A stretch of 63,995 nucleotides of DNA, counting the filler, from Licmophora abbreviata (Eukaryota): NCBI GenBank assembly GCA_900291995.1. It is 28 parts of 28 records of this genome, joined end to end, with 100 filler letters (N's around TTAATTAATTAA, not from the genome) between each part and the next. Parts side by side here need not be neighbours in the genome. Positions count along the whole stretch, not along the records: positions 1 to 1,195 come from OLMU01005455.1; positions 1,296 to 4,392 come from OLMU01005456.1; 26 more parts are not named here. One strand, 5' to 3'. This document shows positions 1 through 63,995 of this stretch, piece by piece; position 1 is the first letter of the stretch; each line of letters starts with the position of its first letter. Under the pieces are notes generated by a model. It was not told where the DNA came from and searched no databases. It saw only the letters and a program-made list of their open reading frames with translations. A program made the position numbers and the translations under genes.

Positions 1-1459
1 CCAAGACCATGAACATGTTGGGAATCGCCAACAGTGCAGTTGGTGCTTCAGACTTCCATAACATTCTAGGCGGAGCCGAGTTTGCTTCTGACTTCACCAA
101 GATTTTGACGGAAGTGGAAGGATTCGACAAGCTAATTGACTTTATCGAGAATCCCAGCACGCTGAAGAAGAAGCGCGCCATTATTGCCTTGGGCGAGAAG
201 ATTGCTGGGCTTCGTGACGCCAAGCGCGATGAAGGCGGTGATCTGGTCCTGACGAATAAGCCTCGACGTAGAACGAGCTATGCACGTCTTGTGCAAATTT
301 TCCAGAGTCTCCCTTCTCTTGCTGGCGCAAGCTCTGATGACTCGTCGTCAGATTCCGAGTCGGATGCCGAGGAGGTATGTCAGGGTGCTGATATGCCACT
401 TGTGCCGATACAAAGTTGATTAGTTCCCCTACTCACCATGTTTCCTTCCTACTTCACCATACAGACTCTCGAGGACTTGACTAGCGAGAGAAAAAGAATG
501 ATGCGCCAGTTCCGTGCCAACTTCCGCGAGCAGCCTGCTGCGACGACGCGGTCGATTTTGTCTTTCCTGACTACCATCAACAAGGAGATTGTTGCGGCCA
601 AGGCCATGTTCCTCGCCTACTCGGATCCCTTCGAAAAGTACCGCGCCCTTCTCTTCGAGTACGCTCATACGCTCGGACACGGAGTGGAGGCCTTTGCCAA
701 CGACCTCTACTTGAAGGCTCGTCAGGAGGGTGTCGCCATTCCAACGGATGCCCTTCGCCTCCATGGCCAGTGCGTCGGTATGGCAGTGTTGTGGGCAGGT
801 GAAATGTCCAAGAACCTCGGAAAGCTTGAGGGTGAGGGTTACACTTTGCATCAGTCGTTCCCGTATCTCTTCAACCGCGCCGGTGGCTTCTCCTTTCAGC
901 CTCTCCGCAACCTATGTGACGACCTCGGTGTCGACAAGGAAGAGTTCTGTGAACGTGTCCTGCAGGTCGTCCGTCGAGACAACAAGCGTGGATACTGCAC
1001 GTGCTCCGGGCCAGACAAATCTGTCGACCAACTCGTGACATGCCGCCCCGGCAAGATGCTTCGAAGTGACGACTCTAATGCCGAAGTGCGCTACTTGGTG
1101 GAGGTCGACGAGAACTGGCAGAAGGATGTACTGAGTATGGCCTTCGACGGTCACTTTGCAAGGTCGCCGACATTCGCAACGGTGAGCTCGTCTTTNNNNN
1201 NNNNNNNNNNNNNNNNNNNNNNNNNNNNNNNNNNNNNNNTTAATTAATTAANNNNNNNNNNNNNNNNNNNNNNNNNNNNNNNNNNNNNNNNNNNNGTCAC
1301 TTTGACAAGGTCGCCGACATTCGCAACGGTGAGCTCGTCTTTGTGCCCTCCAATGGATCCTTCACCAAGAGAAAACTCCTGACATCGAGCAGAGACGTTG
1401 CCAAACAGATTCGCTCGCGCTTGTTGGCTGCCTATGCCGCTGACGATCAGTCATTGTAG
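1..1459 (+). CDS. Sugar-phosphate cyclase (DHQS superfamily), 2-deoxy-scyllo-inosose synthase (BtrC)-like; 5' part lies outside the window
   Basis: ORFs 9-419 and 438-1247 join in frame through a GT-AG intron at 375-464. Motifs: IVAAKAMFLAYSDPFEKYRALLFEYAHTLGHGVE, LHGQCVGMAV, RRDNKRGY. The frame resumes after the linker (overlapping contig end) and stops at 1457-1459. Confidence 0.75.
1196..1295. other. Artificial scaffold linker (44 N + TTAATTAATTAA + 44 N); first of 27 identical linkers
   Basis: The same 100-nt unit, with stops in all six frames, recurs at 4393, 9187, 11938, 13043, 14275, 15562, 18397, 21372, 23842, 25579, 26771, 28144, 30955, 32278, 33636, 34803, 36269, 38314, 39462, 42173, 48379, 51127, 52880, 56217, 57358 and 59022. 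Confidence 0.98.
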
Positions 1460-1779
1460 CGTGTGTGAGAGAAGGTTATTCCGTTTTCTGATTTTTCAAG
1501 TTTTGTAGATACCACATGAACATAGCAATCAGCGCTAATAAGAGCTAATTTAACATTTTATCATGATGTGTGACTGTACCTGGACTGTATGCTTCGAGTC
1601 GACTCCTATGTGAACGAATGCTTCGAATACTGCTGTTTCTTGTTGCTACTACTTCGGTACCAAAGAAGCAAAGGCTGGACACTGCTTCACCGACGTGGTT
1701 TTAACACACATCATCTTGTCCATCAACCCTCACTCCTCTGTTACTCTCTAAAACTTGTCCTATTGTAATTCCTCTGGTA

Positions 1780-3065
1780 CTACATGCTATCCCAGATTCC
1801 ACTCTGCACTCCCCAAACTTGCTCCGCTGACTTCAAAAATCCCTCCTTCTCTTCCTCGATCAAAGGCAACGGCAACACCCGTCGCACCCCCGTCGCTCCG
1901 ACGTTGCACGGCAAACTCAAAAAGACATCCTTCTCGATTCCGTACAATCCCCGCACGCATGTACTCACGGGCAGGATGGACCGGGTGTCGCTCAAGATGG
2001 CTTGCGCAATATGCGCCGCACTCAAACCCACCGCCCAGTTGGTGTAGCCCTTCAAGGCAATGACATCGCCGGCACTCTCCACCACCTCACGGTGCATGGC
2101 CTTGTGCGTCTCATTGGATGTTTCGCCCGGTTTCAAGAAGGGAATACCTCCGACGCGGACCGCCGACCAGACGGGAATACTGCTGTCCCCGTGCTCGCCG
2201 ATAATGTAACCATGCACGGACTTGGAGTCAATGTCGAGTGCCTTGGCAATGAGGGAGCGCAAGCGCGAGGAATCCAAGCAGGTGCCGGAACCAAAGATGC
2301 GTCCGGCCGGAATGGACGGTCCGGCGATCTTGGCTGCGACGGCGGTCATGATGTCACAGGGATTGCTAACGATACAGATGGGAGCGTCGGGAGAATACTT
2401 CAAGACTTGAGGAATGATCATCTTCATAATGGCGACATTGCGTTCGACCAGACTGAGACGGGACTCTCCGACCTTTTGGGCAACGCCAGCAGTAATAATG
2501 ACCAGATGCGAGTCGGCTGAGATGCTGTAGTCGTTGGAAGCTTCGATGCGGACGCGTTGGTGAAAGGCGGATCCTTGACGAAGATCTTTCGCTTCGCCTT
2601 CGAGTTTGGACTTATTGACGTCGACCAGGGCAAGGGTTCCGGCGACTTCGCGGGTCAGCATGGCAAAGGCCTGAGCAGGGGGAGGGAAGATGAGAGGGAC
2701 TGAATGTGAGAACTCACGCAAAAAATCACACAAAAATCAAAAAGTTTTCAAACGAAAAAGTGCCCCCTCTATATACTTACAATGGCCATTCCAACTTGAC
2801 CGCATCCAACCACGGTGACTTTCTTGTGCTTGAGCTTGCCATCTCCGGCGATATCCTTGACATCCTTGACTGGAATTTCCTTGTCGAAAGGAATGGGAGC
2901 CGAACTGTCCTCGATGCGAAGCGAGTGGAAAAAGTCCCGAAACAAAGCTTCCGGGTCGTGGTCGGCCGTCGTCAGGGAACTCTCAGTGCGTAAATGAGAC
3001 ATGGTGCAGTGTAGTCGAGTGGAGTGGAGAAGAGAAGAACTGCGATACCCAAGGATGCGTATCAT
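1780..3065 (-). CDS. LDH: L-lactate dehydrogenase, two exons (intron 2671-2780); start at 3065 or 3002
   Basis: VTVVGCGQVGMA Rossmann motif, TAGVAQKVGESRLSL with the LDH-specifying Gln, VSNPCD, GSGTCLDSSR, GEHGDSS, KGYTNWAVGLS. Confidence 0.92.
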
Positions 3066-3447
3066 CCTTGTTTCAAAGATCAGCAGATGTTTTTTTGTGT
3101 CCGCCTTCGCTTTCGTGGCGAGGGTTCTGGTTCGCTTTGTGCGCGGAAGAAGAATGAACCGAATCTGTTCGAATCTGATTCGGAGCGTTCGCATCAAAAT
3201 CTACTCTTTCTTTTTCTCACTAAAAAACAAAGCATATTTCTGGGTAAGACGCGGGGGAGTGTAGAGCCAGCCGTCGCTCGTTTGTGACTGCTTGTGTCTG
3301 ATGGGTGCGAATTGTGAAACGAAATCGGTATGATACATACACGCGAGATGCTGCGATTAAGGTCCCAACGTTGTAACCGTGAGCTACTGGAAAAGCATAA
3401 TCTCGTGCATATCATACATAGATCCATGTTGTACAAGACGTACTTAT

Positions 3448-4392
3448 CTATCTTTCTTCATCACTACTACTAGTAGTCCGTTTGTTCTTCCACTCCTCCG
3501 GAAATAGGTCGTCTGGAATCATCATGGGGTGCCGAAAGGCATTCGGCATATGCAGGTCTGACGTGTACGGTCGATCGACAAATCGAAAGGCCTCGCGGGG
3601 CACGTCTTGGAGCTCGGTAATCTCGTCCTCGTCTTTCTTATTCAACAATGCCGTGTACCGAATATACCCCTGTTCGTCAATCCTCCATCGCATCAAGTCG
3701 CACAGAGCAAGCCCATCGCCACTTCCGAGCAAGGACAGGTGCTCCAGACCGTTGGGAAAATATCGCCTCCAGTTCTGTCCCACATAGGCATGATCGCACT
3801 GGAGCTCAATGTTACCAGGATAGAGCGGATACGGTAGCTCATCAAAGACCGTTCGCAATATACTCGCTCGATCACTGTTGAATTGGTATGCGTTACGGTA
3901 CGAGTCGCTGCCCTCGACCGGTTGCCACTCGGAAACATGGCGTGTCCATGCATCCTCCCATTCCGCACCATAGTCGAGAAAGAATTCTTCCCCGGGTTGA
4001 ATATCTCGAGTCGCAACAAACTCCATGGCCAGGCCAGCCGTGTGCTTTTCCGACAACTCCTCTACCGTCAGACTCAACCATTCGGGTTTGTGACTGCTCT
4101 TCTTGGCGTCGGCCCACTGCAAGGCTAGGTTGGCATGAGTACGATTGTGATTCACAAGTCCATTGTGAATGCCATAAGGACATAAGAGTAATGTCGACTC
4201 AGCATGGCCATAGCAGTAGTTCAATAGTAGCTGAGGCTGTACCGGCTGGGACTCGTTTGGCGTGTTGGTTCCATATTGGTCTTTCTGTACGCTGTACATG
4301 TCGAACCATGCCTGGTAAGGCACATGAATGAGCGGAATAGGTTGCACAATACTTCCCTTGGGTAGAAAGCGCGCTGCAAATGCACCGTGACC
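3448..4392 (-). CDS. SET-domain protein (diatom-expanded family), 5' end lost in gap
   Basis: NYCYGH...LLLCPYG...LVNHN and FVATRDIQPGEEFFLDYG, which are SET signature motifs. Confidence 0.8.
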   Translation of the reverse strand, partial: GHGAFAARFLPKGSIVQPIPLIHVPYQAWFDMYSVQKDQYGTNTPNESQPVQPQLLLNYCYGHAESTLLLCPYGIHNGLVNHNRTHANLALQWADAKKSSHKPEWLSLTVEELSEKHTAGLAMEFVATRDIQPGEEFFLDYGAEWEDAWTRHVSEWQPVEGSDSYRNAYQFNSDRASILRTVFDELPYPLYPGNIELQCDHAYVGQNWRRYFPNGLEHLSLLGSGDGLALCDLMRWRIDEQGYIRYTALLNKKDEDEITELQDVPREAFRFVDRPYTSDLHMPNAFRHPMMIPDDLFPEEWKNKRTTSSSDEER

Positions 4393-4659
4393 NNNNNNNN
4401 NNNNNNNNNNNNNNNNNNNNNNNNNNNNNNNNNNNNTTAATTAATTAANNNNNNNNNNNNNNNNNNNNNNNNNNNNNNNNNNNNNNNNNNNNGTGCTGGT
4501 GTAAGGTATACTATCATGACGACAGTACATGCCTGACCATCGCTGTTGCCTCCACCCTCCACTGCGCTAGAAGAACGTTCGTTCCTGAACTAGATATTCC
4601 GCTAGAGCTGGAAGTCCAGCACATAGATCAAGCTGCCTCAGGCTACATTCCAGAGAAAC

Positions 4660-5934
4660 ATGAATGAAGTCGACATCGATCCAACAGCCACCACGGCACA
4701 AGATCCGTCGTCGTTTCTGAGTTTGGGAGATTCTTTCTATGTCGACGAAGCCTATGATTTAGCCATTAATGAGTACGCGGCTGCTCTGGTACTCCTTGAA
4801 GGGACGAACAGCGTGATTCGATTTCGAGCCCTCGCTCATCGTGCCGCCGCCTTCCTGCAGCTAAAACGATATTCGGAAGCTATCGACGATTCTCGGACGG
4901 CTCTGGCACTGCTTCCTCTTGAAGGACAGCTCCGAAAGGGAGAAACAGAAACAGTCTATCGACGATTGGGTGTGGCTTGTTTCAATGGGAAAGGTAGTCT
5001 CGACGAAGCTAAGAGTGCTTTTGAGCAAGCCGCCCAGCTTGCCGACCTACTTCGAAGCGATGAGACGAAGGAGGATGCTACAGCGCGATATGATTATGAT
5101 GCATGGATTCAAAAGTGCAACGCACAGGCAAAAGGACAAGCACACGCCACGTCAGAAAAGAAAATTGCGGCTGCTGCGCACTCATCGCCTCCTATCGTCA
5201 CGGATTCTTCGACCCCTTCGGCACGCCCCACAATGCCAAAGTATCAATATTATCAGAGCGATGCGGTCATGACGATTGCTATTCTGGAGCCCAACGTCAG
5301 GGAGGAGAACTTGCATGTAACGTTTGATACCACCACACTTTCGGTTCGGCTCACAAAGGGAGGTGTGGACTTTACTGTCATTCATGGCACCTTGTATGAT
5401 ACTGTGGACGTGAGTCGTTGTCGTATCAAGATCATGTCGGAAAAGGTCTTGTTGAAGCTGCGAAAGGAGCAAGCGCATGAATGGCATGAATTGTTTGGCA
5501 AGGCAGAGATTAAAAAGAGCGGTCCTACTGTTGCTGGTGGTGGTAGCAAGGCTACTCCTTTCACGGCAGAAACTGTTCCGGCTACTGCTGCTTCTTTGAA
5601 AGAGGCCTCCGTCACACCCAATGCGAACAAGACGCGGCCATACGCATCGCACCGCGACTGGGACGCCATTGAGCGAGACTTGAAGCAAGAGGAAGAGCAA
5701 GAGACTCCCGAGGGTGACGAAGCGGTCAACAAACTGTTTCAACAAATCTACAAGGATGCCGACGAAAATACGAGGCGTGCCATGATCAAGTCGTTTCAAA
5801 CGTCCGGCGGGACCGTCCTGTCCACCAATTGGGATGAAGTGTCCAAGAAAGATTATGAAAAGGAACGACAAGCGCCAAAAGGGATGGAATGGAAGAACTG
5901 GGAAGGTGACAAGCTTCCTCAACATGAAGATTGA
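4660..5934 (+). CDS. SGT1: SGT1 Hsp90 co-chaperone (TPR-CS-SGS)
   Basis: N-terminal TPRs, CS domain ([15 protein letters not shown]), and SGS domain ([36 protein letters not shown]...PKGMEWK). Confidence 0.95.
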
Positions 5935-6052
5935 TTGTAAGACTTTGAGTAAGGCGGTACTAGAATTCTATCTTTTAGGACATATCGTCTTCTTGTTTAT
6001 ATTTTAATTGGCTTTGACTTTCCACACTGCTTATACCACTACCTCTCCTGCG

Positions 6053-7489
6053 CTATGTGCATCTGGCAACGACGCAGCTGATATCGTCAAGCTTGCCGCC
6101 CACTCCATCCTTAAAGTCATCAAATCCATTTCGCTTGGCCAGTTTCGCATAGGGTGTCGGTGCCTTGTCATCCATGGACACTTTTCGCGATCGATCGACA
6201 ATTCGCTTCGCAATCACAGCCGCCTTGTCGGGTGCACTCTCGACAATGTCGACAATTTCCTTTTCATTCAAATTGTCAAAGACACCGTCGGATCCAGCGA
6301 GAATGACGTCCCCAGGCAAGAGTTCCAAATTGAGTCTCGTTCCGTCTCTCGGTCGATCTGGAGAATCTTCAGATAGCTGGTAGGGACAGTCAAAGTAATG
6401 CACAATCTCCCTCGTCTTGGCAGCAACCTTATTGTTACGAACCACCATGCACACGGAGTCTCCCAAATTGAGCACACGAAGGAATCCCTTATCGTCAATG
6501 GAGGCCACAACGGCCGTCGACGCCCCGGTCGCCGCTCGGTCCGCAAAGTCCGCCGCTTCGGTCAGTTTCTTGGTAATTTCCCCAATAGTCGTACCACCCT
6601 GCTGCTGTTCCAACATGCGTTTCATTTCGTTCGCAAGCGTATTGGAGTAGAGCGGAATGCCGTCTAACTTCTCCGCTCCGGAGACTCCATCAAAGACCCC
6701 AAAGGAACGCGGCAGGGTAAAGACCGCGTCTTCGCCGCCCCATGCGACCTTTTCAGGGTGAGGCAGTACGACGGAAGACATGTCCACGTCCACGACAGTC
6801 CGAAGTTGTTGTTGCGTAAAGATCTTTTCTTCGTTGCCGGATGCCGGCTTGGTGATGGTTGCAGTATTGGTAGATATGCCAAAGATACTATCGACAAAGG
6901 ACTTGTCCTTGACTGGAGCGTCATTGTTGTTGTTGCTGCTAGTTGACGATGAGGAAGCTTCTTGCGTCTTTTTCGTCCCCAAGATCCCCCCAAAGAAACC
7001 CCCGACGCCATCCGCCTCCTCCTGCACAGCGGCTGGTTCCGTTGCTACTTCTTGTTCAGTTTTGGTCTTTCCCACCAAACCATCGAACCAATTGGGTCCG
7101 CCACCATTGTCCCCTGTACTAGCCTGTGGTTCCTTCTTTTTCCCAAAGTACTCGTTTCGTTGCTTGGTGGAAATTTCGCTTTTGGCGTCGTCGAGCATGA
7201 TTTTGGGAAAGGTCCGCGTGGGCGGTTCCCAAAGAGACTCGCCCGTCTTTCCGTTAAAGTAGTAGACCAAGCCCGTATTTTCCTCGTCGAGATGGGCCGA
7301 CCAGTCCCCCTCCTTGGCGAGCGGTTCGACAAAGAGAGCTGTTTGAGAAGTAGTACTCGCAGTTGTAAGTGTACGCTGTAGAGCTACGGGTAGTAGCCGA
7401 GGGGCAAAGGCCGCGACGACGTCCGAAAGGACTGCAAGCGATAACAGTACGGAAAACGCCGTCCAAGGGGCACTCCGTGAAACTTTCAT
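6053..7489 (-). CDS. Plastid-targeted PP2C phosphatase (PTC7/PBCP-like) with a WW domain
   Basis: Signal peptide ending VVAAFAP. WW domain (WSAHLDEENTGLVYYFNGKTGESLWEPP). PP2C motifs GGEDA, GVFDGVSG, GASTA, NLGDS, GSDGVFDN, GGKLDDIS. Confidence 0.88.
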   Translation of the reverse strand: MKVSRSAPWTAFSVLLSLAVLSDVVAAFAPRLLPVALQRTLTTASTTSQTALFVEPLAKEGDWSAHLDEENTGLVYYFNGKTGESLWEPPTRTFPKIMLDDAKSEISTKQRNEYFGKKKEPQASTGDNGGGPNWFDGLVGKTKTEQEVATEPAAVQEEADGVGGFFGGILGTKKTQEASSSSTSSNNNNDAPVKDKSFVDSIFGISTNTATITKPASGNEEKIFTQQQLRTVVDVDMSSVVLPHPEKVAWGGEDAVFTLPRSFGVFDGVSGAEKLDGIPLYSNTLANEMKRMLEQQQGGTTIGEITKKLTEAADFADRAATGASTAVVASIDDKGFLRVLNLGDSVCMVVRNNKVAAKTREIVHYFDCPYQLSEDSPDRPRDGTRLNLELLPGDVILAGSDGVFDNLNEKEIVDIVESAPDKAAVIAKRIVDRSRKVSMDDKAPTPYAKLAKRNGFDDFKDGVGGKLDDISCVVARCT

Positions 7490-7987
7490 GGTTTCTAGCT
7501 AGCGAGAAAGAATATATAGAAAGAGCGGCGACTGACTGTTTTTGAGATCGATCCACCTCTTATTTTGTTGTACTTGTCTGGTATCTCGGGTTCATGATCG
7601 GTTTTGGAATGCATCATCGCCGTCGCCCACGCACTCACCAGCACGTCATCCACTCATTCATCTTAGGTCGAGTGAGTCGGATCTCTTATACCTATCCCGT
7701 GGACGGCACTCGACATCCAGTCGAATGAGTCGGTTCTCTGTTTCAATAACTGGAAACTGTTGTAACAGTTCGCCGACTAATACTGACGTGCTGTACCAAG
7801 CTATCACGCTATAGTTCGCTGTAATGCAGCTCCCGCTGATTCTGACCACATTGTTGAAGAAGCTTCTTCCTCTTCTCTGAACCCATTCCTAGCAGCTAGC
7901 TAGCAATTTGCCGGAACTAGCATGGATCCTCTCTATCCTACGCGTTTCACAAAATAATACCGGAGCTCCAACTACAAGAAGAATCGC

Positions 7988-8602
7988 CTACAGGACGAAG
8001 ACTAGCAAGGAAAAGCCAAGCAAGATGGCACATTGAAACTTGGCCGAGGCGACACCGTCACTGGTGACCTCTGGTTCACCGTCTGTACTTGGCATTTCAC
8101 TCGGCATCATTTCACCACTGTTTGGCATTTCACTCGGGGCTGCCGTCGATTCATCCCAATCGGTCAATGGAATAGAATCCCACAGCTCTTCAAAATAACA
8201 TAGCTGCACAGCCGCAGTCTCCTCCGTCTCATTCAGCTGCATCCACGAAAGAGAATCGGATGGCGGGGGTTCGACAACCCCGATCCAGCTACCAGCTGTC
8301 CATCCGAGAGCAGCCCAGTGCTGTTGTACTTCCTCCGCGGCGAGACCTTCCCAACCGTATCCGATATAGTGATTCACCCAGCAGTCCCAAGTCTCCTGCG
8401 TGAAACCAAGTTGTGTGACACCGAATTGCTCCACACCGAGATCGGCATAGGCCGCATCCTCGAGCAGGTAAGTTCCAGGATTATTCCAAGTCACTTCCAC
8501 GTAAGCAAGGGACGTCTGTGCAGTTATTTGGACAGCTGGATCGAGATCCCTCCATGGTATATATCGAAACGCAGGAACAGGGTACGGAAACTCAAGCGCC
8601 AT
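7988..8602 (-). CDS. Acidic Trp-rich repeat protein with hydrophobic C-terminus (possible GPI or membrane anchor)
   Basis: Four repeats of about 30 aa with pattern W/YxxL...LG/A-Y/F/W-xxxxW, then PSEM repeats and a C-terminal hydrophobic tail. The start may be 8602 or 8674. Confidence 0.55.
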   Translation of the reverse strand: MALEFPYPVPAFRYIPWRDLDPAVQITAQTSLAYVEVTWNNPGTYLLEDAAYADLGVEQFGVTQLGFTQETWDCWVNHYIGYGWEGLAAEEVQQHWAALGWTAGSWIGVVEPPPSDSLSWMQLNETEETAAVQLCYFEELWDSIPLTDWDESTAAPSEMPNSGEMMPSEMPSTDGEPEVTSDGVASAKFQCAILLGFSLLVFVL

Positions 8603-8926
8603 GGTGGTGGTGGTGGTGGTGGTGGTTGCACATAGTGAGATGCTGTGCTGTTTCGAAGCATCTATGGGATGCAAAGTAATAGAGAGTGTTTAAAACGGCA
8701 GACGGACAGGCAGAGATCACTAGTGACCTCTTGGTTTTATACTCCGATGGACCTCGTGCTTTTGATGGTCCGACGCGCGTCTCGCGCTCCGTGACCAAAA
8801 TGAGAACCTTGAAACTCTGAGCACCGATGCGAACCCAAACTCAACACATTCAAGACGGATCTTGTCTCACAAAATCATCGACAATCACATCATTTCTTCT
8901 GATTCATCTCACTTCCTCTTTCTACA

Positions 8927-9186
8927 ATGATGAACGCCTTCAAACCCCTCCTTACCCGCACAGCAGCTCGTCGTTTTGCAACGGCTGCCTCTCCACACGG
9001 CGCAGTTCCGGTACGTGCCTTACTGTGCTGACTTTTGGGATCTCATGCCCATCGGCGAGCCCGAATGCGAACCAATACCAAAGAAAGAATCGCTCTAGAC
9101 TCATCGCAACAAGGCACTCACAACTACTCCCCTTCTCTCTCTCTCTCTCTCTCCCACGCTCCAGTCTCTCGCAAAGTACAACTTCA
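8927..9186 (+). CDS. 5' fragment of a gene with a mitochondrial-type presequence; remainder lost in gap
   Basis: MMNAFKPLLTRTAARRFATAASPHGAVP, then a probable GT-AG intron (about 9010-9163) containing a (CT)n tract. Confidence 0.4.
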
Positions 9187-9390
9187 NNNNNNNNNNNNNN
9201 NNNNNNNNNNNNNNNNNNNNNNNNNNNNNNTTAATTAATTAANNNNNNNNNNNNNNNNNNNNNNNNNNNNNNNNNNNNNNNNNNNNCAAGCAATCGACGT
9301 TCTGTTTCTAGTAGGTACAACCAGAGTTTTCCATCTTGGCTTCTTCTGTTCTCTTTCCGGGCAGGCTCAGTTGTTGATTAAAGACTTTCA

Positions 9391-11937
9391 TTATAACAGA
9401 CTTGACTTGAAATCGTCGTAGTACATGGTGTTCTGCAAAGACTCAGCGTCGTTCCGAAGATACTGAGGAATGTCCTCTGCATGTTCTTCTTTGCTCCTTT
9501 TCTTGGACAGGCCCGTCATGAGATTCGACATGAGCGGTGCAATCGTTGCGGAGATTACGCTCGAACTGTTGGCGTCGCTAAACGAACGATAGTTGGTCGA
9601 GTGGTAGCTACTGCCTCCGACGCTGTGACTGGTCGAAAAGGATCGTCCAAAACCTCTTACAAAAGTACTGCTGGCCACGCTCATGTCTTCGTCTTCCGAT
9701 TGCGTCTGATGATAGTGGTCATTGACGAACTGATCTGTGTCATGGGATTGAGTAGAGTATACGGAGGACCCTGAAGTGGTAGGCTTTGAATGGCCGTATT
9801 GCAACGCTGGATGCGGCGGTGGTAGAGCGGCTTGAATTTCCGAAATGGCCTTGGTGAGAATCGATCGCTGCTTGGTGGTGAGAAAGTCATTGCGGAAGCT
9901 CAACGTCAATGGTCTACCCCTCGCCTTGATGGCCTTGCGGATACTGTCGAATGTCCACGCGCCCACTTCGACCGAGATCCCGTCAAACGCCACGAGTCGG
10001 GCACCCAACTTGGGGCGATTTGCCGTGTCCTCAAAGCCATGAAAGCCACATATCAGTACTGCATCGACCGGGGTCGCCACTTGTAAGACTTCCTGCTGTT
10101 TTGTTGTTGTAAGTGCGTGCCGTCCATTGCTGCCAGTGACGCGACTTGAAATGGCAGCGATTCGTTGCAGCTCTGCTGCTGTCGTTTCGGCCCCTGTCGC
10201 TTTGATTGCATGGCTTGGTAAGTCGGCCGTCATGGCATCTGTGAGCAATCCACGAGACGATACTTCCGCGGGGACCTTTTGGAACTGTAGGCCAATCTTG
10301 CGACTGTAAAATGACAAATGATAGACTCGCCCGTCCTCTCGTACCGCTGGAGCGACGTCCTCTGTGCTTCTTCTTGTTTCCACAACGTCAGCCAGAGGAC
10401 ACGCCAGCCGGGTCGTTGCTTGGCCTGTGTCCGTCACGACCGACTTGGACGACTCTGATTGCGTCGATGATCCGCACAAATGGGGAGGGACTGCATCATC
10501 GGGTTCATCAAGTTTTAGCAACGGATGCTCTCGATTGCTTATAGACTCGTCGTCGCAATTGCTCTCGAGTGACACTGACTGCTCCGATTCAGACACTTCC
10601 AGTAGACGGTTAAACGCCGAGGAGGCCGTCTCAGCATCTGGAAGGGACTGTGGCAACGCTGCATGGTGATGCCGCTGATCCAATGAGTCGCTGTCTCCGT
10701 ACTCTGCTCCGACAGAAGACACAGCCGACGGTGATTGCGACTCCATGGCTTCGTCGTCGCTTTCGTCATCCTCGTCGTCGTCCGAGTTCTCGTCGAACAA
10801 GGAGAGCGCCTTTGGTCGCAGAGGTGACATTCGTCCGCTGACGCGAGAGTCGTTGTCCGCACTGGTTGCAACGCTCGGGTCATTCATCAGACGGATCTCA
10901 TCTTTATTTTCAATTCTCCGAGTCACGTCAGAATCGGACGTCTGGTCCATTCTTGCCGGCGACATTTCCGTGTATGTACCAGCTTCAAGCTTCTTGACCG
11001 ACTTGCTCAGCTCGTTTCCCAGTCCGGCGTTTACACCCAAGAACTGCTCGTGGAGACGAATACTGGATATGACATGCTCTTCGATTTCGTCAATCAGCCG
11101 TTCTTCCTCGTCTCTGAGCACAGTGAGGGATGTTTCTTCTGTCTGTGCAGCACTCTTTTGCGAGGAGACGGGTGGGTCCAGTTGCTGCTGAGCAACAGCG
11201 CTCTGCTCTCGCGCTTGCAGATTCTTCACTTCTCGCACCAGTATTCGCTTTTCTTGTTTGCTCTGTTTCAACGATTTGCGAATTTCACAATTCTCTTCCC
11301 ATAGTTTACAAATATGTCCTTCCGCCTTGGCCATTCGCCGTTCCGTCGCTGTCACCTTTTCAGTGGCCGCCTGTAAATCTTCCACCGCAGTCCCCGCTTC
11401 CAGCGATGCCAGACGAACATTTTCACGCAATTGCTGGCAGACGTTCGTCAACGCAGCAAAGTGGGTTCCGGGAATATCAATCTCTTCGATGGGTCGTTCG
11501 TCGACACTTACGGTGTCCAGCAAGGATGATTCTCGATTGTGCGAAGTGCTGCCGGGCGGAACGGCAGAGGGAGTCTCGGTATTCTGCATAGGTGTATCCG
11601 TGACCGAGGTCTCAGGCTCGACTTCTTCTTTCGAGTCGGATGGAGCAGGCGAGTCTGTCTCCGTGAACGCCTCGCCCTCATTCGTATCATTCTCGTTTGT
11701 ATTTTTATCATGATTCACTCCTGCATCATCATTGCGACCAGCATCCGTAGTTTCCTTTTCCTCTTCTTCCGGCACTCTTCTCAAATGCTGCGTCAACAAT
11801 CTCAGTCCCTCATTCAGTTGTTCCATTTTCCTCTTGTACATGTCCGCATCTTGTTGAACTTGCTCCTTTTCTTCTTCTATATACTTGTACGACTCGAGTT
11901 CCCTTTGAAGGTCTTGCACTTGCACCTGACTATCACT
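9391..11937 (-). CDS. Large coiled-coil, low-complexity protein with a PDZ-like C-terminal region; 5' truncated
   Basis: 844-aa ORF with N-terminal heptads and acidic/Ser tracts. C-terminal region reads LSFYSRKIGLQF...PKLGARLVAFDGISV...FDSIRKAIKARGRPLTLSFR. Confidence 0.65.
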   Translation of the reverse strand, partial: SDSQVQVQDLQRELESYKYIEEEKEQVQQDADMYKRKMEQLNEGLRLLTQHLRRVPEEEEKETTDAGRNDDAGVNHDKNTNENDTNEGEAFTETDSPAPSDSKEEVEPETSVTDTPMQNTETPSAVPPGSTSHNRESSLLDTVSVDERPIEEIDIPGTHFAALTNVCQQLRENVRLASLEAGTAVEDLQAATEKVTATERRMAKAEGHICKLWEENCEIRKSLKQSKQEKRILVREVKNLQAREQSAVAQQQLDPPVSSQKSAAQTEETSLTVLRDEEERLIDEIEEHVISSIRLHEQFLGVNAGLGNELSKSVKKLEAGTYTEMSPARMDQTSDSDVTRRIENKDEIRLMNDPSVATSADNDSRVSGRMSPLRPKALSLFDENSDDDEDDESDDEAMESQSPSAVSSVGAEYGDSDSLDQRHHHAALPQSLPDAETASSAFNRLLEVSESEQSVSLESNCDDESISNREHPLLKLDEPDDAVPPHLCGSSTQSESSKSVVTDTGQATTRLACPLADVVETRRSTEDVAPAVREDGRVYHLSFYSRKIGLQFQKVPAEVSSRGLLTDAMTADLPSHAIKATGAETTAAELQRIAAISSRVTGSNGRHALTTTKQQEVLQVATPVDAVLICGFHGFEDTANRPKLGARLVAFDGISVEVGAWTFDSIRKAIKARGRPLTLSFRNDFLTTKQRSILTKAISEIQAALPPPHPALQYGHSKPTTSGSSVYSTQSHDTDQFVNDHYHQTQSEDEDMSVASSTFVRGFGRSFSTSHSVGGSSYHSTNYRSFSDANSSSVISATIAPLMSNLMTGLSKKRSKEEHAEDIPQYLRNDAESLQNTMYYDDFKSSLL

Positions 11938-12052
11938 NNNNNNNNNNNNNNNNNNNNNNNNNNNNNNNNNNNNNNNNNNNNTTAATTAATTAANNNNNNN
12001 NNNNNNNNNNNNNNNNNNNNNNNNNNNNNNNNNNNNNTCATCATCAGCTTGC

Positions 12053-12718
12053 ATGTCTTCTAGTGATAAATCCTTCCTGTTGGGTGTGCTGAGTGGCGCG
12101 GCGGTGGGAGTACTGTCTTCTTGTTTGATTGTACGCTGCCGCCACGGGAAACGTCGTTGTCTTGCACCACTCCGCATGGGAGGTGCGATTCGATTGAAAT
12201 CGGATCAATACGATCGATATACACAATTGCACGATGCGGTGTGGGAGGGTGTGCTGCAGCGCATGTCCAAAAGTAATATGCGAAACTTTACGCTCTACTA
12301 TCACAAGGAAACGTCTACCCTCTTTTCACATTTCGAATGGGTCGGTCATTGGAAGCACAGTAGCTGCAGCACGACTACGGTGCTGACACCCGAACAAGAG
12401 CATGTGCTGTTTGAAGCTGATATGAGAGCTGTGGCATCGGATCCGATTGTGAAGGAGTGGTGGAGTCAATGTGAGCCGTGTCAGCAGCCGTTTTCGCAGT
12501 GGGAGCCAGGTACGCCGCCGTCGCAAGGGGGGACCGGAGATTGGTGGGCTCCCCTGGTGTGCCTGTGCCACTGTGGGCATTGGCCGACTCAGTTTGCCGA
12601 TGAGCTTTGTCGAGACCCAGATCTGGTTCCCTGCAGTCCGAAAGGGGGAGCAACGGAACAGCCAACGAAAATTGTCTCGGCTGGACGGTCCGGTGATAGG
12701 AGCAGTCGACAGTCATAA
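12053..12718 (+). CDS. L-rhamnose mutarotase (RhaM)-domain protein with an N-terminal hydrophobic anchor
   Basis: AIRLKSDQYDRYTQLHDAVWEGVL...NMRNFTLYY...LFSHFEWVG...FEADM...DPIVKEWW. Confidence 0.82.
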   Translation: MSSSDKSFLLGVLSGAAVGVLSSCLIVRCRHGKRRCLAPLRMGGAIRLKSDQYDRYTQLHDAVWEGVLQRMSKSNMRNFTLYYHKETSTLFSHFEWVGHWKHSSCSTTTVLTPEQEHVLFEADMRAVASDPIVKEWWSQCEPCQQPFSQWEPGTPPSQGGTGDWWAPLVCLCHCGHWPTQFADELCRDPDLVPCSPKGGATEQPTKIVSAGRSGDRSSRQS

Positions 12719-12850
12719 GAACAGCTCTCGTTTTCGATTTTGCTCTGCCCTATGAAGTTAAACTGTAGCCATACCTGGCAGTCACTGGTAGAAGTGTACT
12801 AGTACAGTCTAACACTCTTGTATTTTCAATCTCGAATACAGCAACAACAG

Positions 12851-13042
12851 CTACCCAGACTTGAACATGCAGGTGGTCTTGCACTTCTTCAACCCACACG
12901 CCTGGCATTTGCCACTAGCACCCTTGGTACTCAGTTTTTGCTTTTCGCGCAACTTTTCTTCCTCCTTCCTCTTGGCAGCCGCCTCCACAGCTTGCATCTT
13001 TTCAAGCTCTCGCTGTGCGTTCATGGCCACCTTGAACTTTTT
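12851..13042 (-). CDS. 3' fragment of a basic protein ending in a Cys cluster
   Basis: The minus strand reads ...AAAKRKEEKLREKQKLSTKGASGKCQACGLKKCKTTCMFKSG-stop. The 5' part is in the gap. Confidence 0.4.
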   Translation of the reverse strand, partial: KKFKVAMNAQRELEKMQAVEAAAKRKEEEKLREKQKLSTKGASGKCQACGLKKCKTTCMFKSG

Positions 13043-13142
13043 NNNNNNNNNNNNNNNNNNNNNNNNNNNNNNNNNNNNNNNNNNNNTTAATTAATTAANN
13101 NNNNNNNNNNNNNNNNNNNNNNNNNNNNNNNNNNNNNNNNNN

Positions 13143-13813
13143 TCTCCGGAGGAGACTTGTTGTCGAGGACAAACTCGAGTTCCCCAAAGTAGGTAGTAGC
13201 AGCATCGCTGGGTTGCACCATTTCCGTCGACTGTCCCCAGAATCCAGTGCGCTTCGTCACTCGCACATCACCTCGAATTTGCACTTGACAGGCGAGCCGT
13301 AGTAGGGACTCTTCTTGTTCTTGCTCTTCATTGGCTCGAGCACGACGATTGACGGAATGCGGTGGAAAGTTGAGACGCGCTTGTTCCACTCGACTGCGTT
13401 GCATGGGTTCTAGCGATGACTGAGGTGTGATTTCCACGGCACATGTCCCGCAGGTACCCAGACCGCGGCAGTTGATGAGTCTTGCTCGTCCATTGTGCGG
13501 ACTGACACGCTTTCGACGGAGTGCTGCGGTGCGGAGGGTCTCGCCATGTTGAGCTTCAAACACAATATCGTTTCCTTTGGGAGTGGTCCATCGAATCTGA
13601 TGATTACGAGTCTTTTTGTTGTTGCTGTCTTCATTGACGGAGGGTTCCGATGATGCTTCCCAGTGTTCTGAAGATGCGAGTGATGAGGATGATACCGTCA
13701 GGCTCTTCCGACCTAGTGTTGCAAACGAGGATCGACCTCTTCTAGCAAGGAGTGACATGGCGAATACCAGAGCGATCCGTTTCATTCTCAGGAGTACAGT
13801 ATTCGGGGACATG
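13143..13813 (-). CDS. 2Fe-2S ferredoxin (cyanobacterial-like) with an N-terminal targeting extension; 3' end at gap
   Basis: GETLRTAAL...INCRGLGTCGTCAVEI...RLACQVQIRGDVRVTKRTGFWGQ. Confidence 0.85.
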
Positions 13814-14374
13814 GGCCGTTCGATTGTTCGCCGTTCGGTGTCAATGGTTCCGTCGCGACGACCAAACCATTCCGGTATGTACAAACGAGAAAAGCCAAAC
13901 GTAGACACCACGTCACCGCCGTCGGCCGTTCGGAAAGTCAAAACTGAAAACTGGTAGTGAGAAATTGAAAATGCCCTACAGAACGTCTGTTCAGATGCTG
14001 CTTGTGTTCTCACACGTTGGACAGTACTGCGCTACGACACTCGCAGCGAACACGAGAAGAACCCTGACATCACTCTATCCCCCGATGCACTTTTCCTTTT
14101 TTCACATCAAGGAACTCTGGGAAGAAGAGAGCAATCGGTTGACAATTGACAACGGCAGGTCAGCGAGCGAGACACAGCTACCAATACACCTGCTTTTGTC
14201 GTTGATTCGTCCTATATGCACTGCTTGTAGCTACCGATTGCCTGCGAAAAGGCCTTGATACGTGAAGGAGGACGNNNNNNNNNNNNNNNNNNNNNNNNNN
14301 NNNNNNNNNNNNNNNNNNTTAATTAATTAANNNNNNNNNNNNNNNNNNNNNNNNNNNNNNNNNNNNNNNNNNNN

Positions 14375-15188
14375 GGACATATCGTGCCCCGTCAACAGTC
14401 ATCCCCTGTATCTGCTGCCATATCGAGTCGTAGGGTGGCGTGTCATGTCCTTCGGAGGCATTGTATTTGCCCCCGATTCGATGTACAAGCAGAGCACTCG
14501 CAAAGTAAGACACGCTGTCGATCACAAAGCAAAGCTGGACTCCCATGACGGCTACAAACAGACCCCCCAACGCCGCGCCTATCGCTGCCATAAGCGACCA
14601 GGCAAGGACGGACAGAGTTGTCGCCTTTTTCAAGTCCCCATCTGTAGACACCATGAGTGGAACAATCGAACTTCGACATGGCTCGTACAGGGCCGCCACG
14701 GATTGCTGCGCGAACGCCACCTGGTAGACCAACGCAATCGATCTGAATTGATAGGCCGCCAAGTACAGCAGAGCCACGATACCTCCCATAACATCCAATA
14801 GAATCATGCTTATTCGACGATCCCTCGCGTCGGCCAAAGCCCCTCCCAGAGCCGAAAACAGTACGTTTGGGATGAGACGAACGACAACCAGAATCGAAAT
14901 TTTGGTTCTGGAAAGAGTTCCTTTGTCTTCGCCTATTTGAAAAATTTCAATCATTGTGATAGAAGCCACATAGGTCAGCCATTCTCCAGCGTGTGTAATC
15001 ATATAGCTCGAGAGGTACAGTCGAAACGGGCGGTTCTTTCGAAGCAGGGAGTAGTAGGATGAGGCGGCCTCGACGTCGTTGATCGTAGGCTTCTGAGGTT
15101 GTGACTCTACGTGCTGTCCAGCCTCCTCGATATCACTTGCTGTCTGCTTCATCTTAACGTGATCCTGCGTTGTTGAATTCGGAATCAA
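14375..15188 (-). CDS. Major facilitator superfamily transporter (MFS_3/DHA3-like), N-terminal half
   Basis: LRKNRPFRLYLSSYMITHAGEWLTYVA, motif A-like GGALADARDRR, six hydrophobic segments. Confidence 0.85.
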
Positions 15189-15661
15189 TCAAGCTCCTGA
15201 ACGAAAGAATAAGCGCAGCCTGAGTCGAATGACATTGCCCGCCAAAGAAGAACACGAAGGATGCATGACTGGAAATGTCAGAACGATGAGATGCCTTCTA
15301 AACTCTACCATAAGTAAAATCCGATGTACCAGGGATGTCACTCAACGCAAGCATCCATTCCCTTGTCTCTATGAATATGCGTTTCACGCCGAGCTTTTAT
15401 CTTCGCCTCCTGAGGGTGTACCTGATCTTACATTGTCCCTGGTACAATGAATCGCAGCTTCAAGATAGTCAGCAGCACCTGGTAATGTGTTGCTAGCTAG
15501 GATGCTCGCCCAAGCCTCACATCTTATTTTCAGTCTATTATCGAGTCAGTCACCTGCTAGTNNNNNNNNNNNNNNNNNNNNNNNNNNNNNNNNNNNNNNN
15601 NNNNNTTAATTAATTAANNNNNNNNNNNNNNNNNNNNNNNNNNNNNNNNNNNNNNNNNNNN

Positions 15662-18600
15662 GGCGCTCTTGTAGCTTGTTGGGGGGAGGCATAGAATTCA
15701 AAAAGCCACCAGTTCTCGCTGCCACACCCTCTGCGCCGCTGAACCTCGTCTTGGCCAATCGTGCCAAATGACGCCGCATCTGTTGAATCCGGTGCATGAC
15801 GACTGCATTTAATCCGTTTTTCTCGCAAAAGTTTCGACAGGCCGACTTCTCAGCAGCTCCACCAGCTCCCCTGCCTGCATAAGTATAGGCTCCCACGGCA
15901 AGCATGCCAGCTAGAATGTCGCCTCCTTTGTGCATCCACTTTCTCTTTTTTTGGGCTTTGAGTTCCTTTTTCTTTTGTACTTCCAACGCGTTGCTGTCGA
16001 TCTCATCAAGTGAGTCGTCGTCGTGCTTTTCTCCATCCATTTCACTTCTTTCGAAAGAGCTGTGAGAGTCAAACGGAGACGACTCGGAAAGAACCGCAAC
16101 CAAGACGATTGCATAATCCAAAACGCCAGCTTGTGCAGCAACAAGAAGCATTTTGCCATACCGCACCCCCAAAGGAAGCTTGGCCACGGCGGACCCGAGC
16201 CGAGTTATGTGTCCGTCGCCCTCATTTTGTTCGGCGTTTGACAAGTCGATGCAGCCAACGTTGGCTAGCAACTTGACAGCAGCATCGAGCTGACTCTGGT
16301 CAGGCGGGGTGGGAAACGGAAAGTTCGCAACATTTGAGATTTTCATAGCCTTCATAGCAAGCACAACATCCTCTAGAGGACGAGTCAGTACTTCAGGCAG
16401 CGCAAAATCATTCATGTGACGACTGTACATGCTGCTGGAATACAATCGGTAGCAATGACCTGGCCCTGTTCGTCCTGCCCGTCCAGCACGTTGGTCAGCC
16501 GCAGCCTTACTGATCCACATGACATCGTAAGAGGCTACTCCTGTTCCTGCATGGTGATTCCGGCATTTCTGTCGACCAGAATCGACCACGTAGGAGATTC
16601 CTGGTATCGTGATACTTGTTTCGGCAATGTTGGTAGCCACCACAATGAGGCGGTGGTCATCAGGTACAGGAGCAAACACTTTTGCCTGCTCTTCCGTCGA
16701 TAGCATGGAATAAAGTGGGAGGATATGAACACGTCTGGGTGTGTTGTCTTCCTTATCGGACAGGGACAGCTTTGTGTCTACAACATCGTCGTCGCTCTGA
16801 TATTCCATGTTGTCGAAGTCGTCATGGTCTTCCCTATTCTCAAAAAAGTCTCCATCAATCTCGTCGTCGTCAAGATCACGCGGGGCGCCTGATGACCCAG
16901 CACAGTTCTCATCCCCTAGTGATACGTCTTTTGTAGCTGTGCTCTGTGTCTCGCTACTACGTCCGAAAGCCCGTCGCAGTCTGCTGACCATTCGCGTAAT
17001 CTCCTGCTTGCCTGTCAAGAACACAAGGATCCCTCCTTTCGGAAGTTTCCTGTGAATTTTGCAGATCTTGTTGAACGCAACCGTTTCTTGGGCGCCGGAG
17101 AGAAAAGGAAGTGTGAGAATTAAGCTCATGTGAGGTATAGGCCTACACGCATCTCTCACAACATACCGTACTCCTCTAGCTCGGTAATCTTGCTATGATG
17201 AACAGTCACAGGATAAGTGCGACCGGGAACTGTCACGAGCCTTGGCTTCTGTGAAGGAAAAAGCCTTGCGTTCTCCATGAAATCTTCCACACGAAGCGTC
17301 GCACTCATAATGATCAGCTTCAGAGGTACAATTCCAGAGCCATCTTCCATTGAAGCCTTCCGTCGGAGAGGAACAGCAACACTCAAGAGTCCAAGAAGAA
17401 CATCCGTGTTTAGGTTCCGCTCGTGTGCTTCATCGAGGACAATCGCTCCATACTTTCGAAGCAGCAGATCAGATTGAATCTCCTGCAGAAGAATTCCGTC
17501 AGTCATAAACTTTACCCTTGTATCATTTCCAAGTCCAGCACTTTCGTATCGTGTCTGATAGGCCACGAGATTCCCTCTCTTGGCAGCCCCATTCTGGATT
17601 ACCTGTCCGTCGCCGTGTCCCATTTCATAGCAAACGCGTTTTGCCGTTGACACGGCCGCCACTCGACGCGGCTGAGTTATTCCAATGATGAGATCGTCAT
17701 CTTTATTATTGTCGTTTACGGTCAGCCCGGCTTCGTAGAGAAACTGTGGGACTTGAGTGCTCTTTCCAGACCCTGTCTCAGAGCATAGAATGACCACGTC
17801 GTTGTTTCGGACCGCGTCAACAATCTCAAACTCCATACCCGACACGGGTAGATCGTAACGTGTTTCCTGCACCGCTTGAGGGCGCTCTATGGGAAGAACA
17901 CGCCTGTTCTTCAAAGAAGGTGGTTTCTGTTCCAGTCCGATCCCCGAGGCCATCTTGAGCACGGCAGGGTTTGTTGGTACGTAGCGACTTCGCCTGCGCT
18001 TTTGTTCTTCTTCCAATTCAAGCCGATCTTTTTCCTCTCGTTCTTCTCGTTCCTTTTGTATACCTTCTTCTTTTTGACCATCGCTCTTTGTTTTTAGACT
18101 TGTCAAGGATGCCATCATTTGAGCAGCAAAGTCGACCGAGACACCAGTTGTAGAAATGGAGCTCTCTACTGCGACGGCTTCTGATGCCGGCGCCTCGTCC
18201 ATTTCGGGTGCCTCAGTGATAGTTTTGAGCGAGTCTGCCGCACGATCAGAGCCAGTATCCTCGTCGGGAACGGAGTGCTCGGTCGACACAGCCTTTGCGC
18301 CATCTGTTTTCTCGTCGCCGTGGACAAGAGCAGATGCTTCTGCGTTCTGCTTCCGCTTCTTCTTTCTTCTCTGTCGCTGCTGCTTTGGTTCGTTGTNNNN
18401 NNNNNNNNNNNNNNNNNNNNNNNNNNNNNNNNNNNNNNNNTTAATTAATTAANNNNNNNNNNNNNNNNNNNNNNNNNNNNNNNNNNNNNNNNNNNNGGTT
18501 CGTTGTCCTGTGTCGATGCGATCGAGTCGTTTTGCGGTGTACTCTCCGACTTGGCTTCGCCAGCCGCGAGAGCAGAAGACTCAAACGGATCGTCGTTGTT

Positions 18601-19320
18601 GGTGTCGTTGACTGTGGGTCGCCCCACATCCTGGTAGAGTATATCATTCTCTTCCTGTGTCAGTTTTATCCCCGCACGTTCTCTCTGCAGAAGTCGTCGT
18701 AGAGTTTCCCTCTTGGTCTCCTTCTTTCCCAATGTCGAGGAGGACGACAGAAGCTTCATTTCTTCTGACGATATTGCACTGCTTTCCAACTTGCTGTACA
18801 ATTCTTGTCTCCGCTTCTTTTGAGCACTTCGATCTGCCAGCTGTTTTAACTTTCGCTCCGTATTCTTTTGCAACAGCTTGGCCTGTTTGATTTCGTAAGG
18901 AGTCAATTCGACACGCAAATGTGATGCTTTTGGTCTCTTCTTTTTCTTCTTGGACAATACAACGAGTGGATTCTCGTCTCCCGTGATGCCTCCCAGCTCT
19001 TCCTGGATCTCCTTGGAAAGGATAGAAGTAGCAGTAGTCTCCACGTCATCGTGACTGTCGTCGGTCGGCCTGGCCCGCTTCTTGCTCTTCTTCCCGCATG
19101 CCGACGCTGCCTCTTCGTCGTTGTCTTCCGTAGTCTTTGAAGCAGTAGGTGTACTACCGGCCGTCATTAGATGCGATTGCGAATTTTGCAAAATGGACCG
19201 CAATCGCGCCATTTCGGCTTCATCATCGCCGCCCTCTTCTTGGCCAAGTGTCATGCGCCTCTGCGAAATGCGGCGGTAATTACGAGCATACTTGGCCGGG
19301 TTGCTCTTGCTTCGTCTCAT
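15662..19320 (-). CDS. DHX37: DEAH-box RNA helicase DHX37/Dhr1 (intron 17087-17166; spans gap 18397-18496; 3' truncated)
   Basis: ETGSGKSTQVPQFLYEAG, TQPRRVAAVS, DEAHER, MSATLRVEDF, ATNIAETSITIPG, QRAGRAGRTGPGHCYRLYS, plus a Dhr1-type basic N-terminus. Confidence 0.93.
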
Positions 19321-19570
19321 GGTGAAGGTTTTCTTGGGTAATTTAGAACATTGTGAGTTGTTGTGAGCTTACTGTCGGCATGCTCATTTCGGTGGCCTTG
19401 GGCGCGCCAAATTTCAGGGCAAGTGGAGATTCCGGATTCCTACGCGACTGGCTATTCTACTCGTAGAGAGTCCGACTTGAGATTGAAGCCTTTCTCTCGC
19501 CTGAGACTGCTACCTTCGTTACAGACTACTGTCTTGATTTCATACCTACATTGCTATTTTAACTTTACAG

Positions 19571-20842
19571 CTAATACAATGGACCCAAAACATAACGCGG
19601 ATCTGGATACTCTACCAAAGCTCGCGGCCGATCCTTCATAGACACCACTCCTGGCATGTCGTGTGTATCCGGTGGATGTATTGATAGTTGAAAGTGAACG
19701 TGAGGAGTGGTCCTGTATAGTACAGTAGAAATGAATGAATAAGGCATAAGCGTAAGTCCGTCATAACAACAGACGACTTCGCAAACAGCAAGCACCATTT
19801 TATCATCCTCAAAAATGTGTGATACGACTCACCATCCTCCATTTTCATGAATATCTCCCATTCTTCCAATCATCTTTCCCCGCTTCACGGGCGTACCCTT
19901 GCGTTTGTTTCGTGTACTCTTGTCGTCAAGATGTCCATAGAGTGCATAAATCTTGCCATGGTTGACCTTGTGTTCAACCACAATGACATTGCCATAGTCG
20001 CCGAGTTCCTCATTGTAGCCTGCCGAATGGACAATGCCATCTGCAAAAGCAAATACTTTGGTCCCTACTGGACCGTCCAAATCAATGCCCACGTGGACTG
20101 TTCGTACTCCTTGGTACGAGTCAATGCTGTTCTCAGTGTCATCAAAGAGGGCGGAAGCGTAGAGATTGACCCTGTTTTCGTCGTAGCGTCCCACCAGGTA
20201 CTCCTCCTCGCGAGGAGTAGTAGTGCTAGTAGTTGGATCGTGCTGTTTCTTTGTATGTTTCGTACTGCTACTGTCTTGCCCTCTCCTCCTCGCTTGACGC
20301 TCTTCCTCCGACGCCAGCATGCTGGTGGCCGAAGTCGTGGTGAGATCCAAGACGGAATAATTTGGAACACGCTTCCGTTTCATCCGCGGCTGCAGTCCAT
20401 CAAATCCAAAGGACTGATGCTGTGAAGTAGTGTCGTCATTCAGTTCCATCCAAACTTTGGGAAAGTGCACCACGGGATGAAAGAGTCGGCGTTCCGACTC
20501 ACTGATGCGCAAGGGATTCGGGTAGGTACCAAAGTCACTCAGTGTTTGGGGTGGGATGCTGACATCGTACTGTCCATCGTGTTGTTGTAGTTCTCCTACG
20601 AGCGGGTGGTTGTTGGAATGGGGGACTGAAGTAAAGGCGGCAGCGAGGAGGAATGCCACCACGAGCAACCAAGAAAGCGCCAATTGAAGCAAATTCAAGA
20701 CGACTACGATGTTTTCGCGTGAGGTAATAGGAATGCTGGGTTCGACGGTTTGTTCATGATGTTCCTCGTTCTTGACAGAAGCATCGCTCAGTGCTTTTCT
20801 TCTTCGTGGAGACACACTGTGGCTTCTCGTCGATACGGTCAT
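19571..20842 (-). CDS. Membrane-anchored M23-family metallopeptidase (intron 19713-19832)
   Basis: N-terminal TM helix, HVGIDL (HxxxD), GDYGNVIVVEH, YALYGHL. The spliced junction gives ENGGWTTPHVHFQL (HxH). Confidence 0.85.
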
Positions 20843-21252
20843 GGTGAGTATATATACGATGGAATGAATAGACTCGCTCTGTGAAGTAGTGTGTATTCGA
20901 CGACACCATCACCCCCGCTGTTCGGAATCGAAGCTCGTCGGTTTTGTTTTTGTTTTTCAGACGCTTTCGAATGGGGAAGGGTTTTCGCGCTCCTTGTAGC
21001 TCGTGAAAACTACCACGTGGAAGGATTCCACGTGGCAGTCCGCCATCCATCCGTGCATGACAACAATGACAACACGACCAACACAAACTCAAAATTGAAC
21101 ATAGCTCACTTTTTCTTTTTGATCGATCGAACGAACGTAGTTCAGAGTGTGGAAGCACACAATAACGACGCAAGACGACACTGCACTATACCACCACATT
21201 ACACTACGGTACTACAGGGCTTCTTCTGATTTATAGAGAAAGTGATCAGAGC

Positions 21253-23002
21253 ATGGCGAAACGACCAACACATCAGCAGTCAGCCAAACAACCACGACGA
21301 CGACGACGACGACGGCTCGCTGTTGAAATCGGCAGCAACACTTTGCTGTGTTTACTAGTCTTCTTCTTCTTNNNNNNNNNNNNNNNNNNNNNNNNNNNNN
21401 NNNNNNNNNNNNNNNTTAATTAATTAANNNNNNNNNNNNNNNNNNNNNNNNNNNNNNNNNNNNNNNNNNNNACTAGTCTTCTTCTTCTTTGTACTTGTAT
21501 CCTACCCTTCTACGACTGTTGCCAAGGAAATTGAAGTGACCTCTGAATGGACGTTGCTGCAAGAAAATGACACGATCCCGGCAGGTATGCACGTACGAAT
21601 GGATCTCACGACGGGCGAAAAGTGGGTCAAACTGATAGAAGAGGACGACGAACCTACGACTACAGCAGCAGCATCTACCGAGGTGGGAGTGAATGGACCT
21701 GTCACGACCGTGGCAGTCCAGAACGACGAGGAACAGTCCACTCTTGTGGCAGCACAAGAACAGCTCCAAACAGCAGAAGAAGAGTCCTATGACTATGAAA
21801 TGATGCACCGCACACTTTCGAAATTACCGCCGGACGAACAGGAACGCATAGGAGGACTGCCGGAACTTCCTGCTGCTAGTAGCACGCAAAATGATTCCGC
21901 AGTCGATTCCGCAATCGAAAGAAATGCCTTTGAGGCACGCATGAAGGAGATTTGGATACAACGACAGGCGGAATTGCAATTGTTTCAAGAGGAGGCGGTC
22001 GCTGACCTGCCCAGTATTTTGCAGAATCGTATCGAGCGTATTCAGACCTACCTCCGTGATCCACGGATGCACTTGGAAGAGATGGATCTAGAGGAGGAGG
22101 ATGGTGGTGAAACGGACAACCGTCTGACGGATGAGGGGGAGGAGGAGGAATCGTCGTCTTCCTTGACGCACATGGTGACAGTACTGCAGGATCTGGAGTA
22201 TCACTTGAGTGATCTCGACATGGCGAGGGACTTTCATACACTTGGAGGGTGGCCATATCTTGTGTCACTGCTGTCGGATGAAGTGCATGTGGTACAATCT
22301 GGGCAAGAAGCCGACCTTTCGTCTCTGCAAAACAAGAAGATCCATGTCATTCAGGCCCATGCAGCGTGGGTCATGGGGACTGCCGTGAAGAATCATGACG
22401 AATTCTTTGACTATGCCGTGGAAGAGATTGTCATTGGGGACATTGTGGTCACGCCGCTCTCCTTGTTGTTGCAGCAGTGGAGTACTGCCGTGGAGAGTGA
22501 CGATGCTGCTGTTGATGTAGTACAAATGAAGCTTCAAAAGTTCTTGTATGCACTAGGGGCGCTCCTGAGAGGGAATCGGCAGGCGCAGCGACACTTTGTC
22601 GGCATGGGAGGTGTGGAAGTATTGCGATCGAGTCTTGGAGGAGGCACGTTGTATCCAAAGCTGGCCAAGCGGATGCTCGCTCTTGCGGACGATATTGTGA
22701 CGGACGTTGTTCTGCATACAGATCCGGTCGAAATGACGATTGTAGAGGCCTTCTCCGACAAAGCCTGGTGTCATGCAGCAGTCAAGTTGTTGGCGATCCC
22801 CAGTCTCCAGGAGACGGCGCTCCGAACTGTCCAGACGCTCGCTCCGTTTTGTCCATGGAATGGTGACAAGGATGGAGTTCAGCAAGCGATTGCGGCAGTG
22901 AAAGACCACTGGCGCTCAAGAGTGGACGATACGGACCCGGAGCTCTTGCAGGAGCGAATGGATCTGATTGAAGCTACACTGTTGGCTGTAGACAAGGCAT
23001 GA
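21253..23002 (+). CDS. SIL1: SIL1/Fes1-family nucleotide exchange factor for ER Hsp70 (BiP)
   Basis: Signal peptide spans the overlapping gap. TSEWTLLQENDTIPAGMHVRMDLTTGEKWVKL, LEYHLSDLDMARDFHTLGG, AAWVMGTAVKN, and ARM repeats. Confidence 0.88.
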
Positions 23003-23048
23003 TACAAGCCAATATTAGACTGAATTATAAGATGAAACACGCACACTA

Positions 23049-24731
23049 CTATGACACTTTGACTTTGTCGCCGATCAGCACAGAGGCCTCGTGCTTCTCC
23101 ACTCTACCCCTCAGTTCCTTCCAATCACGGTTCGACAATAGACAATGCGCATGTCCCACACCCTTCCAATACAACACATCGACAGAAGCAAAATCATCAC
23201 CATCATCATTACGACACAATTCATTGTGCACTTGGATCTCTTGAAGTACCCTGCGCGCATGAACAATCTCATCGTCTTCCGATAGACAGACTAAGACTTG
23301 CACCTGGGATGGTATTTGATCCATCCAGAGTTCGCTATTGTACCATGCAAAGTGTCTCCGCAAGTAATGTTCCGTACACAGCTCCGAACTTGCCACAATA
23401 TGAATCCTGTTGCGATGCCACCATTCGACCAGCCGGGACAGATTACTACTTTCTCTGGATGTGTCATGATCAAAATCCGTCGTACCATTTTTCGTCGTCA
23501 TTTGCCTGGAATACAAGAAATTGTTCATTACGTCCGGTTCGCTCAATAGTATCGTGACGGGATCAATGAGAACGAGTTGACGAATACGACTGCGCAGCTG
23601 CTTCGAGTGCAAGAGCCACGTCAACGGACACGAGCCGAAGGAGTGTCCAGCAAGTGCAATCCCTTGTTGTTGTTTGGAGCTACTTGCAAGATGCACGTCG
23701 AGCGCTTCTGTAACACCCTCTACTGTTTCCTCCTCCGTGAGCGAGTCAAAGACAAGACGACATGAAATGGGAGGGTTTTCAACAAAAAGACATGTCGGTC
23801 TTGTTTGCACAATCCAAGTCCCCACCATAGCAAGGGGATGTNNNNNNNNNNNNNNNNNNNNNNNNNNNNNNNNNNNNNNNNNNNNTTAATTAATTAANNN
23901 NNNNNNNNNNNNNNNNNNNNNNNNNNNNNNNNNNNNNNNNNCGAGATTGAGTAGGCGGGCCTTTCGTTTTCTCCTTGTCGTCTTGAGTGTTTTACTCGTG
24001 TTCGTTGTAGTACCTGGCGTGCTCCTGCTATTGTGCGACTCCTCCTCACAGTTGACTTCATTGCTGTCCAGAAACACTACATGATAGCGATCCCTCAAAA
24101 TTCCATACATGTACTCGAGTTCTTTCAGCTCCCATTGTAGCAAGTCAACATGGTGCTTTCCATAAAAGGCCCACGACAGGAACTCGTCTGCGTTCTGCCG
24201 CGTAATCTTGGAGGGACGAGCACCGTCGTCTGGAGTCGTAGTGATGGACGATGATACCACAGTCGTCCTGGAAGCAGTGTCCCTTTTCTCTGCATCATCA
24301 GCGTCGTCGTCATCGTCGTCGTCATTGCTACTTACAGAGGTGGTGGAGCAAAAGTCCCAGTCCTCCTCTTTTTGTGTTTCCGTTTGTTCTTTTTCTTCAT
24401 GACAATCCTGCTGATGAAACCATTTTTCCAAAAACTCTTCCAGATACTCATGAAACAATCGGTCACTACGAGCACACGTTCGCTCCATGCGTGCCAAGAT
24501 TCGTAGCAGCAGTTTGTGTCGGTGATGGTGCAAATAGTCACGATAGTCGGCTGGAGTCGTGCGTTGATTGGCGCGGGGAACGAGATGAAATCTGCAAAGG
24601 ACGTGAAAGAGGACTTCGATCGATGCGTAACAACACCAAAAGTAAGGGGAAGAAAGGAAGCTTACTACTATCATTGTCTTGGTGTTTTGGTGGCGAGTGT
24701 TGTTTGTTGTATGTGTTGTAGGGTGCATCAT
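23049..24731 (-). CDS. Alpha/beta-hydrolase-fold protein with N-terminal TM segment (spans gap 23842-23941)
   Basis: Nucleophile elbow LAGHSFGS, LVLIDPV, catalytic-type DEIV and GVGHA. The upstream ORF is on the same strand. Confidence 0.72.
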
Positions 24732-25117
24732 GAGAAGTGTCTGTTTGTAGTTTCAAGTTGACATCATGGTCGTGTCAAAACTCAAAAAGAGTTTGGCGGC
24801 TCGAAGACGTTCCAACGCGTCGTTTGAAAAAGTGTCATTATGACGTCACTCGAGGTATGTAGCCGTTGTGAGAACGTGAGTGTGGCTGAATGATATCTGG
24901 TAGGATCTCGTACATTCTGTACCGGTACAACGTACCTGTCTGTCTGATGTGGGATCGTCCAATTTTGTTTTCAAATTTGGGGCACGACGACCATGGCACC
25001 AACATCACGATGATCATCGACCGCATGGGTTACTCACATAGATCTCAGGGGCAATGCACAAAGGCAGGCGCCACAATGGGAGAAGCCTTTAGCTGATGGG
25101 GGCTAGTCTTCTAAAAT

Positions 25118-26048
25118 ATGCTGACTCAACAAAGAACGCCGATACTTCATCGGAGTCGTGATGGTCAAGTACAACAGTTGAATTCAGAAATAGTACCAGC
25201 AGCAGAGGAGACGGAGCCACTGACAACACATTTTGACGACTCACTGCACAACAAGAAACCGATAGCGGCGACGATTCATCGAAGGACGCTTAGAGTTTCT
25301 CTGACAAGATTCATGCCGTGGACTGTCGTTTCGACTGTAGCGCTGGTAGTCGTGGTGGTGACTGGCGTGTACCGGTATGGCCTTGGATACTACCGCCAAC
25401 AAGAACAACCGTTGCCGGTACTGTTTTCACAATGCGGCATTGATCATATCGTAGAGGGTCGTGACAACAAGAAGACCGCATCTCCCTGTGTACTCTTCAA
25501 TCCCAAGACTTACTTTTCTCATCTCGAATTGTCATCCTCACAAATGCTTCAAAATGCTTCCATGAACGACATCCCCAANNNNNNNNNNNNNNNNNNNNNN
25601 NNNNNNNNNNNNNNNNNNNNNNTTAATTAATTAANNNNNNNNNNNNNNNNNNNNNNNNNNNNNNNNNNNNNNNNNNNNCAATGTCCATGTGGTTCCGCAA
25701 ACGGCATTCTTGTATGGGATGGTGCGGCATGTCGACCGAGATATGGTTGTCGTGGACTATGACCATGGTGGACTCGATGTTGTATTGCAGACATTGGGTG
25801 GTAGTGCTGGTTGTATGGATGAAATTGGTCCTAATTCTACTTCCAGTGCTTTGCACAAGAACAAGCGCACTGAAAAGGAGTTCGGCAGTACGGTGGAGAC
25901 GAAGTTTGGATCCGCACTGAGGGCAACTCAACGGGGCACAACGACAACGTTGCTGAATGAGTCCATTGTAGCGGAGATTTGTGAGCTGTATCGGGTGGAT
26001 GTACAACTGATACAGTATTTGGGTTGGAGAGTGGAGGAGTGTGAATGA
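25118..26048 (+). CDS. Type II membrane protein, possibly sulfotransferase-family-2-like (middle lost in gap)
   Basis: N-terminal TM anchor. C-terminal VPQTAFL...ICELYRVDVQLIQYLG resembles Sulfotransfer_2 C-termini. The PAPS-binding motif is not visible. Confidence 0.4.
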
Positions 26049-27270
26049 GGAATAGAGTAGACTATGGGTAGAGCAACTGGAATTTGTCGGCAGAATCGGT
26101 GAGATCGAGCGCCTCGTACAGGAATCATTGTGGGATGATTAGCGGCTCGAACACGTGTTGGAAGTCACGCAAACTCCAGCCCTCAATCCAGATAATAATA
26201 CTGAGTACTATCTATTGGACGAGATCCATAATGAACATAAAGCTATATGTATGTATTCAACAAGGCTCTCCAGGACGATGGGTGGCATGCGCTATAGATC
26301 ACCCATACAACAATCCGGCGTCTCCATGCAACCTCTTGGCATACGCCCGCATTGGATCGAACCTGGTGCTCCATCTCATGAAACATGTAGTTTGTAGAAG
26401 TAATGTCTCGAACTTGAGCAATTTCGTCTCTTTCAGATTGTAGCGATGTCATTTCAGTTGTCATGAAGGCTGAATGAATTGGTTCCTGTCAGCTTCCGTT
26501 GTTTCATGAATACTTGTCAATACCGTAAGGCGTCGATGTATGTTGTTGCGCACAATCTGCGAGTCAGTTGGAGATGCTGTTTCTGCGGAGAGCTTCTTAA
26601 TCTTGTGACTTGTTTTGGTTTCGAATTCCGCTTCCCGCCGAGCTCTTACCATATTATTCGACATTGATGATGCAGCCTGTCGAGGACTAGCAGGAGAATG
26701 CACTACAGCCAGAGCTTCGCGCCAACGACCGCGTCTTCGAAGCCAGAACTTGCCACGGGTATCCTTGATTNNNNNNNNNNNNNNNNNNNNNNNNNNNNNN
26801 NNNNNNNNNNNNNNTTAATTAATTAANNNNNNNNNNNNNNNNNNNNNNNNNNNNNNNNNNNNNNNNNNNNGAATGTGAACGAGAAATAGAGTAGACTTTT
26901 ACCACTCCCGGTACCGGTGCCGGCACCCTTGGGCAGAGCGAATGGACTTTTGCCGACGGTTCGATTGATTGATTCAGTTTGTATCAGTAGTTGATCGTTA
27001 AAAATACCTACCGTAGGTTCCTAGTAGTTCGATTCAATGTGTTAGTCAGCGCGAAAGCGTGTTTGAAAATCAGATGGGTTATGAGTCAATTAGTACGTTA
27101 CGAGTGGGTCGACTCAACTCGCTCGTATCAAAATCCAAACTGAGGCCTGAAATGGGAAAATCGAAAATCGGGAAATCACAAAATCACTATTGCACACACA
27201 GTGGCCTCCACATGCAGCGATGGCAAACTGCACGGTGTCCTCCTGATCCGCCTCCTCCTCTGCTACCACA

Positions 27271-28767
27271 ATGCCCTCTTCCTCTACTACTGCGAATGCT
27301 TCTGACCCATCCTCACAGGGCTCTGCTTTAAAAAAGCCACGCCGTTATGTTCCCGAGATGCCTTCACCCGAAGTGTTGAAGAAGGCATCCGCCTGTGTGA
27401 GCGATCTCACCGTCTTGCATCAGTCTACGCGTCTCGCCTTTTGCCATCGCTCTTCTTCGTCGTCTTGGCTTGCCCGAGGAACTTCAAGCCTGTATCTTGT
27501 GTTATCAAACAACGGTAGCACACAAGAGTTGGCATTGAATCTTCGAGGAACCTGTCGGGTGAGGAGTGTGACTGTCGAACGCATGCAACGCGCCGCTAGT
27601 GATAGTAGTACTGCTCCTAGTACCTTAGACGCTTCCAGAAACGACGAAGCACTTCCAATGGAAACGGAAGACTCTGTGTGTGCACTTGAAACGCTCTCTT
27701 GCACCTACACACACGACGATCCCCTCACCCACGTCTTGGTCAAGCCCGCGTCGTCCTATACTACGGTCAAGCACGATACTCCCACCTACCATGCCGACTC
27801 GCAGTTGGTACGAGGTGCGACCGGTATGACGAATGGGTTACGGGCTGCAAGTATAGCGAGTCACATGGGAGAATTGAGAATTAGTCTAACACAACACAGT
27901 ATGCAGCAGAGCGGTGATACAAAGAAACACGATGACGAAACACTGTTGCAGCTGACACCTCAACAAGTGGAACAGGCGTGGAAGCAGGAACTGACCGAAT
28001 CGAAGGCGACGGAGGGACAGGTTACCAGCACGCTGCGCACAAAGTTGTACAAGCGATCCGTCAAGACGCGTCAGGCCCGCATTGCATTGATTGCACGTCG
28101 ACTGGCGGAAGCCTCCTGTGGATCATCCGTTGCTGCGGATGATNNNNNNNNNNNNNNNNNNNNNNNNNNNNNNNNNNNNNNNNNNNNTTAATTAATTAAN
28201 NNNNNNNNNNNNNNNNNNNNNNNNNNNNNNNNNNNNNNNNNNNCGAAATTAGTGCCTTCTGTCGGCGTGTGTGCCTACGACAGTCAGTTGAGAGTTACCT
28301 TACTCTCTCTTTGGCAGTGGGTCTGGCCCAAGGGATGCGTGGCTGCTCTTCGAGTCCAGGCGTGGAAGCCGCTCAGGGGAACGCAGCGGTACCACGAACT
28401 TGGCGCGCATCTAGTCATGCAGATCACGGACGAAGAGAAGGAAGCCGCAATGGCAGAGGAGGCAAGTCTCGCGGAAATTGATAAGGCGGTCGCAAATGAG
28501 CTTGATCGACAACGATGGCGAGGGGAAATGGCGACGAACGCGTACAGGTACTACAGGGAGGACTCGGCGTCGGCGATCAAAGATGCGTCAGGTCCTACGG
28601 AACAAGGCATTGGCCAGCCTCTGCCCCCGATTCAACGGGACAACGCGTTCAAACAGGGAGGCTGGGTCGCCTCAGCTGCTCAGCAAAGGCGCGCTCTTGC
28701 GCTCGATGGTGGTCATGCAGTCAAGAAGATCAGATTTACAGTAAAGGCGAGCAGCGGTGCCGACTAG
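27271..28767 (+). CDS. Probable TFIID subunit TAF2-like gene; only N- and C-terminal fragments flank the gap
   Basis: LTVLHQSTRLAF...LALNLRGTCRVRSVTV resembles the TAF2 N-terminus. The fragment after the gap continues on the same strand. Confidence 0.45.
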
Positions 28768-28858
28768 TGAGAAGACATTGGCACTACTTTGCGGACCATT
28801 CTGTAAGCTTGAGACGATGAATAATATCCTTTTTCATCCAAGGCTTCTAGGTTTCGTT

Positions 28859-30703
28859 TCATCTCTGTTTCTTTCCCGTGTCCTTTGTTAGCATACCCGC
28901 CAGCGAATACCCAATCCCAGCGCATGTCAATGCCGTCGGTCCCGAAAGAGTAGTAGGAAAGACGGAAGCGTCACACACTCGTAGTCCAAGCATGTCCCGA
29001 ACTCGGAGGGACGAATCCACCACCCATTCCTCGTTACATTGTGTCTCCATTGCGCAAGTTCCACAGTAATGAAAATATGGAACGCAAGTTCCACGGCAAA
29101 AGTATCGAAACCACGCGGGGCAATCACTCTGGTTACCGTAGTCTCTCTTTTTTAAGAATCCAAGCGGGAGCTCCAGGCACATGGGAGATAGGATCGGTGT
29201 GAGCGAGTTGGAAAAAAAACGCCATCCCTTCCACAACGCTTCTATATCTCTTTCATCGTTCAAGTAACCCACGTCCACGACAACGTCGACATCTCGTCTT
29301 TGCAAAGTACTAGGGTCCGAGCGTCCTCTCTTCCGACGAACCGCCACAGACCCAGAGGACGCAGGACTGAGCAGAACCAGATTCATGCACAGCGTACACC
29401 GACTGAGAATGAAACGCAAGGGCGCAACTTTGAAAAGCAATCTCAACGATACTCGGACACCAGCAGAGACAATAACAGACATTGCGTTCAAAACAGGAAC
29501 AAGTATGCTCCAGAAAGACCGTGTCGACTTCTTCTGGAAACGATACCGAAACAAGGATGCCGTCATCTGAGGCACCACCTGAGCATAGACTCCAGCATCA
29601 TTCAGCATGACTTGGTATCGGTTCTTTTCGACACGAAAGTACGCCAGACCCGAAACTCCGCTGGGTGATGGCTGCACTCTGTTTGTTCTTTGTTCTGTCG
29701 GTGATTTGAGCATGACACGGGGTACCAGGACGTGGTCTACAAGTTGTCTTCCCACACCCGCAACGGAGCCGGGAACACGAGGCTCAATTTCCATTCGTTG
29801 TAGGTCTCCGTGGTGTCCGATTCCACTGGTGAGCAGCAGAGCAGGCGTTTCAATGGCTCCCGCACAAAGAATCACATCGCGGCGCGCAAAAATAATGGTG
29901 GTTTCGAGCAGTTGTCTGTCTTGCTTGTTGGTGTGCTTTGCAGTACGGATGAATTCAACTCCTCGAACGACTTGCGTTCCATGTTCGTCATTGTTTTTTG
30001 CAAAAATCAAACGTTGCGCTTCTGCTCCCATAATCCATGTAATGGGGTGTGAACTCATCAGTAGAGGTTTCACGAGAGCCTCGTAGTAATTCATTCGAAT
30101 ACTGTCTCCTTTGTCGTTTACGGATGTCGACGTCGGAATACCATGAACGACCGAAGGAAAGGTCGTTTCTCTCCAAAGACTGTCATCCAAGGTGGATGAT
30201 TCTGATTCCTCCTTCTCTAGCCGAACGGTAGTACTATTATTAAGCTGCAGTGCTCCATTTGCATACATGACATCTTGTATCGTAGAAACAGACTCCAACA
30301 GCATCTCCTTGCTGCTGTCCGGCCACGATTCAAAATCCTCTCGACACGGCGGCGTGCACAGACAGGCATGAATGTTGGTCGTCCCTCCGCGTCCTTGTCC
30401 GACGGGTGTCGTGAAGAGTCTGCGTGTCAAATGAGTAGAAGACTCGAACAAGCGCAGGCTTGAATTCTCGTGGTGCGAAGCATGACACCACGAAGCGGGT
30501 GAACGAGTACTAGTACTGCTGCTGCCGCGTTCGACAATGGCAATCGAAGGAGGAGGACCATCTTTGTCGTCGGGTTTTAAAACCAAAAGTCCATACAGTA
30601 GGCCCATTGCTGATGCGCCGGCTCCCACAATGATATAATCATAGACGAGTGAGTCGTCTGTGGTCCCCATGGATGCACCGCTGTTTTTGTGCCGGGTCGT
30701 CAT
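28859..30703 (-). CDS. GMC-family flavoprotein oxidoreductase
   Basis: YDYIIVGAGASA, GQGRGGTTNIHA, VILCAGAIETPALLLTSGIG, VGRQLVDH, YFHYCGTCAM, VVDSSLRV..GLRVCDASVFP. Confidence 0.92.
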   Translation of the reverse strand: MTTRHKNSGASMGTTDDSLVYDYIIVGAGASAMGLLYGLLVLKPDDKDGPPPSIAIVERGSSSTSTRSPASWCHASHHENSSLRLFESSTHLTRRLFTTPVGQGRGGTTNIHACLCTPPCREDFESWPDSSKEMLLESVSTIQDVMYANGALQLNNSTTVRLEKEESESSTLDDSLWRETTFPSVVHGIPTSTSVNDKGDSIRMNYYEALVKPLLMSSHPITWIMGAEAQRLIFAKNNDEHGTQVVRGVEFIRTAKHTNKQDRQLLETTIIFARRDVILCAGAIETPALLLTSGIGHHGDLQRMEIEPRVPGSVAGVGRQLVDHVLVPRVMLKSPTEQRTNRVQPSPSGVSGLAYFRVEKNRYQVMLNDAGVYAQVVPQMTASLFRYRFQKKSTRSFWSILVPVLNAMSVIVSAGVRVSLRLLFKVAPLRFILSRCTLCMNLVLLSPASSGSVAVRRKRGRSDPSTLQRRDVDVVVDVGYLNDERDIEALWKGWRFFSNSLTPILSPMCLELPLGFLKKRDYGNQSDCPAWFRYFCRGTCVPYFHYCGTCAMETQCNEEWVVDSSLRVRDMLGLRVCDASVFPTTLSGPTALTCAGIGYSLAGMLTKDTGKKQR

Positions 30704-31054
30704 TGTGGTCAGTCACTTGTCGCTTTCGAGTAAACACCTGGTAGCTACTACTAGTATGATACAGTACTCTCTTTATCATGTCATCATCATCATTGTAAGT
30801 TTTGGCAGTTTCTATCCCTAGTCAGGATGTGTATGGTGTGTGAGAGAGCATCCCCAACTCTGCGATGTAGAGGTCGGCGGCGGCAACAGGACAGCGGCTC
30901 CATGCTCAAGTCGCCATCTTCTTGTGGGGATCCAACGTCGCGCCGAGCTTCGTGNNNNNNNNNNNNNNNNNNNNNNNNNNNNNNNNNNNNNNNNNNNNTT
31001 AATTAATTAANNNNNNNNNNNNNNNNNNNNNNNNNNNNNNNNNNNNNNNNNNNN

Positions 31055-31604
31055 GTTGAAGGTCCCAATCGTGTTCACGTGCAGAGTCTTGCTGAATTCG
31101 TCCAAGGGGTGGGGTATTCGAAGGTTTGAATCTTTCTTTTGGGAAAGGGTTTTGCGAGCGATGGCGAGTCCGGCGCAGCTGACGGCTGTGTTCACTAACC
31201 GGGACGAGACCGAGTGTGTTCAGAAAGAGAAAATAAGCAGAGTGTCAATCGATTGTCAGATAGCTCGTAGATATTCAATATGAAGCAATCGATCTCATGA
31301 TACAAGAGCTACCTGATTCACCAAACTGCTCTTCCACCATATCCAGAGCCGCTTTCACTTGAGCTTCGTCGGTGACGTCCGTCTCGCAAAAGGCCAGAAC
31401 TGGTCGTTCCTCGTCAAAAGGACGGATTTTAGCCGCTTCGGCACACGCCATTGCAGCAAGTCGAGCAAAATTGTCTTTTTGATGTCCCAAGTCAGCCACA
31501 ACGACACGACCGCCATTCCGAACCAAGTACGCAGCTGTGGCAGCTCCCAGGCCAGAGCACCCTCCCGTCACAAGGCCTACGACGTGAGACAAGGACGCCA
31601 TCAT
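31055..31604 (-). CDS. Short-chain dehydrogenase, 3-hydroxyacyl-CoA dehydrogenase type 2 (HSD17B10-like); intron 31195-31312; 3' truncated
   Basis: LVTGGCSGLGAATA, TDVTDEAQV, spliced VNTAVSCAGLA...PHPLDEFSKTLHVNTIGTFN. Confidence 0.88.
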
Positions 31605-32377
31605 GGATCAGAATGCGCAACGACGCGATGAGAGCAAAAGATGTGACATCACGACATCACCTTGTCAGAAGTTGGTATTCTGTCCGTCTGCCCTCAAAAC
31701 AGCGTTTCTCGCGCATGGCGTCTTTTCTTGGCCACCGCCATCTTCAATCTTTTTTGTCGCCTGTCATGATGAGTCGAGTCACGAGGAAGTCAACCGTCAT
31801 CACGCGGTTGGCACCGCTTTTCTCGTTCGTCCCGACGGTCCGGCGTGCAGAAGGCGCGGCGGCACTCGGATGAAGGCGAGTGGCCGTCGCATGAGCTAAT
31901 GAGTCTAGTCTTGGCTGAGTGGGAAATTAGGCTTTACTAGCGGGCTGGTGAATGCCTTGTCCCAAACCCAAGTTACTCGTGACTGAAATTATGTTGTTGA
32001 GATGCACGCCTGTCAGCTAGCTATTTTACATATTCCCTCGACTGAATAACGTTAAAAACTCAATCTGTCCTTTCCGAAATGTATATAACACTTGTATACA
32101 GCACTGAATATCTAGTTTTGGGCGCTCGTTGTTCGCCAACAATCTTTCCGTTGTTGAGCTCACATTTTGGTCGGTTCGTTGCACCTTTTATCGTCTCGCA
32201 TAGCCGCATTCATCTTCATCATCACTCCATCGCGAGATTGGAAGAGTGATCGTTCTTCTTTTCCGTTAAACATGAGGNNNNNNNNNNNNNNNNNNNNNNN
32301 NNNNNNNNNNNNNNNNNNNNNTTAATTAATTAANNNNNNNNNNNNNNNNNNNNNNNNNNNNNNNNNNNNNNNNNNNN

Positions 32378-34974
32378 ACGTTTTCTCAATAATGGAAGCG
32401 TTGGAAGTTTGGATCCTTCGCCTGGTCCTACTCCAGAGCCCACAATGGTGAATCCTCCTCCCACAGACCAGCCTGTGACTCCCGCGCCCACGTCCAGTCC
32501 CACTCCAGAGCCTACAGGAGTGGCTACCTCAGGTCCAACTCCAGCACCTCTTTCTCCTGCTCCAACGACACTAGAGCCGACCAACACAACACCACAGCCA
32601 ACCCTGACCCAAACGCCAGCACCTCTTGCGCCTGTACCGACGACGGCGCAGCCGATAGCACCTTCCGACCCATGTCAATTCGAGTCCCTCAATGTCTTAT
32701 GCTTTAGTCCACTAGGCAATTGTTTGAGACTCTCTCCTTCGACTGATCAATGCCAAGCGGAAGCAACCATGCTTTCATTGGAGTTTTTAGGTGGAGGCTG
32801 TTCTCAGTCTTCCAACTCCCAAAGCAACAACATGTGCAATGACACTGGCGAGCCCATCCAAGAAGGTGAAGATGCTCTTGTCTCCATTTCGGGAGATGGA
32901 GATCAAGTCTACTTTGAGGGAGTGGTACGCGTTGGATCTATCATTACTTTCGGGAATACTGGCGAGCCGATTGATAGCAGGATGGTGACCATCAGGACAT
33001 ATGAGGGAACGGAACCACTCATTCTCGTCTCGGCTGTTACGATGGATCCATCTTGTTCTCCAGAGCAACCAATCTTCCTGCAAGACCGATTTGGCGGTTT
33101 TGAAGTGGTGGAATACTCGTCGACCTCGCAACCAGAGAGCATAAGCGTGTTTGCTCCGGCCCGATTCAATCACGTTGTCGCGGCTAATTCAATTTCAAGT
33201 GTGATCCAGCTTCTCAACTTGACATCGATGGTGTCAACCGCTTTCGGTGGATCAGCGTTCTCCCTCGATATAGATGGCGACGAAGTGCAGCCAGGGGAAT
33301 CAATTGTCAAACGACTGGATATCACTGTCGATACTAGGCTCACGAATCAGGCGTCGATCAGCAGTTCTGTGGTCGGGCAAAGTCCCGATGGACTCTCCAA
33401 GTGTACAGCAAGGTTCAATTTCACTATTGGAGAACCGAATACTCCTCCCGATTTTGCTGAACTCACTTCAAGTCCATCTCCTACAACTTCGTTGTCGCCC
33501 AGACTAACGCGGTCACCGTCATCCAGTCCAGCTCCAACAGCTACGATTTCTCCGACAGTATCACAGGCCCCATCCGATTCGGCCGTGCTCACTTGGACGG
33601 GGTCACCAACATCAAGTCAAGCTCCGTCACTCTCGNNNNNNNNNNNNNNNNNNNNNNNNNNNNNNNNNNNNNNNNNNNNTTAATTAATTAANNNNNNNNN
33701 NNNNNNNNNNNNNNNNNNNNNNNNNNNNNNNNNNNTGGGAGGGATGGTGTAGCAACCTGCCAAGTGGAGGCTGAAATTGAATGTGCTGTCGTGGCTGGAC
33801 CAGGTGTGTCCTGTGGGGACCTCGCAGCGCCATCTGAGTCCCAGTGTATCAGTGAGGCCAATCCGTCCACGCTTACATTTGTGTACACGGGAGAGAAGTG
33901 TGATGCCAGTGTGGAGCTCTGTACGGATGTCAGTGGTGGGCCCTCGAACGCTCTCCAAGTGTCGATTGTTGCAACCTACGATGGCGAGGAACTTTTTTCT
34001 GATACAGTCATGCGCGGCAATACGCGTTCACGATCACTACTGACGGTGGTACCGAGCTGCCGGATGAGTTGGAGTTTACCATTATACAAAGCTCGCGACG
34101 TAATCCGGTGCTTCAGCAATTGACAGTGAGGACTGTGTGTGGCGAAGCGGACGACCTCAGGCTTCTCAACACGTACGGTGCTTTGCAGCTAGCTGGCTTC
34201 GCCAACCCTACACAAGGCTCCAAAAGTATATTCGCCACTGTGCAAATGACCTTCGCAGCGAGCAATATCGGGCTGTATGGTATGCAGCTGCGACAGGCGC
34301 CACTCAGCAGCGGCTTCTCGGGGCAGCAGGATTTGCTTTTTGCTCCGATTGATCTGATGCAGGGCGAAGATACCGTCTTGCATGTGGAAGAGTCCACAGT
34401 CAATTTGGCCAGTGCATCTGGGCGTACCTTTGTGTTTCAGTTGAGCGTGGAAGCGAGTTTGGCCTCGGGGGTAGAGTGTCAGGACGACGAGACGTACACA
34501 CTGACTGTCACAAACGATCCGGTGGTGTCTCAGGGGCTACCAGAGACTCGAGCTCCGACAGCACCCTCTACATCCACTCGATCACTGCTGCCCACGTCCA
34601 GTCCAGCTCCGACTGGGAGCCACAGTCCGACAGCAACACCTCGGCGTACCAAGACGAGATCCCCGACATCCGGTCCGGCGCCGACCAGCTCGCCTTCACC
34701 GACCGCATCGTTAGCCCCCTCGGAGTCATCGGAACCAAATCTGACGATGATGCCGACTTTCAGTCAAGCTCCAACAATGACCCGAGCTCCGACAGCGTCG
34801 CCNNNNNNNNNNNNNNNNNNNNNNNNNNNNNNNNNNNNNNNNNNNNTTAATTAATTAANNNNNNNNNNNNNNNNNNNNNNNNNNNNNNNNNNNNNNNNNN
34901 NNAGCGTGGAAGCGAGTTTGGCCTCGGGGGTGGAGTGTCACGACGACGAGACTTACTTGCTAGCTATTGGATAG
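32378..34974 (+). CDS. Extracellular mucin-like protein: Pro/Thr/Ser stalks alternating with repeated Cys-containing beta domains (DUF7467-like); spans gaps; apparent frameshift near 34020
   Basis: PTxAP/SPT tracts. Two related domains (LEFLGGGCSQSSNSQ...C.D.G; FVYTGEKC...CTDVSGGP...YGALQLAGF). Region 34903-34950 is near-identical to 34444-34491, implying a further copy. Confidence 0.7.
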
Positions 34975-35678
34975 CCAGTGACGAAATTTTGACGGTCGAC
35001 GTGACCGACTTGCACTACTCGCTTAGTTTGTAATAGATTACTTATGTTATGTTAGCAGCTTCCAGCTTCTCATACGATCTTTTGGTATCCCTTGTGAGGT
35101 TGGGCTACTATTTTATGGTTCGTTCACCGGCGTACCTGATACACCACGGTACCCTTCGAAATAGCAAAAAAGATAGCTCGGCGCCCTCTACTAGCTGGAT
35201 TAAGTCACATGATCTACGTATTACATGTCTTCCTAACCCCAATACGATGGAGCAATGCTCATTCATTTCTTGCATTGATCCCCGACAACATACCAGGTAT
35301 CTCATAGAGGTACTCGTACTTTCGTATTGCCTCCCCAAGACCTCGCGGACCAGCATAGTACGATGTATGTTCAATGTACGAACAGAGTTCAGCAGTCATC
35401 ATTTTCCATCGTGATGGTCCGCTGTCTTATTAGTGCAAAGTGATCGTTGGAGGAAAACTTCAAGCTACGGAGTGACACCTGGTAATCCTGGATGGGAACC
35501 GGTCATCGTCTGGAACTCTACGTACGTTGAAGCAACGTACATTCTGGTACAAATGTCAAGATCGGATTGTTTCGTGTGAAGTAGTGAAGCGCCATGATAG
35601 GATGAGGCCACGGATCGAAACCTAATCTCTTTTTCCGCTCTCACAAGACGACTTTCCGCCCCAACGACGCCCAGCGCG

Positions 35679-36573
35679 ATGTTTTACCTAGGTCTGAGGA
35701 TGCTTCAGAAGATGGATCATGGTATTGACTCCAGTGTGGGTCAGAATAGTTTCGTCGAAGATCCCGTTTCTGGATCGGCCTTGACAGATGGGGTACAGCA
35801 CGTCATGGATCACGGTGGCAGCATGAGTGGAGGAACTTCGTTTTGTACCTCTCATATGGGAGGGGGCATGGTCATGTATATGGACGGTACGATAAGGATC
35901 TACTGAAAATGAATGAAACTTCGCTCTTATATCGTCGCTTCGTTCAGAACTCTAAAATGTTGCTTGCTCTTCTTGCTTTCTCTCCTTGTGCCTTCTTAGG
36001 ATTCCGGTTCTCTCTTACTGGCAACCATCCTTGTTTAAATTTATACTTTCCAAGTTGGACATTGGATACTCGGGGAAAGTTCGTGGCTGCCATGCTGGGT
36101 GTAGTTCTGCTGTCCATCCTGGTCGAGGCCGTGTCCAAGCTTCGATATGTCGCACAGCGCAATCTACGTAGTACTCATCACAAATACAAACGATCGCTCA
36201 TTACACTGTTGCATGGCGTGCAGGCACTTGTCGGATACATTCTAATGCTTGCCACCATGACATTTTCGNNNNNNNNNNNNNNNNNNNNNNNNNNNNNNNN
36301 NNNNNNNNNNNNTTAATTAATTAANNNNNNNNNNNNNNNNNNNNNNNNNNNNNNNNNNNNNNNNNNNNCAACCATGTGACAACGAATCCCTGCTGCAACT
36401 TTATTCAAGGGGAGGCGGATGAGCGAGAGTTGAATTCCAAGTTGTCTACATCACCGGAGAGACCAGACACGCCGCCATCTGTAAGCAACAGCCACGACGG
36501 AGCCGAGGAGGTTTCGAACATGCACGATACTGGTCGAGGAGACGCTGCAATGTGGGGGGCCGACACCATATGA
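35679..36573 (+). CDS. CTR-family copper transporter (intron 35887-35999; spans gap)
   Basis: Met/His-rich N-terminus (MDH, MGGGMVMYMDG), LYFPSWTLDTRGKF, and YILMLATMTFS with the MxxxM motif. Confidence 0.9.
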
Positions 36574-37407
36574 GGATCGTTCAATCACGTATAAACATTC
36601 GTCAGTTGCTCACATAGTTGGCGGGATGAAGAATACTAGAGATAGTGATGTAATGTACAAAAGCACAATACTAGTATCATAGCAGGCACCATGTAGCAGT
36701 AGTCTGGCTGCACGAGTGTGTTCTCCAACTCTTCGCCGTACCCACGTCAGCTAGGAGAACCGAGTGAGTCATCATTAAGACTTTGCGTCTGCTTGGAGTT
36801 TGGTTCACTAGTTCAACTGCCGTCAAACATGATTATGCCAAACAATATGCCCCTGTGCATCTTCGAACTTGTCGAAAAGGTGCGTGAATCACAATCTCGA
36901 GAATCCGTCCTCTTCTTCTGTTTGATACCGGGCCCTCGTAGGATTATACGGTGTCACGCACTGGTACAGTCAACTTCCAAATGTTGTGTACCTCCGACAT
37001 ATTTCGAGACGGTCAGGAACGGATATTTAACGATTCATTCGCTCATGTGCTCGGCAATTGCTGTCATGACATTATATTTAATGTCTATTTTCTGACACGA
37101 GTTCGAAGGGAGTGATAATATGTCCTGGTACAGTTGTCAAGCTTGTTTCTGACTATTTGAAAGACATACTGAAAGACATTTTATGATGTAATCACACTTG
37201 TAGGTTTACTTAACACAGCAATGCACGTGTGCACGGTCACGAGCCAGAGACATAAGGCTACTTGTGCTCACAATCGCTCTCGAGCATCGTGTTTCAACAA
37301 AAAATCCTTTTCCTCCTGGGTGAGGCCCATTCACACTCGACGGTGATCACAGTGGAATACCGCAGTGTCCTCACGTTGAAATTTTCTTGCCGTGACCGAA
37401 GAGCATC

Positions 37408-38313
37408 ATGCAGCGACAACTGTTTCTGTCATGTCTATTGGCGACGCTGGCAACAGGAATACTTGGAGAGTCACATATACATGCTGTGCCGTCCAATCCG
37501 CTTGGCTGGGAGGAGGTTCACCCGGACTTGGAATCTACACATCGGTTGTTCTTGAGGGGCGATCCCGCTCACGGGAATGTTCACGTTGTCGACCAGGATG
37601 GACACATCATGGAGAGGGATGCAGCGACAAGACTTCATAAGCGCCGAGAGCTGTCGTCGTACGCAGAAAACGCCACAGTCGTGCACCACCAGCTCCACTG
37701 CCATGGTCAAGACGACCAGGATTGGTGCCCTGATGCGTTGCCCGAGGAAGTCGATATTATGAGCAGAAGCGGGCAAACCACGCATATGACAGGAACGTAT
37801 CGTCTTCTTGTCTTGCTGGTTCGCTTTTCAGATCACGCTTCTCGAAAGTTGCCTACCCGAGAAGACGTGAAGACCCTCTTTGAAACCAGTAACAATCCCA
37901 GCATTACTCCCACTGGAAGCGTTCGTGAGTTCTTCAAGTCTCAATCATTCGAAAATCTCAACGTGGTTGCCAAGGTTAGGGATTGGGTAACCCTACCGGG
38001 CACTGAAGATGACTATTCTCACGGCAGACATGGCATGACATCGGTGTTTGGGGCTGAGACCACACACGATGTCCTTGAACAGATGGAAAGCGAGAACTAC
38101 GACTGGTCACTACACGACCGAAACGGTGATGGGAAGCTAGACGGTGTTCTGATTCTTCATTCTGGTTTTGCCGCGGAGGCGTCGGGAAGACCTGACTGCC
38201 TTACCGGACAGGTGTGGGGACCGCATCGGATTTGGAGCCACCAAACAACAGCTGGCGGACCCGACGTCTGGAAAAGTAAGGACGGCAACTATAAGATCGG
38301 CAGATATGCTACT
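37408..38313 (+). CDS. Secreted M6 (immune inhibitor A-type) metalloprotease, N-terminal part
   Basis: Signal peptide; LLVLLVRFSDH, GSVREFFKSQSF, DRNGDGKLDGVLILHSGFAAE, RIWSH. The HExxH motif would fall in the gap. Confidence 0.85.
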
Positions 38314-38413
38314 NNNNNNNNNNNNNNNNNNNNNNNNNNNNNNNNNNNNNNNNNNNNTTAATTAATTAANNNNNNNNNNNNNNNNNNNNNNNNNNNNNNN
38401 NNNNNNNNNNNNN

Positions 38414-39461
38414 CCCATGACAAGTGCATCCGTGGCCATCGTGTATTCTCAATGCAGGTTGGAAGCAAGAGAGCGAACAATCTTGATGTAACAAGGCAAG
38501 CTGGCTGTCGGACGGTTCACAAAGTTCAGTTCACCGAAGTTTCACCGAACCCGGGTGGTGACCTTCTGGTTATGCTCTTTGCAAATGGCGAAGAGGGAAG
38601 TTTCCCCTTCCTATCTACCCTAGAGGTGATTGAAAGTCCACAATGGGCTCGCAAAGAAGTGAGTGCACCGCCTACTTCAACCAGAGATGTTCCCATCGAA
38701 AAAGTTCATTTTGGTTCGAACAAGTCCGTCGATGGCTACGGCCCTTCTGTACAGGCTGATTTCCTCGGTTCTGCTCGTTTTTGGAATCCCAAGGTCGACA
38801 TTCAGGGCTCGTCAGCAAACAGAGCCTACGCCGGGCACGTCTTCTCTGCAAGTAGCCTCTTCTATGTCCTTCGGCTCGAAAGCGGTAAAAGATATGATGT
38901 CAAGATGGGTTTTGCTGAGTCGTATCGTGGCAACTGCGGAACTGGCAAGCGAGTTTTCTCGGCCTCGGTGGGCTCCAAGACGCTTTCAGACATTGACGTA
39001 TTTAATGCTGTTGGCTGTTTCACAGCATATGATGTATGGTTCAAGGATGTGCGGGCGCATGGCAACGGTGATCTTCTCGTCGTACTGGCCCAGCAGAAAG
39101 AGAACCCCTTTATGAGTACGCTCGATGTCTCCTTGTCACCGAAACCATTCCTCAAGCTTCATTTTGGATCACGAAAGCCAGCAGGGGAGTATGGCGTGCC
39201 TGAACCGTCAAGAATGATCGGATACTCAGCGAAAAGGTTCCCTGGAAATGGGGGAGAAATATTAGGTACGGCAGATCCTTGGGCATACGCGGGGCACGTG
39301 TGGTCAAAAGAGTTTGTCGGCTACCGGCTTTCGCTTGATCCAACAAAGCGGTATGACATTGTCCTTGGTTTCTCTGAGTCTTTCGAGCCGAACTGTCGCG
39401 TCGGCCATCGCGTATTCTCGGCCGTCGTAGGTGACGTAACAATGTCGGACATTGATGTATT
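38414..39461 (+). CDS. At least three tandem malectin-like carbohydrate-binding domains (probably the C-terminal part of the M6 gene)
   Basis: Repeated unit HFGS...AYAGHV(F/W)S...RYD(V/I)xxGF(A/S)ES....C..G.RVFS..VG.....DIDV. The frame is open from gap to gap. Confidence 0.75.
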
Positions 39462-39561
39462 NNNNNNNNNNNNNNNNNNNNNNNNNNNNNNNNNNNNNNN
39501 NNNNNTTAATTAATTAANNNNNNNNNNNNNNNNNNNNNNNNNNNNNNNNNNNNNNNNNNNN

Positions 39562-41179
39562 TCTCGGCGAGTTGTGCCATGAGATGTGCGACGAAACGCA
39601 CATGCTTGTCAGCAACACGAGACAGTCGCACTTTTTGGTTTTTATGCAGTAAGTCCCAAATATTCAGTTTAGAAAGCGAGCGAGGGTTGCAAGGATGCCT
39701 TCCATCTGCATCTTCTGTTCCGAAAGAATGGGTATCATCGGACATAATAGCGTAGATGCGACTTTGACCGGAGGAAGGGCTCTCGAGGCTCGCGCAGGGC
39801 CTCGGTGGCGTCAGGCCGACCGCAGTGTTTAGGCCCGAGCCAGTCGATGGCACGTCTGTGAGGGTCACCACATCGACGGCGACCTGACGGGTGGAAGCGA
39901 TGTAAATGTCCATGAAGAATCCTGCGGTTACGATTGCGACAATCCCGGACCATCCGACGCCGTCGCACACCCAGTAGGGAATGAGAGCCCACAGAAAGAA
40001 GCTCCCAACTTCCATGCCAGGATTCAAAAGCCTCCTGAAAAGCCAAAAGTAGACCAGACATAGCAGGGAACAGATGAATCCAATCGCAATGGACCCAAAA
40101 CCCATGATAAGAAAGTCGGCTGTTGCTCCGAGGATTTCGTCAAACCTGACTGTGCCCTCGCCAAAGCGATCAATCAGTACATGCGAGACCGTAATGGCTA
40201 CACCATCGTTGAGCAAGCTCTCTCCAAAGACGAGAATATAAACAGTATCGGTCTGATCGAGGTGCAAGCTCGCCAGGACACTCAGGATCGCCACGGGATC
40301 AATGGATGAAATGAGACCTCCATATATCAAAGAGTCCAACAAAGGAAGTGTCGTGGTGTCAGGCAAGAATTTGGAAGAGTAGTGCACCATGAACCCTGTC
40401 ACAAAGGTACTCATGATCGTTCCGAAGACAGCGAACATAAAGATGGCCAATCTCCTGCGACGAAAGTGCTCTTTGCTTACTGTCAAAGAAGCTTCAAAGA
40501 TGATCGGAGGAAGCAGCACAGCGAGCAAGACCTCTCCGTCAAAACTGATGGACTCAATGTCGGCTCCGGGGATGAGGTGTGCCAGAATACCCAACACGAC
40601 TCCCACAAGGATACATACAGCAGCTTCGGGCAAGAAGCGTACATCGTGTCTCTTGACAAGACTTTTGGCGACTTCGCAGAATAGCAGTGCCGAAGCTACC
40701 ACGAGCAGGTGCATGTTCGTGAGCAAACTGTTCTCTTGACAGTACTCGCTGTGAAGGCCTATTAGAGACTCACAGCATTTGTGCTCGTAGAAATCACCAA
40801 AGTAGTCATCCTGATCGTTGTCTTCCTCGTAATAGCCAACAGACTCGCAGCTTGCTCCAACGTAGGCATTCTGAATGCCCTCACAGGTGTCCTTGGCATC
40901 GGTAGTTCCCTCAAGGAAGCCGATAAGATATTCACTGCATTTCTCATTGATACCATTGTCGTCGTAGAGCTGATAGTCTGATTCTTGTTCATCCAAGAAA
41001 CGTTTCCAGCTCTTCCCTGCCTTGATGCGTTTCCTTGGCTTGTATCGCTTGTTCTTGTTATGCAGCGACGCTGTTGCACCCGTACTAGTGGGTGATTTGG
41101 CGCCAGAAGCCGTTGCACTCGAACTTTGCCGCAAAATCAAGAGCAACGGCGCCCATGATGCCAGCGATCGACCTCTCAT
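39562..41179 (-). CDS. CPA1 Na+/H+ exchanger (NHE/NHX) with signal peptide and Cys-rich N-terminal domain; 3' truncated
   Basis: LPEAAVCILVG, VLLPPIIFEAS, GGLISSIDPVAIL, LVFGESLLNDGVAI, WSGIVAIV. Confidence 0.93.
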
Positions 41180-41707
41180 GGTACTGTATAACGAGACTTC
41201 AATTCTATACGCAGGTTCGCAGGAAGACGGGGTCAAACGCTAGACGAATGTCGTCTCAAGTCTTCCGTCACAAGCTGTTACTGTTACCCCCCTGTCCCCG
41301 TGTGCCCAAGCGCATGCCCGCGGATAACAAGAAATGCGATCGGTGTGACGGCGATTCAAGTTGGATTTTAAAAACGGTAGAAAACATAATCGGTACTTCA
41401 GGATTTTAAGCTAGTTCTGAGCTTTAATAAATTTTCTTGAAAATATTCATACATTTATAAAAATAATGATAAGTCGCCGTTAACAGTCTGTTACTTCGTA
41501 TATTACAACGGTCAATAAGCAATAAGGCCTAAGTGGTGAGCTCCCTTGCCTGAATATAGCGTCCACAAGAGCTCGTGAGATTTCACCTTGGTTTTGTTTC
41601 AAATCTATTTTTCAAAATTGACCATGACGCCTCGCGACGGTCGCGTTGCATGAGTTGCCTTTCTTACCTGATACCGTTTATCTTGATTATTCGTTTCGTT
41701 TCCATTC

Positions 41708-42545
41708 ATGGAAGACTTGGTTCAAGAGGCACTTCTTGCCGCAGGAGTAACTCTCGAGTCGAGCGATAGTACAGAAAACGACGTCTTGCTCAAGTTCCAA
41801 GAATGGATCGATCCAGAGAGTCTGTCTCCTTGGTCCCTGGAAGATTGTGCTCCGCTCGACCCTGACTTTTATATCAGATTCTCCCGGATACTGCGCTATG
41901 CGTGGAGCTCGCATGAGTTTCTGCTGACAGACGATGTAGAAACGACGCTTCACGGAACGATCGATGCGGTGCGAGCAACCTACTGGCTCGTTCAAGTCAT
42001 GGATCAACGCGCGTCGTCGGATACGTCGTCCTTCACGTCCGAGTTACTCCGACACAATGAATCAGTGCAGGAGGACATGGTGGTCTCACTGTTTTCACAT
42101 ATAGCCAACTTGTCGCCTCTGCAGCAGCAAATACACTACTGGACCCAAGCATCACGACAGCGCACCTTTACTNNNNNNNNNNNNNNNNNNNNNNNNNNNN
42201 NNNNNNNNNNNNNNNNTTAATTAATTAANNNNNNNNNNNNNNNNNNNNNNNNNNNNNNNNNNNNNNNNNNNNTCATTGTCGCTCGAGCAGACTGCCCAAC
42301 AGAATGGGTTGGCGTTCGAAGCCGCAAGCTTCTATTTCGCATGGGAGTCTGACTGGCTTGGGGCTCAGGCAAGGACAGCAGCCGTTGTAGAGTTCGAAGC
42401 TTCTTTGGAGATTGAGCTCAGGGAGATATTTGTCGCAGATCGCGAACTGCAGCTCCGATGCTTCGCCACTGGAGATCATCCACAAGTCAGCGTAACAATT
42501 ACGCGAGTCGACACCAAGACGGAAGCCCAGGCTCACACTTGCTAA
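41708..42545 (+). CDS. Hypothetical protein (N- and C-terminal pieces flank gap 42173-42272)
   Basis: 170-aa ORF from an ATG runs into the gap, and an open frame after the gap stops at 42545. No motif recognised. Confidence 0.5.
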
Positions 42546-44298
42546 TGATAGAGTCGAGTCCGGTATGTTAATGTTTATTCATTCACAGGAGTCATGTATA
42601 GTACTTCGTATTCTGACAGCAACGACACAATAGGAGGACAAAGTGTAGTCTACCATGGGAACGGTTTTGTTATAACCTGAACCGCGATACCCCTCAAATC
42701 GTGGACCGTGACTGACTATTCGTGACTCGACTCGCGTCGCGTCGCTCCCAAAAAGATACCGGTACTCGACACACATCGCAACCCACACCCCACACCCACA
42801 TCACAGTTAGAGTGACTCTGCCATCCGAAGACTTCCGTTGGTTGCCAAAGACACTTTGCGACGACAATCCTCTGAGTTTCAGGTCTATATAGAGAGTTTA
42901 ACTATCATTGAAGTGCCAAACCGTTCGAATGTATTGCCGGTTCAAGCTCACGGCTGCGGCTGACATGTTCTTGCGCTTCTCTGCCGTCCTGCTGCTGCTA
43001 CCGCTCATTCCGCAGCAGCCAGTCGTCATCCGCTGCAACAAGCTCTACTGAAAGACACTGGACAACCTGGCTGTGGAGCAAACTACGAAAACGGGGCAAG
43101 ACCGTCCTTCCGTTTCGGGCATCATCAAGCTATGCAACACTACCATTCGGAACACTGCTCCAAGAAAGAGCATCACGACACATACATCGCCGACTCGCAG
43201 ATTTCTTGTTTCAAGATGAGCATTGTGACATGGTACTCGCCGGGGTGAGTAGTAGAAACAAGGTCGAACCATTGCAGCATCCCGACCTGAAGCTCTGTCG
43301 GCTGTTGCAGGTCGAACCGTTGTCACAGAATCACCAACCGCATTCCAGTACTCGTCTCGAAGCATTCACTTTTCGGGTCTGACACTACACACGCTTGCCG
43401 CCTCAGTGGGAGGCAAGCATGTGCTGCTATTCCTGCTGCTGAACAGAGAATTCCATTGATTCTCGATGAGCTGGGGTGGATAGCCCGGGACCTCTCGTGT
43501 GCGTCCTCCACCAGGTCACGGGGGCGAGACGTACTACTTTCAACAGCAACCAAGACATTCCTGCTCCATCCTCACGACTCTTTCTACCTTTTCGCTCGTC
43601 TTGCGCAACAAGAGCAACACCAACAAACCAACACAAGAGACGAACGCACACTATCAATATTTCTGCCGAATACTTGCACAACGAAGATGACGGCATGAGT
43701 GGTATTCTCCTTCGCCCTGTTGCCAACTTTCGTATTCAAGTCAGTTGTCCTTCCTCCTTGTGGCGCATCTTGCCTGTTAGCGGGAGTCTATAGCCGAAGA
43801 GCAAGGCAGTGAGGCTATTTCTCGCGCTGTGGAACCAGACATTGGACTTGTCCCTGAAAGCGCTCGAGGAGAAGCATGAAATGGACGCCGATGACGAGTA
43901 AACAAAAAAAGACAAGAGAATGCGTGCTGGTGGAGAGAGAGAGAGACACTAGTAATGTTAGTAGGCAAATAGGCACAGTATGTTCAGACAGCTGCCATTA
44001 CATGTTACAGTGGTTGTGGGAGTGATATGTACATCGCCGGGAGACGAAGGCGTCCGGCCGCCGCACAGACTGTGCGCACCTCTCTGCGTTACGGTCGCGC
44101 GACGAGATCTATTTTCAATTTCCACAGAGAGAGAGGGTGTATCATAGCCCACCATGGCGATCTTGTTGTGCGGATGGTCTCCTCGCCGTGATCTACAGTA
44201 GTGCTTTCTCGTGTTTGTTTCGATAGACTTCAAACAATTTACCTTTCATTGTGGTCACTGCGTTTCCTTTGAAAGAAGAGTCACATCTCGTTCGGCCC

Positions 44299-56171: not shown

Positions 56172-58755
56172 TTAGTCCTTCTCGATGTTCTCCAAAGGGA
56201 TCTCTGAGCTCTGGAANNNNNNNNNNNNNNNNNNNNNNNNNNNNNNNNNNNNNNNNNNNNTTAATTAATTAANNNNNNNNNNNNNNNNNNNNNNNNNNNN
56301 NNNNNNNNNNNNNNNNCTTCTCGATGTTCTCCAAAGGGATCTCTGAGCTCTGGAATCGGCCTCCGAGTACCCATTTGTTCAACGGAGTGACACTCGATCC
56401 AGAGGTAAAATACTTGAGGGTATTAAAGTAAATGAAATGCTTTTCGTGTACTGGCTCAGCCGTCGCCACCTGAAACTCCGTCCACTCCCATCGAGTAATC
56501 GTTGCCTCTGTAGTCAGGGTGACGCGACTGTAACTACTCATCGTGTCGACATCTTTGACCTCCACTTCCTTTTCTTCCCTAGCCTTGTCAGTCTTATCTG
56601 AGTTGACGACCAAGCGAAGAATTTCACCTACACCGTACTTTGGATTGGCGAGAGTGTCTCGAGCGATAGATTCCAGCTCATCATAGCTGGCTGAACTCAC
56701 AGCCTTGGGCATTCGCACAAAGGCGACTGCCATTTCAAGCTTGCGTTCGTACTCTTGTCTGGCCGCGCTGACATGTTCCTCGGCAGACCGAAACTCCTCA
56801 ATGCGATCCGGATTCTTCATGGTTGCAAAGACGACACCAGCTTGCACTGCTTCGAGCTCTTGGTCAAGGCGGTTCAGTTGAAAGTGGGAGCCCCGATCGC
56901 CCAGGAACGCATTGGCCTGGTCGTTGCGGTCACTCGGATCAAGCTTGTCAAACCATTGTAACGTGAAATCCAAGTGAGAGAGTTTCTGGTCCAACACGGC
57001 TCCAATCTGCTGTGATTCTCCATCCAGGGTCTGACGCTTATATGGCAACTGACACCGAATATTGCTGATCATATTCTTGTCCTCGACGCCACCTGGTAGG
57101 TAGGCGTCCGAGCTAATCTTTTCGACTCTTGCCAAGTACCCATCTGCCTGTTGTTCCCACTGGGCTGCCTTCTTGTAGAATTCTGAGAGCGAGTTTGCCG
57201 TGTATGGCTGTTTGGGGGCCTTTGGAGTTGAGAGTTGGACGAAGCTATTCATTTCACGGAGTTCTCCTTGCACATTTTCAAACTCTGTGGTGGCAGTTCT
57301 CGCTTCTGCCTTGTACAACTCTATTGTCTCTCGAATCGATTGCAAGGATGCAACCAGNNNNNNNNNNNNNNNNNNNNNNNNNNNNNNNNNNNNNNNNNNN
57401 NTTAATTAATTAANNNNNNNNNNNNNNNNNNNNNNNNNNNNNNNNNNNNNNNNNNNNCAAGTACCCATCTGCCTGTTGTTCCCACTGGGCTGCCTTCTTG
57501 TAGAATTCTGAGAGCGAGTTTGCCGTGTATGGCTGTTTGGGGGCCTTTGGAGTTGAGAGTTGGACGAAGCTATTCATTTCACGGAGTTCTCCTTGCACAT
57601 TTTCAAACTCTGCGGTGGCAGTTCTCGCTTCTACCTTGTACAACTCAATTGTCTCTCGAATCGATTGCAAGGCTGCAACCAGCATAATAACTTCGGGATC
57701 TGATTCGTACGCAGACGCAAGTGGCACTTGCTGCGCACCGAGACGGCGAAGAACAGCCTCTTGTTCCTCGGCATAGGAAGGGTTCTGAAAAGACTTTGAT
57801 CCGGCCTGCTCAATAGATCTCTTCGCATTGTCGATGTCTTTCTTTGCCTTGAGAATCTGAGCAGCCTTCTTTTGGGCCGTTCCTTCGTGATGGGCCGCAT
57901 CCACTGCCGCCCTGTAAGACTCTAGGGCAACCTGCGCATGCACCACATCGACGTCTCCGTCAAACTTTTCGTACTTTTGAAGCGACTCCTCCATCCTCTG
58001 GAGGCCTGACGTGAGGCCCTCCAAGTAAGATGGATCGTCAAAGCGTCTGCGATCCATCCTGCCCTGCGCCGATTCGAGATCGCGTTTCATCTTTTGCACA
58101 CGACTGCGCTCCTGTGCAATCATACTGTCAGCCTCCGGGGCGGACGATGCTGTGGCAGGAGGTACATAGACACCACCCGCGGTTCTAGTAGATTCAGATG
58201 GATTCAGAGCCTCTTGGAATGCATCGAGTGCCATTTTCACTTGCTCGACACTAGGATCGTCCGCAAACGGCGAAAAGGCCTCCCACTGAGTGGCAAATCG
58301 CGCGGCACTCGTCTCCATGCGGTCACGATACGTATCATCCTGTCGGAGCCGTTCTGCTCCATCGCGGTTCAAAGTCTGCATGGCAAAGGCAATGTCACGT
58401 TCCAGTTTCTGAATTCGAACGCGGTCGGAAGAAATCATTTCGCGTTTCGTGGGTGATGGCGTCGGGTGGGGAGTACGTAAAGTGGGAGTAGTTACTGGCT
58501 TCTGGTGGGAGGTTTCGAGGCTCCACCACCGCCATCTTGCTGTAAGCGAGCACGGAGGGCATGGAGTCGTTCCGAGGCCTCCTTCCAGCTCGGATCGTCC
58601 GGATGGGTCGACTTGGCAAGGCGATCTTCGGTGAGAGAGAGCATGTTGAGCGTGCGCTTGACCGTGGCCGCATTGGAAAAGTTCTGATTTTCGTAGCGGT
58701 TCAGATCGGACAAGACGACGGCGATATTACTATCGGCGGGCTTGACAGACGACAT
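56172..58755 (-). CDS. Large alpha-helical repeat protein with a beta-rich C-terminal domain; spans two gaps; apparent frameshift near 58505
   Basis: ORFs 58492-58755, 57410-58438 and 56269-57345 are collinear. Overlapping contig ends supply the stop at 56172-56174 (…ENIEKD*). Confidence 0.7.
57132..57682. repeat. About 225-bp near-identical duplication flanking the linker (57132-57357 vs 57458-57682)
   Basis: Same sequence on both sides with about four substitutions (e.g. tctgtggtg/tctgcggtg, tctgccttg/tctaccttg). Confidence 0.9.
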
Positions 58756-59278
58756 GGCGGAGGGATATGATGCTTTGAATGGATTAAAATAAGCGATTGG
58801 GATGAACGATGTGGCCGATGGCGAGATCCAAGATTAGATTTTGGATGACACCCTCATGTCACCGATGCAAGAAAGGAATCTCGGCCCAAAGCGGTTTCCC
58901 GCCAAAGCTTTGATCCATTCGACTAGCCGATCACTCAAAACGCATGCGCGCTCCCCCCGGCGCGCGAAAGATCCCTCCGCAAAACTCTCACGACAATGGC
59001 GGCGACGCGATGAGTCAGTATNNNNNNNNNNNNNNNNNNNNNNNNNNNNNNNNNNNNNNNNNNNNTTAATTAATTAANNNNNNNNNNNNNNNNNNNNNNN
59101 NNNNNNNNNNNNNNNNNNNNNAAAACTCTCACGACAATGGCGGCGACGCGATGAGTCAGTATGACCGGCATTTCCTTTCTGAACTACTTGGTCCTTTTCG
59201 CTCGCCTGCGGTTGTGAGACANAAGTTTGCAGAGTCCTCAAGAGAATGCAACTTGCGAGCAGTAGTAACGTCAGTGGG

Positions 59279-60473
59279 ATGTCTGTTCGAAAAGGAAGTT
59301 TCAGCACTACTACTACTACTACTAGCCTCTTGCTGACTACGATGCTTATTGCTGTCTCATCGACCTTCCTAGTGGGTGTATCGAGAGCCTTTGTGACCAG
59401 CAGTCCTACTGCATGTCGCCGTTTCTCCACATTGTCCATGACGGCAGCGTCTTCGTCCCCTACTATGAAAAAGGGTAAACTCCTCGTCTTGGGAGGGACA
59501 GGTAAGTGAAGAATTACAAGAACTCTAAAAAGTTAAACCTGCATACGTCGCTACGTGCGCTGACGCCGTTGGAACACACGCCCTACTATATGCTTAGGTT
59601 TCCTTGGACAGATGGTATGCAAGCGAGCCGTTCTGGAAGGTTATGCCGTCACGAGTTTGTCCAGGCGGGGTGTCGTATCCGATACAGACGAAGAAGGTAG
59701 AAATAGTGCCACATCGAAGGCGATTGACTATCGACGGGGTGATGCACGCAAGGCAGACACGGTCTCAAGTATACTACAGGAGGGAGGATATACAGGTACT
59801 ATGAATGTTTACCGGAAGTGTGAAGTGATGCCTTACTGCGTTCCATCTTTTTGTTGTTCTTAACACCATGCATCATCACTGACCGCACTTGATTTCTTGT
59901 GCAACAGGGGTCATTCATTGCGTTGGACTGCTGTTTGATCAGACCAGTGGACTGGGCGATTACAATCGATTCGTAAGTGGTTCTGCATCTGTCCCTGATC
60001 AGGAGTCCACGTACGATACGATTACGAGACAAACGGCCTTTTATGCAATCGATGCTGCGATCCAGTACGCCCAAGAGAATGACATGGAGGAATTCCCATT
60101 TGTTTTTACGTCCGCTGCCGAAGCGGGGTGGCCGGATATGAAAGGAGGTGGTTTAGTGGAACAGTATCTTGCGCCCGACTGGTTGAGACGGTATTTGGAG
60201 GCCAAACGAACCGTGGAGCAAAAACTACTGGCCAGTGCTCCCACCCTTCGTCCCATTATTGTACGACCCTCACTGATTTACAGTCTGGATCGACCGAGCA
60301 GTTATGCTCCTGTGGGGGCCTTTTTCGTTGGCAACAAGCTGGGATTGCCCTTTGTGGATCGTCCCGTCACGGTGCAAGCGTTGAGTTCGGCCATGGTGCG
60401 GGCCATGAATACGACTAAAACAGACATTCGTGGAGTGCAGCGGTATACGGAGATCGATGCATTGAGCCAATAG
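59279..60473 (+). CDS. Plastid-targeted atypical SDR / NAD(P)-binding Rossmann-fold protein (introns 59502-59597, 59796-59907)
   Basis: Signal peptide ending VSRAF; spliced LLVLGGTGFLG; SLSRRG; VIHCVG; FTSAA; Y..AKR..E; IVRPSLIYS. Confidence 0.85.
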
Positions 60474-60557
60474 AGCGACAACCGTACGTGATGCATGGAA
60501 TACAAATAATAAGCTAGCATGCACATCGGCTAAAGCATTACAGTATAGGAGACTTAT

Positions 60558-61329
60558 TCAGGCTTTCAAAGACAGGTCTCCTTCCTCCTCTCCGGGGTGG
60601 TTCTCTTGTCTCGGCTGTTTTTCTGGTGAAATCGACCAAGGCTCACTGTTTCGTCGGGGGCGTTTGTTGCTGGACATTCTACTACCTGTATCTGGTGGCG
60701 AGCCTGAGCGCTTCAGCGAGTGAACAGATGGAGAACTGGAATGCCCCCACATAGTACCTTGCTGTGTGGTCGAGGCACTCTGCTCCGCAGCGTCTTCTTC
60801 CGATGGTAAAGAGCTGAGCCAGGACTCGATCGATGGGATCCCCTGTTGATCCAACAAGCTTTGTGATAGCGAGCCTGCTTGAGTGGATGTTGGTTGCAAA
60901 TAGGAAGAAAGTGGCGATAGGCCAAACATTGTGGGGACCTTTGAATTGCGTCTGCCGAACCGTCTCCTTGGAGGCTGCATGCTCATGTCTAGGACAGGAA
61001 GTGTCCTCGGCAAGGGTAAGGGCGGCGGTGGAGAAGGAGATGGAGCCGGTTCGGAAGCTATAAGTTCCGTGTCCCCTTCGCCCCCTTGCTTGGCTATTTC
61101 GTCGTCAGTAAAGCCAGCTTCCACGGGCTTTGCTTGCTTGTCGGTGTCGTCCACGGCGTCACTCAGCTTGTCGGATTTCTCTTCCCGCACCGGAATTGCC
61201 AGTGACAGCTCTTTCGGAGGCGACAGCTTGACCCTGATTCTCTCATTATCATTTGGCTCTTCGTGAATCGAAAGGTTTTGGTTGATGCTCATCATAAGGG
61301 TTTCTTTTCGGACAGAAAGTGGCGCCATC
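60558..61329 (-). CDS. Low-complexity Pro/Ser-rich hypothetical protein
   Basis: Long ORF with a poly-Pro tract and RRRFGRRNSK / RPRRNS basic motifs. No domain recognised. Confidence 0.55.
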
Positions 61330-61651
61330 ACGATGTTGAATGGTGTTGACCACAAGGTGAGAATCAAAAAGTGACGAGACTTGGCAAGATTGGGGCAACG
61401 AGACATCATTAGGAGTGTCACGCGAGAAGCTGGACCATGTGGGTCGTTAAGTGAGGCCTTTAATATACTTTAGATAGCTTAATATTATATGATAATGACC
61501 CTAAAAAGGAATGACTCAGAATAGTGTTTGACCATAAGTAAGTGGGTCATAGTATGGTTGCGAGCTAAATTCTTCGGTATCTTTTTAGTCGGGGCACGGA
61601 TCGATGGATCTTCGAGCCCATCCGTCCAACATAAGCCGTTTGGAATCAACC

Positions 61652-62543
61652 ATGACGTGCGTCTGCTTGCGGCCGCCGCCATTTTTTCGCATCGCCTCTT
61701 CTGGAATCTTTCGGTCTTCCACAAGCAGCTCAGAACTGTTCCAGGACAAAGCGTTCCTTTGGGCCCGAGAAAACCAATCCATAGCTCGAGCTTGCATGTC
61801 CGCGCCCCTCGACCTCACTGGACACCTTCCTGAATCAAGTCGTCAATCATCCACTCGGACGTTTGAAGACTTTTGGAGAATACGAAACTGGAATTTTTCA
61901 AATTTGACGTACGAGGGAGAGGAATGTGCCAAGCGACTCGTGAGCCACGTGTTGTCTGCTCCCCTGACTCTCGCCCGGTTTGCTGCGACGGCGCCGCCTA
62001 GCAGCAGAACAGGTGGCTCACAACAACGACGACTCTGTTGTGTCGGCGCTCGGTCCGAGGCAACGCTGCCCTCTCAGTTCTGGAGAGAGGTGTTGTTTAC
62101 TGTACCGCAACACAAAGGATATACTGTTGACTTTGTGGGGCCCGATGTTGTGTCGTCACAACCTCCAGTAGACCTGTCGTGGTTGGAAAAGTGCCTTCGA
62201 TTGCAGTGGCTGCATGCGGGCTACTTGCATGATCTTGACTCTAAGCCCCAGTGGGACGGATTCGTGTTGTTCAATCCAGGTCTGGGACACTCGAACCTAA
62301 AAGAAAATTGGATGCCGACTCTGGAATACTTGCTTGAATCAAACAACGCCGCTACTTTTTACGGCACATTCAGAACAGGACGCGGAACGCGATCAGCGTC
62401 TGCTGAACTCCCTTACTTCCTCAGCCGTCTCGTACCAGCCCAATCCCTTGGCAAGTCGCATCACCTACCAGGATCCTCTAGCTACTGCCCGAGATACACA
62501 GTATGTTCGACCCAATCAATATGTCTGCTCGATACCAGCATAG
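61652..62543 (+). CDS. MSS51-like C-terminal-domain protein; apparent frameshift near 62345
   Basis: SHVLSAPLTL, CVGARSEATLP..FW.E, DFVGPDV, FVLFNPGLGH...WMPTL. The second frame has LLFTAHSEQDAERD...YQPNPLAS...N.Y. Confidence 0.75.
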
Positions 62544-62604
62544 CCAGGAAGAACAGCACGACTACAACCGGTACACAAACAAAGCATGTCGTCGTAACCT
62601 CTAG

Positions 62605-63832
62605 CTAGATAGTGGTTGGAATTTCCTTGAGCAGCCAAAATCCCGCTGGATCTTCGTCTTCATCTGTCTGAACACTGACAAAGTGCAATCCATTCAAAGC
62701 ATCCTTTCCTTCTTCGAACGCCGCAGCCTCTTGTCGTTGCACATCGTTCAATTTCGCCATGAGGTACTGAGTATCAATGTCTGTTTCCATCACGACCGTT
62801 CGTTTCCGTAGGTCCGCGGACAGTTCGACCACTTCCGTCCCTGCTAGCCAACTCGCAAGTGCCTTGGCACGATTCGTCAAAATAACCACGCCTTGCACAA
62901 AGGAATCTGCAGGCAAATCACTGTCGACGGGACAGAGTCGGCCTACGCCAATGTTAGACTTGTCGATGCTACCACCCTCCAAGAATTCTGCCAGGGGCAA
63001 ACCGACAAAGGCATACTTTTCTCCGCGAAGGGCATCGGGGAGTTTGACGGGTGTTCGGATGTCCAAGAACGACGGACCACCGCTTCCCACCATTGTGGCT
63101 TTGTAACTAGGAAAGAATGCAAATGGCGTCGTGCGCATGTGAGAAAGTTGCTACAACAAGGCGTCAACAAACGTCTACTTCTTCTTCTTCCTTACCCTTC
63201 CATGTTTGGATAGACATTCTGATGTCTTTCTTCCAGCCACTGCGCTAACGCAAAGGTACAACGAGAGGGTCGTCCTACTACCTCCAGTTCCGACAAGGCA
63301 ATGTTGATCTGGGGCAAACGAGACGACAATTGAACGGTGCTGACATGTCAGTTTTCCTCCTCCATCCAATAGTAGTACGTCGTACAAATTTCACCACGTT
63401 GCGTACCATATTAAACATGGCTCCACGAAAAAATCGAACGGTGCTGGGCTTGACCTCGGCCTGTTCCATTACGTCTTCCACGACCTTCCGCAGCTCCCGC
63501 GAATTGACTTGATTGCTCGGCAGCGTCTTGAGGTACCGAAAGCTGCCGGTCGAGTCTGTCAAGAGGACTTCCCACAGTTTCTTGCCTCCCACCATGACGG
63601 GACGAGAATAACAGTCGAGTTCCCATTCGTCTGAGGGTGGATTGGAGGTCTTGGTGAGTTCCTCTGACGAAGCGGACGGGGTCGAAGAGAGTGCTAGTCG
63701 ACTGATCATGCCGCGGGATACTGATGCTGCTGCGGCTCGTGGATGGCAAGGGGAAAATGCGGAAATTGGGCCAACAGAAAGCGTCATCAGCGCTACCCAC
63801 CACAGCTTTACTACTTTTATAGAATAAGGCAT
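62605..63832 (-). CDS. TAB2: Plastid RNA-binding protein Tab2/ATAB2 (DUF1092); introns 63107-63195 and 63309-63406
   Basis: Bipartite presequence ending ISAF; EWELDCYSRPV..GKKLWEVLL, VNSRELR, RFFR.AMFNMINIAL, PSRCTFAL..WLEER, LPDALRGEKYAFV, GLHF.SVQ...AGFWLL. Confidence 0.92.
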
Positions 63833-63995
63833 ACTTGCGTAGCTTGGGGACGGCAGAGAATAGACTAATGAGTGAAGAGAACGGCCGCTGTCGAACCCAT
63901 GGGCAGTCTCCATCAGTCTCAGATCTGGACGTTGTGTGGAGGCGCGCGCGGTTGGATGCATTTCAGAGGGAATCTTGGAACTTCAACTTACTTGC

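Follow-up and report, generated by a model that had tools for sequence, protein, structure and literature searches.

A nuclear gene of Licmophora abbreviata and its algal family: a putative hexose-phosphate cyclase related to bacterial 2-deoxy-scyllo-inosose synthases

[quoted passage not shown] We analyzed such a gene at positions 3-1459 (plus strand) of a 63,995-nt stretch of joined assembly records of Licmophora abbreviata (GCA_900291995.1), hereafter the window. The initial annotation had read it as an intron-containing, BtrC-like DOI synthase gene acquired from bacteria, perhaps serving aminocyclitol synthesis. On balance we think it probable that a nuclear diatom gene, of which the locus is the 3' half, encodes a ~850-aa cyclase from the bacterial DOI synthase-like (DOIS-like) branch, which would convert a hexose 6-phosphate to a 2-deoxy-inosose-type carbocycle.

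Gene structure and the assembly joint

The locus codes for ~47% of a eukaryotic protein, counted from its C-terminus, and contains one intron. This part aligns with residues 453-856 of an 856-aa homologue, P0014; the NAD-binding half belongs to sequence upstream of base 1 and is seen in homologues only. The features of the locus are as follows.

3-374, plus strand: exon, open at the left edge of the window and collinear with P0014 residues 453 to ~565; it encodes the end of an N-domain helix (KTMNMLG...), the conserved loop GASDFHNILGGAEFASDFTKI, and the first helix of a coiled-coil insert with its Ser/Asp-rich tip
375-464, plus strand: predicted intron, 90 nt, GT-AG, in frame (GAG/GTATGT ... 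CATACAG/ACT), with TGA in frame at 417-419
465-1157, plus strand: exon; it codes for the insert's return helix and for the catalytic domain (C-terminal; metal and substrate)
588-689, plus strand: active-site motif IVAAKAMFLAYSDPFEKYRALLFEYAHTLGHGVE, with Lys at 603-605, the DOIS-type Glu at 657-659 and His at 666-668 and 678-680
759-788, plus strand: LHGQCVGMAV, whose His at 762-764 corresponds to the invariant H679 of P0014
972-995, plus strand: RRDNKRGY, the C-terminal DOIS-type motif, at the place where true AroB proteins have DKK
1158-1297, no strand: assembly artefact, a duplicated contig end with a 1-nt deletion (1158-1195) followed by a linker (1196-1295)
1298-1459, plus strand: last 53 codons (HFDKVADIRNGELVF...AADDQSL) and the stop TAG at 1457-1459, 50-64% identical to the C-termini of P0001, P0004 and P0014

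The three motifs and the canonical 90-nt GT-AG intron reported in the initial annotation were all recovered, the motifs within a frame-3 reading of positions 420-1247. The upstream frame (3-419) closes at the in-frame TGA, three full-length homologues are collinear across the intron by tblastn, and the intron site falls in a length-variable, Ser/Asp-rich linker where homologues are gapped. We predict the splice from sequence and homology rather than from RNA, since none of the RNA contigs obtained from four runs bridges 375-464; each of 12 RNA runs contained under half of the sampled words of the stretch. One metatranscriptome contig matches bases 1-99 exactly and extends 95 bases upstream, which is a hint of transcription only.

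The linker at 1196-1295 (N44-TTAATTAATTAA-N44) is artificial and recurs throughout the window (2377 N in total), and here it is flanked by the same 46-47 bases on both sides. Because the copy before the gap is one base short, it introduces a false frameshift; the copy after the gap (1298-1456, with the stop at 1457-1459) agrees with homologues. A window stitched together from many small contigs in this way could harbor bacterial contamination or an assembly chimera, but we give that explanation negligible probability. The gene has a spliceosomal-type intron with an in-frame stop, among the matches listed its closest relatives, 80-83% identical, come from diatom genomes and transcriptomes, the contig piece with its 3' end also bears a eukaryote-style split LDH/MDH gene, and the best bacterial protein matches only at E 1.7e-5. 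The locus is, as the initial annotation had held, a eukaryotic gene, namely one that is nuclear, spliced and from a diatom-like alga.

The algal family, its architecture and its nearest relatives

A 231-aa query matched 156 proteins of 406-2000 aa at E<=1e-3, the best at E 1.2e-121, which excludes a chance match, and the best 120 of the 156 share 59-83% identity with it over 95-100% of its length. Family members are ~800-950 aa long and occur in diatoms, bolidophytes (Triparma) and dinoflagellates, with named members from Chaetoceros, Dactyliosolen, Eucampia, Triparma, Prorocentrum, Zooxanthella and Pelagodinium. Diatom and dinoflagellate members are ~65% identical. Conservation this tight is unusual for secondary metabolism and counts against the reading that we favor. 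The PF01761 domain was detected in 15 of the 15 full-length members scanned, and databases name members 3-dehydroquinate synthase (DHQS) or DOIS by automatic transfer, the JGI and UniRef label being '3-dehydroquinate synthetase'.

The AlphaFold model of P0014 (pLDDT 91.0, pTM 0.91) comprises a Rossmann-like N-domain (~45-240), a cyclase core (257-810) interrupted by a coiled-coil hairpin insert (~483-600, with helices at 483-539 and a disordered tip at 542-570), and a C-terminal extension. The extension is a beta-hairpin plus helix (strands 812-825, helix 838-855) encoded by 1298-1459 and absent from the ~380-aa bacterial enzymes. The model contains the two-domain DHQS fold, a Rossmann NAD-binding domain followed by a helical metal-binding domain, of which the window encodes the second domain only. 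For the N-domain (~45-240), searches gave no meaningfully recurring Pfam match at E<=1, no PDB sequence match and no usable Atlas match, and by fold it resembles only generic Rossmann and periplasmic-binding-protein-like structures (Z 8.5-9.3), possibly just a common arrangement. A sister form of the family carries a conserved fusion to a membrane TLC (ceramide-synthase-type) domain.

A phmmer search of 1.84 billion representative proteins returned 70 matches. After the family comes a gap, and then ~380-aa bacterial proteins, the first of them at E 1.7e-5. All ten of the nearest bacterial proteins examined carry EYGHT, together with DNKRGY (8), DNKKGY (1) or DNKRGH (1), and 11 of 11 fall below the aroB cut-off. 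The wider bacterial family to which they belong includes many members named DOIS by NCBI and takes in a Streptoalloteichus tenebrarius gene flanked by a Zn-dehydrogenase and a GT4 glycosyltransferase. Compared with solved structures, the family profile matches BtrC best (E 2.4e-20), ahead of the best DHQS (7.3e-16), the EEVS ValA (0.0067) and DDGS (0.072). BtrC is also the best solved match of the window part alone, at E 4.6e-4 only, and that part scores 22.9 bits with the Pfam DHQS_C model, under its cut-off of 27.6. Foldseek placed BtrC (2gru) at the top for the P0014 model (2.5e-14), and VIA-align superposed residues 257-810 of the model on BtrC with Z 22.5 and rmsd 2.3 A over 348 aligned residues; DHQS structures gave Z 20-22.4, so that by fold alone the best of them ties with BtrC. 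An Atlas search returned generic DHQS_C clusters only, with no taxon range.

Active site, phylogeny and the probable identity of the protein

The fold tie and the many database entries so named (JGI, UniRef) would be consistent with the protein being the shikimate-pathway DHQS of the alga, which we nevertheless hold to be very improbable. Five full-length members score 50.9-72.4 bits with the aroB model (TIGR01357) against a cut-off of 305, and the window part scores 14.3 bits. The division of motifs between the two enzyme classes given in the initial annotation holds up: LN.GHT and DKK are found in 5/5 AroB proteins over the cut-off, versus (F/L)EYGHT and DNK(R/K)GY in 7/7 DOIS-like paralogues below it from the same genomes. 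The BtrC motifs given there (AK...D.YEK..LIFEYGHTIGH and DNKRGY) were likewise confirmed in the BtrC sequence, which reads AK..D.YEK..LIFEYGHTIGH and DNKRGY. In the window, the GAG codon at 657-659 specifies the Glu of LFEYAHT, aligned to FEYGHT of BtrC; alignment of IVAAKAMFLAYSDPFEKYRALLFEYAHTLGHGVE to BtrC residues 220-258 places this Glu opposite E243. The protein has this Glu for the Asn of LN.GHT and DNKRGY for DKK, and, counting back from HT, the family has Ala at the position of the Arg in the AroB motif RxLLN, its own Arg lying one position further back. AroB and the family are also split at 100/100 in the tree described below.

The active-site set is invariant. In P0014 numbering, GGG..GN, D397, K403, N418, E450, K453, K625, E636, E644, H647, H651, H679 and DNK (751-753) are identical in 81/81 family members and in 15/15 bacterial DOIS-like proteins, and the share of the catalytic and metal set that falls in the window (K, E, E, H, H, H and DNK) is directly readable there. 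The His at 762-764 we take to be the third metal-ligand His of the superfamily, a role assigned from DHQS and BtrC structures. Such invariance bears on whether the family might have become a non-cyclase on a cyclase scaffold, with a structural, regulatory or sugar-sensing role or a plain NAD-dependent dehydrogenase activity. The very high cross-phylum conservation, the three added modules, the existence of the TLC membrane-domain fusion and the loss of a conserved Arg would all suit a protein of that kind. We nevertheless judge it quite improbable, since a catalytic and metal set identical to that of DOIS-like enzymes in 81/81 members is hard to explain without catalysis, and the NAD-binding GGG..GN is retained.

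The lost Arg belongs to an (F/Y)RG motif present in 4/4 AroB and 16/16 DOIS-like sequences caught by pattern; in DHQS it presumably reaches across the dimer to bind the phosphate of the substrate. In the A3 alignment 80/81 family members have the motif deleted, as do 8/8 by pattern, the spacing from GGG..GN to PTT being 29 residues versus 31, with no RG (8/8 members; a region upstream of the window, seen in homologues only). Of the 66 columns that the bacterial set conserves, roughly one third are changed in the family (e.g. N144S, Q141K, N186T and G244A).

The tree was built from 46 rows and 380 columns with a careful search. The family is monophyletic (100/100), sister to one bacterial protein (98/86) and placed inside an 18-row group (98/94); of 200 bootstrap trees, none has a bacterial DOIS-like clade without the family. 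AroB, represented by six rows, is set off at 100/100, and the bona fide cluster enzymes (S. tenebrarius and Micromonospora-type) form a separate subclade. The family is nested among bacterial DOIS-like proteins in a tree in which its own stem is long, its bacterial neighbors, picked as its best matches, are long-branched, and EEVS, EVS, DDGS, aminoDHQS and EboD/DEIS have no rows. Of the phylogeny proposed in the initial annotation, this tree covers AroB and DOIS-like proteins. Acquisition from bacteria agrees with the nesting, but the recent uptake of a BtrC-sized gene by a single alga gives way to a ~850-aa multi-domain family spread over diatoms, bolidophytes and dinoflagellates on a stem of 4.76 changes per site. 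A change of function along such a stem is quite possible.

A sugar phosphate cyclase with a substrate or product other than that of DOIS is an alternative that we consider unlikely. It would accommodate the loss of the phosphate-clamp Arg motif, the many second-shell changes and the long stem. Calls of substrate from sequence have also failed in this superfamily, since a DHQS-like protein predicted to use sedoheptulose 7-phosphate in excerpts of one article (PMC5133447) is given in excerpts of a later review as acting on mannose 6-phosphate (PMC12904256). Against this alternative, the DOIS pattern of Glu at the DHQS Asn position and DNKRGY is invariant, and all of its nearest relatives beyond the family itself are DOIS-like. 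TIGR04425, which we guess to be a possible model for the algal cyclase EboD, had no member over its cut-off in 66 bacterial genomes (5 plus 61 Pseudomonas) or in 14 control genomes, a comparison made through the model. The best-scoring Pseudomonas locus was ruled out as an ebo operon and is a sugar-nucleotide or LPS-type cluster.

The best reading, from conserved residues and modeled fold, is that the family would be an active hexose-phosphate cyclase, but not an ordinary BtrC. The label of BtrC-like DOI synthase holds insofar as BtrC is the best solved match and the family nests among DOIS-like proteins, and fails at the missing (F/Y)RG Arg. To judge from the extra Rossmann-like domain, the coiled-coil insert, the lost Arg and the existence of a TLC-fused sister form, the family may differ from BtrC in how it handles substrate, in its assembly or in where it is located in the cell.

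Gene neighborhood, a possible route and known systems

The aminocyclitol or antibiotic role suggested for the gene found no support in its surroundings, with no aminoglycoside-type neighbors in the window or on 14 relatives' contigs. DOI synthases typically have genes for a DOI aminotransferase, a dehydrogenase and a glycosyltransferase beside them, and the S. tenebrarius locus provides the contrast. Genes in the window include LDH/MDH, SET, SGT1, PP2C and others; neither an aminotransferase or glycosyltransferase nor any other pathway partner adjoins the gene there. The 61 flank ORFs of the 14 relatives' contigs scanned (of 51 loci fetched) likewise contain no aminotransferase or glycosyltransferase, and no window ORF matched a flank ORF of the relatives. 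Four distinct metagenome contigs (L109, L111=L112, L113 and L131) have phytochelatin synthase beside the gene. We dropped it as a functional partner and read the arrangement as ordinary synteny, because the block includes two more syntenic genes, both uncharacterized, and these contigs come from related diatoms. A fatty-acid hydroxylase and a short-chain dehydrogenase each adjoin the gene in single cases among relatives' contigs.

We infer an activity, substrate, product and pathway for the family enzyme as follows. The upstream half, seen in homologues only, would bind NAD+, and the half encoded in the window would contribute the catalytic Lys, the Glu of DOIS type and the His residues that serve as metal ligands. 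The substrate would be a hexose 6-phosphate without a carboxylate, most simply glucose 6-phosphate, which would undergo oxidation, phosphate elimination, reduction of the intermediate and ring closure by aldol condensation, to give a 2-deoxy-inosose-type six-carbon carbocycle.

Since the closest known relatives are bacterial DOI synthases, these algae may build a six-carbon ring from a sugar phosphate. More speculatively, and with rather low probability, diatoms, bolidophytes and dinoflagellates could have in common a pathway, undescribed and resembling primary metabolism, that leads from hexose phosphate to a deoxy-inosose carbocycle, with the ~850-aa enzyme as its first step. In one form of this route, the enzyme may be the missing entry enzyme for 1,4/2,5-cyclohexanetetrol, which on paper would correspond to DOI minus one hydroxyl, reached by a dehydration and two ketone reductions. 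Excerpts of two articles describe this compound as an osmolyte in Chaetoceros, Nitzschia and Isochrysis (PMC5334607, PMC7998644). In another form, the carbocycle may be attached to a membrane lipid, as hinted by the TLC-fused sister form and the single fatty-acid hydroxylase and short-chain dehydrogenase neighbors. Our literature search, which covered titles and abstract openings with subscription papers outside its scope, returned no paper on cyclohexanetetrol biosynthesis among the matches listed, no algal DOIS-type enzyme and no paper on this family.

A strongly conserved multi-domain DOIS relative is present in two main groups of ocean phytoplankton. An active enzyme would mean that these algae form a six-carbon carbocycle by an untraced route, with osmolyte synthesis, lipid head groups and signaling as candidate roles, and the gene would then offer a handle for finding the product in model diatoms. 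Counts of shikimate-pathway genes in diatoms ('at least three DHQS') may also include enzymes that are not DHQS.

Among known systems, the excerpted text of a 2026 review of cyclitol-forming cyclases treats DOIS, EEVS, EVS, DDGS, DHQS and DEIS, and a eukaryotic DOIS-type enzyme goes unmentioned in that excerpt (PMC12904256). The same excerpt presents EboD/DEIS as a DHQS-like cyclase of stramenopile algae that forms a C6 deoxy-inosose from a hexose 6-phosphate, and an excerpt of an earlier article describes EboD as plastid-encoded, within an operon of six genes that includes a UbiA prenyltransferase (PMC5133447). The present family differs in being nuclear, ~850 aa long and free of such an operon; it is set apart from EboD by description, not by sequence. 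The EEVS ValA (PDB 4p53) and DDGS (PDB 5tpr) share the fold of the family (Z 19.6 and 18.0), yet they are far weaker matches by profile (E 0.0067 and 0.072 versus 2.4e-20 for BtrC) and are absent among the 70 phmmer matches. Sedoheptulose 7-phosphate cyclases have some eukaryotic members.

AroB (TIGR01357) and the family belong to the same superfamily, with a common fold (Z 20-22.4) and PF01761, and presumably use the same NAD-binding and metal-binding framework. They differ in Asn versus Glu, in DKK versus DNKRGY, in the shifted register of the RxLLN Arg and in their separate clades (100/100). Profile, Foldseek and VIA-align all rank BtrC of Bacillus circulans (PDB 2d2x/2gru) first among solved structures. 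BtrC shares with the family the Glu at the DHQS Asn position, D.(F/Y)EK, DNKRGY, GGG..GN and the His and Lys set. Relative to BtrC and the TbmA/NeoC-type enzymes (~370-390 aa), the family is much larger (~850 aa); compared with BtrC it has gained an N-terminal Rossmann-like domain, a coiled-coil hairpin insert and a C-terminal extension and has lost the FR of the FRG motif. Unlike the DOI synthases of 2-deoxystreptamine clusters, its members are eukaryotic, spliced and encoded outside an aminoglycoside cluster.

Structure of the truncated gene

On the forward strand, frame 3 runs from base 3 without a stop until a TGA at 417-419 and resumes at 420. Used as tblastn queries, the full-length homologues P0001, P0004 and P0014 gave a collinear match from base 3 to ~1160 and a second match at 1298-1444, which combined cover residues 453-856 of the 856-aa P0014, our numbering reference.

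375-464, + strand: 90-nt intron, GT at 375 (GAG/GTATGT) and AG ending at 464 (CATACAG/ACT)
1196-1295: artificial linker N44-TTAATTAATTAA-N44, of a form recurring throughout the window
1457-1459, + strand: TAG stop of the cyclase gene

Excision of the intron removes the TGA and keeps the frame, and the site falls at a gap in the homologues, within a length-variable Ser/Asp-rich linker. The canonical GT-AG intron of the initial annotation is supported by its splice sites, by removal of the in-frame stop and by the homologue gap, and the three peptides quoted there were located at 588-689, 759-788 and 972-995. The splice is predicted from the sequence and the homologue alignment; no RNA contig placed on the stretch spans 375-464, and none of the RNA runs screened contained half or more of the words sampled from the stretch. 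Record 4 of run X11, a marine metatranscriptome contig, is identical to bases 1-99 and extends 95 bases further upstream; public data therefore include the missing 5' part, and transcription of the gene is possible.

Both flanks of the linker at 1196-1295 carry the same 46-47 bases with one base different. The left copy lacks that base and so looks frameshifted, while the right copy reads HFDKVADIRNGELVF..., in agreement with the homologues. Linkers of the same form stand at at least nine further places (e.g. 4393-4492, 9187-9286 and 11938-12037), and N totals 2377 in the window, which is stitched from many small contigs; gene adjacency across linkers is uncertain.

A multidomain algal protein family

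With exon 2 (231 aa) as query, 156 proteins of 406-2000 aa were matched at E<=1e-3. Among the 120 matches listed, identity was 59-83% and query coverage 95-100%, and most were 750-950 aa long. Family members carry the database name "3-dehydroquinate synthetase", and one from Chaetoceros tenuissimus "2-deoxy-scyllo-inosose synthase". They come from diatoms (Chaetoceros, Dactyliosolen, Eucampia), a bolidophyte (Triparma) and dinoflagellates (Prorocentrum, Zooxanthella, Pelagodinium). The window sequence groups with diatom sequences in a tree, which upholds the earlier attribution to an alga and makes a diatom likely; that the gene is a contaminant we consider barely conceivable. Conservation spans nearly the full length of a 15-sequence alignment, in which AKAMFLAYSDPFEKYRALLFEYAHTLGHG is invariant (15/15). 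One member, P0125 (823 aa), leaves the family sequence mid-domain and continues into a C-terminal Cupin_8 domain; it looks like a chimeric gene model.

Because the window encodes only the last 47% of the protein, the architecture was taken from homologues. The AlphaFold model of P0014 (input alignment of 96 rows; mean pLDDT 91.0, pTM 0.91) places three elements beside the cyclase core:

Residues ~45-240: extra alpha/beta domain
Residues ~483-600: long helical hairpin between the two cyclase domains
Residues 812-855: beta-hairpin and helix after the cyclase core

The first matches only generic Rossmann or periplasmic-binding-protein-like folds (Z 8.5-9.3), and no relative was found in Pfam, PDB sequences or Atlas. 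The hairpin tip (542-570) is disordered, and the window intron maps to it. Residues 257-810 align with BtrC, the Bacillus circulans 2-deoxy-scyllo-inosose (DOI) synthase (DOIS), at Z 22.5 and 2.3 Å rmsd over 348 residues, on par with a 3-dehydroquinate synthase (DHQS) at Z 22.4. The sedoheptulose 7-phosphate cyclases EEVS and DDGS score Z 19.6 and 18.0, and Foldseek ranked BtrC first (2.5e-14) and DHQS second.

A sister form of ~1150 aa carries an N-terminal multi-pass TLC (TRAM/LAG1/CLN8) membrane domain, matched by Pfam in P0060 and P0070. P0057 (73% identity) and P0060 (57%) are collinear with P0070 end to end, and the arrangement is repeated at loci L128, L130, L133 and partly L154, on genomic and transcript-like metagenome contigs. 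The fusion is real, and suggests a membrane or lipid link.

Relation to bacterial DOI synthases and the active site

Against 1.84 billion representative proteins, phmmer returned 70 matches for the window part. Past the family and its fragments, the list jumps to ~380-aa proteins, starting at E 1.7e-5. Of these relatives, all 11 that were scored fall under the aroB cut-off; the ten examined for motifs all have EYGHT, with DNKRGY in eight and DNKKGY and DNKRGH in one each. A profile built from these ten matches >3,400 proteins of bacteria, and NCBI names many of them DOIS. Their loci include genomes of known aminoglycoside producers; in Streptoalloteichus tenebrarius the gene is flanked by a Zn-dehydrogenase and a GT4 glycosyltransferase, the arrangement of 2-deoxystreptamine clusters. 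In another bacterial DOIS-like protein, P0168 (640 aa), the cyclase is joined to a family-2 glycosyltransferase domain.

In five bacterial genomes, AroB proteins over the cut-off have LN.GHT and DKK (5/5), whereas sub-cut-off paralogues have (F/L)EYGHT and DNK(R/K)GY (7/7). Given this clean split, the motif rule of the initial annotation for separating DOIS from DHQS holds in these genomes. A third DHQS-like type, with LNFGHT and DKK (TIGR04425, 294 bits), lies in a Pseudomonas genome (L108, 8034-9143, - strand). The cluster around it encodes a DegT aminotransferase, an SDR, a nucleotidyltransferase, GT2 enzymes and sugar epimerases/dehydratases, and so resembles a pathway of the sugar-nucleotide or LPS type more than the shikimate pathway.

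E-values of the family profile are 2.4e-20 for BtrC, 7.3e-16 for the best DHQS, 0.0067 for EEVS and 0.072 for DDGS. A true DHQS is highly improbable, since family scores are 50.9-72.4 bits and the cut-off is 305. In a maximum-likelihood tree from a careful search (46 rows and 380 columns, built without EEVS, EVS, DDGS, aminoDHQS or EboD rows), the family is a single clade (100/100) on a stem of 4.76 changes per site, with AroB split from it at 100/100. It is sister to one bacterial protein (98/86) within an 18-row group (98/94), the nearest bacterial rows being long-branched and selected as the family's best matches. A bacterial DOIS-like clade excluding the family appeared in 0/200 bootstrap trees. 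Against DHQS, the bacterial DOIS-like kinship first proposed is favored in this tree; the family is very probably a derived eukaryotic offshoot of that branch.

Across 81 family sequences, GGG..GN, D397, K403, N418, E450, K453, K625, D633, E636, E644, Y645, H647, H651, H679, H708 and DNKRGY (751-756) are invariant (P0014 numbering). Extra modules would fit a non-catalytic role, but this invariant catalytic set makes one rather unlikely. Among 15 DOIS-like proteins of bacteria, 66 columns are conserved in >=87% of sequences; the family departs from the bacterial set at about a third of these columns. The most notable difference is deletion of FR from the (F/Y)RG motif in 80/81 sequences. Among sequences caught by pattern search, AroB (4/4) and DOIS-like proteins (16/16) have the RG at a spacing of 31 residues; family members (8/8) lack it, and their spacing is 29 residues. 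We take the Arg to cross the dimer to the substrate phosphate, as in DHQS structures; if so, the family differs in how it binds phosphate or assembles its subunits. Loss of the Arg, the long stem and the precedent of EboD (a plastid-encoded DHQS-like cyclase of stramenopile algae) make a cyclase with a changed substrate or product a serious rival, though one we hold the less probable. We lean modestly towards an active NAD+- and metal-dependent cyclase that would convert a hexose 6-phosphate to a DOI-type carbocycle.

Gene neighborhoods and candidate products

Besides the window, relatives' loci were surveyed (51 from a metagenome scan; 61 flank ORFs taken from 14 longer loci):

Window 1780-2736 and 2769-3200, - strand: LDH/MDH-family gene (Ldh_1_N + Ldh_1_C), tail-to-tail with the cyclase gene, whose 3' end shares its contig piece
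L109:4653-6161, L111:4823-6496 (= L112), L113:7497-8915, L131:9399-10787, strand varies: phytochelatin synthase adjoining the cyclase gene
L148:6502-7425, - strand: short-chain dehydrogenase, head-to-head with the cyclase gene, 339 bp off (one contig)
L132:8017-8871, + strand: fatty-acid hydroxylase just downstream (one contig)
L113:13410-14459, L137:4188-5351, - strand: VTT-domain (Tvp38/TMEM41-type) gene downstream (two contigs)

The LDH/MDH gene appears to be interrupted by a short intron, with its GxGxxG start in the upstream ORF. Further window genes are SET, SGT1-like, PP2C, rhamnose-mutarotase-like, ferredoxin-type, MFS, DEAH-helicase and M23; no aminotransferase or glycosyltransferase is among those listed, adjacency being uncertain across linkers. 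The phytochelatin synthase neighbor recurs on four separate metagenome contigs, all diatom-like, and the side on which it lies varies. It belongs to a block that also includes two conserved genes without a Pfam family; we read this as ordinary synteny within a wider block.

The idea of an aminoglycoside-like or antibiotic product found no support. Openly searchable literature, with subscription journals and closed supplements outside its scope, yielded no publication on the family. Bromke 2013 does no more than count three or more "DHQS" annotations in each diatom genome, and the enzymes enumerated in the accessible portion of a 2026 review (PMC12904256) include no eukaryotic DOIS-type enzyme. 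Our boldest conjecture is that the enzyme catalyzes the first step of a carbocycle pathway shared among these algae. One conceivable product, hinted at by the TLC fusion, is a lipid-linked cyclitol; another is 1,4/2,5-cyclohexanetetrol, an osmolyte that the available text of two papers (PMC5334607, PMC7998644) reports from diatoms and Isochrysis.
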